This document shows, piece after piece, positions 1-64,000 of a stretch of 64,000 nucleotides of DNA. The position numbers and the translations under genes were made by a program. Each line of letters opens with the position of its first letter. Within the stretch, counting starts at the first letter, position 1. Location of the stretch: contig CAYOLI010000002.1 of NCBI GenBank assembly GCA_964404795.1, positions 7,766 through 71,765 on the forward strand, given 5' to 3'. The notes below the pieces were generated by a model. That model was not told the DNA's origin, made no database searches, and saw only the letters and a list, made by a program, of their open reading frames with translations. Source of the stretch: an uncultured Candidatus Saccharibacteria bacterium (lineage in GTDB: Bacteria > Patescibacteriota > Saccharimonadia > Saccharimonadales > 2-12-FULL-41-12).

Positions 1-272
1 ACTCAGAGCTCAACAATCCAATCGAGCAATTAAATCGCTTCAAAGAACAGCAAAGCATGCGCGACGCCGGGGATGATGAAGCAATGATGCTCGATATCGA
101 CTATGTCGAAGCGTTAGAGTACGGCATGCCACCAGCATGTGGATTTGGCTATAGCGAACGCTTATTTTGGTATCTGGAAGGTGTCACCGCCAGGGAAGGG
201 GTTATATTCCCACAAATGAGACGAGATATCGATCCCGTCACTAAAACCATCTATCCCGATTTGTATCAATAA
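1..272 (+). CDS. lysS: lysine--tRNA ligase, C-terminal fragment (5' end lies outside the window)
   Basis: The frame is open from the window edge. The tail DDEAMMLDIDYVEALEYGMPPACGFGYSERL...VIFPQMR matches the class II LysRS motif-3 C-terminus. Confidence 0.85.
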   Translation, partial: SELNNPIEQLNRFKEQQSMRDAGDDEAMMLDIDYVEALEYGMPPACGFGYSERLFWYLEGVTAREGVIFPQMRRDIDPVTKTIYPDLYQ

Positions 273-344
273 ATGCTAGACAACACAAGATGGTTAAGCT
301 AAAATAAACATGTAACAAATCTTTAAAAAAACAAAGAGAATTGT

Positions 345-1175
345 ATGAGGACAAATACCGGCCGTAGGTATGTAGTGCCACTTGTTTGGCTATTTTGCGT
401 TTTAACGAGCGTTATATTTTTGCAGCCAAAGGTAAATGCTGCAGATTCGTGGAATAGTGTAGGAACTCCTGGGTTCTCTAACCCTACGCAATTTTTAACA
501 TCCGCAATGGACGGAGACACTCCTTATGTAGCTTTTCGAGATTGGGGTAATGGATATAAACTTTCTGTAATGAAATACAATGGTAGCACGTGGGAGTTTG
601 TTGGTAGCCCCGCATTCTACTCAGGAGCTGATGTAGCAAATTCAATCGTTATTCACGCTGGTGTTCCTTATGTTGGCTTTGCAGACGGCAATAATGGAGG
701 CAAGGCGACAGTTATGCGCTTTAACGGCAGTAGCTGGGAGTTTGTCGGCAGCCCTGGTTTTTCAATTGGTGATGCTGGCTGGTTACAACTAAACATTGCA
801 AATAACGGGACTCCATACGTAGCTTTCTCCGAAGATATCGGGGTCAACGGTAGTGCGTCGGTAATGAAATATGATGGAGGTTCGTGGAGTTATGTTGGAG
901 CTCGCCAATTTACAGGACAGGGTGCAAATAATATTTCACTGGAATTTGATAATAATACACCTTACATATCCTTTTCAGATATAAGTATGACCCCTTATAG
1001 ATTATCGGTTATGCGCTTTAACGGCAGTAGCTGGGAGTTTGTCGGCAGCCCTAATTTCAACACACATAGTATTGATAATAGCCTTTACGGCCAAGCGATG
1101 CTTAAGATTAATAATCATACTCCTTATGTTGTTTTTAGAGATCTTAGCATGTACTCGGTTAGTGTTATGCGGTGA
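345..1175 (+). CDS. secreted repeat protein, 5' segment of a frameshifted gene (signal peptide plus repeated VM[KR][YF][ND]GS.WE[FY]VG units)
   Basis: N-terminal hydrophobic signal ending in VNA-AD. At least 5 copies of a ~50-aa unit (TPYVAF...SVMKYNGSTWEFVGSP). The ORF stops at TGA 1173-1175 in the middle of a repeat unit. Confidence 0.7.
   Translation: MRTNTGRRYVVPLVWLFCVLTSVIFLQPKVNAADSWNSVGTPGFSNPTQFLTSAMDGDTPYVAFRDWGNGYKLSVMKYNGSTWEFVGSPAFYSGADVANSIVIHAGVPYVGFADGNNGGKATVMRFNGSSWEFVGSPGFSIGDAGWLQLNIANNGTPYVAFSEDIGVNGSASVMKYDGGSWSYVGARQFTGQGANNISLEFDNNTPYISFSDISMTPYRLSVMRFNGSSWEFVGSPNFNTHSIDNSLYGQAMLKINNHTPYVVFRDLSMYSVSVMR
711..755 (+). repeat. 45-bp exact direct repeat, copy 1 (copy 2 at 1008..1052), inside the repeat-protein gene
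   Basis: gttatgcgctttaacggcagtagctgggagtttgtcggcagccct is identical at both positions in my manual comparison. Confidence 0.9.
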
Positions 1176-2106
1176 CGGCAGCAATTGGAATTTTCTAGGA
1201 GGTTCTGGAATAACTGGCTCAGATGTACAATTCGTTTCACTCGAATTTTACAATAACACACCCTATATTGCATTCGCTGATTATAGGCACGCTGGAAAAG
1301 CAACTGTACTAAGTTACGATGGAAGTAGTTGGGTCAGCGTAGGTACCTCCGGTTTCTCTGCTGGCTATTCGGCTTTCACGGAGATTATGTTTGACACCGC
1401 TGGCCACCCACATCTGGCATATGTCGATGATTCTTTGGCGAATAGAATCGTTGTGATGAAATTTGGGCCAGCGCCACCAGCGAATAACAGAACAGTGCCA
1501 AACGCTGAAGATGGAAAAGACATCCAAATCAATACACCGACCGGTACAACCATAACCTGTTCAACCGCTATAAAAGAGATCGCTTTGCCCGATCAAGATC
1601 CTGACTACCCATATCCTCTCGGGCTACTGGCTTATTGCTTTAATACCTCAGATGCCGACAATCAAGTAACTATTTTTTTTGAGACCGATCTAGATGCTGA
1701 TGAGCTAACCGCTAGAACCTACAACCCTTTTACGCACACCTTTTCGGACATAGACGATGTACAATATTCGGATTCGACTCTAAACGGACACCATGCGGTC
1801 AAAGTCGTTTACACAGTAACAGACAACACTGCCTTAGATATTAATGGTGCCGATAACAGCATCAATACAGTAATTGGCTTGGGTAAGCTAGCCGTTAGAA
1901 GAGCACATAGTACACCTGAAGGTTCAAGCTCTCAAAACTCTAGCCAACAAGGTAGCAACAGCGTTCGTTATCCAAACTCTGGTTTGTCTCCGAAAAATCC
2001 AATTCTGCAAATGCTTACATTAGGCATTGGTATAGCTTTAATTTCTCGCAGAATATTTCTTAAGAGAAAATTGAAACACAACTATATCCACCCTCGTAAT
2101 TTTTAA
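1162..2106 (+). CDS. 3' segment of the same repeat protein, with a C-terminal cell-wall-sorting-like signal (the start coordinate is nominal)
   Basis: In the +1 frame the repeat continues exactly from 1174 (DGSNWNFLGGSG...TPYIAFADYRHAGKATVLSYDGSSWVSVGTSGF). The C-terminus is YPNSG, then a hydrophobic stretch (ILQMLTLGIGIALI), then a basic tail (RRIFLKRKLK). The part of the tracked ORF upstream of ~1170 (from 1039) is out-of-frame read-through. Confidence 0.6.
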   Translation: MLCGDGSNWNFLGGSGITGSDVQFVSLEFYNNTPYIAFADYRHAGKATVLSYDGSSWVSVGTSGFSAGYSAFTEIMFDTAGHPHLAYVDDSLANRIVVMKFGPAPPANNRTVPNAEDGKDIQINTPTGTTITCSTAIKEIALPDQDPDYPYPLGLLAYCFNTSDADNQVTIFFETDLDADELTARTYNPFTHTFSDIDDVQYSDSTLNGHHAVKVVYTVTDNTALDINGADNSINTVIGLGKLAVRRAHSTPEGSSSQNSSQQGSNSVRYPNSGLSPKNPILQMLTLGIGIALISRRIFLKRKLKHNYIHPRNF

Positions 2107-2122
2107 AAAAATAGTAAAACAA

Positions 2123-2791
2123 ATGACAAGGAGACAAAAAGTAGTCAAGGTCAGCAAAGTAAACGAGACGATACTATGGCTCGCTGGAGTACTCTTGCTG
2201 GCTTTCGGGGCTTTTGGACTCTGGCAAAGATATTATCTAACCCATAAGCCGGCCAAACCATTATCTGACGAGGCAGTTACCTACTCTACGGATACGCCCG
2301 AGGAATCAAATGCCACAGAGGCATGCAGAGGGTACAATGCAGCCAAAGATCAACCAAGACAGATTGAGCTACAAAAAATAAACATAACCGGTTGCATCCA
2401 GAAAATTGGCACCGATCAGAACAATGCTGTAGCGGTCCCAACAAATGTGAATTTTGCTGGGTGGTTCGTAGATAGCCCAATCCCTGGCCAAGAAGGGGTA
2501 AGCTTAATAGATGGGCATGTGATAGGCCGCTATAGCAAAGCAATCTTTACAAGGTTAAACGAACTAAACGCTGGCGACATAGTACGCATACAGTACGGCG
2601 ATCATAGCTGGAAGTCGTTTGAAATAGTCCAAAAAGAAAGCTACACCAATGACAAAGCAGCGTCAGAAATGTTCTATAAATTGCCAGATGTAGGTAAGCA
2701 GCTCACACTCATTACCTGCACGGGTAAATGGTTACAGAACGACAAAACATACGATCATAGATTAATTGTTAGAACTAAGTTAGTCGACTAA
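2123..2791 (+). CDS. sortase family transpeptidase
   Basis: N-terminal TM anchor. Catalytic His (LIDGHV), Cys (QLTLITCTG, the TLxTC motif) and Arg (HRLIVR) are all present. Confidence 0.85.
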   Translation: MTRRQKVVKVSKVNETILWLAGVLLLAFGAFGLWQRYYLTHKPAKPLSDEAVTYSTDTPEESNATEACRGYNAAKDQPRQIELQKINITGCIQKIGTDQNNAVAVPTNVNFAGWFVDSPIPGQEGVSLIDGHVIGRYSKAIFTRLNELNAGDIVRIQYGDHSWKSFEIVQKESYTNDKAASEMFYKLPDVGKQLTLITCTGKWLQNDKTYDHRLIVRTKLVD

Positions 2792-2836
2792 AACAAATAT
2801 TCATTGTGTAATCATGGTATTATTAGCATAATTAAT

Positions 2837-3406
2837 ATGAAAGTAACACCGAAAATTCTTGATGCTGTTAAAATCGCCACTAGAGCCCATAGACATCAAA
2901 ACCGAAAAGCAACCGATACGCCCTACATAGTGCACCCCTATAGCGTGATGTTAATCGCATCACAAGTAACAGACGACGAGGACACCCTAATCGCTTGCCT
3001 ATTTCACGACATTCTCGAAGATGTCTCGGCAGAATATCCCGAATCCAAAATGCTGGATGAATTCGGCGACAGTGTAGTAACTATTGTTAAGGGTGTGACA
3101 AAGGACGACTCAATACTTGGCTGGCAGCCGCGATCGGAAGCGTACCTTGCAACCCTCAAAAACATAGCTCCTGATGAATCAGTCATTGTTGCTGCCGCTG
3201 ACAAGATCCATAACTTAACTACTATTATCGAAGATTATCCCAAGCAAGGCGAGAATTTTTGGAACCGGTTTGGCTCAGGACAGTCACAGCAGATTTGGTT
3301 TTACCAACAATCATTAGAGGTGGTAAAACAACGAATTCCTGATTTACCTCTGGTTGTCTGGCTTGAAAATTTGTTAGGTGAACTAAACAGACTGGTAGCC
3401 AAATAA
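2837..3406 (+). CDS. HD-domain phosphohydrolase (RelA/SpoT-type ppGpp-hydrolase-like HD_4)
   Basis: HRHQNRK...PYIVHP...LFHDILEDV is an HD motif pattern. ATG at 2837 is preferred over the longer tracked ORF starting at 2804. Confidence 0.7.
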   Translation: MKVTPKILDAVKIATRAHRHQNRKATDTPYIVHPYSVMLIASQVTDDEDTLIACLFHDILEDVSAEYPESKMLDEFGDSVVTIVKGVTKDDSILGWQPRSEAYLATLKNIAPDESVIVAAADKIHNLTTIIEDYPKQGENFWNRFGSGQSQQIWFYQQSLEVVKQRIPDLPLVVWLENLLGELNRLVAK

Positions 3407-3447
3407 CTCTAATTATTTCGCTACGTTGGTCTACGAAAATGTAGCTG

Positions 3448-3472
3448 TAGAGCCCCAAAAGTAGGGGCTCTA
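3448..3472. terminator. bidirectional intrinsic terminator hairpin between convergent genes
   Basis: Perfect 9-bp stem TAGAGCCCC / GGGGCTCTA with a 7-nt loop, lying between the stops at 3406 (+) and 3497 (-). Confidence 0.7.
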
Positions 3473-3496
3473 GTACATGCTTAGTTAAATTTCTAC

Positions 3497-4174
3497 TTAA
3501 AGTACGTCAACTACGTCGTTGTCGTTAACGGTGTTGTGACTATTAACATTGGTGTTAACGTCGGTTTTGTTGTTGCTGTCTTTAACAATAGTGTTGTCTG
3601 AAGCAACAGTGTTGTTACTAGCTACAGTGTTGTTACTAGCTACAGTGTTGCCGTTATTGTTGTTTGAATCAACTGTATTACCGTTTCCGTTGTGAGACTC
3701 GATAGTATTGCCGTTGTTATATTTATTGCCATTATTTGCTACAACTACTTTGGTTTTGTTAAAGCTATCGCTGATAGTCTTTGTCTTAGTAATAGTTGTG
3801 GTGTTGGTTGTACTTACAGAATAGGTGTTTGTCTGGTTGAAGCTTCCCGAGATACTTCCACCTCGTCCCCAGCCAAGGCCCATTGCTCCGGCTACTGATC
3901 CGCCAGATCCAGCTGTGTTAGCTTGAGAAATAGCAGGTGCTACACATGCAACTGGTGCTGAAGGTGCTGGCACTTCAGGAGCTGTGTTAGCTTGAGAAAT
4001 TGCAGGTCCACCTCGATGTGCTGACTCTGCATATACTTGACTGCTAAGCTCGGCTCGAACTACAGCAATAGTAACCAAAGCTACAATTGGTACTGCAAGT
4101 AGCATCCCCGCAAAAGCTGTTAAAAATGTTTTTGTAAGGTTTTGGTTTTGTGATGTAGTTATGACTTGAGCCAT
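3497..4174 (-). CDS. membrane-anchored or secreted Asn/Thr-rich low-complexity protein
   Basis: AGGAGG sits 7 nt upstream of the ATG at 4174 (MAQVITT...). TM/signal segment FLTAFAGMLLAVPIVALVTIAVV. Duplicated AISQANTA motif and NGNT/NNTVAS repeats. Confidence 0.65.
   Translation of the reverse strand: MAQVITTSQNQNLTKTFLTAFAGMLLAVPIVALVTIAVVRAELSSQVYAESAHRGGPAISQANTAPEVPAPSAPVACVAPAISQANTAGSGGSVAGAMGLGWGRGGSISGSFNQTNTYSVSTTNTTTITKTKTISDSFNKTKVVVANNGNKYNNGNTIESHNGNGNTVDSNNNNGNTVASNNTVASNNTVASDNTIVKDSNNKTDVNTNVNSHNTVNDNDVVDVL
3606..3650. repeat. 18-bp tandem repeat (about 2.5 copies) encoding NNTVAS units
   Basis: acagtgttgttactagct occurs twice in tandem, followed by a partial third copy. Confidence 0.85.
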
Positions 4175-4422
4175 AGCTTCCTCCTTAGAATAGTTATTTA
4201 TACCCCACTCGTACATCGAGCTTACAATATGTTAGTTCGATTGTAAAATATGTTACGAAGCATAAGAGTTTTCCTAATACGAATGTGCCGACAAAAAAAC
4301 TATCTCTAACAGATGTAGGGCATTTAAAGAAGCTAAGCCAAACAAATAGTTGTAATTAAAATAACAATACCTGTTTACTTCTTAGTAATGATTTACTTTT
4401 TCACCTAGCACAATCGATTTAA

Positions 4423-4431
4423 TGTTATAAT
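4423..4431 (+). promoter_or_regulatory. extended -10 promoter element (TGtTATAAT) for the small ORF at 4455
   Basis: TGTTATAAT lies ~24 nt upstream of a GGAG Shine-Dalgarno and the ATG at 4455. Confidence 0.45.
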
Positions 4432-4454
4432 AATCCCAAATTGGAGATAAGTAT

Positions 4455-4631
4455 ATGGCACATAAAGAAGACACAACTCACAAAGGATATCACGGAGATG
4501 GCGATTCAAGTATAGTGCTACAACATTCAAAACCATCTTATTGGACAGTAAAACATACAATACTTTCTACGACCGCTGTAGTTGTTTTTGCCCTACTGGG
4601 TTATATACTCGTAAAAGTCGCTACTAAATAG
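4455..4631 (+). CDS. small (58 aa) single-pass membrane protein, below the ORF-track size cutoff
   Basis: ATG preceded by a GGAG SD. MAHKEDTTHKGYHGDGDSS...TAVVVFALLGYILVKVATK has one C-terminal TM helix and its own promoter-like element. Confidence 0.5.
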   Translation: MAHKEDTTHKGYHGDGDSSIVLQHSKPSYWTVKHTILSTTAVVVFALLGYILVKVATK

Positions 4632-4647
4632 ATGATTAATTCTGTAA

Positions 4648-5538
4648 TTAATCACCTTCGTAGATTGCCTTAACACCGTTTTCGTTTCTAGTTTCAGCAA
4701 TCCAGCTCATAGCTTGATGTATCCTGTCGGGAGACACTTCAGATGAAGGAATAATTTGCCCAGGTATCATCTTGAATTTATTAAGATTGAAGTTTCCTCC
4801 AATTGGCCAAATGTCCCAATCTTTCTGAAGTAAACTCATTGTCCCACTGGTTACGCGCTTTAAGACGTATGCTCCTTGTGCATTCCTTCTTTCGGTGGTA
4901 GCTGCCGTCGACATAACACCTATACTGCCAACTTTTTTAGTGTTAAAGAAAAATTCGAAAACAGTGTTTCTATTATGAGCTTTTCGAAAATCAAGAGGAA
5001 TATCTGCATAGTTTTCGGTAGCAGGGAAGGTATAGTATACATTTGCAATCTGTGATGCCAAGCTGGTCAGTGGCCATTTACCTAGAATATCCACTGTTGC
5101 AAGTGCTCTTGTTGCAATGATGTGAGTATTTTTTGCGGCCTCTTTGTAGTCAGTTCCACTCTTGCCCAATGCTCTTTGAAGGCCGTACATTGCAAATGCG
5201 GGTTCAAACAGGTTCTGATGCCCTGTGATGACGCAAAGTCGACCTTTTTCCAAAGAGTGCCTTGCTTCCTCGATTGAAGGTAAATATGGGTTAATTACAC
5301 TTTTTTGAGTAGACAAAACACTTTTTTTTAGAACCGCACTAGCCAGTGAATCTATTAGCGCTGGGGTACATCTGTTTGGGTTGGCTTCAAAACAAATTTT
5401 ATCGAAATTGTGATTATCTCTGTTTGGGTCATATTCAGACGTCGAAACTAGCTTACTTAAAGACGATTCACCAAAATGACTTCTTGCTTTTTCTGCTAGG
5501 TTATTGTAAATCTCTAATTTATCAACATCTTGATCCAT
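4648..5538 (-). CDS. hypothetical protein (no confident family; possible acyltransferase-like H-x4-E motif ITGHQNLFEP)
   Basis: Long uninterrupted ORF with normal-complexity sequence. I recognised no family. Confidence 0.6.
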   Translation of the reverse strand: MDQDVDKLEIYNNLAEKARSHFGESSLSKLVSTSEYDPNRDNHNFDKICFEANPNRCTPALIDSLASAVLKKSVLSTQKSVINPYLPSIEEARHSLEKGRLCVITGHQNLFEPAFAMYGLQRALGKSGTDYKEAAKNTHIIATRALATVDILGKWPLTSLASQIANVYYTFPATENYADIPLDFRKAHNRNTVFEFFFNTKKVGSIGVMSTAATTERRNAQGAYVLKRVTSGTMSLLQKDWDIWPIGGNFNLNKFKMIPGQIIPSSEVSPDRIHQAMSWIAETRNENGVKAIYEGD

Positions 5539-5713
5539 ATTTAATCTTTATCGTAATACTTCATCTAACCTAGCGCAAGCATTAGAAAAATGGTATAAAT
5601 TGATCCATTTAATTACTCATTTTTTGCGTTGTTTTTTATACTTCGAAGTATATTGGTAACTTCTGTAATATGCTAAAATACTACAATAGTAACTTGCGGA
5701 TGAACCGATAGTT

Positions 5714-7216
5714 TTGGGTAATACTGACAATAAACCAGATAGACAATTAAGCTCGGATATTGTTACGGGTGAATTAGATGACTCCTCAAAAACAGAAGAA
5801 AACACAAATTTTATTTTTAACGATAAACCCTCTGCAGTATATGCAAACAAGCCGCCACCGCGAGACTGGGGGAATATAAGGCGCTGGACAATTATTGCCA
5901 TATTAGTATTGGTATTGTTGTTGTTTGGCTTTTTTTGCATTTCGTATCAAAATACACGGAAAATTAATAAGCTCCATTCTTTGCAGAATCAACTGCAGAG
6001 TCGTCTTGACGATATGCACGAATCAGATGCTACCGCTGATACCACCGATGTTGCAAAATTGGTAAAACAAGTTAGTCAAATTTACGATAATGTAAACAAT
6101 AAACTGCCAAAAAATATCCAAGAACAATACCAAAAAATTATAGATAAACTAACTTTAATCAGTCAGTCCTCTAACCAAACTCAGGCGACTTTAGCTAATC
6201 AGTTAATAGAGCAGTTAACTAACCATGCCGGTGAGGGGATTAACCTCTCTGGCAATAACAACTCGACAATTTCTAATACGGGCGTTCTATCTGTTAATAA
6301 TCTGAATGGGCACATACTAATCAAAGGAGTGTCTAATCAAACTGATGTCACTCAAAACGGATCTACACTTTATGTCGGTACAATACAAGACATATCCACT
6401 TCATCTAGTCCAACCTTCCAAAACCTGAATTTGAATGGAAATCTTGTAGCCACGAACAACATATCAGCCAACACACTCTCGATCACTTCAGCGGGAACTC
6501 AAAACGGCAATGCAATCTGTGATGCAAGCAACAACTGTGGATTTTCGAGTGTTAGCGGCTCTTATGTACAGGGAGGGAACAGCTTCGGTGCGCCCGCAGT
6601 GATTGGCACCACGGACAATCAACCCTTTAGTGTAATAACCAACAATATAAACAGATTATCTATCAATAACACCGGCGATGCTAGTTTTACTGGTAATCTA
6701 TCTGTTTCAGGGACTATCTCTGGAGATGGCTCTGGGCTTTCAAATGTTAATGCTTCTCAGCTAAATGGACAGTCGGCTAGCTATTACCTGAACGCCAGCA
6801 ATATTGGGGCAGGTACACTTAGCGATTCTCGTCTTAGTAGTAATGTAACCCTGCAAGGAAATACTTTCAATGGAGCAAATCAGCTTGTTCGACTTAATGG
6901 CTCTGGGGGACTACCCGCTGTGGATGGCTCTGGGCTTTCAAATGTTAATGCTACTCAGCTAAATGGACAGTCGGCTAGCTATTACCTGAACGCCAGCAAT
7001 CTTAACGCTGGCACATTAAGTGATGCTAGATTATCCGCAAACGTACCCCTAAAAATACAACCAACACTTTCACAGGGACAAATAACTTCGCTGGAGTTAC
7101 CGCAACCGGGATACTACAAAATGGCTTCCAGGTCTGTGACGCATCTAATAACTGCAATTACGCACCGCTGTCTGGATCCGGTAACTACATTTGGAACGGA
7201 ACTGGCACCCAAGTAG
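5714..7216 (+). CDS. N-terminally TM-anchored fibrous surface protein, 5' segment of a frameshifted ~1400-aa gene
   Basis: TTG start, TM helix WTIIAILVLVLLLFGFFCI, a coiled-coil-like stretch, then tail-fibre-like repeats (GDGSGLSNVNA[ST]QLNGQSASYYLNASN..GTLSD.RLS.NV). The last ~55 codons (after 7052) are out-of-frame read-through. Confidence 0.7.
   Translation: MGNTDNKPDRQLSSDIVTGELDDSSKTEENTNFIFNDKPSAVYANKPPPRDWGNIRRWTIIAILVLVLLLFGFFCISYQNTRKINKLHSLQNQLQSRLDDMHESDATADTTDVAKLVKQVSQIYDNVNNKLPKNIQEQYQKIIDKLTLISQSSNQTQATLANQLIEQLTNHAGEGINLSGNNNSTISNTGVLSVNNLNGHILIKGVSNQTDVTQNGSTLYVGTIQDISTSSSPTFQNLNLNGNLVATNNISANTLSITSAGTQNGNAICDASNNCGFSSVSGSYVQGGNSFGAPAVIGTTDNQPFSVITNNINRLSINNTGDASFTGNLSVSGTISGDGSGLSNVNASQLNGQSASYYLNASNIGAGTLSDSRLSSNVTLQGNTFNGANQLVRLNGSGGLPAVDGSGLSNVNATQLNGQSASYYLNASNLNAGTLSDARLSANVPLKIQPTLSQGQITSLELPQPGYYKMASRSVTHLITAITHRCLDPVTTFGTELAPK
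6725..6802 (+). repeat. 78-bp direct repeat, copy 1 (copy 2 at 6923..7000; 1 mismatch)
   Basis: gatggctctgggctttcaaatgttaatgct[t/a]ctcagctaaatggacagtcggctagctattacctgaacgccagcaat recurs 198 bp (66 codons) later. Confidence 0.9.
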
Positions 7217-7260
7217 CAAATATTAACATTCAGTCCGCAAACGCTTCCAATATTGGGGTT

Positions 7261-9924
7261 GTGGTGCAAGGTGCGTCTGGGCAAACAGCAAACGTGCAAG
7301 AATGGCGAGATGCTTCAGGAAACGTACTAGCTAGTATTGCAGCAAACGGAGCAACAACTTTCAAGAACAACGCTAACTCTACAACTGCTTTTAGAGTTCA
7401 GAATGCGAGCAATACAAGCTTATTTACCGTAGATACGACCAATAACTATATACGGTTCATTAACGGAAGCATTATTGACAGCTTAGGTGCATTTATGGGA
7501 AATTACAATACCTACATCAGGGCAGGGGCAGGCGGATCAATCAAATTTACCAATAGCGCATTAAACGAATTTGCAAGCTTCGGACAGGATGGGATTATTA
7601 CGTTTAAAAATGTTTCTAACTCCACGTCTGCGCTTTCTGTGCAAAATGCAGCTGCATCTTCAATTTTACAGGTTGATACTTTAAATAGCAGGGTAGGCAT
7701 AAAAAATAGCTCGCCGACAAATCCACTCACAGTTGGGGTCTTAACTTCTTTAGATTCCACCGGGCAACTAGCCGTTTCAACTAACGGTATAAACAACAAG
7801 GGCATCATAATTCAAGCAACAGCCGGTCAAACAGCCAATCTTCAGGAATGGCAAGACAATAGTGGTGGAGCTTTAGCTAGAGTTACAGCCACTGGTCAAA
7901 TCTTTCAAGGTGTCAACCAAGTATGTGACACTAGTAATAATTGTAACTATGCTCCAAATTCTGGCTCTGGCAACTACATTCAAAATCAAGTTATCTCGCC
8001 ACAAGTAGCCGGGTTTAATATCTCAGGTAATGGAACGTTATCTCGACTAAACCTTAATGACTCGATTGTCGACAACAGGAATAATGTAATATTGCAACAA
8101 TCAATAAGTTCAGTACTTACAAACCGCACCCTACAGTTGGGCAACGCGACATATTGGTCTCAGTGGTTTGTACTAACCGCATCGGGGTCTGTCGGAATAG
8201 GTAGCGACGCAAAATCTATGAGCGGAACGGTAGGACGATTGACAGTTACTAATGGCTCTACCTCAATTCCTGGCATTGTAGTTAGAGGAATTACTAGCCA
8301 GACAGCAGACTCTGTGCAAATACAAAATTCAAGTGGCACAACCGTGGCCTCTATATCAGCCACTGGTCAAATCTTTCAAGGTATCAACCAAGTATGTGAC
8401 ACTAGTAATAATTGTAACTATGCTCCAAATTCTGGCTCTGGCAACTATATTCAAAACCAGGTTGCTTCGCCACAAGCAGCCGGATTTAAAATTTCTGGCA
8501 GTGGATATGTTGGAGGCACTATGAGTGTCGGTACTAATTCCAATACTGGGCAATTAAATATCGCTTCAGACTCGGCATCTAGAATAACCGCGATTATTCA
8601 AGGGTCCAGTGGACAAGCTGCCAATTTACAAGAGTGGCAAAATAGCAGTGGAACACCCTTGCTATATGTAGATAGTGCAGGATCACTCTATCAAAATCAA
8701 TTACCTAGTGGCAGCAAGACAGTTGAGCTAGCAAATGGTGTATACATATTTAGGGGCGCTAGCGGAGCTACGAATGGAAATTATGTAAAGATAAGACCTG
8801 ATGTGGGTAATACTGCCTACGTGTATGGAAATACGAACCTTGTTTTACAATCCGAAAGTGCTGGTGCAAATATTTCAGTAAACGCCGGGATAATTATAAG
8901 TTCTAGTAATGCTGGGCACACCACTGTAGCTTTAAACACTTCGGGGGGCAATGGGCTGACCGTATTCGGTTCTAACAACCGACGTGTAGCATCTTTTTCC
9001 AACAATAACCCACAAGACCTTGGAGCAAGGGTAAACATAACAACCGACTACGCTGGCACCAAGGGTGTTGTTATAAGAGGTTACACCAGCCAATCCGCCA
9101 CCCTGCAAGAGTGGCAAGCATCCGATGGCTCGGCCTTTGCGATAATGGGCAACAGCCAAACAAGTGGGCTGACCATCAAAGACGTAGTTGGCGGAACTAA
9201 TGGGTCTGCCGTACTTAGTGTTGATGCAACTGGAGCAGGTTCGGTTTGTCTTAGAAATGGCAATGGCAACACAAAGTGCTTAGTAAATGATACTTCTGGG
9301 GGTAATTACCTCAGATCTACAGCCAGCTTTATTGCACCCTCGTTTAGATTTGACGACACTACGGTAAGCACACAGATAAACCAGAATCAGATTAATATGC
9401 CTATCGGAGGCGACTACGCAATTACTAGAATTGGCTGGAGTGGGGGTAATAATGGGCTTCTTGTGCATTCTCCTAGTAACGGTTCCGGTAGGCCTACCGA
9501 TCCTTACGCAATCTATTACGGTGATTTTACTTTTAACTCTGTTAGGGCAAATCAGATATCTGTGACTATAAAGGGAGCAAGTGCCCAAACGTCTGATTTA
9601 TTACAAGCACAAGATTCGCTGGGTAACGTTTTGGCATCGATATCTTCGACGGGTGATCTAAAAGTCAAATCACTCAATGTCGATGGAGCATATTTGACAC
9701 TTAGTAGCAATATTAGCGGTAAAAACGTTGCTGTTTCGGCATCATCTACTTCAATTAATATAACTTTTCCGACACCCCACCCTGATGCTAATTATGCCGT
9801 ATTTTGTACTCCTAACTGGGGAACTACATGCTGGGCAAGCGCTAAAGCAACAACTGGATTTACATTGAATTTCGGAACTGCTGCACCGTCATCTCAACAA
9901 GTTGACTGGTTAGTAACCAGGTAG
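7261..9924 (+). CDS. 3' segment of the fibrous surface protein (repeated QGASGQTANLQEWxxxxGxxLAxV units; possible lectin-like C-terminal domain)
   Basis: This frame is open from 7030, and from 7054 it already encodes matching repeat sequence (NTTNTFTGTNNFAGVTATGILQNGFQVCDASNNCNYAPLSGSGNY). There are six copies of the ..Q.(A/S)(N/D)L.(E/Q)WQ...G..LA.V...G.. unit. The GTG at 7261 is only the tracked start. Confidence 0.7.
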   Translation: MVQGASGQTANVQEWRDASGNVLASIAANGATTFKNNANSTTAFRVQNASNTSLFTVDTTNNYIRFINGSIIDSLGAFMGNYNTYIRAGAGGSIKFTNSALNEFASFGQDGIITFKNVSNSTSALSVQNAAASSILQVDTLNSRVGIKNSSPTNPLTVGVLTSLDSTGQLAVSTNGINNKGIIIQATAGQTANLQEWQDNSGGALARVTATGQIFQGVNQVCDTSNNCNYAPNSGSGNYIQNQVISPQVAGFNISGNGTLSRLNLNDSIVDNRNNVILQQSISSVLTNRTLQLGNATYWSQWFVLTASGSVGIGSDAKSMSGTVGRLTVTNGSTSIPGIVVRGITSQTADSVQIQNSSGTTVASISATGQIFQGINQVCDTSNNCNYAPNSGSGNYIQNQVASPQAAGFKISGSGYVGGTMSVGTNSNTGQLNIASDSASRITAIIQGSSGQAANLQEWQNSSGTPLLYVDSAGSLYQNQLPSGSKTVELANGVYIFRGASGATNGNYVKIRPDVGNTAYVYGNTNLVLQSESAGANISVNAGIIISSSNAGHTTVALNTSGGNGLTVFGSNNRRVASFSNNNPQDLGARVNITTDYAGTKGVVIRGYTSQSATLQEWQASDGSAFAIMGNSQTSGLTIKDVVGGTNGSAVLSVDATGAGSVCLRNGNGNTKCLVNDTSGGNYLRSTASFIAPSFRFDDTTVSTQINQNQINMPIGGDYAITRIGWSGGNNGLLVHSPSNGSGRPTDPYAIYYGDFTFNSVRANQISVTIKGASAQTSDLLQAQDSLGNVLASISSTGDLKVKSLNVDGAYLTLSSNISGKNVAVSASSTSINITFPTPHPDANYAVFCTPNWGTTCWASAKATTGFTLNFGTAAPSSQQVDWLVTR
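7888..8028 (+). repeat. ~140-bp direct repeat, copy 1 (copy 2 at 8359..8499), offset 471 bp
   Basis: The first 105 nt differ at 4 positions in my manual alignment (encoding ATGQIFQG[VI]NQVCDTSNNCNYAPNSGSGNYIQNQV). Similarity decays after that. Confidence 0.85.
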
Positions 9925-9925
9925 T

Positions 9926-10846
9926 TTAAATTTTAACAAGTCCTTTTTTGTATATATTTAGAAGTAGTAAGTTTAAATACACCAACCCTTCGTACGGGTG
10001 CCACGTGCTGGTTATGGATTTTAGCTCGTCATAGTTGGGCCTGTTTTTCGTGCCAATAATTTTTTGAATATTGTTTTGCCCTCCAACATCATCACCAGGA
10101 AAAAATTCTAAGCGACCTAATCCTCTGAGCAATACATACTCAGCAGACCACCTGCCAATACCGTGAAGAGACAATAGCGTATTAAGAGCATCTTGATTGC
10201 TATATTTTTCAATGGCTTTCGGATTAAAATCTGCATTCTCTATTTTGTAAGCAATTTGCTTTATCGCTTTAGTTTTTTGATAACTCAGCCCAACCGCCTT
10301 TAGTTCCTGGTCTGGCGCGTCAATAAAAACTTTTGCCTCTGGAAAGCAATATCTTTTTTTATCCTTAAAAGTTATTGACTCGCCATATTTCATAATTAGT
10401 CTGTTTAAAATAGACAGCCCTGCATCTAATGAAACCTGTTGGCATACAACTGCATTGGTTAACGCCTCAAAAACAGTAGGGTAACGAGTAGGACGCATAC
10501 CAATAAACTGCATCGCAAAGTGTTTCAGTATTGGATCTTTTCTGGCTACTTCGTAAAAACGCTGCAAATCAATGTCTAAGCCAAACATTTTAGATACAAG
10601 TTTTTTAACCTCATCAATGTTAGAGTTCTGCAAGGGTTTTTTACTAGTAACTTTTAAAACTAAATTTTTACTATCAAGCTGAACTAAACTGATCAATACT
10701 AAATTTTTATTTATAGTTACAACGCGAGAGCAATTACGCCCATCCCACTGATCTAGCATGTTCCTATCACGCCTTCGAAGAACCCAAGCGGTAAAATCCA
10801 ACCTAAATAGATGCTTGGTTGCTATATTTATTTCTTTTTCAAACAT
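9926..10846 (-). CDS. DNA-3-methyladenine glycosylase II family (HhH-GPD, AlkA-like)
   Basis: HhH-GPD signature LLSLHGIGRWSAEYVLLRGLGRLEFFPGDDVG, including the catalytic Asp context. Confidence 0.8.
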   Translation of the reverse strand: MFEKEINIATKHLFRLDFTAWVLRRRDRNMLDQWDGRNCSRVVTINKNLVLISLVQLDSKNLVLKVTSKKPLQNSNIDEVKKLVSKMFGLDIDLQRFYEVARKDPILKHFAMQFIGMRPTRYPTVFEALTNAVVCQQVSLDAGLSILNRLIMKYGESITFKDKKRYCFPEAKVFIDAPDQELKAVGLSYQKTKAIKQIAYKIENADFNPKAIEKYSNQDALNTLLSLHGIGRWSAEYVLLRGLGRLEFFPGDDVGGQNNIQKIIGTKNRPNYDELKSITSTWHPYEGLVYLNLLLLNIYKKGLVKI

Positions 10847-11189
10847 TTATGTTTTCTAAATACGATTTTATAACCACCGCATTATTATGCTTTTCGTCCT
10901 TTGCTCCATAGACCAATGTAACATCACCATGGCTCGCTAATTCTCGAAGTTTCTCTACGTTTTCGCTACTGTTGACTAGCTCACTTTCAAATCTTTTTTT
11001 GAATTCTAACCATTTATTGGGATCATGACCAAACCATTTTCTGAGCTCACTACTGGGCGATACATCTCTTAGCCATAGATCTATCTTGGCTTTTTCCTTG
11101 CTGACCCCCCTGGGCCATAAACGATCTACCAGCACTCTATAACCATCGTCGCTGGCAGGTTCTTCGTATACTCTTTTAATCTTTAACAT
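10839..11189 (-). CDS. DUF488 (YeaO-like) family protein
   Basis: KRVYEEPASDDGYRVLVDRLWPRGVSKEKAKIDLWLRDVSPSSELRKWFGHDPNKW is the typical DUF488 pattern. Confidence 0.75.
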   Translation of the reverse strand: MLKIKRVYEEPASDDGYRVLVDRLWPRGVSKEKAKIDLWLRDVSPSSELRKWFGHDPNKWLEFKKRFESELVNSSENVEKLRELASHGDVTLVYGAKDEKHNNAVVIKSYLENINV

Positions 11190-11196
11190 ATCTCAT

Positions 11197-11913
11197 TCAA
11201 TAACCAGCAAACTCTTCGGTCCGTATGTTATCCTCGTTTACATTTAAATCGACCAGTAGTTGTCTCATGGCTTTTACCATACCCTCTGGACCAGAAAGAT
11301 AATAAATTGGAGCATTAATGTCTGCAACATGGCGCTTAATCATCTCGGCATCCACTCGGCCCGTTTCCCCCTCGATAGAGTCATTGCTTTGTTCGCTATA
11401 CGCAGGAACAAATGTAAAATTTGGATTTTCTTTTGCAAGCTCTTCAAAATCTTTAGTAAATGGTGCATCTGCAGGAGTTTTGTTGGAGTGAATTAAAGTA
11501 ATTTTGTGCGCTGTTTTATCGTGAGTTGCCTGAGCAATCATACTTCGCACTGGTGTTACCCCAATCCCGCCAATAATGAACACTGCTGGAGTTGTTTCTG
11601 TTTTATGCAGGGTATAGTCACCGTACGGAGCATCCAGCTTTACCTCGGCTCCAACTGGCAACTCCTTAAGAACTCTTTTAAACGCCGAATCTCTTAAGCG
11701 AGTCGCAAACGCCAAGTAATCTTCGTATGGAGCTGCGATAATTGAAAATCCACGAGTATTACCCTCCTCGTCAGTTTCTGGGGGTTCGATTAAAGTGACG
11801 TCACCAAACTGTCCGGCACGGAAATCAAACCCTTCTGGTTTTTCAAAACGAAACTCCATTGTTCCATTCGCAATCTCTTCCTTTTTTATTAGTTTAACAT
11901 TATATATAGGCAT
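11197..11913 (-). CDS. FAD/NAD(P)-binding oxidoreductase (ferredoxin-NADP reductase-like fold)
   Basis: An RGFSI (RxYS-type FAD motif) followed by the FIIGGIGVTPVRSM NAD(P)-binding motif. Confidence 0.75.
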   Translation of the reverse strand: MPIYNVKLIKKEEIANGTMEFRFEKPEGFDFRAGQFGDVTLIEPPETDEEGNTRGFSIIAAPYEDYLAFATRLRDSAFKRVLKELPVGAEVKLDAPYGDYTLHKTETTPAVFIIGGIGVTPVRSMIAQATHDKTAHKITLIHSNKTPADAPFTKDFEELAKENPNFTFVPAYSEQSNDSIEGETGRVDAEMIKRHVADINAPIYYLSGPEGMVKAMRQLLVDLNVNEDNIRTEEFAGY

Positions 11914-11937
11914 TTAACCCTCCTTAAATATTATTAA

Positions 11938-12234
11938 TTAATGTTCGCACTTTTGGACACAATATCTCTTTGCATGTTTACTGGCCAGATCGAACAGGGG
12001 AATAACTGTTTCTTCATTCAAGCTATATATCCGCTCTTTACCGACTTGACGAACGTCTACAAAATGAAATGCTCGTAGCTTTCTTAAGCAATGAGAAACA
12101 GCCGACTGCTGAACATTTAACTCGTCACTGATTTGACTAACACTTTTCGGGCCACTCTTTAAATATTCCAAAATCCTAACTCTCTGATGGTTGCCGAGTA
12201 TGGTAAAAAAATTATCCCATGTAATTTTCGTCAT
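11938..12234 (-). CDS. ArsR/SmtB family transcriptional regulator
   Basis: Winged HTH: RVRILEYLKSGPKSVSQISDELNVQQSAVSHCLRKLRAFHFV. Confidence 0.8.
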   Translation of the reverse strand: MTKITWDNFFTILGNHQRVRILEYLKSGPKSVSQISDELNVQQSAVSHCLRKLRAFHFVDVRQVGKERIYSLNEETVIPLFDLASKHAKRYCVQKCEH

Positions 12235-12317
12235 ATGTATATTTTATCATATGTTGTCAATGAAGCTCAAGCGGAAACCTCGACAACAATCAAAAGAACT
12301 CGTAAAATATAGGGTAC

Positions 12318-12563
12318 ATGACAATCGAAGTAAACGTGTTTGGAATTGCAAAAGACATCTTAAAGAATGATAGAGTAGCTATTGAGATAGAGCATAGCGA
12401 GCCAACGATAGATACGCTAAAACAAGCGTTAATCGAAAGATTCCCTGGCTTGCTACAATTACCCTCTTTCTTGTTTGCGGTTAATGAATCTTATGCAGAT
12501 AATAATCAAGTAATTTCGGACAAAGATGATATTGCGATTATCCCGCCAACCAGTGGGGGCTAG
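12318..12563 (+). CDS. moaD: molybdopterin synthase sulfur-carrier subunit
   Basis: 81 aa of ubiquitin-like size ending in ...PPTSGG (C-terminal Gly-Gly), immediately upstream of moaE. Confidence 0.8.
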   Translation: MTIEVNVFGIAKDILKNDRVAIEIEHSEPTIDTLKQALIERFPGLLQLPSFLFAVNESYADNNQVISDKDDIAIIPPTSGG

Positions 12564-12980
12564 GTGATAGACCTTAAACTAACTAGCCAGCCGCTACTTC
12601 TGGCAGATTTGATGAGCAAGGTTTCTGACCCTACTTGTGGAGGAATTTGCTCCTTTGTCGGCACTGTTAGAAACAACACCGATGGCAGAGAGGTCCTTCG
12701 ATTGGAGTTTGAATCTTATGAGTCAATGGCTTTAAAAGAACTAAAGAAAATTGCCAACAAAGCTAGTAAAAAATGGAACATCAGACATCTACTTATACAT
12801 CACCGTGTTGGCAAGGTAGAAGTAGGAGAGCCGGCAGTTATAATTATCGCTGTTGGAACGCACAGAGATGCTACATTCTCGGCCTGCAAATATGCAATTG
12901 ATACATTAAAAGATACAGTACCAATTTGGAAAAAAGAAATTTTCACTGATGGCAGTGAGTGGGTTACTCCTCACCCCTAA
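12564..12980 (+). CDS. moaE: molybdopterin synthase catalytic subunit
   Basis: GTG start abutting the moaD stop. GGICSFVGTVRN...VPIWKKE is the MoaE pattern. Confidence 0.85.
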   Translation: MIDLKLTSQPLLLADLMSKVSDPTCGGICSFVGTVRNNTDGREVLRLEFESYESMALKELKKIANKASKKWNIRHLLIHHRVGKVEVGEPAVIIIAVGTHRDATFSACKYAIDTLKDTVPIWKKEIFTDGSEWVTPHP

Positions 12981-14029
12981 TTGTTAATTATTTTTTGCCA
13001 CTTAGCCATACCGCCCTCGAGGGAAAGAGCGTTCATTGAAGTTCTTTGGTTGAAATATTTAGTCGCAACTAAGCTTCTACCACCGGTTTCGCAATAAAAA
13101 ACTACTGGTTTAACCGTAGACACTAAACCAACATCGTCAAAAATATTCTCTAACGGAATATTGAGACCGCCAATATTAAACCGAGCTCTCTCAGAAGCAC
13201 TGCGCACATCAATTAGCTGGTAATTATCAATATTAGCTTCCAGCTCTTTAACTGAAATCAACAAAGATTCTTTTTCCTCTACAGCCGTATCATCTGGAGT
13301 TCTAAAGCTCTTTTTTGGCAAGTTTATAATTTTGCTCTGTAAAGTCAAACCATCCAATATTAATAGTTTGCTTTTTAACAAATTTCCCACTCCCGTAATA
13401 TACTTAATTACTTCATTGGCCTGCATACAACCAATAATTCCAGTTAAAGTAGGCAACACTCCGCCCGTCGCGCAATCCGCTATTATGGCATTCTCTGCTC
13501 TTGGGAAAATATCCAGATAGTTTGGACTGCGACTACCATCCAGGTTTTTTGTATTCCATACCGCTACTTGTCCCTCATATTGATAAGCCGCCCCATACAC
13601 CACAGGAATGTTTTGTCTGACGCACCCAAAATTTAAGATATAACGAGCATCGTAATTGTCTGTGCAGTCCACGACCACATCAAACCCTTTGATAATGCTT
13701 TCTACATTTTTGCTTGTAACTTTTTTGACTTTAGCAGAAATATCGATGTTAGGATTTTGTTTCTGCAAAGCTTTCGCGACTATTTTACATTTATATTTAC
13801 CAACATCTTCTTCTGAGAATAAAATCTGACGGTGCAGATTAGAAATCTCGATTTTATCAAAATCTACAATCTCAATTTTTCCAATGCCCGCCGCTGCCAG
13901 ATACAAAGAAGCGGGGCAGCCAAGACCCCCAGCGCCGACGACCAATACTTTAGATTTTTGCAATTTTGATTGTCTAGCCCCACCAAATTTGGGCAACTTA
14001 ACTTGACAAGAATAACGTGGGTCAGCCAT
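12977..14029 (-). CDS. moeB: MoeB/ThiF-type adenylyltransferase with a C-terminal rhodanese domain (MoeZ-like)
   Basis: VLVVGAGGLGCPASLYLAAAGIGKIEIVDFDKIEISNLHRQ, plus the rhodanese active-site loop FYCETGGRS. Confidence 0.85.
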   Translation of the reverse strand: MADPRYSCQVKLPKFGGARQSKLQKSKVLVVGAGGLGCPASLYLAAAGIGKIEIVDFDKIEISNLHRQILFSEEDVGKYKCKIVAKALQKQNPNIDISAKVKKVTSKNVESIIKGFDVVVDCTDNYDARYILNFGCVRQNIPVVYGAAYQYEGQVAVWNTKNLDGSRSPNYLDIFPRAENAIIADCATGGVLPTLTGIIGCMQANEVIKYITGVGNLLKSKLLILDGLTLQSKIINLPKKSFRTPDDTAVEEKESLLISVKELEANIDNYQLIDVRSASERARFNIGGLNIPLENIFDDVGLVSTVKPVVFYCETGGRSLVATKYFNQRTSMNALSLEGGMAKWQKIINN

Positions 14030-14031
14030 TG

Positions 14032-14664
14032 CTATACCGAATTATTTTTTATTAGTAGTTCTATCCGTTTCGCTACCTCTGGTGTATTGGCATTTATCAA
14101 CTCGTTTGAACTCCTAGGAGATATTAGCTTTACCTTATCTACATTTTTAATCAATGCCTTGCGAGGGCAAGAGATACCTTTTTGAAGCATATCTTCTAGC
14201 ATTTGTTTTGACTTTGGTTCCCAAATTGCAATCAATGGCTCTGGTAACCCCTCTTCACTTTTATATGCAGTAACTAAAGATTTTGGTTCGCGATTTTTTA
14301 TTAAACGCCGCAGTGTTGACTCTTGAACTAGTGGAATGTCACAAGCAACAACTATCCATGCACGATTGGGAAATCTTTCAAAAGCACTCAAGATTGCACC
14401 ATACTGCCCCGTAGCATCGGCTGAATCGGGTAACGGCTCAAATCCATCTTTGAAAATCTGCTCGGCTTGATCGATCCGACAAGATATAAAGACCTCATGG
14501 CAATACTTTTTCAGTAAATTTGCTAAATAGTAACGATGAGGAATATTGTTATGCCATTTGATAAGCCCCTTGTCCGAACCCATCCTTTTGCTTTTGCCGC
14601 CCGCCAAAACTACGCCACTTAGTTTAGAGTTAGCGTTTAGTTCATCAATTACGCCGTTTACCAT
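14032..14664 (-). CDS. mobA: molybdenum cofactor guanylyltransferase
   Basis: N-terminal GVVLAGGKSKRMGSDKGLI nucleotide-binding motif; size ~200 aa. Confidence 0.75.
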   Translation of the reverse strand: MVNGVIDELNANSKLSGVVLAGGKSKRMGSDKGLIKWHNNIPHRYYLANLLKKYCHEVFISCRIDQAEQIFKDGFEPLPDSADATGQYGAILSAFERFPNRAWIVVACDIPLVQESTLRRLIKNREPKSLVTAYKSEEGLPEPLIAIWEPKSKQMLEDMLQKGISCPRKALIKNVDKVKLISPRSSNELINANTPEVAKRIELLIKNNSV

Positions 14665-14676
14665 ATCTATATTGTA

Positions 14677-15867
14677 CTAAAGTAATATTATTTTGTATGT
14701 TTCACCTTTTTTGAAAGTCGATTTGTTCGCCGGTAATTCGATAAAACCATCTGCACTAAGCAAACTAACTATATCACCGGAACCATTATCTTTTACTGGC
14801 GTTGCTATGATTTGCCCTTTGTTTGACGTAGACAATTTTACTCTGGCAAAATAAGTTAATTTAGAAGTAAAGCTTATATCTTGTGGCAACAAAGCATAAA
14901 TTGGCTCCACATGCTTGACCCCATAACTATCTCTTAGGTAAGGGTTTAGATATTTGACTGCACACAAGTAAGAAGATACCGGATTACCAGGAAGTGCAAA
15001 CACAGTTGCGCCTCTTTTATGAGACCCAAACCAAAGGGGCTTACCCGGCTTTTGCTTGACCCCATGAAAGTGTTTCGAAACCGAAAGTTCTGCTAACACC
15101 TGCGGGATAAAATCGAACTCGCCCTTGGACACTCCGCCACTCATAATAATAAGTTCGTACTTTAAGACGGCGGGCTTAAGCACTTTTTTTAGTATCTGTT
15201 TATTATCGGATAGATGGACTACTTCTGGCTTAATAAAAAACCGTGACAGAATAGACGTAAGCATCAGATCGTTCGAACGTCTGATTTGATAGGTTTTTGG
15301 ATTGTTTTTAACTTGAATAACCTCATCGCCAGTAGTAACTATCAGAGTTTTTGGGGGCTTAACGACTTTGAGCTTACTTTTTCCAACTGTTGCAGCAATG
15401 GCTATAACCGATGAACTAACCTCTGTGCCCTTGAGAACTAACTGGCTATTTTTCTGTTTATCAGACCCAGCCAAATGAATAAATTGTCCGATTTTAGCAT
15501 CTTTTTGTAACACTTTGGCTTGATTAGCCACTATTTTAACTTCTTCAATCGGGATAACTGTATCAAGCCCCTTTGGAACGCAAGCTCCAGTCATAACCTG
15601 AATACATTGACCTTTTTCAACTATTTTTACTGGGCGGTCTCCGGCAGCTTGAATATTTTTAATTTCAAATGTTTCATTGTGCAAGGCAGTAGAGTACTTG
15701 ATTGCAATACCGTCCATTGTAGACCTGTTACACGGTGGTATATCTCTATCAGCAATTATATCCTCGGCCAAAATTCTGCCAAGCGACTGCTCAAGAGGAA
15801 CAGTTTCTACATCGAGTTTTAAAAGATGCTTCTTAATTATCCTTTCCGCCTCAGAAGATGCAATCAT
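14677..15867 (-). CDS. moeA: molybdopterin molybdenumtransferase
   Basis: Length matches MoeA. SGGVSKGEFDF is an MoCF-biosynthesis motif, and the gene sits in a Moco context. Confidence 0.8.
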   Translation of the reverse strand: MIASSEAERIIKKHLLKLDVETVPLEQSLGRILAEDIIADRDIPPCNRSTMDGIAIKYSTALHNETFEIKNIQAAGDRPVKIVEKGQCIQVMTGACVPKGLDTVIPIEEVKIVANQAKVLQKDAKIGQFIHLAGSDKQKNSQLVLKGTEVSSSVIAIAATVGKSKLKVVKPPKTLIVTTGDEVIQVKNNPKTYQIRRSNDLMLTSILSRFFIKPEVVHLSDNKQILKKVLKPAVLKYELIIMSGGVSKGEFDFIPQVLAELSVSKHFHGVKQKPGKPLWFGSHKRGATVFALPGNPVSSYLCAVKYLNPYLRDSYGVKHVEPIYALLPQDISFTSKLTYFARVKLSTSNKGQIIATPVKDNGSGDIVSLLSADGFIELPANKSTFKKGETYKIILL

Positions 15868-15888
15868 AATTGTATAATAGCACGCGAG

Positions 15889-17100
15889 CTATACAGATTG
15901 TCTGATAGATTTATAAAGTGAAACGTCTTTGAATCTGACGCGAACACGCAACAAAACCACAAAAGATATGATTGCTAACATCATTAAAGCTATAGCATAT
16001 GAGCCAGTTTTTTGAAAAGTTAAACCAAGTACTAAAGGGGGAAGAAAGCCGCCAAGACCACCAACTGCGCCAATTATTCCCGTGACACTGCCCATAGAAG
16101 TTGGCTTTGCTCGTCGCCCAACTAGTGCGAATACGGCCCCATTACAACAACCTAAAATAAATGCTAATAGCAAATATGCCACGGTAGTTTGGTGCGATAG
16201 TGTTGGTTGAAAGGCCACAAAACTAGCCAAGAATATAATCATCAACAAACAAAGTTGGACTATATATTTACCACCAATTTTGTCGCTCAAAAAACCACCG
16301 ATTGGCCTAGCAATAGTGGCAAGTAAAACAAAGCCCGCAGCTCGCGAAGCTGCATCTGTTAATGTCAGTCCATACGCAACCTTTAGTAAAACCGGCAAAT
16401 ATACTCCAAATGCCACAAACGCTCCAAATGAAACAGCATACACAATTGCCAAATCCCAAGTCAGCGGTTGCCTAACTGCCTCAATCAATTTAGCTGTGGA
16501 CGAGCCCTTGTCGGGTTTCCATTCGGGGGAGTTCCTGCCATAGATAGCAAATACAGTTCCAATAGTAATTAATAGCCCAGATACCAGCAAAAAGGTTGGG
16601 TCTCGGCCGATCAATCCTTCAAGCCGAGGAGTGGCAAAAGCAGATAAAGCTGTACCAATGTTACCAGCACTATAAATACCTAAAATGAGTCCTCGTTTTG
16701 CCGGTGAAAACCAGGGGCTAATAAAGGGTATTCCTACAGCGAAAATAGCTCCACCCAACCCAAGAAACGCCGCAACTAATAATAGTTGCGAAAAATCATT
16801 CACCAAAGTTAAACCAATTACTGGTAGTGATGTCAACAAACAAACCACAGAGAACATAATTCTTCCACCAAACCTATCTGTTAGCATCCCTAGCACAATC
16901 CTGCCAAGCGATCCAATTATAACGGGTACCGCTAAGAGTAACGACAGCTTAGCTGGGTCCAGGGAAAGTTCTGCTGCGTATTTTACCCCTAGTGGGCTAA
17001 GCAAGGTCCAGGCCCAAAAATTGATAATCAAAGCCAGCGTTGCTAATGTTAATGCAAAATATGCTTCTTTTGTGCTTTTTAATAATTTTTTATTTTTCAC
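15889..17100 (-). CDS. MFS transporter, NarK/NNP (nitrate/nitrite porter)-like
   Basis: ~12 TM helices. MFS motif A GMLTDRFGGR. Gly-rich NNP-like signature GIIGAVGGLGGFLPPLVLG. Confidence 0.6.
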   Translation of the reverse strand: MKNKKLLKSTKEAYFALTLATLALIINFWAWTLLSPLGVKYAAELSLDPAKLSLLLAVPVIIGSLGRIVLGMLTDRFGGRIMFSVVCLLTSLPVIGLTLVNDFSQLLLVAAFLGLGGAIFAVGIPFISPWFSPAKRGLILGIYSAGNIGTALSAFATPRLEGLIGRDPTFLLVSGLLITIGTVFAIYGRNSPEWKPDKGSSTAKLIEAVRQPLTWDLAIVYAVSFGAFVAFGVYLPVLLKVAYGLTLTDAASRAAGFVLLATIARPIGGFLSDKIGGKYIVQLCLLMIIFLASFVAFQPTLSHQTTVAYLLLAFILGCCNGAVFALVGRRAKPTSMGSVTGIIGAVGGLGGFLPPLVLGLTFQKTGSYAIALMMLAIISFVVLLRVRVRFKDVSLYKSIRQSV

Positions 17101-17112
17101 TGCAGATTTTGC

Positions 17113-17538
17113 TTACTTAATAGGGCAGAGTAGTTTTAATCCAGTAAACTCATCATTCTGCCTTGTTACCGCGATATTACTGGTAGTTATGTGCAGCTCG
17201 CAAGTCAAACCAACAATTAGCTTATTTACGTGTCCACCAACTACCTGAAAATTATCTTTGCCAAAAGTGCCGTGAACATGCCAAAAAGGCAAGCCATCTA
17301 CAAGAGACAAATTACCGGTCAAGCTCAATATTTCTAACCCTTCATCAAAGTTCTGCCACTGATATTCTTTGTACTCTAGATTATAGTATCCCAAAGTAAG
17401 TCCGCCACTACCACCGATCCCACTCAGCCAGCCACTACTAATTTTGTTATTTTTCGACCAATTATTTAATGTTTCGAAGAGTTCCTCATCTCTTTGCAAC
17501 ACTAACATATAGTTATTAGCATCTTGGAAAATTTGCAT
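17113..17538 (-). CDS. PPC (DUF296) domain protein
   Basis: GIGGSGGLTLGYY...SLTGNLS...PFWHVHGTFG...VVGGHV is the typical PPC-domain pattern. Confidence 0.7.
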   Translation of the reverse strand: MQIFQDANNYMLVLQRDEELFETLNNWSKNNKISSGWLSGIGGSGGLTLGYYNLEYKEYQWQNFDEGLEILSLTGNLSLVDGLPFWHVHGTFGKDNFQVVGGHVNKLIVGLTCELHITTSNIAVTRQNDEFTGLKLLCPIK

Positions 17539-17587
17539 ACGATTATTCTAACACTATAACCTTATGCTTCTCTAGATTTAATTTGAT

Positions 17588-18145
17588 TCAGCGATCTAGT
17601 TTGTCAATAAATTTCAAGAATTCAGACCAAAAATTTTTTATGTGGTCTTTTGTATTTTGATCGACTAGCTGGTTATTCTCGTCAAACTTTTCGCCCGCCA
17701 TACTCAGATAGAACTCTGGTTGTTGCATAGTCGGCATGTTCAGAAATGTTAAGACCTGTCTAAGATGGTGTGAGGCCCCGAAAGCCCCTAACGAATATGG
17801 AGAAACCCCTGCTATAGCTGCAGGTTTCTCGCCCCATGTCCCATGGCCAACAAGTGCTTGAGGTCGAGAAGCCCAATCTAAGGCATTCTTAAGAACCGGC
17901 GGAATAGAACGATTATATTCCGGCGTAACTATCAAAATGCCGTTGCTCGGCCTAATTTGATTCTTAAAATCAATCAGATAGTCGGGCTCTGGCAACTCCA
18001 GATCTTGATTGTACATAGGTAACGGCTCAATATTGGCTACAGTAACCTCTACGTCATCGGGGGCTAAATCTATAAATGCTTGTACTAGTTTAGAAGTTAA
18101 AGAATCTTTTCGTAAGCTGCCAGGCAAAACTAGTATTTTATGCAT
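17588..18145 (-). CDS. NAD(P)H-dependent FMN reductase (ChrR/YieF-like flavodoxin fold)
   Basis: ILVLPGSLRKDSLTSKL...IVTPEYNRSIPPVLKNALDWASRP. Confidence 0.8.
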   Translation of the reverse strand: MHKILVLPGSLRKDSLTSKLVQAFIDLAPDDVEVTVANIEPLPMYNQDLELPEPDYLIDFKNQIRPSNGILIVTPEYNRSIPPVLKNALDWASRPQALVGHGTWGEKPAAIAGVSPYSLGAFGASHHLRQVLTFLNMPTMQQPEFYLSMAGEKFDENNQLVDQNTKDHIKNFWSEFLKFIDKLDR

Positions 18146-18148
18146 TTA

Positions 18149-19660
18149 CTAAATTGATGCTTCCCAATCAAACAAAACATTGTCTTCGCGGTAGCCACCG
18201 CATCCACGTTCAATACTTTCGAACTCTTCGACAAACTCAATCGATTTTAGATACTTTGCCATTTTATACCCCAATTTACGCTCACAACGAAGACGTAAGG
18301 GAGCCCCGTGATCTAGCGGCAACGGTTCCCAGTTCATTTCATATGCCAATATACTCTGTGCATCTTCCATATCACTAACTCTAAGCGCAGAGTAATAATG
18401 ATAGCCCTTATCGTCTACATCATAGGCGTGAAATACAATATACTTCGCATTTGGCTTTGGTTTGGCACGCTTTAATATTTCACCCACATGAACGCCACCC
18501 CATTGTCCAATTGCACTCCACCCCTGAATGCAGATATGTTTTGTAATTTGATCCCGATAAGGCATCTTTTTAATATCATCCAGTGAAAGTTCTAGCTCGT
18601 TCTCGACTAGACCATTAACTTTTAGTCGCCAATCCTTGAAATTATTTTGCTTTAGTTTTTCGAACTCTTCTGTGTCTGGTGGATAACCATTAGTTCTGAA
18701 AAACTCAGATATATCTTTTTTCTTATACGTATTACGTGGCGACATTCGTCCAAAAATACCATGAATAATAGGGTGAAGTATCTTTACTAACACTTTTCTG
18801 GTACCTACTCGGTGGTTTAAAGTGAAATATGTAATTAAAATATTAAAAATTAGCAAAAAGAGTAGAGCCGAGGCAAACACAGTTAAAGCGGCAGCTAAGT
18901 CTACATTGGTTGTTCCAAAGGTAATGAGTTTAACGTTTCGATAAAAATAAACTAGAGCAACTAGTGAGACGTGACCAATTATAAAGGCCGAGAATATTAA
19001 CATACCTATAAAATGAATACTCCTGGCTGCCTGTCTGCGCCCACCAAATATATTTACGTATTTTGGGAAACGGTTTGTAAAAGCTGGAGACATTGCAATG
19101 GCCGTAAGAACCATCAAAGGGGATAGCACAAAAACTATCATTGAATATGCTATTTGTTGCAAGCTGTTATACGGGTTAAATGCGCTTTCTGGCGGTAACT
19201 GAAAAGAAAGATAACCGACAAGCTCATGCCAGGCACTTGGTATGACATCCCAGCTAGTTGGTATTAACCGGCGCCAAGCACCAGTTGTAAACATATAACC
19301 CCAATAAACGATACCTGTTAATATCCACACCGTGGCACCAATAAAATGCCAATTGCGAGCCATACCAAACTCAGGGTGCGCCCCACCCGGCAATGCCAAA
19401 TGACTAATGTGTTCGGCCTCGTCATGAGCAGTCCATAGCTTGTCTTTTGGCATCTTTAATTTGCCGAATTTAAGCCAATAATTATCTCGCCTAGTATGAT
19501 CCGTCCAATAGAGCAGGGGATGGTCGGCTAGAATATGCAGACCACTTCTTATTAATAAAATTACAGCAAAAAGATTGATAAAGTGCGTTATTACAATCAA
19601 AAGAGGCATTGTGTCTGCGCCGTCCATATCCCAAATTATATCACGAATCGACTTAGGCAA
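18149..19660 (-). CDS. fusion of a multi-TM cytochrome-b-like domain with a sulfite-oxidase-family (YedY/MsrP-like) molybdopterin oxidoreductase domain
   Basis: The N-terminal ~300 aa carry 5-6 TM helices and conserved His residues. The C-terminal part (HICIQGWSAIGQWGGV...HGAPLRL) is the Oxidored_molyb pattern. TTG start. Confidence 0.75.
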   Translation of the reverse strand: MPKSIRDIIWDMDGADTMPLLIVITHFINLFAVILLIRSGLHILADHPLLYWTDHTRRDNYWLKFGKLKMPKDKLWTAHDEAEHISHLALPGGAHPEFGMARNWHFIGATVWILTGIVYWGYMFTTGAWRRLIPTSWDVIPSAWHELVGYLSFQLPPESAFNPYNSLQQIAYSMIVFVLSPLMVLTAIAMSPAFTNRFPKYVNIFGGRRQAARSIHFIGMLIFSAFIIGHVSLVALVYFYRNVKLITFGTTNVDLAAALTVFASALLFLLIFNILITYFTLNHRVGTRKVLVKILHPIIHGIFGRMSPRNTYKKKDISEFFRTNGYPPDTEEFEKLKQNNFKDWRLKVNGLVENELELSLDDIKKMPYRDQITKHICIQGWSAIGQWGGVHVGEILKRAKPKPNAKYIVFHAYDVDDKGYHYYSALRVSDMEDAQSILAYEMNWEPLPLDHGAPLRLRCERKLGYKMAKYLKSIEFVEEFESIERGCGGYREDNVLFDWEASI

Positions 19661-19690
19661 ATAACCTTTAGCACAAATGCCGTGATAACG

Positions 19691-20950
19691 CTAACGGCTT
19701 TTTAAAAGTAGGTTAAAGTATTCGGTACCACCAAATGGAATTTTTTGCTTAACATGCCTAGTACCCTCTAGAGAGTCAGCTGAATGAATAGTAAAAGTGC
19801 CATAAAAATCGTTTATTTCATCAACGGCTTGACTTAGAAAGCCCTTATTGGAATATCTTTCAAACAACCCTAATTGGCTACGCGAAGAAGCAGTAAGCCC
19901 GTATAGATATAAACCCATTGCGCCAACCACCATATGTTTGGGTCGTTTATCGAAATGTTTTGCGACTCTCAGCCAGATGTCCTCGTTGGTAAAGATGCTC
20001 GTTTTATACATTTTCTTGTCATAAAAGCTACCTCCTGTCCGAAAACTTAGCCACACACAAACTCCTCTGGCTTCAACATTTCTATATCTCAACTTCATGC
20101 CTGTTGTCTCACTTAAAAAATGTAAGCACGACCTCAAGTAGTCCTCGTTGTTAGTCGGATTTTTTACAACCCACTGCCGACCAATCATCCCTAAGTTGGT
20201 ATTTACGTTGTCAACCTCAAAACCACGTAAGCGCTGATACCAATAAGAGCCGTTTATACTCTTGAATATTTTTCGGCGCAAGATATCTTCGCTAGTAGCC
20301 AAGAATTCCATTGGTGTAAATATATTGTGAGCCCTCAAACGACTCCCATATCCTTCGGCAATGCCGTTAAGATCTTGAAGTTCTAAACTTGTATAAATAC
20401 TTACAAGGTTTTTGTAATCGATAACATCTAAACCATCTGGCTTATGAAGACCTGCCGCCGTCTTTGCCAAGAACCGATTTGGCGCAATACCGACATTGAT
20501 ACTTATATAACCTCCAATTTCTTCGCGTACTCGTTGCTTTATCTCGTATCCAACCCTAATAATTTCGTCTGTCTTGTCCTGATATGTGGTGCCATTAAAA
20601 TCAATTATTCCCTCATCGATTGAACGCATTTTTATATTGGGTGAATACGTACCCATGATACTAAAAAGTTTGCTATAGACATTGTGATATTTAGGCGGAT
20701 CACTCTCCAGTAAGACAAGGTCTGGACATAGTGCTAACGCCTCACTACGCCTTACTCCTACTTTAATTCCAAGAGCTTTCGCCTCGTAGCTAGCAGCAAT
20801 AACACAACATTCTTTGCTTAATCGGTTTGTTACTCCTATTGGTTTACCTCGCAAGCTGGGGTGGGCTTGCTGTTCGGCGGATGCAAACGCGCTGTTTAAG
20901 TCGATCCACATTACGTTCGGCCTAGCACGGTTAATGCCATAAGAAGTCAT
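19691..20950 (-). CDS. Y-family DNA polymerase (UmuC/DinB-like)
   Basis: MWIDLNSAFASAEQ (catalytic Asp motif) and SIDEGIIDF (SIDE motif) are both intact. Confidence 0.8.
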   Translation of the reverse strand: MTSYGINRARPNVMWIDLNSAFASAEQQAHPSLRGKPIGVTNRLSKECCVIAASYEAKALGIKVGVRRSEALALCPDLVLLESDPPKYHNVYSKLFSIMGTYSPNIKMRSIDEGIIDFNGTTYQDKTDEIIRVGYEIKQRVREEIGGYISINVGIAPNRFLAKTAAGLHKPDGLDVIDYKNLVSIYTSLELQDLNGIAEGYGSRLRAHNIFTPMEFLATSEDILRRKIFKSINGSYWYQRLRGFEVDNVNTNLGMIGRQWVVKNPTNNEDYLRSCLHFLSETTGMKLRYRNVEARGVCVWLSFRTGGSFYDKKMYKTSIFTNEDIWLRVAKHFDKRPKHMVVGAMGLYLYGLTASSRSQLGLFERYSNKGFLSQAVDEINDFYGTFTIHSADSLEGTRHVKQKIPFGGTEYFNLLLKSR

Positions 20951-21222
20951 CTAGCATCTCCTGGGATAATTGCTATCAAAGTCCATGTTAGTACCTCGGC
21001 ATCAAACTCTAAACGATAATCATTCACGCCATCATGCATATCAAACACGTGAATCATTCGTTTGCCCCGAGCTGTTGGATGTCTCATGCCAAGTTGTGTA
21101 AAGACGATCTCGCGACCATCAAGACGCATTTTATAGGGGAATGAAGCCAAACTAATATCACCGTCCTTTTTATAAAGGACAACCACATCAACTCGCTTAT
21201 TTACAACAATTGTCGGATCCAT
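20947..21222 (-). CDS. small hypothetical protein translationally coupled to the Y-family polymerase
   Basis: 91-aa ORF with an AGGGTGAG SD-like element upstream. Its stop overlaps the polymerase start by 4 nt. Confidence 0.55.
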   Translation of the reverse strand: MDPTIVVNKRVDVVVLYKKDGDISLASFPYKMRLDGREIVFTQLGMRHPTARGKRMIHVFDMHDGVNDYRLEFDAEVLTWTLIAIIPGDAR

Positions 21223-21253
21223 ACAAAAATCTCACCCTTTAGTATTTATAGGC

Positions 21254-21301
21254 AGAACGGATTTGATTTTAGCTACCTGATAAACCTTTTATGGCCGTTC
21301 T
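21254..21301. promoter_or_regulatory. inverted repeat AGAACGG-N34-CCGTTCT in the promoter region of the polymerase operon
   Basis: The arms lie at 21254-21260 and 21295-21301. On the minus strand, the half-site at 21254-21260 (read as CCGTTCT) sits directly upstream of a TATAAAT -10-like box. Confidence 0.35.
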
Positions 21302-21469
21302 TGTCCATCGGGTCATAACAGGGAACTTGATTGCATGGAAGTCAGTCAGGGGCAAAACGCATAACTGCTTAAAATCTATGAAGCCGAAAAGTAGAAAAGC
21401 GAAAACACTAGTACTCTTCCTGCTACTATCAATTATATAACAAATGAAATAGATTTAAATTCAATATCA

Positions 21470-22915
21470 CTACATGTAAAGAGTAGTAGCATTCGGACCA
21501 GTGGAACCCTTGGCATAATATTTGAGACCGTCACCTGAAGCCCCCCACGCATCGACAACAAATTGCAAAATACGCCAAGCTGCCAATACTTCATCGCTAG
21601 TGGCAAACAACATGTTATCACCTCTAATCGCATCAACTAACACGCGTTCGTACGCATCAGGATGACCGTGAGAATCAAAGGTCTGTTTGTAGCTAAATTC
21701 CATCGGTGCAAGCTGCATAGTTTTTTCAAAACCAGGTTTCTTGACCCAAAATTGCACAACAATACTTTCATTTGGCTGGATGTGGAAAGTTAGCTGGTTA
21801 GTATATTTACACGCATCATCTTTGGCCTTAAAGTTTATCGACACACTAGTTTTCTTGCTATCAAGTGCTTTGCCGCTGCGCAAATAAATTGGTACATCTC
21901 GCCACACTGGATCATTTGAAAACAGCTTTAAAGCAGCGAAAGTTTCGGTGTGCGAATCTTTGTTTTCTACCTCTGCTTTGTAGCCCTCATACTGTGCACG
22001 AATAGCCCTCTCGTTTACACAATCTGCTGGGACAGGTTCTATGCTATCCAGTGCAAGTTGTCTCATTTTATGCATCTCTTTACTGCTATTAATATCTTTT
22101 GGCTGGGGCATCAAAATAATTGCCATTACATACAATAAGTGGCTCTGGATTAAGTCCCTTAATGCGCCTACATTCTCATAAAAATTAGCTCGTCCCTCTA
22201 TGTCTAACTTTTCATCGGCGACAATCTCGATTGATTCTACATGGTTATTGTCCCAAATATCTTCAAATATCGGGTTTTGAAACCTGAAGGTCACTATATT
22301 TTGAACGGTTTCTTTAGCCAAGTAGTGATCTATTCTAAATAACTGTGTTTCTTTAAAGTACTTTTTGGTAGTTTCGACCAATTCCAGCGCCGAATTTAGG
22401 TCAAAACCAAACGGTTTTTCTAGTAGCAAATGCGCTAGATTGCGATGCTTAGTACAGCCAAAATTTAAACCATTCTTCCCGAGATTCCTAATAATGGGCA
22501 TAGATATCTGTGGTGGAATGGCTAAATAAAATAACCTGTTAAGACAAAGCCCTAATTTTTCTTCTAGATTGTCCATATACATTTGATACTTAGGGTAATC
22601 ATCTGGCAAAGCCGAATTCATCTGATACATTATTATTTTCTTTGTGACACGCACTAATGCCTCTTCATCAATCCGACCATCGATTGATCTAATACTAGGC
22701 CTAACTTTTTGCAAAAGATCATCGATGTTTAGCGTGCGACGGGTGATGCCCACAATACGAGTTTTCTCATGCAAAAGCTTATTTTTTTCTAACTCATAAA
22801 GAGCAGGTAACAACTTGCGCGTCGATAAATCGCCTGTTACACCAAATATAGAAATAATCGCTGGTGCTAGCTTTAATGTCTCGTTTTGAGCCAAGTTTGA
22901 AACATCATTTGCCAC
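21470..22915 (-). CDS. zwf: glucose-6-phosphate 1-dehydrogenase
   Basis: FGVTGDLSTRKLLPALY NADP motif and the RIDHYLAKE active-site motif. Confidence 0.9.
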   Translation of the reverse strand: MANDVSNLAQNETLKLAPAIISIFGVTGDLSTRKLLPALYELEKNKLLHEKTRIVGITRRTLNIDDLLQKVRPSIRSIDGRIDEEALVRVTKKIIMYQMNSALPDDYPKYQMYMDNLEEKLGLCLNRLFYLAIPPQISMPIIRNLGKNGLNFGCTKHRNLAHLLLEKPFGFDLNSALELVETTKKYFKETQLFRIDHYLAKETVQNIVTFRFQNPIFEDIWDNNHVESIEIVADEKLDIEGRANFYENVGALRDLIQSHLLYVMAIILMPQPKDINSSKEMHKMRQLALDSIEPVPADCVNERAIRAQYEGYKAEVENKDSHTETFAALKLFSNDPVWRDVPIYLRSGKALDSKKTSVSINFKAKDDACKYTNQLTFHIQPNESIVVQFWVKKPGFEKTMQLAPMEFSYKQTFDSHGHPDAYERVLVDAIRGDNMLFATSDEVLAAWRILQFVVDAWGASGDGLKYYAKGSTGPNATTLYM

Positions 22916-23810
22916 TTAACGAATGTCCTCCAAACTTGTTGCGAAGTGCAGCTAGCATTTTGGTGGCATAGTTTACTTCACCTTTTTGTGAACGCAAGCG
23001 AACATCAAAAGCCGACTCAATTGCCGGCATGTCGATGCCTTTTTCTTTTGCAATCTCGAGTGTCCAACGTGCTTCACCAGATTCTGCAACAACCCCTTCA
23101 ATATCACTTAGATTGGTATCTTCACGGGCTACCTCGAACGCAAGATTGTTTAAAGTACTTTCAATCACGCTCGCTCTTTGCCAAATACTTCCAGCTTTTG
23201 CTAAATCAATATTTGGATAATGTCCTTCCTTTAATACCCTGTACCCCTCGGCTAAACTTTCCATCATGCCGTACTCAATTGCATTATGCACCATTTTTAC
23301 GTAATGCCCACTACCAGCTGGACCAAAGAACTCATGGCCTCCCCGAGGTGGGGAAAGAGCATCAAGGACGGGCTTGATTTGATTGTACGACTCCTCGTGA
23401 CCACCAGCCATCATCGAAAAACCGTTTTTCTGGCCCATTACACCACCACTTACACCTATATCTACAAATCTTACATCTTTGGATTCTGCTAATTCTGAAT
23501 GCTTAATAGTTCCACGAAAATCACTATTTCCACCATCTATTAACAAGCTCCCACTTGGTAATACCTCTAACCAGTTATCTATTTCTGCATCTACGGCGCC
23601 AGCTGGAATCATAAGCCAGACCTTAATATGCTCATTCCCAAATTCTGCTACTGCATCTTGCTTGGTCAATACAGCAGTAGCTCCAATTGCTCTAGCTTCT
23701 TGAGCCGACGCTTCGCGCCGTACAACCGCTATTACGCTATGCCCATTATCCACCAGTCGCTTAACAATCTGCGTACCCATTTTCCCTAAACCCTCAACCG
23801 CAATTTTCAT
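22905..23810 (-). CDS. gnd: 6-phosphogluconate dehydrogenase (decarboxylating), short form
   Basis: MKIAVEGLGKMGTQIV Rossmann motif...GSGHYVKMVHNAIEYG. Confidence 0.85.
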   Translation of the reverse strand: MKIAVEGLGKMGTQIVKRLVDNGHSVIAVVRREASAQEARAIGATAVLTKQDAVAEFGNEHIKVWLMIPAGAVDAEIDNWLEVLPSGSLLIDGGNSDFRGTIKHSELAESKDVRFVDIGVSGGVMGQKNGFSMMAGGHEESYNQIKPVLDALSPPRGGHEFFGPAGSGHYVKMVHNAIEYGMMESLAEGYRVLKEGHYPNIDLAKAGSIWQRASVIESTLNNLAFEVAREDTNLSDIEGVVAESGEARWTLEIAKEKGIDMPAIESAFDVRLRSQKGEVNYATKMLAALRNKFGGHSLSGK

Positions 23811-24485
23811 TTATATCTCCTTACTTTCTTTTATTTGGTTAGTATAAATTGTACTATTTACTTCACGCAAAATCGTGGCCGGCGCGATATCTAATGACGG
23901 TGGATTACCAGAGGTTATTTGATCTATGGCCCAGCGCTTACTATCGCCCAACACAAAGGCAACGACCAAACCCATCTGTCCTATGGCATTGAACCCTAGC
24001 GTTACTCTGATAAAATCTTCTGCCTTATAACCAATAACCAATTCTTCGCTCTGGCTGGCCTCGGTTTTTGGCTTAATGCCTGCAATATGCGCATCTGGAC
24101 CAATGCCAAACTGACCAATTATAAAATCTGCTTTTTTAAACTGCTCCTTTACGGTTGAGGAATATCTGTCTACAACGTCTTTTATGTTTTCTTTATCATC
24201 TAGGATTATCGGGAGAACTTCCGCATTTTTAGTATCAAATCCTTGAGAAGTTAGCTGTAACCAATTGCAATCTGGGTGGTTTGGCGCGACATATCTCTCG
24301 TCTGTCTGCATTATCACTAACTTTCTACTATCTATCGCATCTATTTGGGACATTGCATCTATACTGATACTAATGTTGCTGCCGCCTGGCACCAACCACA
24401 CTACTCTTTGGTGCTCGTCTAGTGCCTGTTTTAGCTCACTCGCTAGAATACCTGCCAGTCCTGTTTCTTTTTTTATAACCTTCAT
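23811..24485 (-). CDS. pgl: 6-phosphogluconolactonase
   Basis: LVPGGSN...QTDERYV motifs; operon position upstream of gnd-zwf. Confidence 0.75.
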   Translation of the reverse strand: MKVIKKETGLAGILASELKQALDEHQRVVWLVPGGSNISISIDAMSQIDAIDSRKLVIMQTDERYVAPNHPDCNWLQLTSQGFDTKNAEVLPIILDDKENIKDVVDRYSSTVKEQFKKADFIIGQFGIGPDAHIAGIKPKTEASQSEELVIGYKAEDFIRVTLGFNAIGQMGLVVAFVLGDSKRWAIDQITSGNPPSLDIAPATILREVNSTIYTNQIKESKEI

Positions 24486-24566
24486 CTATATCTATTATCC
24501 CACACCAATCAATAGCTTCGCCATCAACACCGCTACCCTCATAACCCTGTCTGATAGAATATCACC

Positions 24567-25391
24567 ATGCTTGAGCAGATAATACATAAGTGGTTTAAAG
24601 TGCCTTATAAGTTACATGCCGAGATAATGAAAAACCCTATAAGGCCAAAAGCAACACTACTCCTTTTGCACGGCATCGGCAATAACAGTCATGCCTGGGA
24701 TGCCGTGATTAAGAAATTACCTAAGAACATTAGAGTTATAGCTATTGATTTGCTTGGGTTTGGCCAATCTCCAAAACCGAAAATAATCGAATATAATGCA
24801 TACCAGCAAGCAAGGTGCGTAATTAGAACCTATCTATCCTTAGGAAGCCCAAAGAAAATAATTATAGTCGGGCATTCTCTTGGAGCCCTAGTAGGAGTTG
24901 AGCTGGCTAAAAGATATCCGTTGCTAGTGCAATCACTAATACTTGTTAGTCCACCTTTTTATAGAGCCGAAGACCCGAGCACAAAAACTTTGCTCCCTCA
25001 ACCCGACGACGTCCTTAAAGATATCTACAAAGTAATTCTGAAAAAACCAAAAGAATTTGTAAAACTAGCAGATATAGCAATGAAATATAACCTTATCAAC
25101 GATGTATTTAATGTCTCCGATAAGAACATAGAAAGTTATATGAACACCCTTCAAGCATCAATAATCAATCAAAAATCTATGGAAATAGCCCAAGAACTAA
25201 CACTGCCGATCGAAATAATCTATGGAAAGCTAGACCCTATAGTGGTAACAAAAAACTTAAAATCGCTCGACTCAATAATGCCAAATGTCACTCTTAACTC
25301 GGCTTTAGCTACTCATGAGCTAAAAGGAGCGCTAATATCGGAAGTTACAAAATCAATCAACAATTTAGTTACTTTCGGATCCAAAAAATAG
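24567..25391 (+). CDS. alpha/beta hydrolase
   Basis: LLLHGIGNNSHAWD, plus the nucleophile elbow VGHSLGA. Confidence 0.75.
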   Translation: MLEQIIHKWFKVPYKLHAEIMKNPIRPKATLLLLHGIGNNSHAWDAVIKKLPKNIRVIAIDLLGFGQSPKPKIIEYNAYQQARCVIRTYLSLGSPKKIIIVGHSLGALVGVELAKRYPLLVQSLILVSPPFYRAEDPSTKTLLPQPDDVLKDIYKVILKKPKEFVKLADIAMKYNLINDVFNVSDKNIESYMNTLQASIINQKSMEIAQELTLPIEIIYGKLDPIVVTKNLKSLDSIMPNVTLNSALATHELKGALISEVTKSINNLVTFGSKK

Positions 25392-25444
25392 CAAGTAAGT
25401 AAGTTATATACGGGCTATAATTGAAACATAAACAGGAGTGGATC

Positions 25445-25843
25445 ATGAAAGGGTACGTAGTAAACATAGAAACAGAGGCAAAAGAGAATAGCAATTTTCG
25501 TAAAGTGCTATACACCGGAAAACATACCCAGCTGGTGCTTATGAGCTTACCTCCTAAAGGTGAGATTGGCCTTGAGATACACGAAGAAAATGATCAATTT
25601 TTTCGAATAGATGCTGGAACTGGCGCTGTGGTCATTGATGGAAACAACTATGACCTGAGGGACGGCAGTGCAGTTGTAGTCCCCGCAGGAGCAGAGCATA
25701 ACGTTATTAATACCTCTAGCACAGAAGATCTCAAACTTTACACCTTGTACTCTCCGCCACATCACAAAGATAGCATCGAACGACTAACCCGAGAGCAGGC
25801 CGAGTCAAATGAAGAAGAGTTCGACGGTCAAACTACCGAGTAA
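25445..25843 (+). CDS. cupin domain protein
   Basis: AGGAG SD before the ATG at 25445. Cupin motifs GLEIHEENDQFF...VVPAGAEHNVIN. Confidence 0.7.
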   Translation: MKGYVVNIETEAKENSNFRKVLYTGKHTQLVLMSLPPKGEIGLEIHEENDQFFRIDAGTGAVVIDGNNYDLRDGSAVVVPAGAEHNVINTSSTEDLKLYTLYSPPHHKDSIERLTREQAESNEEEFDGQTTE

Positions 25844-25851
25844 CAACACGC

Positions 25852-26661
25852 CTAGTAAATATAGCGAAAGGTGTTAGCTGGCACAGTACGTGTACTAACC
25901 ACACCAAATCCTTTATAGTTCATTTCACTAATAAATACCGTCCCGTCAGGGTTGACTCTTTCAACATAGACAACATGCATTCCTTGTTGGCCAATTGCTC
26001 CAACTCTTGGTACTGACCCGGCAGGAATACCCTGAACCGAAGCACGGGCTACCCAAGTATCAGCGTTACCAAGATTATTTGGTAAATCAGGACGCTTATT
26101 TTTTGCATACCACGTGCAATACCCGACGTAGTAGCTGTTACCTCCGCTTGACCCACGAGGATTTACAACAACTGGAGTATTTGATACCGATTTTGATTCT
26201 TGCTTGTTAACGCCCGAGTTAACAACCTGTGGTTGGGACACCTGGGGAAGAGAGCGCTCTACTAAAATTTCGTCGGATTTTGGTATATTTATCTCTTCGC
26301 CAACATGAATAATATTCGGGTCACTTATCTGTGCATTTTTATCATATATCCTACGCCAGGTCGTACCAAAGTTGTTCGCTATTGAACTTAGTGTATCTCC
26401 AGAGACAATAACATAACTTTGTTCTGCCGGTTCCGTTTCTACGGTTTTATTGTCGGTTTTCTTTATGCTGGCCTCTATAACTTCAAGACCACTATCTATT
26501 TGCTTTGTATCTTTGAATGCTTGTGTAATTGGGGCATCAGCACTCACTGTACTATTGTTGCTAAAAATTAAAGTACATAATAATATTAACCCCGCTAAAG
26601 CGGTGCTACGCATTAAAACCCTCCTAAAAACGTTTATTTGCTTAATTAATGCCGAATTCAA
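25852..26661 (-). CDS. secreted LysM + CHAP peptidoglycan hydrolase
   Basis: Signal peptide. LysM (YVIVSGDTLSSIANNFGTTWRRIYDKN...GEEINIP). CHAP (GYCTWYAKNKRP...MHVVYVERV) with Cys/His present. Confidence 0.8.
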   Translation of the reverse strand: MNSALIKQINVFRRVLMRSTALAGLILLCTLIFSNNSTVSADAPITQAFKDTKQIDSGLEVIEASIKKTDNKTVETEPAEQSYVIVSGDTLSSIANNFGTTWRRIYDKNAQISDPNIIHVGEEINIPKSDEILVERSLPQVSQPQVVNSGVNKQESKSVSNTPVVVNPRGSSGGNSYYVGYCTWYAKNKRPDLPNNLGNADTWVARASVQGIPAGSVPRVGAIGQQGMHVVYVERVNPDGTVFISEMNYKGFGVVSTRTVPANTFRYIY

Positions 26662-26813
26662 TTAATTAGTAAATTCGGACGTACATTTTCCACCTCACAT
26701 GAAAAAGCACGAATTTTTAGCATACACAACACAAATTATGTGTCAAATCTACCTCTGTAAAAAATATGTTATTGTTTTTACAACATTGCAATAACAGATG
26801 CAACTGTGGTCAA

Positions 26814-27533
26814 TTAAACAATACCGCCTACAAAATGACCAATAATGCCGGTAATCAACATTGCTAATCCACCCCCAATCAACACCCTTAAGGCGGCCCA
26901 AGTTTTGTTGCCGCCACCTATGTACGCACCCACAGCCCCAGAAATAGCCAGTGTAATCATAGCTGAAATTACAATTGGCCAAGCATTATGCCAATAAAGT
27001 GATGCTACTATGGGCCACATGGCACCAAAGGTAAACGCGCCGGCCGAAGCAATCGCTGCTTGTAATGGGTTCGCCATATCTGTTTCATCTATCCCAAGCT
27101 CGTCACGAGTATGGGCTGCTACAGCATCGTGGTCATGCAGTTGCTGAGCAACTTTTTTTGCAAGATCAGCATCAAGACCTCGCTCGACATATATCCTTGC
27201 TAGTTCTGCTTTTTCACCCTCTGGGTTTTTTTTGATAGATCGCCTCTCGATATCAATATCATGTTCTTCGCTATCACGCTGTGAACTCACAGAAACGTAT
27301 TCTCCTGCGGCCATCGATAGAGCTCCAGCTACAAGACCGGCAATTCCAGCGGTTAAAATAGCCGATTGCGTTGCGGTCGCTGTAGCAACACCAACCATCA
27401 AACCAGCGATTGAAACAACCCCATCATTCACTCCTAGTACAGCCGCTCTTAACCACTGAGAATTATGAGATTTGTGATCTTCATCATGCGGATCGCCGGC
27501 AATTACGATTTCTGTTACGTGTCTTCTGGTCAT
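26814..27533 (-). CDS. VIT1/CCC1 family iron/manganese transporter
   Basis: WLRAAVLGVNDGVVSIAGLMVGV, plus C-terminal TM helices. Confidence 0.8.
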   Translation of the reverse strand: MTRRHVTEIVIAGDPHDEDHKSHNSQWLRAAVLGVNDGVVSIAGLMVGVATATATQSAILTAGIAGLVAGALSMAAGEYVSVSSQRDSEEHDIDIERRSIKKNPEGEKAELARIYVERGLDADLAKKVAQQLHDHDAVAAHTRDELGIDETDMANPLQAAIASAGAFTFGAMWPIVASLYWHNAWPIVISAMITLAISGAVGAYIGGGNKTWAALRVLIGGGLAMLITGIIGHFVGGIV

Positions 27534-27700
27534 AGCCCATAATTATAGCAGGTCAAAATACTTAAATAGAGTATGTGGTTATTAGTTTTATTAGACGTTA
27601 CTGTTCTCAGGAGCAAATCAGACAAACTGTCTACAATAGTGCTTAGTTTGGTCAAGAAAAGAATCTAAAAGCCAAATTAAAGAAAAAGGGGGTATGATTT

Positions 27701-28135
27701 ATGAAAATCACCAAAAAAACAGCAACATCACTCGTTGCATTAACACTTGTTAGCGGAATAGGGCTTGCAGGCGTTAACACGATAGCAAGTGCCCAAGGCA
27801 ACCCAAAGCACCAAGATACTTTGGTTGAGAAAATAGCCAACAAATTCAACCTTAACAAATCAGATGTTCAGAAAGTTTTTGATGATAATCGTTCCGAAAA
27901 CGAAAACCGTCGAGAAGCCAAAGAAAAATCCAGATTAGATCAAGCCGTAAAGGACGGAAAAATTACAAAAGATCAGGAAGATAAAATTATTGCTAAGCTA
28001 AGAGAGCTTAGAGAACAAAAGAAAGACGAAAAAACCCAAAAACGCGATAAGCGTCAAGAACTAAAACAATGGGCTAAGGATAATAATATACCCCTAGAGC
28101 TCTTACATGCAGGCAAAAGACATCAGGGTCAATAG
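27701..28135 (+). CDS. secreted highly charged helical protein (hypothetical)
   Basis: Signal peptide ...IASAQG, followed by a K/E/D-rich sequence. Lies directly upstream of a two-component pair. Confidence 0.6.
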   Translation: MKITKKTATSLVALTLVSGIGLAGVNTIASAQGNPKHQDTLVEKIANKFNLNKSDVQKVFDDNRSENENRREAKEKSRLDQAVKDGKITKDQEDKIIAKLRELREQKKDEKTQKRDKRQELKQWAKDNNIPLELLHAGKRHQGQ

Positions 28136-28217
28136 TAACTAACTACTGTGATTGTATATTTTCTTACATAAATTTCAGAATATTCTCAGGTAAAATAAAT
28201 ATCCTAGGGGTAGCAAT

Positions 28218-28898
28218 ATGAGAATACTAATAGTAGAAGACGATCACAAAATTGCCGGCGCCATTAAAAGAGGCCTAGAAAGGCAATCGTACGCCGTAGA
28301 TATTTGTTATGACGCCGACAACGGGTTAGATATGGCTTTGCATGAGCCATATGATCTAGTTATTTTAGATAGAATGTTGCCTGGCAAGATCGATGGCATT
28401 GGTATTGTAAAAACAATGCGAAAAAAACAAAATCACACACCGGTTTTGATACTAACAGCAAAAGACGGAGTACTAGAACGAGCAGCTGGGCTCAACAGTG
28501 GGGCAGACGATTATCTAACTAAACCCTTTGCATTCGTTGAATTAATGGCAAGAGTACGTGCCCTTCTGCGAAGACCAAAAGAGTCGTTAGATAATATTTT
28601 GAAGTACAAAGATCTACAAATCGATACGGAAAACTTTATAGTTAGGAGAGGAGACAAAACAATAGATCTCACTCACCTAGAATTTGCTTTGCTGGAATTC
28701 TTTATGCGCAATAAAGAACGCACCCTCAGTAAAGACCAAATAATTCAAAATGTATGGGACTACGACGCAGATGTTCTACCCAACACGGTAGAAGTATACG
28801 TTGGGTATTTGCGTAACAAAGTCGACAGACCTTTCAAAGGCAAGCCGGACCTCATAAATACCAAGCGTGGTTTTGGATACTTTTTTGGCATAAAATAA
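28218..28898 (+). CDS. OmpR-family response regulator
   Basis: Receiver domain (MRILIVEDD...DLVILD...KPF) plus a winged-helix trans_reg_C domain (LT.LEF.LLEFFMRN...VDVYVGYLRNK). Confidence 0.9.
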   Translation: MRILIVEDDHKIAGAIKRGLERQSYAVDICYDADNGLDMALHEPYDLVILDRMLPGKIDGIGIVKTMRKKQNHTPVLILTAKDGVLERAAGLNSGADDYLTKPFAFVELMARVRALLRRPKESLDNILKYKDLQIDTENFIVRRGDKTIDLTHLEFALLEFFMRNKERTLSKDQIIQNVWDYDADVLPNTVEVYVGYLRNKVDRPFKGKPDLINTKRGFGYFFGIK

Positions 28899-28904
28899 TC
28901 ACCG

Positions 28905-29915
28905 ATGTTTAAGCAAACCTCTTTTCGTCTAACGGCTGTATACCTAACTATAATTATGGCTATTAGTATTGCCTTTAGCTTAAATCTGTATTTATTATCG
29001 TCTAATGAAATAAGGCGGGGGGTGATGCGCCAAGTACCACCCATTAATGTTATACAGAACGATCCTTTTGTAGCGTACTACCAAGATTCTTTACGTTCAC
29101 AAAGAGAACACGTCTTAGCCGATGCTAAAAATCGCTTGGTATTACGACTGGTAAGCGTCAACTTGATAATCGTAGTCGTTGGCGGACTATTTAGTTATCT
29201 GCTGGCTCGGCGTACCCTGCGCCCAATAGAAGAAGTGCATATCGCACAAAGTAGGTTTGTAGCAGATGCTAGCCACGAACTAAAAACACCTATAACCGCT
29301 ATGCGGGCTGAGGCGGAAGAAGTCTTATCTGACACAAAATTGTCTAGCAAAAAAGCCAAACAAATTCTAAGAAGTAATATTGAGGAGCTAGATAAACTTA
29401 GCGCTCTTACTGATGGCTTACTCAGATTAGCCCGACTAGACAATAAAGAGTATCAAAAGGAAGCAGTCGAGGTTAATCCACTAGCCCAAAGCGCAATTGA
29501 CAAAGTACTACCTCTGGCTGAAAAGAAGAAAATTTTAATTAATCCAAAAATTGATGAGGTCTCAGTTTTAGCAGACAAAACACTCCTGGGAGAAATGCTA
29601 GTAATCCTACTTGATAATGCGATTAAGTACAGTCCAGAAAAATCAGAGATCTTATTAAGTATTTTAAAAGAAAAAAATAACCTCAAAATAATCGTAGCCG
29701 ACAGCGGGGTTGGTATTTATCCAGCCGATATACCGCATATTTTTGATCGTTTTTACCGAAGCGACCTCTCGAGAAGCAAAAACGACACGAACGGTTATGG
29801 GCTGGGTCTTTCAATTGCAAAAAGTATTGTCAAAAAACACTCGGGAACCATCGAAGTACTCAGTCGAGTGAATGAAGGGTCTACATTTATAGTAAGCATC
29901 CCTGGTGCATTATAA
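28905..29915 (+). CDS. sensor histidine kinase (2 TM, HisKA + HATPase_c)
   Basis: H-box FVADASHELKTPIT; N/G boxes LLDNAIKYS, DSGVGI, GYGLGLSIAK. Confidence 0.9.
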   Translation: MFKQTSFRLTAVYLTIIMAISIAFSLNLYLLSSNEIRRGVMRQVPPINVIQNDPFVAYYQDSLRSQREHVLADAKNRLVLRLVSVNLIIVVVGGLFSYLLARRTLRPIEEVHIAQSRFVADASHELKTPITAMRAEAEEVLSDTKLSSKKAKQILRSNIEELDKLSALTDGLLRLARLDNKEYQKEAVEVNPLAQSAIDKVLPLAEKKKILINPKIDEVSVLADKTLLGEMLVILLDNAIKYSPEKSEILLSILKEKNNLKIIVADSGVGIYPADIPHIFDRFYRSDLSRSKNDTNGYGLGLSIAKSIVKKHSGTIEVLSRVNEGSTFIVSIPGAL

Positions 29916-29923
29916 TGTAAAGC

Positions 29924-30841
29924 ATGACACCAGATAACTTCACAATTGACGAACATATGCTACCTGTTGGAAATGGTCATAAAATCTATATTTATGATTG
30001 GGGCAAAAAAGATGCTAAATTGCCGGTACTGTTTCTGCATGGTGGACCGGGCGGCGCTACTAATGATAAGTACAAACAGCGCTATGACCCAACAAGACAA
30101 CGAGTTATCTTTTTCGATCAAAGAGGGGCTGGGAAAAGCACGCCTATCGGATCATTAGCCCACAATACTACCAATGAGCTAGTCGAAGATATTGAGAAAA
30201 TTGCAGAGCATATGCAACTTAATAAATTTATAATCGCAGGTGGATCGTGGGGCTCATGTCTTGCATTGGTGTACGCAATCCGCTACCCAAAGCGAATCCA
30301 CTCTATGGTTCTCGGTGGGATTTTTACCGGTACAAAAGAAGAGGTTAGCTATCTATTTAACGGAGGTTATAAAAAATTTTTTCCAGAAGTTTGGCAGACA
30401 TTTTTAGATAGAACACCAAAAGAATACCACAAGAACCCGGCACAGTATCACTACAAAATGGCCTTCGGCAATAATAGTGTAAAAGCCAAGAAGTCAATAT
30501 ACGCAATGGCAGAAGTCGAACACTCCTTAATGTCTTTGGACGACCGACATTCGCCTTGCAACTTTGAAGAGTTCGAGCCAGATGCAATGAAAATTGAACT
30601 TTTCTATACTCTCAATAATTGTTTTTTACCAAACAAATATATTGAGAAAAATGCTGACAAAATCAATGTACCCACTTGGTTTGTGCAAGGAAGGTACGAT
30701 GCAATCTGCCCGCCACACACGGCTTTTGAAATTAGTAATCTAATGCCAGACTGCAAACTCATATGGACTACAGCAGGACACGCCAATGATCGAGCCAACT
30801 ACGATGTTGCTCGCACTATATTATTGGCCATCACTCAATAA
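29924..30841 (+). CDS. pip: prolyl aminopeptidase (proline iminopeptidase)
   Basis: LFLHGGPGGA...FFDQRGAGKSTP...GGSWGS signature. Confidence 0.85.
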   Translation: MTPDNFTIDEHMLPVGNGHKIYIYDWGKKDAKLPVLFLHGGPGGATNDKYKQRYDPTRQRVIFFDQRGAGKSTPIGSLAHNTTNELVEDIEKIAEHMQLNKFIIAGGSWGSCLALVYAIRYPKRIHSMVLGGIFTGTKEEVSYLFNGGYKKFFPEVWQTFLDRTPKEYHKNPAQYHYKMAFGNNSVKAKKSIYAMAEVEHSLMSLDDRHSPCNFEEFEPDAMKIELFYTLNNCFLPNKYIEKNADKINVPTWFVQGRYDAICPPHTAFEISNLMPDCKLIWTTAGHANDRANYDVARTILLAITQ

Positions 30842-31121
30842 GCCATTCTGCAGTAAAAAACCTTACAAAAATACTGTAAAAAAGTTAATAGTACTGCAAG
30901 CAATCAAGCGTTAGTATTAAGTTGTATTGATGATTATTGTGTAATTGGGGCATCAATACGGTCAACTTTACAACAAAGGGCACTAAGCAGTTCGAAGCTG
31001 GAGATAAATGATTAATATATCCAGCTCAACGTCACGATTCGAACTAGTCAGGTGCTCTTTGTTATTTGTAATATTTTTTACGCATTATTTTATGTATCTA
31101 TACTATTCTGGTACTTGATTC

Positions 31122-32870
31122 ATGTTTTATGTAGAACTTCCGAAGGCCAAAAAACAGGTCGAAAGCTTATTGATTCACCTACTGCCAACTCTGATAATTT
31201 TTTTGGTACTAGTAGGTGTAACTTTTTTAGCGTGGGGAAATGCAAAATCTAGGGTCAACCAAGAAAGACAAGACATTGTAAACACCAATACTTTCGGAGT
31301 AAAAAACCGGATAGACGACCACATAAAGACCTACGAAGAAATCCTGCGGGGAGCGGGCGGGCTGTTTGTCACATCAGATACAGTTACAATGCAGGACTGG
31401 AAAGATTACGTTAAATTTTATGAAATCGAAAAGAACTACCAGGGGATTCAGGGAGTGGGATATGCTCCAAAGATTGAAAGTGGTCAACTACCGACCTTTT
31501 TGCAAGCGACAAATGAGTTCCTCCCAGGATATAGCATAACTCCAGCGGGTGAACGACCATATTTTATTCCGGTATTATACTTTGAGCCATCTCTACCTCA
31601 GTCGAAATATGGATACGACCTATCCACAGATAAAGAAAGGTCTCTGGCTATCAAGCAAGCGACCGAAACTGGAACTTTTGCAATCACTACTCAAGTTTTT
31701 ACCATCAACGACACAGAGCACAAGTATCCAAGCTTCATTATGTATTATCCAATTTTTGAAAAAAACAAGCCGTCGACTACACCGAGTGGACGCCAAGAAA
31801 ACGTAGCAGGATACGTATTTGTGGCACTCCGCATAAAGTCACTATTTTCAGACGTAGAGATCGATCAAAATCACCTTGGTTTCAGAGTATTTGGTAGTAG
31901 TGAACATAACAACTCCAATAAACTATACGAGACAAACAACTTTGATCACCTAAGCAAAACCAAAAACAGTAAAATTACGACTACTTCGCTTGATTTTTAT
32001 GGACAAAAATGGGTTTTTGATTTTGTTAATACACCCGGTATTGGTACGCCAGAAGTCAGACAAAAACCAAATACAATCCTAGTAGCTGGATTGATTGCTA
32101 GCTTTCTGGTATCGGCGTTAGTCTATTCGATTATGTTATCAAGAACGAAAATACTTTCTTATAACGAAGAAGCAAAATTACAGGGAGCTAAGGACGAACT
32201 TCTAGCGTTGGCCTCTCACCAACTAAGAACGCCTGCAACTGGCGTAAAGCAATACATCGGAATGCTTCGTGATGGTTTTGCAGGAAAACTAACAAAACAA
32301 CAAAAGCAATTATTAGATAAAGCATACGAGAGTAACGAAAGACAACTTGCAACCGTAACTCAGATGCTCTCAGTAGCAAGGATTGATGCTGGTCAACTAA
32401 GATTCGATATGCATAACACCGACGTATCCAAACTACTAAGAGACGTCATTGACGAACAACGCTCGCTACTTACAAACAAGCGCCAAAAACTTAATACTGA
32501 AATTACGAAAAATATTATGGCCAAGATTGATAGACAACACTTTAGAATGGTACTGGAGAACTTACTCAATAATGCGTCCAAATACACTCCATCGGGTGGT
32601 ACCGTATCTATCCAGTTAATAGATGAAAACGAGACATTCAGCTTTATTATTGAAGACAGTGGAGTAGGCATAGATCAAGAGGACATTCCATTGCTTTTTC
32701 AAAAATTTGTGCGAATATCAAACAAACTAACTAAAAAAGTCTCTGGCAGTGGACTTGGCCTATACCTAGCAAAAAATATTGTCGAAGCACACTCTGGCAC
32801 CATTTATTTTGAGCCCGCACATCAGAAGGGAACTATCTTTACCGTTACAATTCCAAAAGATAACAAGTGA
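31122..32870 (+). CDS. CHASE-domain sensor histidine kinase
   Basis: Periplasmic domain between two TM helices with a CHASE-like pattern (YQGIQGVGYAPKI...). H-box ALASHQLRTPAT; HATPase DSGVGI...GSGLGLYLAK. Confidence 0.8.
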   Translation: MFYVELPKAKKQVESLLIHLLPTLIIFLVLVGVTFLAWGNAKSRVNQERQDIVNTNTFGVKNRIDDHIKTYEEILRGAGGLFVTSDTVTMQDWKDYVKFYEIEKNYQGIQGVGYAPKIESGQLPTFLQATNEFLPGYSITPAGERPYFIPVLYFEPSLPQSKYGYDLSTDKERSLAIKQATETGTFAITTQVFTINDTEHKYPSFIMYYPIFEKNKPSTTPSGRQENVAGYVFVALRIKSLFSDVEIDQNHLGFRVFGSSEHNNSNKLYETNNFDHLSKTKNSKITTTSLDFYGQKWVFDFVNTPGIGTPEVRQKPNTILVAGLIASFLVSALVYSIMLSRTKILSYNEEAKLQGAKDELLALASHQLRTPATGVKQYIGMLRDGFAGKLTKQQKQLLDKAYESNERQLATVTQMLSVARIDAGQLRFDMHNTDVSKLLRDVIDEQRSLLTNKRQKLNTEITKNIMAKIDRQHFRMVLENLLNNASKYTPSGGTVSIQLIDENETFSFIIEDSGVGIDQEDIPLLFQKFVRISNKLTKKVSGSGLGLYLAKNIVEAHSGTIYFEPAHQKGTIFTVTIPKDNK

Positions 32871-32936
32871 GATATTTTACAGAATATCAATCAATTAACG
32901 TTTTAATATAAGGTCTTGATTTTATAGCGAGGATAA

Positions 32937-33320
32937 ATGGCAAAAATATTAATAGTAGAGGACGAACATACTCTAAATGAGGCATACCAGTTAATTCTGG
33001 CAAGCACCGATCACCAAATAAAAGCTGCGTACGACGGGTTAGAGGCGCTGAAGATTACCAAAAAATACGAACCAGATCTTATCTTGCTTGACCTAAGAAT
33101 GCCCAGATTGAGCGGTATTGAGTTTCTCAAGAAGTTTGACCCTACCAATAAACACCCAAAAACCAAAATAATTATTTTTAGCAACCTAGACATGGAAGCC
33201 GAGATCGATCAAGCATATAACCTTGGAGCACACAAATATATCCTAAAGGCCTGGGCCTCGCCAAAAGAGTTACTACAGGTTATAGATGACGTTCTTGCTC
33301 AGACGAATAACGTAAATTAA
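32937..33320 (+). CDS. stand-alone receiver (CheY-like) response regulator
   Basis: MAKILIVEDE...DLILLDLRMP...KAW; no output domain. Confidence 0.85.
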   Translation: MAKILIVEDEHTLNEAYQLILASTDHQIKAAYDGLEALKITKKYEPDLILLDLRMPRLSGIEFLKKFDPTNKHPKTKIIIFSNLDMEAEIDQAYNLGAHKYILKAWASPKELLQVIDDVLAQTNNVN

Positions 33321-33969
33321 TTCCCTTAAAACTATCCTCTCCCATGGCTTCGAGCAACTTAGCCGAATGTACACTATAGCGCTGATTGGAATAATTGATA
33401 ATTTTTTTGCGACGCAATTTATTCAGCTCGACCGCAACCGTCTCGCGAGTAAGACCAACCAAGCTAGCAATACTTTGATGAGTGAGTTTGAGCGTTATTT
33501 CACTACTAACCCCTTTCGGCTGACCGTATAGTCGACTAAGGTAGTAAAACGTATAAAGTAGCTTGTCGCTGGCTTTCGCTTGCTCGAGCGCTGTAACACG
33601 TATCAGCGAGGCCGTATAATCTGTTATGTACCTATCCAGAAGAAATTTCGTAACATGTTGGTTAGAATCAATATATTCCATAAGTACATCTCTTTGAATT
33701 AAATGTAGTTTGCAGTCCGTAACAGCTTCATAAAAATGCACTGCCCCTGAGGTTTTTTTGAACACCCAGGACGGAGCAAGGATATCTCCTTCAATATGAA
33801 AACTAAAAATTTGCTCCTCGCCCTGATGCGATATATTGAATGACTTAGCAACCCCTTCGGTAAGTATAAATGCCCCTCTTGGGACTTCCCCCTGATATAA
33901 AATTGTAGACCCTGCGTTATAAGATCGTGACTGACCTTTATCAAGAATTGCTGTTAGTGCTCTGTGCAC
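33280..33969 (-). CDS. Crp/Fnr family transcriptional regulator
   Basis: cNMP-binding-like beta-barrel (ILYQGEVPRGAFILTEG) plus a C-terminal HTH (LTHQSIASLVGLTRETVAVELNKLRRKKII). GTG start. Confidence 0.8.
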   Translation of the reverse strand: MHRALTAILDKGQSRSYNAGSTILYQGEVPRGAFILTEGVAKSFNISHQGEEQIFSFHIEGDILAPSWVFKKTSGAVHFYEAVTDCKLHLIQRDVLMEYIDSNQHVTKFLLDRYITDYTASLIRVTALEQAKASDKLLYTFYYLSRLYGQPKGVSSEITLKLTHQSIASLVGLTRETVAVELNKLRRKKIINYSNQRYSVHSAKLLEAMGEDSFKGINLRYSSEQERHL

Positions 33970-34027
33970 AAAATTTTCCCTTCTATACCTCTCGTTCTTT
34001 AATTGTATCTGAAAAGAAAGGTAATTG

Positions 34028-34043
34028 TGTAATTTTTATTACA
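34028..34043. promoter_or_regulatory. candidate Crp/Fnr-family operator, TGTAAT-TTTT-ATTACA (TGTA-N8-TACA)
   Basis: Perfect 6-bp inverted arms in the divergent intergenic region between the Crp-family gene and a small-ORF operon. Confidence 0.45.
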
Positions 34044-34123
34044 AAAAACATGTAATAAACTTCGCTGAAATAGGGCTAATATAAGCGTTAGTATAAAAGT
34101 GCTAAAGCATGAAGGAGGCAACC

Positions 34124-34297
34124 ATGCAGGCACAAATGACACCTAAAGAACTAGAAAGTCGAATCCGGGACTTTAACCAACGAAAAAGGGGACGTCTACA
34201 GGAATTAGAGGATCTTGATATTCATATCGAGAGTCCACAAAAGAACCGGCTACTAGATATCCGAGGGTGGTTCAAACTAGTCACAATGGCTAATTAA
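34124..34297 (+). CDS. small hypothetical protein (57 aa)
   Basis: AGGAGG SD 6 nt before the ATG at 34124. Charged helical sequence MQAQMTPKELESRIRDFNQRKRGRLQELEDL... Confidence 0.5.
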   Translation: MQAQMTPKELESRIRDFNQRKRGRLQELEDLDIHIESPQKNRLLDIRGWFKLVTMAN

Positions 34298-34322
34298 GTA
34301 GCGTAAAATACGGAGGGCAACT

Positions 34323-34424
34323 ATGTACTACGCGTACAATCAGCGACCATATAAACGACAAAAATATCACTTCAATGTTGGTAGTATCGAGCAAGTTTTA
34401 AGCGATCTTGGCGATACAGCATAA
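34323..34424 (+). CDS. very small ORF (33 aa), candidate only
   Basis: GGAGGG SD 5 nt before the ATG (MYYAYNQRPYKRQKYHFNVGSIEQVLSDLGDTA), followed by a terminator hairpin. Confidence 0.3.
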   Translation: MYYAYNQRPYKRQKYHFNVGSIEQVLSDLGDTA

Positions 34425-34446
34425 TACTTAATTAATATCAGGATGA

Positions 34447-34476
34447 AAACACGGTCTTATGACGGCCGTGTTTTTG
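34447..34476 (+). terminator. intrinsic terminator after the small-ORF pair
   Basis: AAAACACGG...CCGTGTTTTT: an imperfect GC-rich hairpin followed by a T run. Confidence 0.6.
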
Positions 34477-34555
34477 TGTATTACTACTTGCAAAGCCAAT
34501 TTATGAGAGTATAATCATAAGTAGTTATTAATTAACATAAAAACTCCATAGTACT

Positions 34556-35518
34556 ATGAATACAATTATCAACCGCCACGAGATTTTACCTAATTCAATC
34601 AACACCCTTCCTATGCTTCATGAAGGTGAAGTTATCGCAGATCGCTACGAGGTCTTGCCACACGTTGCTCGGAGTGACAGAAAACTCCTTGGATTTACAG
34701 AAAATTCATCCGTTTGTCCAGCCGTAGATATACAATCTGAAACCGAGGTTGCCGTTAAGTTACTACGTAAAAATACCGTCCCGGCTCTTGGTAGACACCA
34801 GATCGAACAATTGGTAGGGAACAACGTATCACACGAAGGTATTATCCCAACACTTGCAACTGGCATATACTCTGGTCAAGACGGACGGATTAACCCATTT
34901 ATTGTCACAAAACAGGGTAACGACGGATACCACAATTTGGAAATTGATCATAGCAGTGAAGGAGCCCAAGAATTCTTTGGCAGAATGGCAAAAATTGCGC
35001 TTGCGCTTACTTATCTGCACGAAGAAAAAGGAATAGCACACGGCGACGTAAAATCGTCTAATATTATTCTCGACAATGGACATACTTTTTTGAATGACTT
35101 TTCAACTACCGAAGCAATCCGCGAGATAAACAGTACTAATCCATTAATTAATTCCGAACTAACAGAGGAGATAACCATTATTAACAAAGAAAACGAAGAC
35201 ATTTTAGTCGGCACACCATCACATCTTTCCCCTCAACGACTTGAGGGAAACCATCTAACTGCAGAGGATGACACATTTGCGCTAGGCGTTACAATATTCG
35301 AATTCTTAACCAAACGCCATCCATATAACTCGACAAGTAGCGATATCTACGTTCAGGCAAACTTATTAAAGAAAAGCTCGCCGCTTCCGGCAGAGGAGCT
35401 CCCGAATTTTGTAAGCGACGAAGTATCAGGTGCTCTTTATGCATCAATTGAGAAGCTCCCGCAAAACCGGCCCTCATCTAGGGAGATGGCAAGAGTACTA
35501 CTATCCGCTGCATCCTAA
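34556..35518 (+). CDS. Ser/Thr protein kinase-like protein (atypical)
   Basis: VAVKLL (VAIK), HGDVKSSNIIL (HRDxKxxN variant), DFS (DFG variant), GTPSHLSPQRL (APE-like), DTFALGVTIFEFLT. No recognisable GxGxxG loop. Confidence 0.7.
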   Translation: MNTIINRHEILPNSINTLPMLHEGEVIADRYEVLPHVARSDRKLLGFTENSSVCPAVDIQSETEVAVKLLRKNTVPALGRHQIEQLVGNNVSHEGIIPTLATGIYSGQDGRINPFIVTKQGNDGYHNLEIDHSSEGAQEFFGRMAKIALALTYLHEEKGIAHGDVKSSNIILDNGHTFLNDFSTTEAIREINSTNPLINSELTEEITIINKENEDILVGTPSHLSPQRLEGNHLTAEDDTFALGVTIFEFLTKRHPYNSTSSDIYVQANLLKKSSPLPAEELPNFVSDEVSGALYASIEKLPQNRPSSREMARVLLSAAS

Positions 35519-35561
35519 AATTAGGCGAGCCAAGCAATCTGAGCTAAAGTAGGTTACTAGC

Positions 35562-38378
35562 ATGCCACAAAGGAAACCCTCTAGTGCCCGATTGAGTTTG
35601 TTTTTCTTTAACAGACCAAGAAAAACAGCTTTACTTTGGTTAATTTTAATTATTTTCGGATCTTTGTGTTATACCTCACTTCTAAAAAGAGAGGGCTTCC
35701 CGCCAATTAACACCCCCTACGCTATCGGGCAGGGAACATATCTAGTTAACAATTCAGCCAAAGTAGATAACGATATAGCAAGGCCTGCCAGCGAATTTAT
35801 TCTAAAGCAAAGTGGCGTTAAAACAGTTCAAACACAAAGCTTCGATAATTACCTGTCCTTGATTATCTCCTACAATGAAGGGGTAAACTCCGAGAGTCGT
35901 AGCCATCAAATTCAAAATGACTTAAAAAGCAATCATATTTTACCCAAAGATGTAGAACTAAACATAGAGGCCTACAAGTTCGGATTTACGCCTCGTGGCG
36001 ACAATATAGTACTTGCAATCTACAGCCAAAATAAGGAAACATCATATAGTGAATTACTAAAAAAAGCTAATCTTGTAACTGACTATTTAAAGAACCAAAA
36101 TATACCTTTGCTAGAGCAAGTTTCGGTTATTGACCCATACAAAAATGCCCTTAGCCCAACCACTGGAGAGGTTCAAAGAACTCAAGCCAACTTTGACAGA
36201 TTTGGTCTGCGCCAGAAAAACCAGGCAGAGTTTTATAGATCAATCAGCATCGGCATTCTTGCCAAAAAAGATGCGGACATACTAGAACTAGACAAACAAG
36301 TTAGAGCGGCGGTTGATAAATTAAACAGTAATGCTGAGCTTAGGGGATATAACACCGTTATTAGTGCAAGTTTTGCTCCCCAAATAAATCAACAAATTAG
36401 CGAATTGCAAAAATCCTTACTTGAAGGACTATTGGCGGTCTTATTGATTGGCTCTTTAGTTATAACGTTTAGAGCTTCATTAATAACTGTTGTGGCAATG
36501 ATAAGCGTTATTGCTATAACAAATGGAGTACTTTATGTAACCGGTAACACCTTAAACACTATAGTTTTATTTAGCTTAATTCTTGGACTAGCACTAATTG
36601 TTGACGACACCATAATTATGGTAGAGGCAATCGACGCTCAAAGACGCAAATTCAAAGACGCTAACAAAATAGTATCGGTAGCAACCAGTAAGGTTAGTCG
36701 CGCCATGATTGCTGCAACTTCAGTTGCAATACTTAGCTTTGCGCCACTGTTATTTGTAAGCGGTCTACTAGGAACATTTATCAGAAAGGTACCCATTACA
36801 ATTATCTCCGCTTTACTATCTAGTTTGTTTGTTGCCTTAATATTTATTCCATTTTTTGCGCGAATTGGGCTACTCAGAAAAAATAACCCCCTAACAGGAG
36901 CTAACAACAGACAGGGACTATCTGCCAACATTGAAGCCCGAATTGCAAAATTCATATCTGGGCCAATGCTTTGGGCGAAAGGATCAAGCAGGAAACTATT
37001 ATCAGTCGGTGCAGTCGCCATGATAATTGGTGCTGGATTTATCGTCTCCAGCGGTTACATCATGAAAAATGTTTCGTTTAACATATTTCCGCCTAGCAAG
37101 GACTCAAACCAGCTATTAATTACTATTCAGTTTGAGCCAAACACAAGTATTGAGGGGGCAGAGCAGATTACGAATGAAGTAGACCAAAAAGTTGCCGAAA
37201 TAGTTGGCAACAACTTTGTTCAGGCAGCATATTTTGGGCAAGCCGGAGTAAAAAACGCAGTTGCGAGCGTTGACTTGACCGATTACAGTGAACGCTCTAT
37301 CAGAGCGCCAGAAATCGTCGAAAATATCAACAAAACGTTTAAAGATTTTCACAGTGCCGAAGTTAGCGCAACTCAAGCAGACGTCGGACCACCTCCTGCA
37401 ACTTTTGGGGTAAGAATTGACTCTAGCCAGAATAGAGACGGTGCATTGCACATTGCGAACGACGCCCTCGAATATATAAAGTCAATGCAACTGAGAAGAA
37501 TGGACGGTACAACCGCCAAAATTAAGCACGCTGGAGTTACCAATCCTAGTATCTTTACCCGAGAAAACGGCAAACCATTTGTCGAAATAACAGCTACGTT
37601 TGTAGATAGTGACACTACTACACTAGTTAATTTGGCGAAAGAATCTGTTACCAAAGAATTTACCAATTCTAGAGTCGGCAGTTATGGTCTGGCAAAAGAT
37701 GCTCTATCTTTCAACTTTGGACAAGAGGACGAGAACCAAAACAGCTTTAAAACACTAGCACTAGCTTTTCCTATTCTATTAGCAGTCATCTATGTACTAT
37801 TGGCATTTCAGTTTAGAAGCTTACTGCAACCACTTTTAATATTCATGGCAATTCCATTTAGTTTATTCGGTATTGCTTTAGGTCTAAAAATATCCGATAA
37901 CCCACTTAGCTTTTTCGCACTACTTGGATTCTTTGCGCTACTTGGCCTTAGTATCAAAAATACCATTTTATTAACCGACTATGCTAATCAGGCCCGTAGC
38001 AAAGGAATGGGACCAATAGATGCTGCACACGAGGCGCTAGCCGAAAGATTCAGACCACTAATTGCAACCAGCTTGACTGCGATAGTTTCGCTCATACCAC
38101 TAGCACTTACTAGCCCCTTCTGGGAGGGGTTGGCAGTTGTGCTTATCGGCGGCATGCTATCTAGTACCTTACTTGTAATTATCATCTTCCCGTATTATTA
38201 CTTGGCCAGTGAATTTTTGCGCATCCAGGTACCAATAAAGTATGGCATAGGATGGATAGCGTTAAGTGTTGTTCTGGGGTATTTATTTTTTAATGTCTCT
38301 ACTATATTAATCATTGCCAGTCCTTTTATAGCATTCGCAGCTCTGTTAATCGGTAAAAAAGTAAAAAATAGTTTATAA
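35562..38378 (+). CDS. RND-superfamily efflux transporter permease (AcrB-like)
   Basis: 938 aa. N-terminal FFFNRPRKTALLWLILIIFG, two blocks of 5-6 TM helices separated by large extracytoplasmic domains. Confidence 0.75.
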   Translation: MPQRKPSSARLSLFFFNRPRKTALLWLILIIFGSLCYTSLLKREGFPPINTPYAIGQGTYLVNNSAKVDNDIARPASEFILKQSGVKTVQTQSFDNYLSLIISYNEGVNSESRSHQIQNDLKSNHILPKDVELNIEAYKFGFTPRGDNIVLAIYSQNKETSYSELLKKANLVTDYLKNQNIPLLEQVSVIDPYKNALSPTTGEVQRTQANFDRFGLRQKNQAEFYRSISIGILAKKDADILELDKQVRAAVDKLNSNAELRGYNTVISASFAPQINQQISELQKSLLEGLLAVLLIGSLVITFRASLITVVAMISVIAITNGVLYVTGNTLNTIVLFSLILGLALIVDDTIIMVEAIDAQRRKFKDANKIVSVATSKVSRAMIAATSVAILSFAPLLFVSGLLGTFIRKVPITIISALLSSLFVALIFIPFFARIGLLRKNNPLTGANNRQGLSANIEARIAKFISGPMLWAKGSSRKLLSVGAVAMIIGAGFIVSSGYIMKNVSFNIFPPSKDSNQLLITIQFEPNTSIEGAEQITNEVDQKVAEIVGNNFVQAAYFGQAGVKNAVASVDLTDYSERSIRAPEIVENINKTFKDFHSAEVSATQADVGPPPATFGVRIDSSQNRDGALHIANDALEYIKSMQLRRMDGTTAKIKHAGVTNPSIFTRENGKPFVEITATFVDSDTTTLVNLAKESVTKEFTNSRVGSYGLAKDALSFNFGQEDENQNSFKTLALAFPILLAVIYVLLAFQFRSLLQPLLIFMAIPFSLFGIALGLKISDNPLSFFALLGFFALLGLSIKNTILLTDYANQARSKGMGPIDAAHEALAERFRPLIATSLTAIVSLIPLALTSPFWEGLAVVLIGGMLSSTLLVIIIFPYYYLASEFLRIQVPIKYGIGWIALSVVLGYLFFNVSTILIIASPFIAFAALLIGKKVKNSL

Positions 38379-38404
38379 TATCTCTTAAAGCAAAAGGAGA
38401 TATT

Positions 38405-38833
38405 ATGGCTACGAACAAGAACGAAGCAAACTATATGCAAAATATAAAAATACCAAACTACCTTAGGATTAGTAGAATCTTGGCCTACATTATGTATGCT
38501 TGGGTTATTTTAGGTATGCTAGTAATCGTATTGCGAGTATTTTTATTAGCATTTTCAGCTAATTTGAGCGCTCCATTTGCAAAATTTATTTATCATACAT
38601 CAAACGATTACCTCGAGCCCTTTAGAGGTATATTTCCCCCCAGACATATCGGCGAGACTGGCTACCTAGACGTCGCTGCGCTATTCGCCATAATTATTTA
38701 CTTGTTCGTGGCTTGGCTTTTCTCGTCTTTAGTAATATATATCCAAAATAAAATAGATTCATCAATAAAAGACCAAAAAGAGGGCTTTCGGGTCAAGCTA
38801 GCACAAAGTATATCTGGTAAAAGGAGAGTGTAG
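38405..38833 (+). CDS. YggT family membrane protein
   Basis: YLEPFRGIFPP...GYLDVAALFAIIIYL matches the YGGT repeat pattern. Confidence 0.6.
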   Translation: MATNKNEANYMQNIKIPNYLRISRILAYIMYAWVILGMLVIVLRVFLLAFSANLSAPFAKFIYHTSNDYLEPFRGIFPPRHIGETGYLDVAALFAIIIYLFVAWLFSSLVIYIQNKIDSSIKDQKEGFRVKLAQSISGKRRV

Positions 38834-39048
38834 TGAACGAGCAATTTATAACAAATCATACGTCACTAATATTAACAGCTGCTGCCATCGAGTTAGTACT
38901 TAAGGGCTTTGCGCTATGGGTTGCAGCCAGAAAAGGGGCAAAAGTATGGTATATACTGTTGTTAGTTCTAAATACCGTTGGTATTCTACCTCTGGCCTAT
39001 ATATTTTACTTTAGTAAACAAACTTCATCAGATAAAGACGCTAGCTAG
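38833..39048 (+). CDS. small 2-TM membrane protein (hypothetical)
   Basis: GTG start overlapping the upstream stop; two hydrophobic helices. Confidence 0.5.
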   Translation: MNEQFITNHTSLILTAAAIELVLKGFALWVAARKGAKVWYILLLVLNTVGILPLAYIFYFSKQTSSDKDAS

Positions 39049-39053
39049 TTTAC

Positions 39054-39503
39054 TTATTCGTGGTGATACTGTAAACCCTTTATAATTGTGTAGCTTCGGT
39101 AAATTTGCTCAACTAAAATCAACCTGACAATCTGATGGGGCAGAATAAGTCCCGAAAGTGAATAGATATGTTTTATTTGATTCTTTAGTATCTGATCCAC
39201 GCCGTAAGAGCCACCGATTATAAAAACCAACCTAGAAACAGATGCTCTAACACTTGCATCCTCTATGAAACCAGTAAGTAGTTTATTGTTTAGATGCTCG
39301 CCTGTCTCATCTAGTAGAACCACCTCATCACTTTTTTGAATACTGCTCAATATTCTATCCGATTCGGTACTCTTGTCGCTCGAGGGGATAATGCGCCACT
39401 CTAGCTTGCAATACCTACTTAGGCGCAACTGATACTTGTCGATAACATCTTTCATCGTAGCATCGTGCTTTTTGCCAACAGAGATAATTACTATAGTAAG
39501 CAT
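39054..39503 (-). CDS. rlmH: 23S rRNA (pseudouridine1915-N3)-methyltransferase
   Basis: SPOUT pattern: FIIGGSYG...SLSGLILPHQIVRLILVEQIYRSYTI. Confidence 0.85.
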   Translation of the reverse strand: MLTIVIISVGKKHDATMKDVIDKYQLRLSRYCKLEWRIIPSSDKSTESDRILSSIQKSDEVVLLDETGEHLNNKLLTGFIEDASVRASVSRLVFIIGGSYGVDQILKNQIKHIYSLSGLILPHQIVRLILVEQIYRSYTIIKGLQYHHE

Positions 39504-39508
39504 ACCAG

Positions 39509-40741
39509 TTACTGGCTACTACGTAGCGCCTCTATAGGGTCTTTTCGAGCCGCCTTCACTGCCGGTACTGTACCAAAAATAATACCAATCAAAATTGATA
39601 CTGCCACAGAAATAGCTATCGGCTCCCAAGTTACAACGGGCTGCAAATTAGTGGTAATGCGAAGCACAAGGTTTATGATGAGCGATATTACCACGCCTAT
39701 CGATGCACCCCAGAGCGATAACAGAGTCGCTTCCATAAGAAATTGATTAAAAATCTGTCGACTAGTAGCCCCAACTGCCTTTCTGATGCCAATCTCTTGG
39801 GTTCTCTCTGTCACCGATACCAAAATGATATTCATAATATTAATACCACCTAACAGTAGCGCAATTGTTGCAACGGCAAAAATTAAGCGAGCGACAAGAT
39901 AAGTCATATTATTTGCAATAACAATGCTATCGCCGGGCTTAATAACACTAAAATCACTCATGCCACCATGTTCGTTTTTAACTGCAACGTTAATAGCAGA
40001 CGCAACTTTGTCTATATCTTTAGGATTGTCGACTTGGGCGATGATCTGGTAATACTGTCCGTTGCCGCCAGTCAGGACTTTACCAACTTGGTAGGGAATT
40101 AAAATAGCGTTATTAAAGTTGTTGTCTTCGGAAAATGGACCAACATCCGCTTTTTCCAAAACCGCTCTTACTACAAAATCTTGGTCCCTAATTTTCATAA
40201 TTTTGCCAACCGGAACGTTCTCTCCAAATAACTTCTCGGCGACTGACTGGCCAATAACTGCCACTTTTTGAGTAGTTGTATCATTATCGAAAAATGCCCC
40301 AAACTCGACTTTTACATTGGACATCTTTGGCATATCTCCAGTTGTACCTATTATCTGCGCTTGATCATATATTTTGCCATCATAACTTGGAACAGCGCTG
40401 ATAACAGAAAAGGGGACTGTTCTTTTGATGCCTTCCACATTTTCGACTGCCGTTAAATCATTGTCGGTCAAAACCCTAGACCCAGAGGGAGCAAAAGTCA
40501 AGGATCCCACTAGCGAAGAGCTTGTTCGACCAGGACGTAACACTAAAACATCCTTGCCTTGGCGATGCGTATCGTTAGATATTTGCTGTTTAACTCCTTC
40601 TCCTAACGAGACAACTGTTACAACACTGGCCACTCCAACAATTATCCCAAACAAAGTCAGTATGCTTCTCGTACGCCTAGACCGTATAGAAGCGTATGCA
40701 ACACGATAATGCTCTTTAAATAACGATATTTTACTAATCAT
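39509..40741 (-). CDS. ABC transporter permease (MacB/FtsX-like)
   Basis: N-terminal TM, large extracytoplasmic MacB_PCD-like region, and a C-terminal FtsX domain (TERTQEIGIRKAVGA). Confidence 0.85.
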   Translation of the reverse strand: MISKISLFKEHYRVAYASIRSRRTRSILTLFGIIVGVASVVTVVSLGEGVKQQISNDTHRQGKDVLVLRPGRTSSSLVGSLTFAPSGSRVLTDNDLTAVENVEGIKRTVPFSVISAVPSYDGKIYDQAQIIGTTGDMPKMSNVKVEFGAFFDNDTTTQKVAVIGQSVAEKLFGENVPVGKIMKIRDQDFVVRAVLEKADVGPFSEDNNFNNAILIPYQVGKVLTGGNGQYYQIIAQVDNPKDIDKVASAINVAVKNEHGGMSDFSVIKPGDSIVIANNMTYLVARLIFAVATIALLLGGINIMNIILVSVTERTQEIGIRKAVGATSRQIFNQFLMEATLLSLWGASIGVVISLIINLVLRITTNLQPVVTWEPIAISVAVSILIGIIFGTVPAVKAARKDPIEALRSSQ

Positions 40742-41622
40742 CTAGTTGCCCTATCTCGCTTCTTACTACTTTTCTTCGTGCGCTGCTTCTTGGGACGCGC
40801 GCGGTGCCTTTTTATATCTTTCTCATCGCTCTCAAGAGACATCAGGGCTGAAACACCGGCTAGGTCGGCCTCTTCACTGGTTTCTTTCTTGAAAAGTGCA
40901 GTCCTTTCTTCTGCGTCTTTAGCCACAACTCCCAAAGATTTTTGCTCATCGTACGCAATCATCCCATCGTGCATGTAGAGAATTCTGGTGGCGTATCTGG
41001 TTAATTCGGGGTTGTGGGTAACCATCAAAACCGTGTTTCCGCCTTTATGGATTTCACTGATTAACTCCATTACTAATCGAGAAGAAGCGCTGTCGAGATT
41101 TCCTGTCGGCTCATCGGCGATAATAATCGTAGGATCATTTATTAAAGCTCTAGCAATGGCAACTCTTTGCACCTGGCCGCCACTAAGCTGGTTGGGCATG
41201 TAGTATGATCTATCGCGGAGTCCAACCCTTTCCAGCATATTCATGGCTATCTTCAAACTTTTACCTCTGGTTCTACCCTTATAAGCCAGAGGCAAGGCAA
41301 CATTTTCTATGACATTGATTCGCGGCAACAAACTAGACGACTGAAATACAAATCCAATTTTATCCCTACGGGCTTTCGCCCTAGAGTTATTGCTCAGGTT
41401 TTCTACATTACGCCCATCTAAGACAAACTTACCGTGTGTTGGGTGGTCTAACAGACCTATCACATTCAATAACGTTGATTTGCCTGATCCACTGGGGCCC
41501 ATAATGGCAACAAATTCGCCTTTTTCAATTTCTAAAGAGACCTCTTCAAGAGCTACAGTAGTAGCGTCTCCGAAGCCATATAGTTTACTGACATCGGTCA
41601 ATTTTATTACAGCCATCTGCAA
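40738..41622 (-). CDS. ABC transporter ATP-binding protein (MacB/LolD-like) with a ~80-aa basic C-terminal tail
   Basis: Walker A GPSGSGKST, signature LSGGQVQR, Walker B IIIADEP. The start is uncertain (TTG 41622 with AAGGAG 9 nt upstream, ATG 41616, or the tracked TTG 41643). Confidence 0.85.
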   Translation of the reverse strand: MQMAVIKLTDVSKLYGFGDATTVALEEVSLEIEKGEFVAIMGPSGSGKSTLLNVIGLLDHPTHGKFVLDGRNVENLSNNSRAKARRDKIGFVFQSSSLLPRINVIENVALPLAYKGRTRGKSLKIAMNMLERVGLRDRSYYMPNQLSGGQVQRVAIARALINDPTIIIADEPTGNLDSASSRLVMELISEIHKGGNTVLMVTHNPELTRYATRILYMHDGMIAYDEQKSLGVVAKDAEERTALFKKETSEEADLAGVSALMSLESDEKDIKRHRARPKKQRTKKSSKKRDRATR

Positions 41623-41915
41623 ATAGTTTAACTCCTTAGTCAAGGTGTTAGCAAGGCATTTTTGTGGTAATTTTTATTTACTCGCATTTTTTAAATTTTC
41701 GGCATAAAATCATGATAAACTTGAGCAATAAAAAAATATTATCCGAGTGAGTTAATCCAAGAGCAATCAGTGGTTCACCGCCAGCGAACTTTAGTTTACC
41801 AACTGATTTGACAATCGAGTTGTTTCGGAGTTGCAGCAATGAACCACATATGGTCCCTAATAACACTCTTAGGATGTAGCCATAATCAAACTATAAAAGT
41901 ATACTGATTAAATAC

Positions 41916-42007
41916 GGAGAGGTGTCCGAGTGGCTGAAGGAGCACGCTTGGAAAGCGTGTGTTGTGAGCAATCGCAACCGAGGGTTCGAATCCCTCTCTC
42001 TCCGCCA
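41916..42007 (+). tRNA. tRNA-Ser (anticodon GGA), CCA encoded
   Basis: Manual cloverleaf: acceptor GGAGAGG/TCTCTCC, anticodon stem CACGC/GCGTG with loop TTGGAAA, a long variable arm, T-loop GGTTCGAATCC. Confidence 0.9.
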
Positions 42008-42045
42008 TAGCAAAAGGTCAATAACAATGGATAGCAAGTGTGCAT

Positions 42046-42291
42046 ATGATCGACGTAGAAAATAAAATCGATTATTCAGCGATTATCGATAAATACCCCT
42101 GGATAGTGAAGCGAAACCAAAAATATATTCTTAGCCCCGATAGTGACGGTTTTCTGTGTGCGTTACTACTTACAAACTATCTGGATAGCCAAGTTGTAGG
42201 ATTTTACGATGGCAAAGTTGCATTAATAGCGGGCATACCCCCGTCGAGGAGTGTATCTTCCTTGATATGGACATTAACAGAAAACATCTAA
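42046..42291 (+). CDS. 5' segment of a frameshifted unknown-function gene with DHH-phosphoesterase-like motifs
   Basis: ILSPDSDGFLCALLL (DxD motif-I-like). The ORF leaves the conserved frame at the C5 run 42238-42242. Confidence 0.5.
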   Translation: MIDVENKIDYSAIIDKYPWIVKRNQKYILSPDSDGFLCALLLTNYLDSQVVGFYDGKVALIAGIPPSRSVSSLIWTLTENI

Positions 42292-43082
42292 GGAGTATCG
42301 GGCACCACATGGTAACCTATAACAAACGGTTAACCGAGATAAACTTTAATTACCCCTCCAACTGTATCCAGCCAAATATATGGCGCAATTTTGATGGCAG
42401 GAACGACTTCCAGGCCAAGTATCCATTTGGAACTATTCATTTGCTACTTGGCATTCTACATCAGCATAAAATTATCTCTGAACTTCAAGAAGATGCTATT
42501 TGGCCACTTCTCTTTACTGATGGGGTGTGGAATAATCTATTTGGCTATACAGAAAACTGTATTGAATGGATAGAATATCTAAACATAAATCAAAAAGACA
42601 ACGTAATGCATAAGTTATTTTGTGCGAACGACCAAAGTTTTTACGAAATCATGATTGGGCTAAATGATTTTCTGAGGATGCGCGATACATACAACGCCAA
42701 GGGTTTTGCAAATACGCTCGGTGAGTACATTCAAGGTGGCAGGAACAAAAGAACTGGTGATAAATTAAAAATTTCAAACCCTAAAGGCGAACCAATTAAT
42801 ATCGTTCGAAACGGATCACTATTCGACATACACAAAACAGAGGTAATACGAATCGAAGGATTTATTAGTGCTATGTCGAAATACGTAGGATGGCCATATG
42901 ACTCTGCAAAATGGACCTGGGATCAGTTGAGGTTACTAAGGTTTACAAAGGGAGATTTTTCCGCCTCTTCCCTAAATAATCAGTCCTATACTCAACTAAT
43001 GAGCCAAAATCCTTTATCGATGGCAATGACCAGCGGTAATAACATCGAATACACACTAGAAACTCCCGATACTATGGCTTAG
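42267..43082 (+). CDS. 3' segment of the same gene (candidate nuclease partner of the adjacent methyltransferase)
   Basis: This frame is already open upstream of 42267 and reads ...PVEECIFLDMDINRKHLRSIGHHMV (motif II/III-like) directly from the C5 run. It converges on the MTase with 9 bp between the stops. Confidence 0.55.
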   Translation: MDINRKHLRSIGHHMVTYNKRLTEINFNYPSNCIQPNIWRNFDGRNDFQAKYPFGTIHLLLGILHQHKIISELQEDAIWPLLFTDGVWNNLFGYTENCIEWIEYLNINQKDNVMHKLFCANDQSFYEIMIGLNDFLRMRDTYNAKGFANTLGEYIQGGRNKRTGDKLKISNPKGEPINIVRNGSLFDIHKTEVIRIEGFISAMSKYVGWPYDSAKWTWDQLRLLRFTKGDFSASSLNNQSYTQLMSQNPLSMAMTSGNNIEYTLETPDTMA

Positions 43083-43091
43083 CCATCAAGT

Positions 43092-44525
43092 TTATAAAAG
43101 CTTATCCGGAGCATCAACCTTAATGCGTTCCTTGGATAACTCGCAATACTCTTTTGAGATATCGATACCGATATAGTTTCTATCTAGGTTCTTAGACGCG
43201 ACAAGCACTGAGCCAGAACCAACAAACGGATCAAGCACAATGCCCCCTATAGGGCAAAAACAATCTATCAGGTCTATCGGTATTTGGTCTGGGAAGACGG
43301 CTGGATGTTTTCTTTTTAGCGGGTTTTTGTCTCCAGCATTAAGGTAGTTCCAAATAGTACCTCGGCATTTTGTTGGGTTAATCGGCCTGGTAACTGTTTT
43401 CGTAGTCGTACCATCTGTTTTACGATTTCCGCTGCCTGTCATAATTTTCCCTCCATGTTTTGACGGAATTTTTAGTCTCTCTTTGTTAAAATATTGCGGC
43501 CTATCACCCTTTATAAAAATAGGGATGTACTCGTGGTCTACGCGAAAACGATTTTTCCACCAAGCACCTTCAGTCCCATGCTTTCGATAAATGACAGTTT
43601 CAAATAGCTTGAAGCCAATATTATCAACCCAGTCAACAATTGTCCGAAAAGACGTCATGGTCTTGCCAAAATTCTTTGTCTGATCCTGAATAACCATCGC
43701 TACTATTCCTCCATCTTTGAGCACTCTATATAACTCCTTACCGGTGGCGTGAAGATCGAATTCAAAACCGTTATAGCTCCTCACATTATCGTATGGAGGC
43801 GACGTAACCACCATATCTACCGAATTATCCGGAATCTTCCTCATCACCTCGACAGAGTCGCCCCAAATGACCTTGTTAATTGGGACTGCTTGTTTTTTTA
43901 TGTCTTTATTTACAAAATTAATGTCGAGAGATAGACTGTGCAACGTCTTAATAATTTCAATCACTACCCCTAAAATTTTCGTATTTTCTAAGGAGCTATA
44001 CTGATGTTGTTTGTTTGCAAACTGGATGTTAATTTGAGCGCCCGATTTAACCAAAGACCCCACCAAATACTTTCCTTTATCAGTTACTGTAACTACCTTT
44101 TTACCATTCGCAAGAACATTGGATTCGCCAATAATTAACAAATCACCATCGTCAATGCCTTCTTCTTTTAGATACTCTCCACTAACCAAGAAAGCAAAAA
44201 CATTATCATACTTATTAACTTTACTCCTGGGTAAACCAATAACTTCTCGAGTATCTGTGGTCTGCAATAAAATATCGCCAGATAGGGTGCCAACTACTGA
44301 AACTTGTACCATTGGCTCGTTTTCTATTACAGATATTCCGCGATGAACGCTACTATCTTTATTAATTTTGCCGTATTTTTCTAATTTGTTAATGTGGTAC
44401 GCAACGGTAGACACCGACGACAAATGAAACTCTCTTTTGATTTCTTCAAACGAAGGTGATAAATTGTTCTTCTGATAGTATTCTTTTATAAATTTTAATA
44501 TATCTTTTTGTCTCTGAGTCATCAT
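43092..44525 (-). CDS. fusion protein: LexA-like repressor (wHTH + catalytically inactive S24 fold) joined to a beta-class N4/N6 DNA methyltransferase
   Basis: The N-terminus MTQRQKDILKFIKEYYQKNNLSPSFEEIKREFHLSSVSTVAYHINKLEKYG aligns with the LexA DNA-binding domain. FAFLVSGEYLKEEGIDDGDLLII...ILGVVIEIIK aligns with the S24 domain. Then come DSVDMVVTSPPY (motif IV) and, later, VLDPFVGSGS (motif I). The start is placed at the ATG-ATG at 44525/44522, because the tracked upstream extension runs through the promoter. Confidence 0.8.
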   Translation of the reverse strand: MMTQRQKDILKFIKEYYQKNNLSPSFEEIKREFHLSSVSTVAYHINKLEKYGKINKDSSVHRGISVIENEPMVQVSVVGTLSGDILLQTTDTREVIGLPRSKVNKYDNVFAFLVSGEYLKEEGIDDGDLLIIGESNVLANGKKVVTVTDKGKYLVGSLVKSGAQINIQFANKQHQYSSLENTKILGVVIEIIKTLHSLSLDINFVNKDIKKQAVPINKVIWGDSVEVMRKIPDNSVDMVVTSPPYDNVRSYNGFEFDLHATGKELYRVLKDGGIVAMVIQDQTKNFGKTMTSFRTIVDWVDNIGFKLFETVIYRKHGTEGAWWKNRFRVDHEYIPIFIKGDRPQYFNKERLKIPSKHGGKIMTGSGNRKTDGTTTKTVTRPINPTKCRGTIWNYLNAGDKNPLKRKHPAVFPDQIPIDLIDCFCPIGGIVLDPFVGSGSVLVASKNLDRNYIGIDISKEYCELSKERIKVDAPDKLL

Positions 44526-44532
44526 GTAACAA

Positions 44533-44561
44533 ATTATAGAAAATATATAGAAAATTATCAA
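44533..44561 (-). promoter_or_regulatory. sigma70-like promoter TTGATA-17-TATAAT ending 7 nt before the ATG (leaderless-type), overlapped by tandem TTTTCTATA repeats
   Basis: Minus strand reads TTGATAATTTTCTATATATTTTCTATAATTTGTTAC-ATGATG. The 9-bp direct repeats (plus-strand TATAGAAAA at 44535-44543 and 44546-44554) have an 11-bp period. No SD is present. Confidence 0.55.
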
Positions 44562-44606
44562 ATATTAACCTATAAAGATGTGCCCAGTCCATGGAAAATC
44601 TTAGTA

Positions 44607-44954
44607 CTACTCATCCGCCGCCAGTAAGCCGAACTTTGTTAATAGAGTAGTAAATTCTTGCGTCCTTAAAGCCGGATCGGCGACTTTAATATAATCCTTT
44701 TTTAGCATACCTAACGATTGTTTCTGTAGGTTATCGAATTCGATTACTTTTTCGGGAGTGGCATACGCTAACCCATGGTAACCACAGTCATGACACTTTA
44801 GTGCAAGCAGGTAATGGTGCGTTCCGTGCCTTCTAGATGCCGGGATGATGCTATCGTCGAAGTCGAGAAAGTTTTTGTTACAATCGGGGCAACAGTCGAT
44901 TCTTGGTTCTTGATCAAAATATTTTTCTTTTTCCCAGTCTATAAATTCGCTCAT
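44607..44954 (-). CDS. small zinc-ribbon protein (hypothetical)
   Basis: CPDC...CHDC gives four Cys ligands. It has its own TTGCAA-17-TATAAC promoter-like element (44964-44992), 9 nt upstream of the ATG, and no SD. Confidence 0.55.
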   Translation of the reverse strand: MSEFIDWEKEKYFDQEPRIDCCPDCNKNFLDFDDSIIPASRRHGTHHYLLALKCHDCGYHGLAYATPEKVIEFDNLQKQSLGMLKKDYIKVADPALRTQEFTTLLTKFGLLAADE

Positions 44955-44993
44955 TATAAACTTGTTATAGTACAGATGGGTAGTTTTTGCAAA

Positions 44994-45701
44994 CTAGCTA
45001 ATTTTTGTACCGACTTCTTGTCCCTTGGCGGCTCTTGAAATATTGAGGTGCTTCATGGCATCGAAAACTATTATTGGCATCTGGTGTTCCATGGCCATGC
45101 CAAGGGCTGCTTTGTCCATGATTTTAATACTATTGTCTTCGACAGCTTGCTGAAATGACAAATACTCATATTTGTTAGCGTCTTTGTGGGTGAGTGGGTC
45201 TTTGTCGTATACTCCATCAACCTTGGTAGCTTTTAAAACTATCTCGCAATCCAGTTCTAGTGACAAGACAATTGACGCAGTATCGGTGGTTAAATACGGT
45301 CTGCCCGTGCCGCCAGCGGTAATAACTACTCTACCTTTTTCAAGGTGCTTGTTGGCAAGTCGATGGATAAACGGCTCTGCCACCTGATCTGCAAAAATAC
45401 TACTGAGACAACGAGTTTTTATGCCGTTATGCTCGAAGATATCGGTGAGAGCCAGGGCATTTATCATAGTCCCCAGCATTCCCATATGGTCTGCGGTAAC
45501 TCGCTGTATGCCATGTCCTGCTATTCTTGCTCCACGCACAAAATTACCGCCACCAATCATAATCACGATTTGTGTACCATCGGAGGCAGCGTCTTTAACC
45601 TCGTGCGCAAGCCAACTAGCTATCTCTAGATCGATTCCACCATCGTACTTGCCAGAAAGTTGTTCGCCGGACAACTTTAAGAGTACTCTTTTGTATTTCA
45701 C
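44994..45701 (-). CDS. pyrH: UMP kinase
   Basis: KRVLLKLSGE...GGGNFVRG...TTDTA motifs. Confidence 0.9.
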   Translation of the reverse strand: MKYKRVLLKLSGEQLSGKYDGGIDLEIASWLAHEVKDAASDGTQIVIMIGGGNFVRGARIAGHGIQRVTADHMGMLGTMINALALTDIFEHNGIKTRCLSSIFADQVAEPFIHRLANKHLEKGRVVITAGGTGRPYLTTDTASIVLSLELDCEIVLKATKVDGVYDKDPLTHKDANKYEYLSFQQAVEDNSIKIMDKAALGMAMEHQMPIIVFDAMKHLNISRAAKGQEVGTKIS

Positions 45702-45751
45702 TAGTACGTTAGTGTATCAGAGGACTGCCAAATGATACAATAAAAACAGCT

Positions 45752-46549
45752 ATGAGGTTATATTCTTGGAATGTCAACGGTATCCGAGCAGTCATTAATA
45801 AGGGCGTTTTTAATGAATTTATTGCGGAGCATCAGCCAGACATTCTATGCCTACAAGAAACCAAAGCAATGCGCGGGCAAGTAGAGATTGATTTACCTGA
45901 TTATGAAGAATTTTGGAACTCCGCAGAAAAGAAGGGCTACTCTGGAACTGCCATATTTTCGAGAATAAAGCCCATTAATGTTGTTAACGACCTGCTTCCG
46001 GAAGTTGTTAACCAGTATAATTTAAATGACAAATTTGGAGACACCAACAAAGAGGGAAGGGTAATATCGGCCGAATTCGAAAAATTTTGGGTAGTGAGCG
46101 TCTACACACCAAACTCCAAAGGAGATCTAAGTCGGCTTAATCTACGGTACAACTCCTGGGATCCCGCGTTCTTAAAACACCTGACGCTACTAGGCAAAAA
46201 CAAGCCGGTAATTTTTGCTGGTGATCTAAATGTTGCTCATCAAGAAATTGACCTGGCTAACCCGAAACCAAATATTGGAAAACACGGGTTTACCTATGAA
46301 GAAAGGGAGGGGTTCGATAAATTAATAAAAGCTGGTTTTGCTGATACTTTTCGATTTTTGCAGCCAAACCGTAAAGACGCATACACTTGGTGGACCCATT
46401 GGGCTAATGCAAGGGCTAGAAATATCGGCTGGCGAATAGATTATTGGCTAATAGATCAAACGTTAAGTGCTAAATTAAAATCTGCCGAAATCCATCCCGA
46501 CGTTCTGGGGTCAGATCATTGCCCAGTTAGTATAGAAATTGATATATGA
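45752..46549 (+). CDS. xth: exodeoxyribonuclease III
   Basis: MRLYSWNVNGIRA...CLQETK...GDLNVAH...GSDHCPV. Confidence 0.9.
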   Translation: MRLYSWNVNGIRAVINKGVFNEFIAEHQPDILCLQETKAMRGQVEIDLPDYEEFWNSAEKKGYSGTAIFSRIKPINVVNDLLPEVVNQYNLNDKFGDTNKEGRVISAEFEKFWVVSVYTPNSKGDLSRLNLRYNSWDPAFLKHLTLLGKNKPVIFAGDLNVAHQEIDLANPKPNIGKHGFTYEEREGFDKLIKAGFADTFRFLQPNRKDAYTWWTHWANARARNIGWRIDYWLIDQTLSAKLKSAEIHPDVLGSDHCPVSIEIDI

Positions 46550-47253
46550 TGTCACGGAAATTTGCGGTCTTTGACATAGATGGGACTCTGATTCGTTGGC
46601 AGCTTTACCACGCGATTGTAGACCAAATCGTTAATCTTGGATATCCAAACGAAAATGCAAAGCATAAACTCAAAAAAGCTAGAATGGTCTGGAAAAACCG
46701 TCAGTACGAAGAGGCCTTCTCGGACTATGAAAAAGAGCTGATTCGGATCTATGAGTCATCTTTTAATGAATTGCGCCCAGAGCAATTTGATCAGTTGGTC
46801 GATGGGGTAATTGATAGGTACAAAGACCAAGTTTACACGTTTACCCGAGATCTGGTACAAGATTTAAGACAAAAAGGATATTTTCTAATTGCAATTTCTG
46901 GGTCACACCAAGAACTTGTCGAAAAACTTGCTCAATATTACAATTTCGACAGTTGGGTCGGTACAAAATACGAAAGGATACATGGCAAGTTTAGCGGTAA
47001 AAAATATGTACCAAGCATGAACAAGTCAGCAGTACTGCATAAAATCATTACTGAAAACAATCTTGCTATGGACGACAGTTACGCAGTGGGCGATACCATC
47101 AGTGATCTGCCAGTTCTAGAAATGGTAGACAATCCTATTGCATTTAATCCAGAAAAAAAATTGCTTGAAGCTTCTTCAAATAACGGCTGGAAGATAGTTA
47201 TAGAACGCAAAAATGTAATATACCAACTAGACAGCAAAAACCGAACATGGTAA
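46546..47253 (+). CDS. HAD-IB family hydrolase (SerB-like)
   Basis: FAVFDIDGTLI (DxDGT motif I)...ISGS...GDTISDLP. Confidence 0.75.
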   Translation: MMSRKFAVFDIDGTLIRWQLYHAIVDQIVNLGYPNENAKHKLKKARMVWKNRQYEEAFSDYEKELIRIYESSFNELRPEQFDQLVDGVIDRYKDQVYTFTRDLVQDLRQKGYFLIAISGSHQELVEKLAQYYNFDSWVGTKYERIHGKFSGKKYVPSMNKSAVLHKIITENNLAMDDSYAVGDTISDLPVLEMVDNPIAFNPEKKLLEASSNNGWKIVIERKNVIYQLDSKNRTW

Positions 47254-47308
47254 TTTTATTTACATGAATAATATGATAAACCAGCTCCGATTGCTCCTAG
47301 GTCTACAC

Positions 47309-47399
47309 GGGCTGTGTTTACAAATGGTTGAAGCCAGGCGGATAAAACGCTAACCACCACAGCCCAAATCAACAGGCTTCAACCGAGGCCTGTTTTTTT
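47309..47399 (+). other. two consecutive hairpins; the second is an intrinsic terminator
   Basis: Outer helix GGGCTGTG (47309-47316) / CACAGCCC (47358-47365) with a nested GGTT/AACC helix. Then AACAGGC-N10-GCCTGTT (47371-47394) followed by a T run. Confidence 0.45.
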
Positions 47400-47423
47400 A
47401 TTTAAAAAAGGGATTTAATCAAA

Positions 47424-47603
47424 ATGTCAAACGAAAAAGAAATTGAAGATAGTTATGAATTTAGCCATGTAGTACCAATTACTAATCCTAGTGAAGAGAT
47501 TAGACCAGTAATTGCAGTTTCTTATGCTGGCGAAATTGTCGTAGCACAAGTAGTAAAGAAAACGTACGACCCCACCACAGATCCGCTATCTGAAGGCATC
47601 TAA
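47424..47603 (+). CDS. small acidic hypothetical protein (59 aa), just below the ORF-track cutoff
   Basis: ATG...TAA ORF reading MSNEKEIEDSYEFSHVVPITNPSEEIRPVIAVSYAGEIVVAQVVKKTYDPTTDPLSEGI, followed by a CGG/CCG hairpin and a T9 run. The SD is weak. Confidence 0.35.
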   Translation: MSNEKEIEDSYEFSHVVPITNPSEEIRPVIAVSYAGEIVVAQVVKKTYDPTTDPLSEGI

Positions 47604-47662
47604 GCGGCTAACCGTTTTTTTTTCATTTTGACTATGCAGTGCAAACTAGCTATCTTTAAGGT

Positions 47663-48442
47663 ATGCATGAGTGGATCAAGCAAGCTCACGAACCATCGTT
47701 TGCCGATCTGATATGGAGTAAGCCAAGCAATAAACAAACTGCCGGAAAATTGTTAATTATCGGTGGTAAAAGCGACAATTTTTCTTTACCTGCTAGGGCT
47801 TTTGAAATAGCAGAAAAAAATGGGGCAGGAAGCGTTAAGGTCCTGCTACCAAGCTCGCTAGAAAAGGTTGCCAAACTTTTACCCGATGTAAGGTTTGCTC
47901 CTAGCAATGCTAGTGGTGGATTCGCAGCTTCTTCTTTGGGGGAATGGCTAGATTTAGCTAGCTGGTCTGATGTATCACTTTTAGCAGGAAATATCGGCCA
48001 AAATAGCGAGACAACAACGTTAGTTGATAAATTCGTTCTTGAGCACCATAAAAACTTAGTCATCAGCCAAGATGCACTAACAAGTTGCAAAATCCCAGCC
48101 AAACAGATACTTGATTTAAATCTGGTATTAGTCATTGATTTATCTAGTTTTCAGAAAATTGGCATGTCTGCCCACCTGCAACTTACTGTTACGACCGACA
48201 CGCCTATGCATAAAATAGCTGAGCATTTAAAAACAATTTCTAGCCAGCACAATGCTCATTTGGTCATTCAAACTGCATCACATCTGTGGGTCGCATCTGA
48301 TGGACAGGTAAGTAGCACCGAGATAAATAATAAAATCCAAAATATTGATATTTCTACTTTATGTGCAATATGGAAGATGCAAAATCCCAAAAAAATCTTT
48401 GAAGCGCTTACCACAGCGTGCTATGAATTATCTGAACTTTAA
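47663..48442 (+). CDS. divergent YjeF C-terminal-like (NAD(P)HX dehydratase / carbohydrate-kinase fold) protein
   Basis: GKLLIIGGKSDNFSLPARAFEIAEKNGAGSVKVLLP resembles the family N-terminal motif. The C-terminal GxGD motif is not evident. Confidence 0.45.
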   Translation: MHEWIKQAHEPSFADLIWSKPSNKQTAGKLLIIGGKSDNFSLPARAFEIAEKNGAGSVKVLLPSSLEKVAKLLPDVRFAPSNASGGFAASSLGEWLDLASWSDVSLLAGNIGQNSETTTLVDKFVLEHHKNLVISQDALTSCKIPAKQILDLNLVLVIDLSSFQKIGMSAHLQLTVTTDTPMHKIAEHLKTISSQHNAHLVIQTASHLWVASDGQVSSTEINNKIQNIDISTLCAIWKMQNPKKIFEALTTACYELSEL

Positions 48443-49626
48443 AGCCAGTTTTTTATCCTCTGCCATAGAGTAATAGAATTACTTGGGAGCTCAACTGGCT
48501 TTGCCTCGTTGGTGATGGCGGTACTTTGAGTGTTAAGGTCCGGATTTGGGTATATTTGCTCGCCAACTACAATCAAACGATTTGTCGACATACCAGGGGG
48601 GTCACAAGTCACTAAGGTCATAGTTGCCTTTTTGTCATTCGTACCCAAAACAGATATATCTTTCGGCGAAGTAACGTACTTTTTAAATACTTTGTAGACA
48701 AATCTTTTACCATCTTTTTGAACGATAAAGGTATCACCTTCGTCTAAACTTTTTAATAGCAAAAATGCAAACTTGTATTTACCCTTATTTAAAATGTTAC
48801 TACTGCTGTGTCCAAATATTACCCCGTTGCCAAGCTCACCAGGATTTGGTGTTGTGGCGTAATGTAGTACCCCTCGCTCCAGTGCATTTTGAACATTTTT
48901 TTCATCAATGCTGGGTTCGTCGTAGACAACTGGCGCTTCGAGATTTATCTTTGGGATTATAATTTTTGGCTCTGGACCGACAGGCCCACTAGTCGAGGGA
49001 TCGGTAATGATGGGAGTCGATATGGCATAACTAGGTCTAATAAAGGGGGTGATGAACTGCTCATTAAAGAAACTAAACATTAAAATAAGCACCACTGTAC
49101 CACCCATGCTCAAACCAAAGGCCAAGGCCTTGATGTTGTGTTTGACTTTTTTGGTTCTACGATGAGTAGTTGCCCGATGAATAAGTTCTTCCTTGACGTC
49201 TGTTTGCTTGGCCCTGGCAGAAACCTGGTGGTCATGGCGACGATAATTACGACGCGTACGAGTTGTTTGCTTGGAATGTTCTTGGTCATTTAACTCTGTC
49301 TCTACTCTTGGACTGCCTTGAGTTCGTCCATCGGGTTGACGTCTTTGTTTATGCGAATCATAAAATTCTTGCCAAACTTCGTGCTTTTCCTTGTCGGAAA
49401 GCCCTTGGTAATACTCGTGCCATAGGGTCTGAATTTCGGCCATCGACCTGCCCGAATCACTCAACTCTTGCATATGTCTCTGATACTTGCTAAGACGTTG
49501 TCGAGGATCTAGCGAATCAACTTTTTGGATCTCCTCCTTTGCAGAGGGTTCATCTGAGTAAAGTGCGTCCAATTTGCGCCTTATAGCATCTGCTGCCGGA
49601 TTTGTTGATTCGTTATCTTTTGCCAT
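48439..49626 (-). CDS. sortase family transpeptidase with a long charged N-terminal cytoplasmic extension
   Basis: TM helix ALAFGLSMGGTVVLILMF, catalytic VIFGHSS, MTLVTCDPPG (TLxTC), NRLIVVG. The start is ATG 49626 or GTG 49635. Confidence 0.8.
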   Translation of the reverse strand: MAKDNESTNPAADAIRRKLDALYSDEPSAKEEIQKVDSLDPRQRLSKYQRHMQELSDSGRSMAEIQTLWHEYYQGLSDKEKHEVWQEFYDSHKQRRQPDGRTQGSPRVETELNDQEHSKQTTRTRRNYRRHDHQVSARAKQTDVKEELIHRATTHRRTKKVKHNIKALAFGLSMGGTVVLILMFSFFNEQFITPFIRPSYAISTPIITDPSTSGPVGPEPKIIIPKINLEAPVVYDEPSIDEKNVQNALERGVLHYATTPNPGELGNGVIFGHSSSNILNKGKYKFAFLLLKSLDEGDTFIVQKDGKRFVYKVFKKYVTSPKDISVLGTNDKKATMTLVTCDPPGMSTNRLIVVGEQIYPNPDLNTQSTAITNEAKPVELPSNSITLWQRIKNWL

Positions 49627-49693
49627 ACAATACACCGTACTCTGCTAGTAGAGTACCCGCTTATTATAGTACAATAACCTGGTAAAAAGATGT

Positions 49694-49778
49694 GCCGAAG
49701 TGGCGGAACTGGTAGACGCGCACGACTCAAAATCGTGTGGGGAGACCCATGAGAGTTCGAGTCTCTCCTTCGGCACCA
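49694..49778 (+). tRNA. tRNA-Leu (anticodon CAA), CCA encoded
   Basis: Acceptor GCCGAAG/CTTCGGC, anticodon stem CACGA/TCGTG with loop CTCAAAA, long variable arm, T-loop AGTTCGAGTCT. Confidence 0.9.
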
Positions 49779-49848
49779 AGATAGAATTGCTTCAAATATG
49801 GATTATCTCATTAAATAAGTACTGCCAAAATCAAATTAATACCTAATT

Positions 49849-51330
49849 CTAAAGATCTTGAGGAATACGTAGAGCCGTTTGCATTATGTCAAAACCACTC
49901 GGCTGAGGAGATACACTATACAAAAAAGTGTAGTCCCTGTTAAAGAAAGCTGGAATACTTTTATCGGCTGGTACTAATTTTTGAATATTTATACCATCGT
50001 AATCAAAAATGATTGTCTGAGAGCCATCATTAACGACAATCCGATGTCCATCCATCCAATCCGGTTTAACGGCTTGATCAAACGGAACAGACAAGTCATA
50101 ACTATATGTTCTATCATTCTCGGCATCATATACCGCAAAATGCTGAGCGCTGTTGGCCATAATAAATCTAGTGTTTTGTGAAAATTTTACTGTCTTTATT
50201 GTGTCTGTCGTTTTAAGGATAGAGATTGGAGCAGGACGTTTACCATTATTGCTATCAATGTAGTCCTGGGGGTTCTTATAGATATATACTTTCTTGTCGA
50301 CACTTGACCCAACAACCAAATACCATTTGCCATCGTATTGCGCCACGTCTAACCGAATCTCTTGGGCTGCAGGAACGTCCATAATTGTGTATGTTTTATC
50401 GCCATTCTTAAAATATATACGGTTTTTTGTGGACTCATTCACTAGTGGCTGAGAGTATAGCAAAATATCGCTACCATGTGATTTAAAGCTGGTTACGCCT
50501 GTTAAAACTTGGGCTGTTTTATTATTCTTTGAGTCAACAAATTGAAGTAGACCACCCTCCTCGGTATACAAATATAATTGATCTGGTTTTTTATCGCGTA
50601 GAAAAACCCTGGAAGGTTTTAAGTTTGTCGATCTATTGACATTAATCGATTTGGTTGGGTCATCTCTATTTAATACAATAAACTCAAAGCCATCTGAAAA
50701 TGTATGCTTCAAAAGCACATTTTTATTATCGCTAGACCACTCGACAACCTCTAGCGCATGACTACCTGTGCCTGGACTAAAAAGGCCAGCCGGAAAAATA
50801 ATATTTTTGGATGTAGGTTTTTTGTCTTTTAAAGAGTTGAGATCGTACTGAGTAAACTCGTTTAGCGTGGCGTTTCCAAGTAATACCCAACGCCTATCGG
50901 GACTTTGCATTCCTACAGTAGGCAGGGCAGTAATTGTTTGGAGAGAAGAAGGTTGAAGCTGATCTGGAATCAGCATTGGATAAGTAAAGCGCTCGACGTA
51001 ACCACCTTCTAATGCGAACTCTCGGCTCCATTCTCGGTAACCGTCTTTTTTTATACTTAAGTTATATTTTCCCTCTGGAACCGAGATCCTTGTGTTTGTA
51101 GGATTTCTCTGAATGCTTCCGTTTAGATATATCTTTGCTTTATCTGGCGCACTATCGATAAACACTAATCCGTTTCGAATAACACTACCGGAACTTCTAT
51201 CGACATCAAAACCATATGCCTGAGATACCAAAATATAAGTACCAACAATTACTAGTAAAGCCATCAGCGTGTGGCCGATTGCTAACTGTATCGATTGCCT
51301 ATTTTTCTTTCGAGGATCTAAAAAATCCAT
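49849..51330 (-). CDS. PEGA-domain membrane-anchored protein
   Basis: N-terminal TM, then a PEGA pattern (AKIYLNGSIQ...VPEGKYNLSIKKDGYREWSREF), then a large beta-rich extracellular region. Confidence 0.7.
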   Translation of the reverse strand: MDFLDPRKKNRQSIQLAIGHTLMALLVIVGTYILVSQAYGFDVDRSSGSVIRNGLVFIDSAPDKAKIYLNGSIQRNPTNTRISVPEGKYNLSIKKDGYREWSREFALEGGYVERFTYPMLIPDQLQPSSLQTITALPTVGMQSPDRRWVLLGNATLNEFTQYDLNSLKDKKPTSKNIIFPAGLFSPGTGSHALEVVEWSSDNKNVLLKHTFSDGFEFIVLNRDDPTKSINVNRSTNLKPSRVFLRDKKPDQLYLYTEEGGLLQFVDSKNNKTAQVLTGVTSFKSHGSDILLYSQPLVNESTKNRIYFKNGDKTYTIMDVPAAQEIRLDVAQYDGKWYLVVGSSVDKKVYIYKNPQDYIDSNNGKRPAPISILKTTDTIKTVKFSQNTRFIMANSAQHFAVYDAENDRTYSYDLSVPFDQAVKPDWMDGHRIVVNDGSQTIIFDYDGINIQKLVPADKSIPAFFNRDYTFLYSVSPQPSGFDIMQTALRIPQDL

Positions 51331-51417
51331 TGGCTCTTAGTATAACAAGGCTTTACGATTTGTGTATGTCGGTTTAAACTAAAGAAGTATGGTCCAAAGA
51401 AAAAGAGGGGCAAAATT

Positions 51418-52428
51418 TTGAGTTCAGCAAATAACGTTATCGAAATCAACGGAAAAAAATATGATGCAAAAACAGGGGCTTTAATTGAATCAGCCAAAAT
51501 ACAACCCCCTAAAGTCGCTAACCGACCACAACCAACATCTGGAGTTGTTCTTGACGGGGTAGTTCATAAAACCAAACCAAATAAACATACTACAGCGCAA
51601 CAATCTCATGTTCACCACACTCACCAAAGAAAAACTCACACACTTATGCGTTCTGGGCTAAAAAAACCAGTTATACATTCTAAAGAAAATTCCAATGCGC
51701 CGATTGCAATCGATAAAAGCAATCACGAAAGATTACACCGCGCCAAAACTACACCCAGAAGCCAACAAATTAGTCGTTTCACTAGATTACCTAGCTTTTC
51801 TAAGCAAGAAAAACCCTTATCTGTTGCACAACCAAAAACAACTTCGAGAAAAAAACCAAGCCCTCATCATACCGCTCAGACAACACCGACAATTAAGCAC
51901 TTTGAACAAGCGATTAACGATGCACAATCTCATCTAGTAAAATATACCGAAAAAAGTAAACGAAAACTCTTCAGGAGCAAAAAGATAAACACTATTGCAG
52001 CCAGCTTAGCCGTACTTTTGTTAATCGGTTTTTTTGGTTTTCAAAATGCGCCTAACTTGAAAATGCGCCTTGCAGCCAGAGATTCAGGAGTAGCATCCGC
52101 TCATCTTCCTGCCTATACTCCTGCCGGTTTTGGGGTGTCATCACACATTAATTCTCAACCGGGCAAAGTAACCATTGGTTTCAAATCGCGAACGGATAAT
52201 CGGAACTTTACGATTACCCAAACAGCCAGCAACTGGTCTAGCGATGCGTTGTATGCAAACGAAATTGCTTCTAAACCCAATAAACTCACCTGGCAAGAAA
52301 AAGGGAAGACAGTGTATGTATATGACGATTCTAACGCTACCTGGGTTGATGGTGGAATTTTATACAATATCGATAATAAAGCCGACCTATCTACCGACCA
52401 ACTGCTTCGAATTATTAACAGTTTCTAA
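51418..52428 (+). CDS. hypothetical single-pass membrane protein with a basic N-terminal region
   Basis: TTG start with an AGAGGGG SD 7 nt upstream; TM helix TIAASLAVLLLIGFFGF; extracellular C-terminal domain. Confidence 0.6.
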   Translation: MSSANNVIEINGKKYDAKTGALIESAKIQPPKVANRPQPTSGVVLDGVVHKTKPNKHTTAQQSHVHHTHQRKTHTLMRSGLKKPVIHSKENSNAPIAIDKSNHERLHRAKTTPRSQQISRFTRLPSFSKQEKPLSVAQPKTTSRKKPSPHHTAQTTPTIKHFEQAINDAQSHLVKYTEKSKRKLFRSKKINTIAASLAVLLLIGFFGFQNAPNLKMRLAARDSGVASAHLPAYTPAGFGVSSHINSQPGKVTIGFKSRTDNRNFTITQTASNWSSDALYANEIASKPNKLTWQEKGKTVYVYDDSNATWVDGGILYNIDNKADLSTDQLLRIINSF

Positions 52429-52445
52429 TCTGTTACAATAGTTAG

Positions 52446-53849
52446 ATGAAAGCAGTTACTCGGTTTGCACCAAGTCCTACTGGATTTATGCACGTTGGTG
52501 GGGTCAGAACAGCTCTTTTTGCGTGGTTAACTGCCAGGCAAACAAAAGGCAGCTTTATTCTGCGCATCGAAGACACAGATAAAGCGCGCGAGATAGAAGG
52601 GAGTCAGGAACATATCCAAGCATGCCTTAAATGGCTCGGGCTAGGATGGGACCAGGGTCCACTCTATCAAAGTGAGCGTTTAAATACATATATCAAATAC
52701 GCCAACCAATTAATTAACGAGGGAAGGGCTTACGCTGATCCATATACCCCAGCAGAAATACAGCTATTTAGGGAAAATGCCAAAAATAACAAAAAGCCAT
52801 TTTTGTTCAGAGATCATCGGCCAGAGAACCCTCCTCGGTGGGATGGCAAAACAGCATTAAGGTTTCTATCCGATCCTAAAAAATATTCCTGGAACGATGA
52901 GGTTATGGGACAGTTGAATACTGGACCAGAAGTAATTGATGACTTTGTAATAATAAAATCAGATGGCTTTCCAACCTATAACTTTGCCCACATCATTGAC
53001 GACCATGAGATGTCCGTGACACATGTAATACGAGGTCAAGAGTTTTTGGCTAGTGTACCGAACTACCTGAACTTGTATGAAGCCCTGGGCTTTAATCGAC
53101 CAATATTTGCAACCATTCCCCATATATTAAATCAACAAGGAAACAAAAAACTCTCTAAGCGAGACGGGGCAAAAGATATTTTAGAATACAAAAACGAAGG
53201 ATTTTTGCCAGAAGCAATGATAAACTTTTTGGCGACTTTGGGCTGGAACGATGGCACCGAACAAGAGGTATTCTCTGTAGACGAATTAATTAACAAATTC
53301 AATCTAAGTAGAGTCGGTAAAAACGGAGCACACTTTGACGAAAGGCGATTACTATTTCTAAATGGAGTTCATATTAGAAGCTTACCGCTCAGCGATTTAG
53401 CAAAACTAGTAGAGGAGTTTTGGCCAACAGAAGCAAAAGAAGCAAAAGCAGAATATAAACATCAAGTTTTATCCCTTGTACAAGAACGTTTGAAATATTT
53501 TGCAGAGCTCGGAGAACTAACTCGTTTTTTCTTTATCGACTTACCTATTAATCCAGAACTAATTTCTTCCAATAAGAAACTGGGTCAAATTGCAAGCAAT
53601 GATTTAAAACAGCTACTAGAGGAATCAATAAAAGAACTCGATGGTATCGAATTTTCAAGCACGGATGAAATACAAAACTGCCTAAATGATCTACTCGAAA
53701 AAACCGAGCAAAAGCCAGCCGTATTATTTAGCTTAATCCGTATTGCAACTACACAAAGCCCTGCTAGCCCAGAGCTAGCACCAACACTATTTACTCTCGG
53801 AAAAGCTAAGACCATCAAACGTTTGCGTCAACAAATCGATAATCTCTAG
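52446..53849 (+). CDS. gltX: glutamate--tRNA ligase
   Basis: HIGH-type PSPTGFMHVGGVRTALF and KMSKS-type KLSKRDG. Confidence 0.9.
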   Translation: MKAVTRFAPSPTGFMHVGGVRTALFAWLTARQTKGSFILRIEDTDKAREIEGSQEHIQACLKWLGLGWDQGPLYQSERLNTYIKYANQLINEGRAYADPYTPAEIQLFRENAKNNKKPFLFRDHRPENPPRWDGKTALRFLSDPKKYSWNDEVMGQLNTGPEVIDDFVIIKSDGFPTYNFAHIIDDHEMSVTHVIRGQEFLASVPNYLNLYEALGFNRPIFATIPHILNQQGNKKLSKRDGAKDILEYKNEGFLPEAMINFLATLGWNDGTEQEVFSVDELINKFNLSRVGKNGAHFDERRLLFLNGVHIRSLPLSDLAKLVEEFWPTEAKEAKAEYKHQVLSLVQERLKYFAELGELTRFFFIDLPINPELISSNKKLGQIASNDLKQLLEESIKELDGIEFSSTDEIQNCLNDLLEKTEQKPAVLFSLIRIATTQSPASPELAPTLFTLGKAKTIKRLRQQIDNL

Positions 53850-53886
53850 TTTGATGTAAAGACACAAGCGTTATAAAATAACTCTC

Positions 53887-55170
53887 ATGAAGGATGACAT
53901 TAGGCCACCTTATGATCTACAACAAACAGACGATGAAGTTGCTAAACAAGAACCAATTGACGTTGTTGATTCGCCTGTAGAAGCATCCGAGCAAGCTGAC
54001 TTAGACGATAAACAAGGGGTCTCAGACGGTATTTTTCTCAACGAATCCGGAGGCGTTGGAGACACAGACAAAGTCCCTAAAAAACCTATCAAACACCGCA
54101 TAACCGAGATGGGGATGAAGCTATGGCCTGAATCAAAAAAGGCACGGGTTATTGGCCTCTGCATCATAGCAGTGTTGATAATTGGAGGCGGTTTTTTGGC
54201 GCATGCTATTCAAAAAAATTTAAACAAAAGAGACATCCAGCAACCAGTCGTCATCGCAAAGAAGGAGCCACCACCAAAAACTACCGAAGCATCAAAATTG
54301 ACTGGGCTCGAAGTACCGATTGGGACAAACAATCGAGTTGTGTACTCTATCCAAATCGAAAACAGCCCAGATGCCCGACCACAATCTGCGCTTAATCAGG
54401 CCGGAATAGTATTCGAAGCGATTGCTGAAGGCGGCATCACAAGATTCAATGCCTCATTCTTAGACAATCAACCTGACTATATTGGCCCAATCCGTTCGGT
54501 TAGGCCCTACTATGTCGACTTTGTAGCACCTCTAGATCCAGTATTCGTACACGCAGGTGGTAGCGGTGATGGGCTGGCCGAACTTCGTAATGTCGGGCTC
54601 AAAGATATGGACCACGGCGCTAATGGCAGTACATTTTGGCGTGTATCCGAAAGATATGCCCCACATAACCTCTATAGCTCTACCGAAAAGCTAAATCAAG
54701 CTTCTCAATCTCGTGGATACAACGTTAGCAACTCAGCTGGTTTCAGCCGAAAAGACAAAGAAACCCCTTCGCCTACAATTACCGCAAGGTTGATTGATTT
54801 CTCGCTTTCCGGGTTTTTATACAATCCTCATTTTGACTACGATCAAGCTAGCAATAGCTATCTTAGAAGCCAAGCAGGTAAGCCACATACCGACTTGAAA
54901 AGTGGCGCACAACTATCGCCAAAAGTAGTAGTCGGAATTATTACTGATTATAGCCAAAATGGAATATATTCTGTATATCGTATGACTGGTTCGGGGAAGG
55001 TTGTAATTTTTCAAGATGGGATCGCAACAGAAGGAACCTGGACGAAAAATAGTATTAAAGAACAATACAAATTCACAGATCCTGCTGGCAAGGAGATCAA
55101 GCTCAACCCAGGCCAAACTTGGGTAACAATGCTTGCTGGGCCCGATAGAATTAGCTATAAAGCACAGTAA
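53887..55170 (+). CDS. DUF3048 (YerB-like) domain protein, membrane-anchored
   Basis: IENSPDARPQSALNQAGIVFEAIAEGGITRFNASF...VRPYY pattern, after an acidic N-terminus and a TM helix. Confidence 0.7.
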   Translation: MKDDIRPPYDLQQTDDEVAKQEPIDVVDSPVEASEQADLDDKQGVSDGIFLNESGGVGDTDKVPKKPIKHRITEMGMKLWPESKKARVIGLCIIAVLIIGGGFLAHAIQKNLNKRDIQQPVVIAKKEPPPKTTEASKLTGLEVPIGTNNRVVYSIQIENSPDARPQSALNQAGIVFEAIAEGGITRFNASFLDNQPDYIGPIRSVRPYYVDFVAPLDPVFVHAGGSGDGLAELRNVGLKDMDHGANGSTFWRVSERYAPHNLYSSTEKLNQASQSRGYNVSNSAGFSRKDKETPSPTITARLIDFSLSGFLYNPHFDYDQASNSYLRSQAGKPHTDLKSGAQLSPKVVVGIITDYSQNGIYSVYRMTGSGKVVIFQDGIATEGTWTKNSIKEQYKFTDPAGKEIKLNPGQTWVTMLAGPDRISYKAQ

Positions 55171-55174
55171 AGCA

Positions 55175-56695
55175 ATGAGTGAAGGCCACTTTGAGAAGCT
55201 AAAAAAATATGCCGTACTGTATGTATTGTTCTATCTGTTAATTAGTGGTTTTTTGCTGATTGGACTATGGTACGTACTCAACAGTTACATGGGTCTTGAA
55301 ATAGCAACAACACTGATTGGCCTAGGAATTTTCTGGATTAGCATTAGCACCATGATCGCCATTATTATCTCGAAGAAATTGCTTCAACCGATAGAAGTTT
55401 TATCTCAAGCAATTTTACATATTTCACCCAACCAAACCTTAGTTGCCCCACCCAAACTCGAAGATTTAAAGATTGGTCATGAGTTAGTTGTATCGCTTGC
55501 AAGACAGGTCTACGGGTTTGCTAGCACAGCCAGTAATATACCAAAGTCACTAGACAGCAATACTCTACTCGATCAGCTACCGTCTTCTATTATTGGATTT
55601 AACTCGCAGGGAATAATTACGTTATCTAACAAAGCAAGCATAAAATATCTCGAACTGGACAAATCGCCAGTTGGGCGCAACATTTACGAAATTTTAGATT
55701 TGTCATTTAGTAGCGAAGATACACTGGACAATTGGCTGGGTTCTATAAGAAATTCAAAAGTAAGTGATATACGGTCTTGGGAAAGGGTACAAATACAGCT
55801 TCCAAGTGGACTACACTATATCGATCTATCAGTTGAATTTAGTAAAAAGCAAGACGACACAACTGAAACCATTTTAATGCTATTCGATCATACTGCCACG
55901 TACGCCCAAGACGATGATGCGCTGAGCTTTATTGCACTAACTGTTCATGAACTTCGCACACCGCTGACTATACTTAGGGGCTATATAGAGGCGATGACTG
56001 AAGAACTTGGAACAAGTGCTAGCCCAGAGGTGGCTAGCTTTATGCACAGGATAGAAGCATCTTCACAAAACGTGACTACTTTCGTTAGTAACATTCTAAA
56101 CGTGGCTAGAATTGATCAAAATCAACTCTCTTTAAAGCTCGCCGAAGTAAATTGGCAGCAACTACTCAACAACACAATTGAAAACTTAAAACTAAGAGCT
56201 AGTGTGCGCAAAATAGAAATTGTTACTAACGTTGATAGCAACATTCCATCTGTGGCTGCCGACACGACGACCATCACAGAAGTTATAAATAATTTAGTCG
56301 AAAATGCAATTAAATATACTCCTAAAACTACCTCAGGTAAAATCGTTATTTCTTCAAAAATTAATCAAGATGGATTAGTCGAAACAACCGTTCAGGATTT
56401 TGGAGTAGGCATACCGGTTTCAGTTATCCCAACACTATTCGCTAGGTTTTCTAGAAATTATCGTACCCGGGCTACTGTTGTTGGTAACGGGCTTGGTCTC
56501 TATTTGTGCCAATCAATCGTTTCCGCTCATAAAGGCAGTATATGGGTGAGATCGGAAGAAGGTAAGGGATCCGTTTTTGGGTTTACTATTAATCCGTACT
56601 CAAAACTTGCATCAATCACCGAAAGCAACGACAATAAAGAAATGTCTACAACTGCCCATGGATGGATAAAAAACCACTCACTCTACAGGAGATAA
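55175..56695 (+). CDS. sensor histidine kinase (2 TM, PAS-like, HisKA, HATPase_c)
   Basis: H-box LTVHELRTPLT; N/G boxes NLVENAIKYT, DFGVGI, GNGLGLYLCQ. ATG 55175 lies just after the upstream stop. Confidence 0.85.
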   Translation: MSEGHFEKLKKYAVLYVLFYLLISGFLLIGLWYVLNSYMGLEIATTLIGLGIFWISISTMIAIIISKKLLQPIEVLSQAILHISPNQTLVAPPKLEDLKIGHELVVSLARQVYGFASTASNIPKSLDSNTLLDQLPSSIIGFNSQGIITLSNKASIKYLELDKSPVGRNIYEILDLSFSSEDTLDNWLGSIRNSKVSDIRSWERVQIQLPSGLHYIDLSVEFSKKQDDTTETILMLFDHTATYAQDDDALSFIALTVHELRTPLTILRGYIEAMTEELGTSASPEVASFMHRIEASSQNVTTFVSNILNVARIDQNQLSLKLAEVNWQQLLNNTIENLKLRASVRKIEIVTNVDSNIPSVAADTTTITEVINNLVENAIKYTPKTTSGKIVISSKINQDGLVETTVQDFGVGIPVSVIPTLFARFSRNYRTRATVVGNGLGLYLCQSIVSAHKGSIWVRSEEGKGSVFGFTINPYSKLASITESNDNKEMSTTAHGWIKNHSLYRR

Positions 56696-56696
56696 T

Positions 56697-57092
56697 ATGG
56701 AGAACACTAATCCAAACATAGCCAAAAAGAAAATCCTTTGCATAGAGGACGAAAGATTTATCGGAGAACTTTACGAGAGGGCGCTGACACAAGGCGGATA
56801 TGACGTAAAGGTCGTCAGCAATGGACAAGAGGGCCTAAATGAGGCGAAAACGAATGCTTACGATGTTATTTTACTTGATCTAATGGTCCCAGACGTACTC
56901 GGCGTCGATATCTTATCGGAAATACAAAGTCAAACCCCTGCCATTAAAGCCAAAATTATTGTGACCACCAACTTGGAACAAAAAAAAGAAGTTAGAGAAG
57001 ATATCGAAAAGCGCACCGATGGATACATTATAAAAGCCGAAATTACCCCGAGACAGCTAGTAGAAATTATTAATTCTCTCAAATTGGATTAG
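56697..57092 (+). CDS. stand-alone receiver (CheY-like) response regulator
   Basis: KKILCIEDE...DVILLDLMVP...KAE; no output domain. Confidence 0.85.
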   Translation: MENTNPNIAKKKILCIEDERFIGELYERALTQGGYDVKVVSNGQEGLNEAKTNAYDVILLDLMVPDVLGVDILSEIQSQTPAIKAKIIVTTNLEQKKEVREDIEKRTDGYIIKAEITPRQLVEIINSLKLD

Positions 57093-57163
57093 CTAAATTA
57101 TTATAAAAATCTCTTATGCTATACTGCAAGATAATAAATTATTAATAAGATAAAGAGGTGGTA

Positions 57164-57748
57164 ATGAAGATTAATCAAAAAGGATTTAGTGTAGTAGAAC
57201 TGCTACTGGTAATAATTACCGTTACCCTGGTAGTAGGTGTTGGCTTTTATGTGTACAATTCTGTAAACAGCAAAAAGGGTGCTCAACAAAAATCAGATAA
57301 CCCACAAAAAACCCAAGAGGAAAAACCAAAGTTACAAAAAACAAAGACAACGTTTGACTTTGACGGATTAAAGGTTGAGGTCCCTCAAGATGGCTTGAAG
57401 GGTCTACTTTACGCTAAAGACACCGACCCCAACAGCAAAAACTCTTCGTACAACGTAAATAATACCGAATTTAATAGTATCGCAGCAAAATGCACTGATA
57501 CTAAACCCCAAGCTGTATCAATACACGCCGAACGTGGCCGATACCCAGGAGAGGGCAACGAAGGAATGAATGGTCTACTAAAACAGTTTAACAACTATTA
57601 CATAACGTACTCAGACGGAGGCCTTTACGGGAATATAGGGTGTAGCGACATTTTAGGGGAAACTAAATTCAATCAATTGTTTGATATTCAAAAACAAATC
57701 ACAGAGCAATTAAAAAACGCATTCGCGAACTCTCAAGAAGTTAATTAG
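57164..57748 (+). CDS. type IV pilin-like protein (prepilin N-terminal cleavage/methylation motif)
   Basis: MKINQKG|FSVVELLLVIITVTLVVGVGFYVY is a G-F-S-x-x-E class III signal. GAGGTGG SD before the ATG at 57164. Confidence 0.75.
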   Translation: MKINQKGFSVVELLLVIITVTLVVGVGFYVYNSVNSKKGAQQKSDNPQKTQEEKPKLQKTKTTFDFDGLKVEVPQDGLKGLLYAKDTDPNSKNSSYNVNNTEFNSIAAKCTDTKPQAVSIHAERGRYPGEGNEGMNGLLKQFNNYYITYSDGGLYGNIGCSDILGETKFNQLFDIQKQITEQLKNAFANSQEVN

Positions 57749-57769
57749 GACTCACATCAGTGTTATACG

Positions 57770-57844
57770 TGGTGATCGCACGGGGAATCGAACCCCGATT
57801 GCCAGGATGAGAACCTGGTGTCCTAACCGTTAGACGATGCGACC
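57770..57844 (-). tRNA. tRNA-Glu (anticodon CUC), CCA encoded
   Basis: Reverse complement GGTCGCATCGTCTAACGGTTAGGACACCAGGTTCTCATCCTGGCAATCGGGGTTCGATTCCCCGTGCGATCACCA folds as a 75-nt cloverleaf. A TAAAAT -10 box lies 12 nt upstream. Confidence 0.9.
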
Positions 57845-57976
57845 CTAACGAGATAATTTTACTACACATAGGGTTCGATTCGGAATCGACCTACCTCCGG
57901 CAGGCCCGAAACTTCCCGATTGAAAAGCAAGTTTTCATCGGAAGATTTCCTTGCAAAACGCCACAGGCGTTTTTCA

Positions 57977-58071
57977 CCCGATTGCCAGGATGAGAACCTG
58001 GTGTCCTAACCGCCTGTACGATGCGACCCTAACGAGATAATTTTACTACATAAAGGGTTCGATTCGGAATC
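57977..58071 (-). repeat. tandem partial duplicate of the tRNA-Glu promoter plus the 5' 52 nt of the gene (pseudo-tRNA 57977..58028); the master copy is 57794..57887
   Basis: A ~95-bp repeat with a 183/184-bp period. It is identical apart from a clustered change in the D-arm (tctaacgg -> tacaggcgg) and two changes in the promoter region. The copy lacks the T-arm and the 3' acceptor. Confidence 0.85.
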
Positions 58072-58190
58072 TATCTAGTATCAAACAAATTACATTCTAT
58101 ACCTAGCACACTCCACTAAAAAATAAACCCGTTAGCTTATTGCTCACATCTATAGGAGCATAAGCATTAACAAAGTATACTAATTGTAGA

Positions 58191-59927
58191 ATGGAAACAA
58201 TTGATAAACGTTGGTATACGGGTTATTCGTGGTACATCACCGTTTTTACCCTCATAATTGCAGTTCTGTCTTTACTTGGAATATTCTCAGATCAATTTAC
58301 GCAAATTGCCAAGGACTGGGGACTTGGAGCAACAACTTTGGTAATTGCCATTTGTACCTTAATTTTCCGATTTTCGTATTTTGAGATTGCCAAAAATAAG
58401 AAAAGCATCGAACTCAATATTCTGACCTTCTTATACGCAGTTTTCTATGCGATTATGGTAATTAATCTGATCCACCTTACTGGCTGGCTCCATTCTTGGT
58501 ATCTAATACTTTTTGCACAAATTATCGCCTTTGCAGGATTTTTTGGTATTTTTACTGTTTTTGGTACAGCTCTTATTGTAACTATCTATCTAATCTTGGC
58601 TATACCGGAAGCGAGTACAAATCAAGAGCTAAAAAACCCCTTAGTTATCGGTCTATTTGGTGGGGCATACTTGTTGTGTCTGGCGAGTTATTTTTTTTGG
58701 AAAATATTCTACATCGATGTTGAAAATCAACAAATAAATAAGCTTAGCGGTATGTTAAAAAGTAACCGACAACAATCGGAAATCTTGATTCAATCAATTG
58801 CTGATGGAGTCATCGTTACAGATACTACAGGGACTATTACACTAATGAACCCTGCGGCTTTTGAATTGACCAAATGGCCTGTAGACGAGGCACTCGGTAT
58901 TGATGTGCGTTTAGTTGTTAAGCTAGCTCAAGAAGACGGGAAGCCATTGGAGGAAGGCCAAGATCTATACGCAAGCGTATTTAATCAGAAAAAAAGTGTT
59001 GAAGAGACAATGAGTTTGGTAGATCGGGAGAAAAAACAAAAAATCGTATCGATTGTTATTTCTCCAATAATTTTGCCGAAATCCCAGGAGTTGGTTGGAT
59101 CAGTTGCAGTACTTAGAGACGTTAGCGTAGCAAAACAAGTCGAAAAACAGCGTGCCGATTTTATTAGTACAGCCAGCCATGAAATGCGCACGCCAGTAGC
59201 CGCGATTGAGGGGTACTTGGCTCTAGCTCTAAACGATCGAGTCAGTAAAATCGACCTTAAAGCTCGTGGCTATCTGGAAAAAGCCCACGAGAGCACCCAA
59301 CACCTAGGTAAGCTATTTCAAGACCTACTTACCAGCGCAAAAGCCGAAGACGGACGATTAAGTAGCAACCCGATAGTTGTTAATATGAATGATTTTATGG
59401 ATAAAATCGCAGAAGATTTAAGATTTATCACCCAAAAAAAACACCTGCGTATGGAATACATTGTAAGCAACCATGAAACTGCCGGTATGATTGATGCCAG
59501 CAACAAACGAGAAGTCAGGCCACTTTACTATGCACATATTGATCCAGACCGTTTCAGAGAGGTTGTAACTAACGTTTTTGACAATGCAGTCAAATATACC
59601 GAGGAAGGCGCCATTACGCTCTCGATCACTGGTAACGATGACGTTGTGCAAGTCAGTGTTGCCGATACAGGCCCTGGCATACCAAGCGAAGATTTACCTC
59701 ATCTGTTTCAAAAATTTTATAGAGTCGATAACTCGGCAACACGGTCGATTGGCGGTACCGGTTTAGGGCTATTCATTTGTAAAAAAATTGTCGAGCTTTA
59801 CGGTGGTCGTATTTGGGCAGAAAGTACAATAGGTAAGGGAACAACCTTTTATATTAATATCCCTCGAATTTCTGCGTCTAGAGCAGCCCAGCTACAACTT
59901 AATGAAAAACCTATTCCTCAAGCATAA
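58191..59927 (+). CDS. sensor histidine kinase (multi-TM N-terminal domain, PAS, HisKA, HATPase_c)
   Basis: ~6 TM helices; PAS (IADGVIVTDTTGTITLMNPAA); H-box STASHEMRTPVA; DTGPGI; GTGLGLFICK. Confidence 0.9.
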   Translation: METIDKRWYTGYSWYITVFTLIIAVLSLLGIFSDQFTQIAKDWGLGATTLVIAICTLIFRFSYFEIAKNKKSIELNILTFLYAVFYAIMVINLIHLTGWLHSWYLILFAQIIAFAGFFGIFTVFGTALIVTIYLILAIPEASTNQELKNPLVIGLFGGAYLLCLASYFFWKIFYIDVENQQINKLSGMLKSNRQQSEILIQSIADGVIVTDTTGTITLMNPAAFELTKWPVDEALGIDVRLVVKLAQEDGKPLEEGQDLYASVFNQKKSVEETMSLVDREKKQKIVSIVISPIILPKSQELVGSVAVLRDVSVAKQVEKQRADFISTASHEMRTPVAAIEGYLALALNDRVSKIDLKARGYLEKAHESTQHLGKLFQDLLTSAKAEDGRLSSNPIVVNMNDFMDKIAEDLRFITQKKHLRMEYIVSNHETAGMIDASNKREVRPLYYAHIDPDRFREVVTNVFDNAVKYTEEGAITLSITGNDDVVQVSVADTGPGIPSEDLPHLFQKFYRVDNSATRSIGGTGLGLFICKKIVELYGGRIWAESTIGKGTTFYINIPRISASRAAQLQLNEKPIPQA

Positions 59928-59980
59928 ACATGATACAATTACAATAAGCATGAAAAAATACTTAATCTGGGGGTAAAATA

Positions 59981-61498
59981 ATGGCAAAAATAATGCTGGT
60001 TGAAGACGACAATAATCTTCGCGAAATATATGGTGCTCGCCTACAAGCAGAAGGGCACGATATTGTATCGGCACGAGATGGAGAAGAAGCTCTAGCCCTT
60101 GCTGTCAAGGAAAAGCCAGAATTGATAATCTCTGACGTTATGATGCCACGAATTAGTGGTTTTGATATGCTAGATATTCTACGCAATGCACCCGAAACAA
60201 AAAATACGAAAGTAATTATGATGACAGCCCTTTCTCAGGTAGAAGATCGAGCAAGAGCCGACAAATTGGGAGCAGACAAGTATTTGGTCAAATCGCAAGC
60301 AACACTCGAAGACGTGGTGAATGCTGTTAACAGCGTACTAAATAAAAGCGATGACCCTGCTGGAAATAACAAAAACCCCGACCCTAACAAACCCTCTGAT
60401 GCACCTGTGACATCTGAGGAATTACCTACAATCGAGCCAGCCATCAAGCCAGAAGAAAATCCAGAAATATCCCAAAATGAGCACGCCAACGTTCCCGTTA
60501 ACGGACAGCCCGTAGGCGCTACACCGCTCGAAGAAGAAAGCGACACTGTAGATACTACACCAAGTGCTGATGCACAATCTACCTCATCATCAGCAGAACC
60601 AGAGCCACAAACAAGCACAAACCCAATGTCTGAAGCCGAAAGCACTAACACACAATCAGGCGTAGCGCCAACTGAAACTCCTGTAAATGTCGATGATACT
60701 GTTAACTCGGTTGATGCCCAGCAACAATCAGTCAAAAATGAGGCGCCCTCCACAAAAATTGATATTAATGGCGTAAGCGAACAACCTCTAGAATCGACCG
60801 ACAACAACCCTACTGTACCAACTGAAACCAGTCCTACTGCTCCACCAGTAGTAATGCCAACACCTCCTGATGAAGTAGAAAAAAACCCTATGGCAGAGAT
60901 GCCAGAGAACTTGCCTCCGACTAGTGCACCCCAAGAGGAAGAAGTAATAGGTCCAAATTTGGCAGAGGCGCTGGCAAGCGAAGAAAATACCACACAGAAT
61001 GTGGAGAACGAGGATAAAATACCTACGCAACCAGTAGCTTCGCAGCAAATTCCAGTCAATGTACCACCATCCGAACCAGAGATAGTAACAGGTGGGCCAG
61101 TGCAGCCCACAGCACCAAGCCCAAACGACAATGAGACAGTTGACGCAACCTCGCCTCAAAGTGAAGAATTAAACCAGCCCGCCGATCACGAGCAAAAAGA
61201 TCAAACCAATACCGAGAGTACTGAAGCAACTAACCCAACAACAAACGACTCGCATGATAAAACCGACGTACTAGACGATGGGTATGGTAAGAAAAAAGTC
61301 ATCGAACCCCTAAACGATATTACGAAAGGTCCAGATTTGGACGCATTGTTGGCGGCCGAAGAAAAAATGGCTCCAATACCTACACCACCAGCAAACACCA
61401 CTGTTGTGCCAGCAACACCTTCCACCGCTGCCGAAAGTAGCACCCCTCCACCAACAGAAACCACGCAGAGCGACCCACACAGTGATATTGCTCTTTAA
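59981..61498 (+). CDS. response regulator receiver domain with a ~380-aa acidic Pro/Thr/Glu/Ser-rich low-complexity tail
   Basis: MAKIMLVEDD...ELIISDVMMP...KSQ is the receiver (~120 aa). The remainder is compositionally biased, with no recognisable output domain. Confidence 0.8.
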   Translation: MAKIMLVEDDNNLREIYGARLQAEGHDIVSARDGEEALALAVKEKPELIISDVMMPRISGFDMLDILRNAPETKNTKVIMMTALSQVEDRARADKLGADKYLVKSQATLEDVVNAVNSVLNKSDDPAGNNKNPDPNKPSDAPVTSEELPTIEPAIKPEENPEISQNEHANVPVNGQPVGATPLEEESDTVDTTPSADAQSTSSSAEPEPQTSTNPMSEAESTNTQSGVAPTETPVNVDDTVNSVDAQQQSVKNEAPSTKIDINGVSEQPLESTDNNPTVPTETSPTAPPVVMPTPPDEVEKNPMAEMPENLPPTSAPQEEEVIGPNLAEALASEENTTQNVENEDKIPTQPVASQQIPVNVPPSEPEIVTGGPVQPTAPSPNDNETVDATSPQSEELNQPADHEQKDQTNTESTEATNPTTNDSHDKTDVLDDGYGKKKVIEPLNDITKGPDLDALLAAEEKMAPIPTPPANTTVVPATPSTAAESSTPPPTETTQSDPHSDIAL

Positions 61499-62154
61499 TG
61501 AGAATCAATAAATTTATTGCACTAAACACTAAGCTATCTCGACGTAAAGCAGACCAAGCAGTCAAAGACGGGCGTGTAGTTGTTGACGGTAAAATCCCTG
61601 CGCTTAATTACGAAGTCCAACAATCTGACAAAGTTATCTTTGACGGCCAAGCGATAAATAAACAATCTTCGCATACAACACTCATTTTTCATAAGCCAGT
61701 AGGTGTTGTTTGTAGCCACCAGGGGCAGGGGAACAAAACAATCTACGATTTACTGCCTACTAACCTAAAGCACCTAAATACAGTCGGTAGATTGGATAAA
61801 AATTCGTCTGGAATTATTTTGTTATCTAACGACGGAAAGTTAACGCAACAACTATCTCATCCCTCTTTTGGAAAATCAAAAACATACGAGGTGCTACTGG
61901 ATACCCCTCTGTCAAAACAACACCTTGAGCTTATATCTGAAACTGGTGTAAAGCTCAATGACGGCATCAGCAGATTTGAAATAAAGCGGCAAAAAAACCA
62001 CCTCGTTGTTTCGATGGTAGAAGGTAGAAACCGCCAAATCCGTAGAACATTCGAAGTACTAGGATACAAGGTTATCGGACTACATAGAATCAGTTTTGGT
62101 AAATATAATCTAAACAACTTGAAGCCAGGGGAATTTTTAAAACTCTCACAGTAA
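61498..62154 (+). CDS. pseudouridine synthase, RsuA/RluB family (S4 domain + catalytic domain)
   Basis: S4: MRINKFIALNTKLSRRKADQAVKDGRVVVDG. Catalytic motif GRLDKNSSGIILLSNDG. Confidence 0.85.
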   Translation: MRINKFIALNTKLSRRKADQAVKDGRVVVDGKIPALNYEVQQSDKVIFDGQAINKQSSHTTLIFHKPVGVVCSHQGQGNKTIYDLLPTNLKHLNTVGRLDKNSSGIILLSNDGKLTQQLSHPSFGKSKTYEVLLDTPLSKQHLELISETGVKLNDGISRFEIKRQKNHLVVSMVEGRNRQIRRTFEVLGYKVIGLHRISFGKYNLNNLKPGEFLKLSQ

Positions 62155-62178
62155 GTAGCCGTTGTATAATACAAATAG

Positions 62179-63552
62179 ATGAGTAAGAAAAAATTACCGA
62201 TTGTAGCAATTATCGGTCGAGCCAACGTTGGTAAATCCTCACTTTTTAATGCAATTTTGCATCGACGAGAAACAATTGTTGCAAACGAACCAGGTGTAAC
62301 TCGCGATAGCATTATGGCTAAAGCGACTATTGTTTCTGATAATAAAAATCAGGATTTTTGGATTGTCGATACAGCCGGAATGAAGGACCCTGAAGATGAT
62401 TTTGAATTTACAATTCAGGAACAAATTACACAAGCTGCCGACAGCGCTGACATCATTATAGTGATGACCGAAGCAGGAGCAATCGTTAGCGATGAGGATA
62501 GAAAAATTGCAAAAACCGCTCTTAGAACGAAAAAACCCATTATTTTAGTTGCGAATAAGCTCGACAAATATCGCAGAAAAGACCTGTCTCATTTGCAAAA
62601 ATTTGGTATTAGTAACATCTTTGCAACCAGTGTAACCCAGTCCCGCGGCATAGACGACTTGTTAACTTGTTTGTCTAATATTATGCCCAAAGTTGTACTC
62701 ACCGAGGATGATAACCGACTACGAATCGCACTACTCGGTAGACCAAATGTTGGCAAATCCTCCTTATTCAATACATTAGCGAAAAAGCAACAAGCAATTG
62801 TATCTGCTCGAGCAGGCACCACTAGAGATATCAATCGAGTTATAATTCGCTATAAGAATCGTGAGATAGAATTGCTCGATACTGCTGGAATTCGTAGAAG
62901 CGGAAAAATAGAAGTAGGGATAGAAAAATTTAGTGTCATTCGCTCTCTGTCTGCAATCGAGCAAGCTGATATTTGCCTACTACTGATTGATGTCAACGAA
63001 CCTCACGCTCAGCTTGACCAAAAAATTGCTGGAATAATAAAAGAAGCAGGAAAGGGTTTAGTCCTTGTCGTTAGCAAGTGGGATAGTATTGATAAAAGTC
63101 CATTTACACGAGACCAAATGGCTCCAAAAGTAGCTGCTGACTTTGATTTTGTACCCTGGGCACCTCTGGTATTTACCAGTTCTGTTTCCGGGCAAAATGT
63201 TACAAAGTTATTTGATATAGCTCTTGAAATCGAAAAAAATCGTCAAACAAGAATTAAAACCTCCGAACTCAACAAGTGGCTGATAAGCACAATCAACAAA
63301 CACCCACCAGTAGGATTAAAGAATAAAACCCCTAAGCTACACTACATTACCCAGGAGAGCGATAATCCTACACCAAACTTCAAGGTTTTCGGATCACAAA
63401 CTCGTTTCTTGCACTGGAGCTACAAAAGATTTATGGAACGCTCTTTAAGACAACAGTATAATTTCGAAGGCACCCCCTTGTTTTTTTGGTTTTTTGATAA
63501 AAACGTACACTATAATCTGGAAAAAAGAGCGCCCAGAAAGGGAAAAAATTAA
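62179..63552 (+). CDS. der: ribosome-associated GTPase Der (EngA)
   Basis: Two tandem G domains (GRANVGKSSLFN...DTAG; GRPNVGKSSLFN...DTAG) plus a KH-like C-terminus. Confidence 0.9.
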   Translation: MSKKKLPIVAIIGRANVGKSSLFNAILHRRETIVANEPGVTRDSIMAKATIVSDNKNQDFWIVDTAGMKDPEDDFEFTIQEQITQAADSADIIIVMTEAGAIVSDEDRKIAKTALRTKKPIILVANKLDKYRRKDLSHLQKFGISNIFATSVTQSRGIDDLLTCLSNIMPKVVLTEDDNRLRIALLGRPNVGKSSLFNTLAKKQQAIVSARAGTTRDINRVIIRYKNREIELLDTAGIRRSGKIEVGIEKFSVIRSLSAIEQADICLLLIDVNEPHAQLDQKIAGIIKEAGKGLVLVVSKWDSIDKSPFTRDQMAPKVAADFDFVPWAPLVFTSSVSGQNVTKLFDIALEIEKNRQTRIKTSELNKWLISTINKHPPVGLKNKTPKLHYITQESDNPTPNFKVFGSQTRFLHWSYKRFMERSLRQQYNFEGTPLFFWFFDKNVHYNLEKRAPRKGKN

Positions 63553-64000
63553 TGGGTATGTTCGAAAGACAACCTGTTAATAACGTAGTTCCCCTGTACA
63601 CAATTGGCGGGCAAGAAACATTTTTAATAATTGGTCTTGGGAACATCGGCGAAAAATACAAAAAGACAAGACATAACCTAGGTTTTACCTGCCTAGACCA
63701 TTTTGCGGAAAAAATGTCTTTTCCTGGCTGGATAGAAAAGAAAACACTAAACTGCCTCGAAGCAATTACAACTATTGACGGTAGTCGAGTGATATTAGCA
63801 AAACCCACAACGATGATGAATGAAAGCGGAATTGCACTTCAAAAATTACAAAACTTTTATAAAATTGAAAATCATCACACACTGATAGTTCACGATGATT
63901 TAGACGTAATTTTGGGGAAAATCAGAATAAGACAGGGTGGTAGTGATGCTGGGAATAATGGTATAAAATCTATTATTCAATATGGGGGAGAAAATACCTG
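63552..64000 (+). CDS. pth: peptidyl-tRNA hydrolase, N-terminal part (3' end lies outside the window; absent from the ORF track)
   Basis: The ATG overlaps the der stop (TAATG). My translation gives LIIGLGNIGEKYKKTRHNLGF...AKPTTMMNESG...VHDDLD...GGSDAGNNGIKSI, and the frame is open to the window end. Confidence 0.85.
   Translation, partial: MGMFERQPVNNVVPLYTIGGQETFLIIGLGNIGEKYKKTRHNLGFTCLDHFAEKMSFPGWIEKKTLNCLEAITTIDGSRVILAKPTTMMNESGIALQKLQNFYKIENHHTLIVHDDLDVILGKIRIRQGGSDAGNNGIKSIIQYGGENT

What the first reader, a model, noticed from the sequence alone, without database searches (positions are those of the whole stretch)
44526..44606. Leaderless-type promoter of the LexA-MTase gene overlapped by tandem 9-bp repeats (candidate autoregulatory operator)
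Seen in sequence:
- The minus strand reads TTGATA-A-TTTTCTATA-TA-TTTTCTATA-AT-TTGTTAC-ATGATG.
- This gives a near-consensus -35 (TTGATA), a 17-bp spacer and a consensus -10 (TATAAT).
- The -10 ends 7 nt before the start codon and there is no Shine-Dalgarno, so a leaderless mRNA is expected.
- Two exact TTTTCTATA direct repeats with an 11-bp (one helical turn) period fill the spacer and the -10.

Inference: a protein bound to the repeats would occlude RNA polymerase. The fused LexA-like domain is the obvious candidate. As I recall, controller-protein-regulated R-M operons are often transcribed as leaderless mRNAs from operators that overlap the promoter.
Basis: partly seen in the sequence, partly recalled or inferred. 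Interest (0 to 1): 0.55.

Follow-up and report, generated by a model that had tools for sequence, protein, structure and literature searches.

The report
Self-repressed leaderless promoter of LexA-methyltransferase gene
The two 11-bp-spaced repeats are the conserved LexA operator over the promoter of a LexA-DNA-methyltransferase fusion gene in a Patescibacteria (CPR) bacterium, so this is classical repressor self-control in an unusual fused, restriction-modification-like setting.

Summary
On the minus strand lie TTGATA (44561-44556), a 17-bp spacer, TATAAT (44538-44533), 7 nt without a Shine-Dalgarno, then ATGATG (44525). Two exact ATTTTCTATA copies, 11 bp apart, fill the spacer and the -10.

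Comparison makes this a real operator. All 48 homologous LexA-methyltransferase loci, two variants lacking the peptidase domain and eight stand-alone Patescibacteria lexA genes carry a period-11 repeat at the promoter. Base 6 of the half-site co-varies with one residue of the LexA recognition helix in all 59 loci. About half of the loci keep the -10 exactly 6-7 nt before the ATG.

This is therefore the ancestral Patescibacteria lexA promoter and LexA box, inherited by a LexA-methyltransferase fusion. The fusion is paired tail-to-tail with a conserved 340-aa gene, probably a nuclease.

- Leaderless promoters are a genome-wide habit here (15 of 62 genes).
- The regulator is LexA-type, not a C protein.
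- This copy has lost the Ala-Gly site, Ser and Lys needed for autocleavage, and its partner gene is frameshifted.

It probably acts as a constitutive, damage-blind autorepressor. No transcription start or binding data exist.

The parts
44556..44561 (-). -35 hexamer TTGATA
   Evidence: Sequence. Promoter scan gives 11 of 12 matches, the best in 6 kb. It aligns with TTGCAA/TTTCAC in 17 homologous promoters.
44546..44555 (-). Operator half-site 1, ATTTTCTATA, in the promoter spacer
   Evidence: Conserved as (A/C)TTTC(T/G)AT in homologs.
44535..44544 (-). Operator half-site 2, ATTTTCTATA; its last four bases are the first four of the -10
   Evidence: TTTCTATAAT is nearly invariant in the aligned leaderless-type promoters.
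44533..44538 (-). -10 hexamer TATAAT
   Evidence: The spacing to the ATG is conserved at 6-7 nt.
44523..44532 (-). TTGTTAC plus the ATG start codon. There is no Shine-Dalgarno. The predicted transcription start is at or next to the A of the ATG (44525).
   Evidence: Sequence. The first Met aligns with Met1 of homologs. Inference only; no transcription start data.
44340..44522 (-). LexA winged-helix DNA-binding domain (aa 2-62), with recognition helix SVSTVAYHINKL
   Evidence: PF01726, E=2.3e-12. TIGR00498 lexA scores 113.3 bits against a cut-off of 110.95. Tyr43 fits the rule 'aromatic residue goes with CTAT half-site'.
43959..44252 (-). Degenerate S24 (LexA C-terminal) domain; the Ala-Gly site, Ser and Lys are replaced
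   Evidence: PF00717, E=4.7e-9. Alignment with E. coli LexA. 117-118 of 119 family representatives keep each residue, and only this protein lacks all of them.
43128..43820 (-). Beta-class N4/N6 DNA methyltransferase domain (SPPY motif, FxGxG motif intact)
   Evidence: PF01555, E=1.7e-38. The closest solved structures are N4-cytosine methyltransferases, 8s9n E=4e-18.
42025..43082 (+). Convergent partner gene (conserved ~340-aa family, putative nuclease), split here by a 1-nt deletion near 42235
   Evidence: The family is next to the methyltransferase in nearly all of L001-L080. A single-base difference from the intact copy in L081. The predicted fold weakly resembles DHH/RecJ proteins.

Best explanation
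A sigma-70-type promoter (TTGATA, 17 bp, TATAAT) starts transcription at or within a base of the ATG of a LexA-DNA-methyltransferase fusion gene. The mRNA therefore has no leader and no ribosome-binding site.

The two direct repeats (TTTCTAT-N4-TTTCTAT, one helical turn apart) are the Patescibacteria LexA box. [quoted passage not shown] Because the sites cover the spacer and the -10, binding excludes RNA polymerase. The result is negative autoregulation.

In relatives, RecA-stimulated autocleavage at Ala-Gly would lift this repression after DNA damage. In this copy the cleavage site and the Ser-Lys dyad are gone, so the loop is most likely a damage-blind homeostat that sets the methyltransferase level.

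Shown here: the sequence anatomy, its conservation, the co-variation of operator and helix, and the loss of the cleavage residues. Inferred: the transcription start, binding, dimer geometry and repression.
For: **Anatomy**
-.

**Conservation**
- A period-11 TTC-core repeat lies upstream of all 49 fusion loci. It is about 95-fold enriched over background at 7/8 or better.
- 18 promoters align with TTTC.AT..A.TTTCTA.AAT invariant.
- An exact 21-nt operator/-10 pattern scanned in metagenomes gave 93 downstream ORFs. Of these, 58 are LexA-like, and 46 of those 58 have a 6-7 nt gap between the -10 and the start.

**Specificity link**
- The helix residue at the Tyr43 position is F/Y/H where half-site base 6 is A, and Q/E where it is G. 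This holds in 59 of 59 loci.
- The classes are interspersed on a tree of the non-DNA-binding part of the protein.

**Same promoter on stand-alone lexA**
- Eight of eight stand-alone lexA loci examined carry the same promoter and operator.

**Known precedent**
- LexA boxes that are direct repeats with an 11-bp period (GTTC-N7-GTTC) are established (PMC8565304).
- A direct-repeat motif is cited for Patescibacteria (PMC7739468).

**Leaderless habit of this genome**
- -10-like hexamers peak 6-8 nt before the first ATG in 15 of 62 ORFs.

**Loss of autocleavage residues**
-.
Against: - There are no transcription start, footprint or expression data.
- No terminator was detected between the upstream same-strand ORF (which ends at 44607) and the promoter. 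Read-through transcripts with an 80-nt leader cannot be excluded.
- The S24-like domain is strongly diverged (long branch), so dimerisation and cooperative binding could be weakened.
- Gene callers in public assemblies start the protein at the second ATG (476 aa).
- No second operator was found in 64 kb, so the wider regulon is untested.
- The operator-helix co-variation is partly confounded by shared ancestry.
Confidence: 0.75

Rival explanations
1. The repeats are an operator, but a different protein binds them: a separate stand-alone LexA or another repressor encoded elsewhere in the genome. The fused domain would then have another role.
For: - Only 64 kb of the genome is visible.
- Closely related stand-alone LexA proteins (63-73% identical to the LexA part of a fusion homolog, P0017) exist in Patescibacteria and use the same box.
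Against: - The window holds no second LexA-like gene.
- The half-site co-varies with the helix of the adjacent fused domain in every locus, even where the rest of the protein is nearly the same.
- Variants lacking the S24 domain obey the same rule.
Confidence: 0.1
2. The promoter is minor. The gene is mainly co-transcribed with the two upstream same-strand genes on a leadered mRNA, so the leaderless reading is wrong even if the operator is real.
For: - The upstream ORFs at 44607..44954 and 44994..45701 are on the same strand, with gaps of 81 and 39 nt.
- No terminator-like site was found between them and the promoter.
Against: - The upstream neighbours are unrelated and mostly divergent in the other loci, yet the -10-to-ATG spacing is kept.
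- The promoter is near-consensus.
- There is no Shine-Dalgarno to serve a leadered transcript.
Confidence: 0.12
3. The repeats hold the methyltransferase's own target site, and control works through methylation of the promoter, as in CfrBI-type systems, rather than through the LexA domain.
For: Methylation-dependent promoters are known in restriction-modification systems (PMC3874152).
Against: - The methyltransferase domain is extremely conserved (70-76% identical even across phyla).
- The half-site sequence nevertheless changes between CTAT, CGAT, CGGT and CGGG, following the DNA-binding domain.
- Stand-alone lexA genes without any methyltransferase have the same operator.
Confidence: 0.03
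4. The repeat is a chance or relic feature of AT-rich DNA with no present function in this decaying locus.
For: - The window-wide chance level is only about 0.05.
- The locus shows decay: lost cleavage residues, lost DnaA-box-like element and a frameshifted partner.
Against: - Both half-sites are perfect and in the conserved register with the -35, the -10 and the ATG.
- The protein is only 64% identical to its nearest relatives, and the rest of the intergenic region is unalignable.
Confidence: 0.05

Closest known systems
LexA autoregulation through a direct-repeat LexA box (Alphaproteobacteria GTTC-N7-GTTC; a direct-repeat motif is also cited for Patescibacteria, Sanchez-Osuna, Barbe and Erill 2017, Environ Microbiol 19:3465)
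   Same: - LexA winged helix plus S24 module.
- Operator over its own promoter.
- Two direct 4-nt cores with an 11-bp period. Here the core is TTTC-N7-TTTC; some relatives read GTTC-N7-GTTC (L032, L047).
- The identical promoter precedes stand-alone Patescibacteria lexA genes.
   Different: - The repressor is fused to a DNA methyltransferase.
- This copy lacks the Ala-Gly site and the Ser-Lys dyad.
- No SOS gene with the box is seen in the window.
- I could not read the 2017 paper. That it reports a direct repeat rests on its citation in PMC7739468. Whether it describes the fusion is unknown to me.
Methyltransferases that repress their own gene through an N-terminal helix-turn-helix (SsoII, Ecl18kI, EcoRII, ScrFI; reviewed in PMC3874152)
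   Same: - DNA-binding domain at the N-terminus of the methyltransferase.
- Operator overlapping the methyltransferase promoter.
- An adjacent conserved partner gene that behaves like a restriction gene.
   Different: - Those are C5-cytosine methyltransferases with a short HTH region and inverted-repeat operators between divergent genes.
- Here a whole LexA (wHTH plus S24) is fused to a beta-class N4/N6 enzyme.
- The operator is a direct repeat and the partner gene is convergent.
C-protein-controlled restriction-modification operons with leaderless transcripts (AhdI, PvuII)
   Same: - A promoter-overlapping operator.
- A transcript that starts at the first base of the start codon (PMC2275141).
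   Different: - There is no separate small C gene and no C-box inverted repeats.
- Leaderless promoters are common across this genome.
- The logic here is pure repression, not activation followed by repression.

Membership tests
LexA repressor (TIGR00498 / PF01726 + PF00717) | N-terminal LexA-type winged-helix DNA-binding domain | tested here: met
   PF01726 over aa 2-62, E=2.3e-12. TIGR00498 scores 113.3 bits against a cut-off of 110.95.
LexA repressor (TIGR00498 / PF01726 + PF00717) | C-terminal S24 peptidase fold | tested here: met
   PF00717 over aa 92-189, E=4.7e-9. Matches LexA chains in the PDB, for example 3k2z at E=8.8e-16.
LexA repressor (TIGR00498 / PF01726 + PF00717) | Scissile Ala-Gly bond and Ser-Lys catalytic dyad | tested here: not met
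   The window protein has G-D, Y and G at the positions of E. coli A84-G85, S119 and K156. 117-118 of 119 fusion relatives keep each residue.
LexA repressor (TIGR00498 / PF01726 + PF00717) | LexA box at its own promoter (autoregulation) | tested here: met
   Sequence and comparative evidence only. Binding was not tested.
LexA repressor (TIGR00498 / PF01726 + PF00717) | Controls a DNA-damage regulon; RecA-dependent cleavage | tested here: inconclusive
   No further box in 64 kb. No recA in the window. Cleavage cannot be tested with these tools.
Self-repressing methyltransferase of a restriction-modification system (SsoII type) | DNA-binding domain fused to the N-terminus of an active-looking methyltransferase | tested here: met
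   One ORF of 477 aa holds LexA_DNA_bind, S24 and N6_N4_Mtase, with SPPY and FxGxG motifs.
Self-repressing methyltransferase of a restriction-modification system (SsoII type) | Operator overlapping the methyltransferase promoter | tested here: met
   The repeats cover the spacer and the -10.
Self-repressing methyltransferase of a restriction-modification system (SsoII type) | Cognate restriction endonuclease gene alongside | tested here: inconclusive
   - A conserved ~340-aa partner accompanies the methyltransferase across phyla, either convergent or co-directional.
- It is mostly absent beside viral copies, present in 4 of 80.
- It has no Pfam or PDB sequence match and only weak DHH-like fold hits.
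- It is frameshifted in this window.
Self-repressing methyltransferase of a restriction-modification system (SsoII type) | C5-cytosine methyltransferase with inverted-repeat operator | tested here: not met
   The enzyme is a beta-class PF01555 methyltransferase and the operator is a direct repeat.
C-protein-controlled restriction-modification operon | Separate small HTH controller gene and paired inverted-repeat C-boxes | tested here: not met
   No such ORF or boxes were found. The upstream 115-aa ORF has no family hit. The only repeats are direct.
Leaderless mRNA promoter | -10 element 5-8 nt upstream of the start codon and no Shine-Dalgarno | tested here: met
   TATAAT, 7 nt, then ATG. The spacing is conserved.
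Leaderless mRNA promoter | Mapped 5' end at the start codon | not testable with these tools
   No transcript data are available.

The most novel reading that the evidence does not exclude
In Patescibacteria the SOS repressor LexA has been recruited as the sensor and controller of restriction-type modules.
- It is fused to a methyltransferase that pairs with a conserved DHH-like putative nuclease.
- Elsewhere it heads operons with DpnI-like or NmeDI-like endonucleases.
- Its promoter usually carries a DnaA-box-like element.

In the fusion systems, self-inflicted DNA breaks would trigger RecA-dependent cleavage of LexA-methyltransferase. That would derepress the gene and raise methylation. The result would be a damage-sensing safety loop for a restriction-modification system, possibly tied to the replication cycle. 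The window copy would be a decayed version: non-cleavable, without the DnaA-box-like element, and with a frameshifted nuclease.
Probability: 0.25. Interest if true: 0.8.

Novelty: new variant of a known kind. Interest (0 to 1): 0.5.

Why it matters
The promoter and operator are a clean, comparatively validated example of LexA self-control with a direct-repeat box in an uncultivated lineage. They give a ready-made specificity code: one helix residue against one operator base.

The setting is the interesting part:
- A full LexA is fused to a highly conserved, mobile DNA methyltransferase that travels with an uncharacterised putative nuclease.
- Sister lexA genes head operons with DpnI-like endonucleases.

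If the link between the DNA-damage sensor and restriction-type genes is functional, it would be a new way of regulating such systems. It would also be testable in E. coli with cloned parts.

For this particular window the biology is more ordinary. It is a non-cleavable autorepressor on a leaderless promoter of a kind that is common in this genome.

Tried and rejected
- **Regulon search in the window.** TTTCTAT-N4-TTTCTAT with up to 3 mismatches gave only the known site plus chance-level hits. There is no recA, dnaA or second lexA in the window.
- **Regulon search in metagenomes.** The 21-nt operator/-10 pattern was scanned. The hits not next to LexA were mostly one Firmicutes glycoside-hydrolase-1 gene and scattered AT-rich matches, judged to be chance.
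- **Operator at other positions in the homologous loci.** None was found within about 3 kb of the fusion gene, including at the partner gene.
- **Conserved upstream neighbour.** Rejected. 45 upstream ORFs belong to 27 unrelated Pfam families, and only 2 contain GIY-YIG.
- **Partner gene identity by sequence.** No Pfam, NCBIfam or PDB hit. The fold search gave only weak DHH/RecJ-like matches (TM about 0.3, best E=1.5e-3), so 'nuclease' stays a hypothesis.
- **Integration next to tRNA-Ser.** No att-like repeat was found.
- **Rfam.** Only three tRNAs in the window.
- **Literature.** The 2017 Patescibacteria SOS paper is not held. No held paper mentions a LexA-methyltransferase fusion.
- **DnaA-box-like element as the methyltransferase target.** Rejected. 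It is absent from methyltransferase-only loci of other phyla and present at stand-alone lexA genes.

Full report
**1. What is in the sequence**

- The -35 is at 44561..44556, the spacer is 17 bp, and the -10 is at 44538..44533.
- Seven nucleotides with no Shine-Dalgarno follow, then the ATG at 44525.
- The repeat is exact over 10 nt (ATTTTCTATA; 44555..44546 and 44544..44535), start to start 11 bp.
- The promoter match (11 of 12) is the best in 6 kb.
- The 9-mer by itself is at chance frequency.
- The period-11 pair is unique in the window. A first-order Markov model expects 0.05 such pairs per 64 kb.
- The full two-site pattern has no other hit with fewer than 2 mismatches.

**2. The gene**

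ORF 43092..44525 (minus strand, 477 aa) contains three domains:
- LexA_DNA_bind (aa 2-62);
- Peptidase_S24 (aa 92-189);
- N6_N4_Mtase (aa 236-466).

The first 195 residues pass NCBI's LexA equivalog cut-off, though barely (113.3 bits against 110.95). The methyltransferase has SPPY and FxGxG motifs. It is closest to N4-cytosine methyltransferases among solved structures.

More than 120 full-length fusions at 53-64% identity exist in Patescibacteria (Nomurabacteria, Giovannonibacteria, Pacebacteria and others). Many are annotated 'transcriptional repressor LexA'. A scan of genome assemblies found 332 related loci.

**3. The operator is conserved and tied to the fused domain**

I extracted the upstream regions of 48 fusion loci plus the window.
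- Every one has a period-11 direct repeat with a TTC core within 160 nt of the start.
- 38 of 49 match at 7/8 or better, against 0.008 such repeats per 170 nt elsewhere in 374 kb of the same loci.
- The half-site varies between TTTCTAT, TTTCGAT, TTTCGGT and (T/C)TCGGG, and the two halves change together.
- The variation follows one residue of the recognition helix (Tyr43 in the window). F/Y/H goes with A at half-site base 6. Q/E goes with G.
- The rule holds in all 49 loci, in two fusions that lack the S24 domain and in eight stand-alone lexA loci. That is 59 of 59.
- On a neighbour-joining tree of the protein without its DNA-binding domain, the operator classes are interspersed. For example, L026 (CGGG class) sits inside a CTAT clade. 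Domain and operator have therefore switched together several times.

This is the strongest available evidence, short of a footprint, that the fused domain reads these repeats. It also argues against the repeats being the methyltransferase target. That domain is 70-76% identical even across phyla, while the operator changes.

**4. Leaderless architecture**

- In 24 of 49 loci the second half-site ends 8-9 nt before the ATG, so the -10 ends 6-7 nt before it.
- An alignment of 18 such promoters shows -35, repeat, repeat/-10 and ATG in fixed register.
- A metagenome scan with TTTCTATWTATTTTCTATAAT returned 120 stretches. 58 of the 93 downstream ORFs were LexA-like. Among those 58 the gap from the -10 to the start was 6 nt in 30 and 7 nt in 16.
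- In the spacing class of 6, the A of the ATG sits at the textbook +1 position. This follows from the standard -12..-7 placement of the -10 hexamer.
- In this genome -10-like hexamers pile up 6-8 nt before the first ATG of 15 of 62 long ORFs. Shine-Dalgarno-like tetramers mark about 20 of 62.

Leaderless starts are therefore a genome-wide habit, not a mark of restriction-modification control.

**5. It is the ancestral lexA promoter**

Stand-alone LexA proteins of about 210 aa, 63-73% identical to the LexA part of a fusion homolog (P0017), are common in Patescibacteria. All eight loci I fetched carry the same repeat at the promoter, and several show the same spacing from the -10 to the ATG. The fusion therefore inherited the lexA promoter and LexA box.
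- Direct-repeat LexA boxes with this 11-bp period are known (GTTC-N7-GTTC in Alphaproteobacteria; PMC8565304).
- A direct-repeat motif is cited for Patescibacteria (PMC7739468).
- The primary paper is not held.

**6. What is special about this copy**

Alignment with E. coli LexA shows the following:
- the Ala84-Gly85 site is replaced (LSGD instead of IAAG);
- Ser119 is replaced by Tyr;
- Lys156 is replaced by Gly.

Of 119 full-length family representatives, 117-118 keep each residue, and only this protein lacks all of them. It sits on a long branch. Repression here should therefore not respond to RecA.

**7. Context: a restriction-modification-like pair**

- Tail-to-tail with the fusion gene lies a conserved gene of about 340 aa. 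It is present in virtually all fusion loci.
- It also lies next to methyltransferase-only relatives in Clostridia (co-directional there), Planctomycetes, Bacteroidota and DPANN archaea.
- In viral contigs the methyltransferase is usually alone; the partner is present in 4 of 80. Solitary phage methyltransferases countering a cellular nuclease would give this pattern.
- The partner has no Pfam, NCBIfam or PDB sequence match.
- A confident model (pLDDT 89.8) gives only weak fold hits, all to DHH-family proteins (RecJ, Cdc45/GAN, PAP phosphatase; best E=1.5e-3, TM about 0.3). This fits its SPDSDG, FLD, GHH and TDG motifs.
- In the window the gene is split by a single-base deletion near 42235, relative to an otherwise identical contig, L081.

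The 'R-M' label is therefore plausible but unproven. The known analogues are methyltransferases that repress their own promoter through an N-terminal HTH (PMC3874152). C-protein operons are a looser analogue, and their leaderless transcripts are documented for AhdI and PvuII (PMC2275141).

**8. Verdict**

- Kind: LexA autoregulation (known), in a new variant. The repressor is fused to a methyltransferase of a mobile two-gene module, and here it is non-cleavable.
- Confidence in the mechanism is 0.75. The main uncertainty is the lack of any transcription start or binding data, together with possible read-through from upstream genes.

Noticed in passing
L001-L054, L285-L292 (about -45 to -55 from the start); absent at window 44562-44585: A perfect DnaA-box-like 9-mer, TGTGGATAA(C) or its complement TTATCCACA, sits 6-7 nt upstream of, or abutting, the -35 of lexA and lexA-methyltransferase promoters in most Patescibacteria loci.
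- 39 of 47 occurrences in 318 kb lie within 130 nt upstream of the gene.
- It is more conserved than the LexA box.
- It is missing in the window and in methyltransferase-only loci of other phyla.
- It may couple lexA expression to DnaA.
   Followed up: partly
window 43959-44290 (aa 80-189 of the fusion protein): The window's LexA part has lost the Ala-Gly cleavage site, the catalytic Ser and the Lys. 117-118 of 119 related fusions keep each residue, and only this protein lacks all of them. This is a naturally non-cleavable LexA.
   Followed up: yes
window 42025-43082 (+), frameshift near 42235; intact in L081:11441-12484: The conserved convergent partner gene is split by a one-base deletion in the window and in contigs L082-L084. 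It is intact in L081, which encodes the same LexA-methyltransferase protein and is otherwise identical across the ~1.1-kb partner region aligned. This looks like a strain-level knockout of the putative nuclease.
   Followed up: yes
L001-L080 downstream genes; alignments A4 and A5; model m8c21cf07a147: The partner family (949 database hits, all 'hypothetical', no Pfam domain) has invariant SPDSDG, FLD, GHH and TDG motifs. A confident AlphaFold model has only weak matches, all to DHH/RecJ/Cdc45 proteins. It may be a nuclease family not yet described as a restriction enzyme.
   Followed up: partly
L285, L288, L290, L292 (DpnI family); L287 (NmeDI_C); L289 (RhuM, between uvrB and uvrA): Stand-alone Patescibacteria lexA genes are followed within 6-50 nt by restriction-type genes in 5 of 8 loci checked. 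Four are DpnI-like methyl-directed endonucleases and one is NmeDI-like. This suggests a recurrent lexA-nuclease operon.
   Followed up: partly
whole window: About a quarter of long ORFs (15 of 62) have a -10-like hexamer 6-8 nt before the first ATG. About a third have a Shine-Dalgarno-like tetramer. The genome appears to mix leaderless and leadered genes.
   Followed up: partly
L049:2992-4050, L073:3001-4119: Some relatives are shorter fusions: the LexA DNA-binding domain joined directly to the methyltransferase with no S24 domain. They still have the matching operator and the DnaA-box-like element.
   Followed up: partly
L205-L284 (IMG/VR contigs, including giant-virus MAGs): The methyltransferase domain alone occurs at 40-72% identity in many viral contigs. 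None of these carries the LexA part.
   Followed up: partly
L003, L005, L010, L018, L036, L037, L054 and others, between the -10 and the start codon: Homologs with 30-57 nt leaders carry (A/T)GTCAA just before the start codon. On the opposite strand this reads TTGAC(T/A). In L005 it lies 17 nt from a TATATT. This suggests a face-to-face divergent promoter for the (variable) upstream gene.
   Followed up: partly
window 41916-42007 (+): A tRNA-Ser(GGA) gene lies about 30 nt upstream of the partner gene. No att-like repeat of its 3' end was found in 41.8-45.8 kb.
   Followed up: partly
window 44607-44954 (-): The upstream 115-aa ORF has paired Cys motifs (CCPDC ... CHDC) and no family hit in Pfam or NCBIfam. 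It is not conserved next to the fusion gene in other genomes.
   Followed up: no
window 44376-44391 vs 44527-44542: A 16-nt inverted copy (88% complementary) of the promoter-proximal half-site and discriminator lies 135 nt inside the coding region, in the codons of the recognition helix. It is probably chance.
   Followed up: no

Follow-up and report, generated by a model that had tools for sequence, protein, structure and literature searches.

The locus described here lies in a window of 64,000 nucleotides, the whole stretch of Saccharibacteria DNA that was analyzed, and contains one intact tRNA-Glu(CUC) gene as judged by ARAGORN and Rfam. Read along the minus strand, a distal promoter-like region is followed by nucleotides 1–52 of tRNA-Glu, a structured module designated M, a T-loop remnant, an inverted T-loop, a proximal promoter-like region, and finally the intact tRNA-Glu gene (Table 1). 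Neighboring genes include a pilin-like ORF, kinases, response regulators, GluRS, a PseudoU_synth_2 and S4 pseudouridine synthase, and an EngA-type GTPase. In relatives, the orthologous tRNA-Glu is single-copy and divergent from a histidine kinase gene.

Table 1. Features of the tRNA-Glu locus (positions in the window).
Feature	Position	Strand	Basis
Intact tRNA-Glu(CUC) gene, encoded CCA	57770–57844	minus	ARAGORN; Rfam tRNA model, 60.8 bits
Proximal leader and promoter-like region, -10-like TAAAAT at 57856–57861	57845–57870	minus	Reading of the sequence; activity putative
t*, inverted T-loop/T-stem copy GAATCGAACCC	57871–57881	minus	Inverted repeat, 11/11 complementary to 57785–57795
T-loop remnant TCGATTCC, directly after module M	57882–57889	minus	Sequence
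Module M, ~88 nt: UGAA, P2 57952–57976 (core hairpin 57955–57973), GCAAGG, P3 57908–57949, GGG, P4 57889–57905	57889–57976	minus	Covariance model R1; family alignment; single-sequence folds
Displaced tRNA-Glu 5′ fragment, nt 1–52 (acceptor 5′ strand, altered D-arm, anticodon arm, variable loop, T-stem CGGG)	57977–58028	minus	Repeats and alignment with relatives
Distal leader copy: -10-like TAAAAT at 58040–58045, t* at 58055–58065, GATTCC remnant at 58066–58071	58029–58077	minus	Repeat, 93% over 60 nt; alignment

The duplicated segment comprises tRNA-Glu nucleotides 1–52 together with 49 nt of upstream DNA, including the TAAAAT box, and its second copy lies 183–184 bp upstream. A repeat search resolves it into two blocks, one identical at 36 of 36 positions (57794–57829 and 57977–58012) and one 93% identical over 60 nt (57834–57893 and 58018–58077), with an offset of 183/184 bp, and the two repeats are separated by 83 bp. 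This bears out the tandem partial duplication reported in the initial annotation, as well as the clustered D-arm change noted there, which occupies the gap between the two blocks (TCTAACGG to TACAGGCGG, 58010–58018). The partial copy does not halt exactly at the start of the T-stem, as had been stated; its last bases, CAATCGGG, reach 4 nt into the T-stem 5′ strand, and the junction with M, CAATCGGG/TGAA, falls after tRNA nucleotide 52, with the start of the intact gene 132 nt downstream. Neither ARAGORN nor Rfam calls a tRNA in the displaced fragment. The motif CCCGATTG is indeed present at 57794, 57915, and 57977, and occurs six times in the window against about one expected.

On the far side of M, the T-loop remnant has one U fewer than the TTCGATTCC of the intact gene, and the same replacement of GGTTCGA by GGTCGA is found after M copies beside other tRNAs. 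Pairing partners of the inverted segment t* are the T-loop remnant and the CGGG before M; antisense T-loop segments of this kind also follow M in other 5′-type units. In the distal leader, weak similarity to the 3′ end of P4 extends to about 58077. The stretch 57700–58200 is identical, with 0 mismatches, in L001–L005, L007, and L013, which come from different samples and different assemblers. The presence of the same sequence in at least seven independent assemblies rules out an assembly artefact, a concern that the initial annotation had raised.

The spacer between the repeats is one copy of M rather than a terminator plus random hairpins. Covariance model R1 matches it at 57886–57980 on the minus strand (92.6 bits, E = 2e-20, model positions 1–94). 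The match is full-length and covers all three helices, a G in a loop position of the partial tRNA comes directly before it, on the same strand and beside the intact gene, and the copy did not fail an independently built model. With filters off, no additional copy was detected at E < 0.1 in the 64-kb window, which has three tRNAs. Two of the hairpins had been recognized before and are confirmed by folding, at −9.8 kcal/mol for 57955–57973 and −15.2 kcal/mol for 57908–57949; a third, at 57889–57905, had been overlooked. The first of these was taken for a terminator. The hairpin stands, but the role assigned to it does not: an intrinsic terminator scan found nothing at 57950–57976 on either strand, and in AAAACGCC-TGT-GGCGTTTT the U's lie inside the stem, with no U-tract outside. 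This hairpin is helix P2 of M, its stem co-varies, and an invariant GCAAGG follows it in 81 aligned copies, which rules it out as a terminator. Since P2 is not a terminator, the discrete ~75-nt RNA that had been proposed to end there is not predicted.

M is a widespread, previously unannotated structured element of ~87 nt that forms three hairpins and is folded on the tRNA-sense strand. We gathered 84 distinct copies from Saccharibacteria genomes and metagenome contigs, very uniform in length and with the layout UGAG-P2-GCAAGG-P3-GGG-P4. Compensatory changes are seen in 27 of 34 predicted pairs, and 94.8% of cells are paired, a share that falls to 73.0% when columns are shuffled and to about 43% in controls made by sliding. 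A G·U pair in P4 is kept in 77 of 81 copies; its conservation indicates that the fold is strand-specific. Most likely, the fold is under selection for propagation or maintenance of the element via a trans-acting factor. M is not in Rfam 15: searches of the whole window at the gathering threshold, of the region at E ≤ 10, and of eight module-bearing loci at E ≤ 1 matched nothing but tRNA. The suggested covariance-model scan recovers only tRNA from Rfam, and family model R1 recognizes the spacer. Covariation is evident across the family; the nearest relatives lack the unit. A full-text literature search returned no description of M, only tRNA group I introns of Patescibacteria and a model of archaeal tRNA disruption.

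Throughout the family, M sits in loops of partial tRNA copies that adjoin an intact gene for the same tRNA. Such units accompany tRNAs for Glu, Gln, Arg, Val, Lys, Leu, Ser, Gly, Pro, Phe, Trp, Met, Ile, His, and Ala. The strand of M is nearly always that of the tRNA (in just 3 of ~140 copies is the sole nearby tRNA on the opposite strand), and M is positioned about 120–180 nt upstream or 70–90 nt downstream of the intact gene. At all 42 distinct junctions the preceding nucleotide is G, and the junctions, in D-, anticodon-, or T-loop positions, fall at tRNA nucleotides 17, 22–25, 37–39, 50–54, and 62–64. The 5′ part of the tRNA is duplicated, with a promoter supplied, in the window and in 45 other units; 3′-type units duplicate the segment from the T-loop to CCA. 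Normally the repeat is the tRNA part alone, starting 0–7 nt upstream of +1, and it is often perfect. Unit size is stereotyped, at about 145–195 bp, across unrelated loci; compared with the intact loop, M copies lack one nucleotide, and flanking antisense segments are able to close a P1 helix around M. A non-tRNA hairpin likewise carries the module in its loop, and there too the 5′ arm is duplicated.

Is M an intron? In-silico removal of the module, allowing all nearby junction offsets, restored a tRNA in only 2 of 84 copies, which rules out an intron of the intact tRNA gene; in the window, neither the T-stem 3′ strand nor the acceptor 3′ strand follows M. A group I intron model gave no match at E ≤ 10 in the window region or at E ≤ 1 in eight loci. 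Group I introns in Patescibacteria tRNA genes are self-splicing, longer than 200 nt, and located in the anticodon loop of otherwise intact genes (PMC13011429). They resemble M in host group and in being structured RNA-type insertions at tRNA genes that standard annotation misses, but M measures ~87 nt, carries no group I signature in Rfam, and rarely leaves a tRNA behind when removed.

The family context also bears on whether the locus arose by neutral local duplication, through slippage or unequal crossover between CCCGATTG microhomologies, with fortuitous hairpins. We regard this as hardly credible, even though the motif stands at both repeat starts and within the spacer, and the structure is found in one species among those sampled. 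Tandem duplication predicts a B-C-B-C layout, and the layout observed is B-C-B; the spacer is a high-scoring member of an 84-copy family, and the CAAUCG in P3 is the family consensus rather than a copy of the tRNA. Replication slippage, which the initial annotation had offered as one origin, is at odds with the recurrence of the same junction architecture for many tRNAs in unrelated contigs. Simple tandem duplication or slippage is ruled out by the B-C-B layout together with the family membership of the spacer.

The altered D-arm deserves separate consideration. Relatives all have TCTAACGG in the alignment, which makes TACAGGCGG in the upstream copy the derived state, and the change is confined to one near-clonal species. 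The 7-nt complementarity between ACAGGCG and CGCCTGT to which the initial annotation drew attention is real, with a chance probability of about 1% for a random 9-mer. The minimum-free-energy fold of the leader has ACAGGCG paired with CGCCUGU in place of the local hairpin. These features, and the intact duplication of the -10-like box, are what one would expect if the second promoter gave rise to a short tRNA-5′-half-like RNA ending at a terminator, with D-arm/terminator pairing controlling read-through into tRNA-Glu in the manner of an attenuator or regulatory RNA. We nevertheless consider such regulation very improbable. The hairpin in question is P2, with GCAAGG after its stem in the family, no U-tract outside the stem, and a negative terminator scan; the leader fold has an unremarkable z-score of −0.74. 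Moreover, alternative pairing is not a family feature, as the complementarity is found only in the window and amounts to 4–6 nt in the eleven other T-loop-type units. The D-arm cluster is probably a secondary templated (template-switch) mutation copied from P2.

With regard to transcription, -10-like boxes precede both the partial copy and the full gene in 30 related units. Judging from these boxes, the upstream promoter-like copy in the window probably transcribes a chimera of the tRNA 5′ part and hairpins; this portion of the earlier proposal holds up, without the terminator end. From the distal promoter, the predicted RNA would comprise the tRNA 5′ part, M, and its hairpins, and would extend across the ~88-nt module, another hairpin, and the proximal promoter before reaching the full tRNA. 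Because the chimera would continue into the tRNA, RNase P cleavage would set it free as a long leader.

M is sporadic in its distribution, with about 10 of 84 Saccharibacteria tRNA-Glu/kinase loci matching R1. The nearest relatives, whose adjacent kinases are 71%, 66%, or less identical, have a single tRNA-Glu and no M (L009, L014, L016, and L018 among them). A difference in presence or absence at the same tRNA between related genomes is thus observed. Every assembly of the window species carries the unit, the next relative being just 71% identical in the adjacent kinase, and no pairs of empty and filled sites were found among very close relatives, which we count against mobility. We also count against it that near-perfect repeats lie beside very diverse M sequences, a combination that requires recent events or gene conversion. 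Elsewhere in the family, M occurs as nested copies, in tandem arrays, and in cargo-carrying versions of 0.8–1.9 kb (L047, L122, and L204; two ORFs in L100 and single-gene units in L218), and at L055 an intact M is retained beside a decayed tRNA remnant. Genes for a recombinase, a reverse transcriptase, or an HUH protein were neither linked to M across 120 loci nor present within 6 kb of the locus in the window; when 999 ORFs lying no more than 3 kb from modules were clustered all against all, no recurrent mobility protein emerged. In viral contigs, no exact match to the tRNA 5′ part, the spacer, or the module pattern was found. A consensus-like M copy had no blastn match in phage and plasmid records, and the locus as blastn query matched phage tRNA-Glu genes alone when phages were searched.

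These results limit the extent to which the unit can be understood as the remnant attachment site of a larger integrative element, such as a prophage, plasmid, or island, that was later deleted, with M representing part of an arm, for example a small RNA by attP. Repeats restricted to the tRNA part, as if the gene had been restored, would fit such an origin, as would the classical T-loop-to-CCA duplication of 3′-type units, the cargo versions, and the archaeal precedent of a displaced tRNA 5′ fragment beside a recombinase element (PMC3293823). We judge it improbable, however: there is no integrase in or near any unit and no match in viral contigs or in phage or plasmid records, random deletion remnants would not be of such stereotyped size, and M separates the T-stem 5′ strand from the T-loop, at a place where the core site of a recombinase would need to be contiguous. 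The initial annotation correctly remarked that integration scars normally duplicate the tRNA 3′ end, and the window repeat consists of tRNA nucleotides 1–52 plus 49 nt of upstream DNA. Its alternative of a mobile-element scar comes closest to the evidence.

The locus is one "solo" unit of the M family. With moderate confidence, we propose that M is a non-autonomous mobile or recombining insertion module that entered the T-loop position of tRNA-Glu, where a second promoter and 5′ part keep the gene intact. In this model, M would have entered the T-loop position in the lineage of this species, with the incoming unit supplying a promoter and tRNA nucleotides 1–52 such that the gene stays intact, and the old promoter and 5′ part would have been pushed upstream and fused to M. 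The exceptional length of the repeat (100 nt, with promoter and inverted T-loop) would be best accounted for by a second unit, or by unequal crossover in an array of units, followed by loss of the distal M.

Would the same observations be explained by a benefit to the host? M could be a structured RNA domain expressed on purpose as a tRNA-fragment fusion, the tRNA promoter and RNase P/CCA-end signals providing expression and ends, and it might help to process tRNAs or control their quality, or might serve as a decoy for an elbow-binding enzyme; the partial tRNA copies would then be functional rather than scars. The fixed G·U pair and fold, the promoters before partial copies, and the intact M at L055 fit a host-beneficial RNA as well, and we count them against mobility. 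The strong covariation, insertion points at the D- and T-loops that form the tRNA elbow, antisense flanks able to close P1, and the lack of a linked mobility gene point the same way. Patchy occurrence, at about 10 of 84 orthologous loci and as one copy in a window with three tRNAs, is difficult to reconcile with such a role. Nesting, arrays, and cargo units are the behavior of an element, M resides in a non-tRNA hairpin too, and its association with almost any tRNA, at several positions, leaves no one specific partner. We therefore think a dedicated host function unlikely, albeit deserving of serious consideration.

As a non-autonomous module, M invites comparison with several known systems. 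CIME-type elements are miniature, integrase-less derivatives of integrative elements whose recombination inside tRNA genes leaves part of the tRNA duplicated. M units are alike in that a direct tRNA repeat, usually of the tRNA part only, flanks foreign DNA while the gene stays intact, and in their tandem units and cargo. They differ in that the window and 45 other units duplicate the 5′ part and bring a promoter, in the lack of an integrase, and in having an ~87-nt module with RNA covariation inside the T-arm and also in the D- and anticodon loops. REP/REPIN and IS200/IS605-derived palindromic elements are moved by HUH transposases in trans. Like M, these are small, non-autonomous, multi-copy elements with strand-specific hairpins, an adjacent short motif (GTAG in REP, UGAG in M), and no linked transposase; unlike M, they are not known to duplicate tens of target nucleotides, to be tied to tRNA loops, or to form a three-hairpin fold with conserved junction nucleotides. 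MITE- and REPIN-type miniature transposons are recognized by terminal inverted repeats and a short target-site duplication; in M, the duplication is 17–64 nt of tRNA rather than 2–10 bp, and, read as an inverted repeat, the consensus ends GGTGAG...GTGACC agree at only 4 of 6 positions. Integron attC sites share with M a conserved structure with variable sequence, a fold restricted to one strand, and arrays of short or single-gene units bounded by a structured site (L218, L100). The M loci examined have no integron integrase or attI, however, M is fused to tRNA fragments, and attC is a single imperfect hairpin where M has three. In Caldiarchaeum subterraneum, a tRNA gene 5′ fragment lies upstream of the functional gene with DNA inserted between them (Sugahara et al. 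2012, PMC3293823). That system is archaeal, involves a 1.8-kb recombinase-encoding insert, and is tied to archaeal introns cut by the splicing endonuclease, and no small structured module was described.

More speculatively, M may be the RNA or single-stranded DNA part of a new type of mobile element that targets G-rich positions in structured loops (tRNA D-, anticodon-, and T-loops and other hairpins) and inserts by copying, duplicating the target between the insertion point and the end of the transcript. Copy insertion to the transcript end would explain why repeats begin close to the tRNA 5′ end or run no further than CCA or the terminator, as well as the inverted T-arm copies. This extension is tentative and, in our estimation, rather unlikely; if true, bacteria in which group II introns are reportedly absent (PMC13011429) would possess an RNA-templated or RNA-guided insertion pathway.

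M is a well-supported new RNA motif, with 84 copies, 27 covarying pairs, and a calibrated model, and is as such searchable and testable; it also accounts for tRNA pseudo-fragments and for contig breaks at tRNA loci in these assemblies. If our interpretation is right, the small genomes of Patescibacteria have abundant, unannotated structured elements that remodel tRNA loci. Such elements would give rise to tRNA half-genes that have promoters of their own, place essential tRNAs under tandem promoters, and build cassette-like arrays. M bears on the splitting and fragmentation of tRNA genes, long debated mainly from Archaea, and raises the question of what moves DNA in lineages with very few recognizable mobile-element genes.

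The initial annotation had described a promoter and the 5' part of tRNA-Glu as duplicated upstream of the gene; this feature is real, but the mechanism proposed for it is mostly wrong. A repeat search confirmed the tandem partial duplication of tRNA-Glu with its upstream DNA as two blocks of identity, broken by a cluster of changes in the D-arm (TCTAACGG to TACAGGCGG). The upstream copy comprises tRNA nucleotides 1–52 and 49 nt of 5' DNA, including the TAAAAT box, and lacks the T-loop and the 3' strands of the T-stem and acceptor stem. Since TCTAACGG is present in all relatives, the TACAGGCGG of the upstream copy represents the derived state. An assembly artefact is ruled out by seven contigs from different samples and assemblers, in which the region is identical. 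Two megahit contigs of the same species (loci L006 and L008) start at window equivalents 57995 and 58142, within or just past the upstream repeat copy, as is expected if the repeat confuses assembly graphs.

The window comes from a Saccharibacteria (Patescibacteria) chromosome, and the genes near the site encode GluRS, a DUF3048 protein, two kinase/response-regulator pairs, a pseudouridine synthase with PseudoU_synth_2 and S4 domains, and an EngA-type GTPase. The tRNA 3' end is separated from the response regulator gene by an open reading frame with a type IV prepilin-like N-terminus (MKINQKGFSVVELLLVIITV...); it has no significant Pfam match, and L009, the nearest relative, lacks it at the syntenic locus. 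In a 99%-identical strain (L013), substitutions relative to the window crowd into a 22-bp stretch close to the 3' end of the kinase gene, suggestive of a short recombined or templated segment; the remaining 7.7 kb shows only 3 differences.

tRNA-Glu(CUC) is divergent from the histidine kinase gene in about 55 of the 80 Saccharibacteria loci fetched via the kinase, whose best homologues come under names such as Candidatus Saccharibacteria; this layout is an old arrangement. The closest relatives sampled (kinase identity 71%, 66% and lower) have one unduplicated tRNA-Glu, which lies about 100 nt from the start of the kinase gene and has a variable gene on its 3' side. In other species, each locus being compared with itself, partial tRNA-Glu duplicates occur on either side of the gene at a spacing of ~145–195 bp. 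Just 5' of the kinase start, all relatives conserve the motif (G)GTAGCATAAGC, followed ~10 nt on by TATACTAA, which may be the kinase promoter or operator. In L017, a contig that ends inside the tRNA, extra DNA bounded by ATGAGACCAAAT / ATGAGACCCAAT separates the tRNA-Glu 5' end from the promoter and may be a different small insertion with target duplication.

On the tRNA-sense strand, the DNA following each partial tRNA copy has one architecture shared across loci, which we call module M (type A). The G ending the tRNA fragment is followed by UGAG, the 7–8-bp hairpin P2 with an NGU loop, an invariant GCAAGG, the long hairpin P3, GGG, and the G+C-rich hairpin P4; in T-loop-type units the remainder of the T-loop comes next. 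At the window site, the hairpin that had been taken for a terminator is P2, the 33-nt hairpin described beside it is P3, and P4 is a third. P2 is not a terminator: GCAAGG follows it in the family, and a terminator scan finds none at the site.

Pattern scanning of metagenomes based on P2 matched at least 120 contigs, and among the matches listed the flanks of M are fragments of many different tRNAs. Carriers are called Saccharibacteria from the titles of genome records; metagenome contigs are counted without taxonomic assignment. Trimming of the listed matches from Saccharibacteria genomes and metagenome contigs left 84 distinct type A copies. All but two of these (78 and 100 nt) measure 91–98 nt, flanks included, and 81 were aligned. 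M covaries: RNAalifold finds compensatory changes in 27 of 34 predicted pairs. Standard pairs occupy 94.8% of cells, versus 73.0% in shuffles (0/500 reach the observed value) and ~43% with partners slid, and 565 cells are changed on both sides, versus 153 in shuffles. A G·U combination is kept at one P4 pair in 77 of the 81 copies; this assigns the fold to the tRNA-sense strand and marks it as RNA-like. That the fold serves the host, as a functional RNA, is a possibility to which we attach clearly less weight than to mobility. A covariance model built from the alignment finds a single copy in the window. Rfam 15 has no family for M and we did not find it described in the literature; M is, as far as these tools can tell, a widespread structured element so far undescribed.

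Coordinates of features at the tRNA-Glu site and in other loci (L numbers, homologous or module-bearing loci from other assemblies)
Feature	Location	Strand	Remark
Intact tRNA-Glu(CUC)	window 57770-57844	minus	only intact gene at site
Repeat block 1	window 57794-57829 = 57977-58012		36/36 identical
Repeat block 2	window 57834-57893 vs 58018-58077		93% match
Module M, model hit	window 57886-57980	minus	92.6 bits, E=2e-20
Hairpin P4	window 57889-57905
Region identical in seven contigs	window 57700-58200
Pilin-like ORF	window 57158-57748	plus	196 aa
Substitution cluster, L013 vs window	window 59729-59750		12 substitutions
(G)GTAGCATAAGC/TATACTAA motif	window 58152-58185; L009 4950-4995; L014, L016, L017, L018		upstream of kinase start
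Extra DNA	L017 1-290		~110 bp
Type B modules	L047 2069-2718; L052 2574-2699; L059 1537-1662; further metagenome loci
Type C modules	L033 1-420; L077 2600-2760; L043 2360-2700; L087 2480-2640; L097 2530-2640
Two-ORF unit	L100 ~1130-3100	reverse
Single-gene repeats	L218 1-1050

Placement was surveyed for ~140 module copies among the matches listed. An intact same-strand tRNA lies 120–350 nt downstream of 47 copies and 30–170 nt, mostly 70–90 nt, upstream of 42; six copies sit between two tRNAs, and the others are mostly at contig ends or chance pattern matches in coding sequence. The 5'-type unit, to which the window belongs, runs from a -10-like box through tRNA nucleotides 1 to j, M, a T-loop remnant, an inverted T-loop and a second -10-like box to the intact tRNA. 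Junction j falls at nucleotide 17, 22–25, 37–39 or 50–54, or at 62–64 in long-arm tRNAs, and G directly precedes M in 42/42 distinct junctions. Normally the repeat begins 0–7 nt before tRNA +1, often without a single mismatch (54/54, 64/64, 57/57), and the two promoter regions are usually unrelated in sequence. The window's repeat is unusual in taking in the promoter and inverted T-loop, with weak likeness to the P4 3' end beyond; this extent fits an array that once held two units, or an unequal crossover, the distal M having since been lost. An actual array of the two-unit type is present in L204.

The 3'-type unit begins with the intact tRNA and a terminator (itself duplicated in L104) and continues with an inverted copy of the local variable-loop/T-arm segment, the T-stem 5' strand repeated in direct orientation, M, and the stretch from T-loop to CCA. 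Where the gene reads GGTTCGA, module copies have GGTCGA. Terminators after tRNA genes in L055, L104, L112, L114, L116, L131 and L171 are long palindromes whose A-/T-tracts reach far enough that the tRNA's own CCA end pairs with a TGG further downstream (e.g., CCAAGAAAAGAGTCCCA-TTTT-TGGGACTCTTTTCTTGG). Occasionally one module is nested in another, at the GGG that precedes P4. A conserved hairpin that is not a tRNA (AAAAAGAGCCTACGGAGGGGGTGGGCACCGCCGTAGGCTC) likewise carries M in its loop in L107, L113, L146, L148 and L206, and its 5' arm is duplicated as at tRNAs; downstream of it follows a conserved ...CACCCTTCAACCCACC... stretch. Two further module types occur in the same contexts. Type B shares UGAG-P2-GCAAGG and continues as CCGGAAGC...GAGGCGGGGTCG...GTGAC (26 copies, mostly at D-loop junctions); one tRNA-Glu pseudo-copy, in L047, holds type B in its D-loop and type A in its T-loop. 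Type C (...CGAACCCnGGGTTCG...GCCACGCGCAGAAGYTTRCTTCGAGCATG...), unrelated in sequence to the others, sits in the T-loop of 3'-side partial tRNA-Glu copies, with three tandem 154-bp units in L033. Some units carry genes. Two ORFs separate tRNA-Lys from a distal M and tRNA 3' end in L100; judged by eye, that of 237 aa looks like an alpha/beta hydrolase and that of 229 aa is racemase-like. L218 contains cassette-like repeats, each closed by M and a tRNA-Lys 3' end, and the 162-aa ORF of one, with HxTxx motifs, is reminiscent of a 2H phosphoesterase.

Alternative pairing between the D-arm and the hairpin had also been suggested. The new D-arm bases ACAGGCG are indeed complementary over 7 nt to the 5' strand and loop of P2 and pair with it in the minimum-free-energy fold, but the z-score of that fold is only -0.74 and complementarity in 11 other T-loop-type units is at most 4–6 nt, which speaks against a designed anti-terminator. 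Because of those units, and because a random 9-mer at the site reaches 7 nt in ~1% of trials, we infer that the cluster arose as one templated mutation, by a switch of template to the hairpin close by, in a copy that can vary freely. Attenuator, slippage or artefact readings of the locus retain little probability.

The closest parallels are integrative elements that sit at tRNA genes, together with miniature versions of them; in a separate, archaeal case a displaced tRNA 5' fragment adjoins a recombinase-bearing element (PMC3293823). In contrast to both, the window locus has no recombinase, its duplication is on the 5' side with a supplied promoter, and a small module with RNA-type covariation lies inside tRNA loops. 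No recurrent recombinase or reverse transcriptase family was found within 3 kb of modules, and M had no match in phage or plasmid DNA within the collections searched. We consider a decayed attachment site of a larger element improbable. M bears no relation to the group I introns that a recent study reports from Patescibacteria tRNAs (PMC13011429), and it was rejected as an intron of intact tRNA genes, since after its removal in silico ARAGORN detects a tRNA for only 2 of 84 copies.

Beyond the observations themselves (family membership, structure conservation, junction rules, sporadic distribution, arrays, nesting and cargo), we propose, with about even confidence, that M is a non-autonomous insertion or recombination module. 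Its mobility could depend on a trans-acting recombinase recognizing its fold or on an RNA-templated step; the coincidence of repeat boundaries with tRNA ends fits RNA-templated copying or simple selection for an intact gene. On arrival at the T-loop position of tRNA-Glu, M would have become joined to the promoter and 5' part already there, and the promoter and 5' part borne by the unit would keep the tRNA-Glu gene whole. The distal promoter-like box would then give rise to a chimeric leader transcript, which RNase P would cut off the tRNA.
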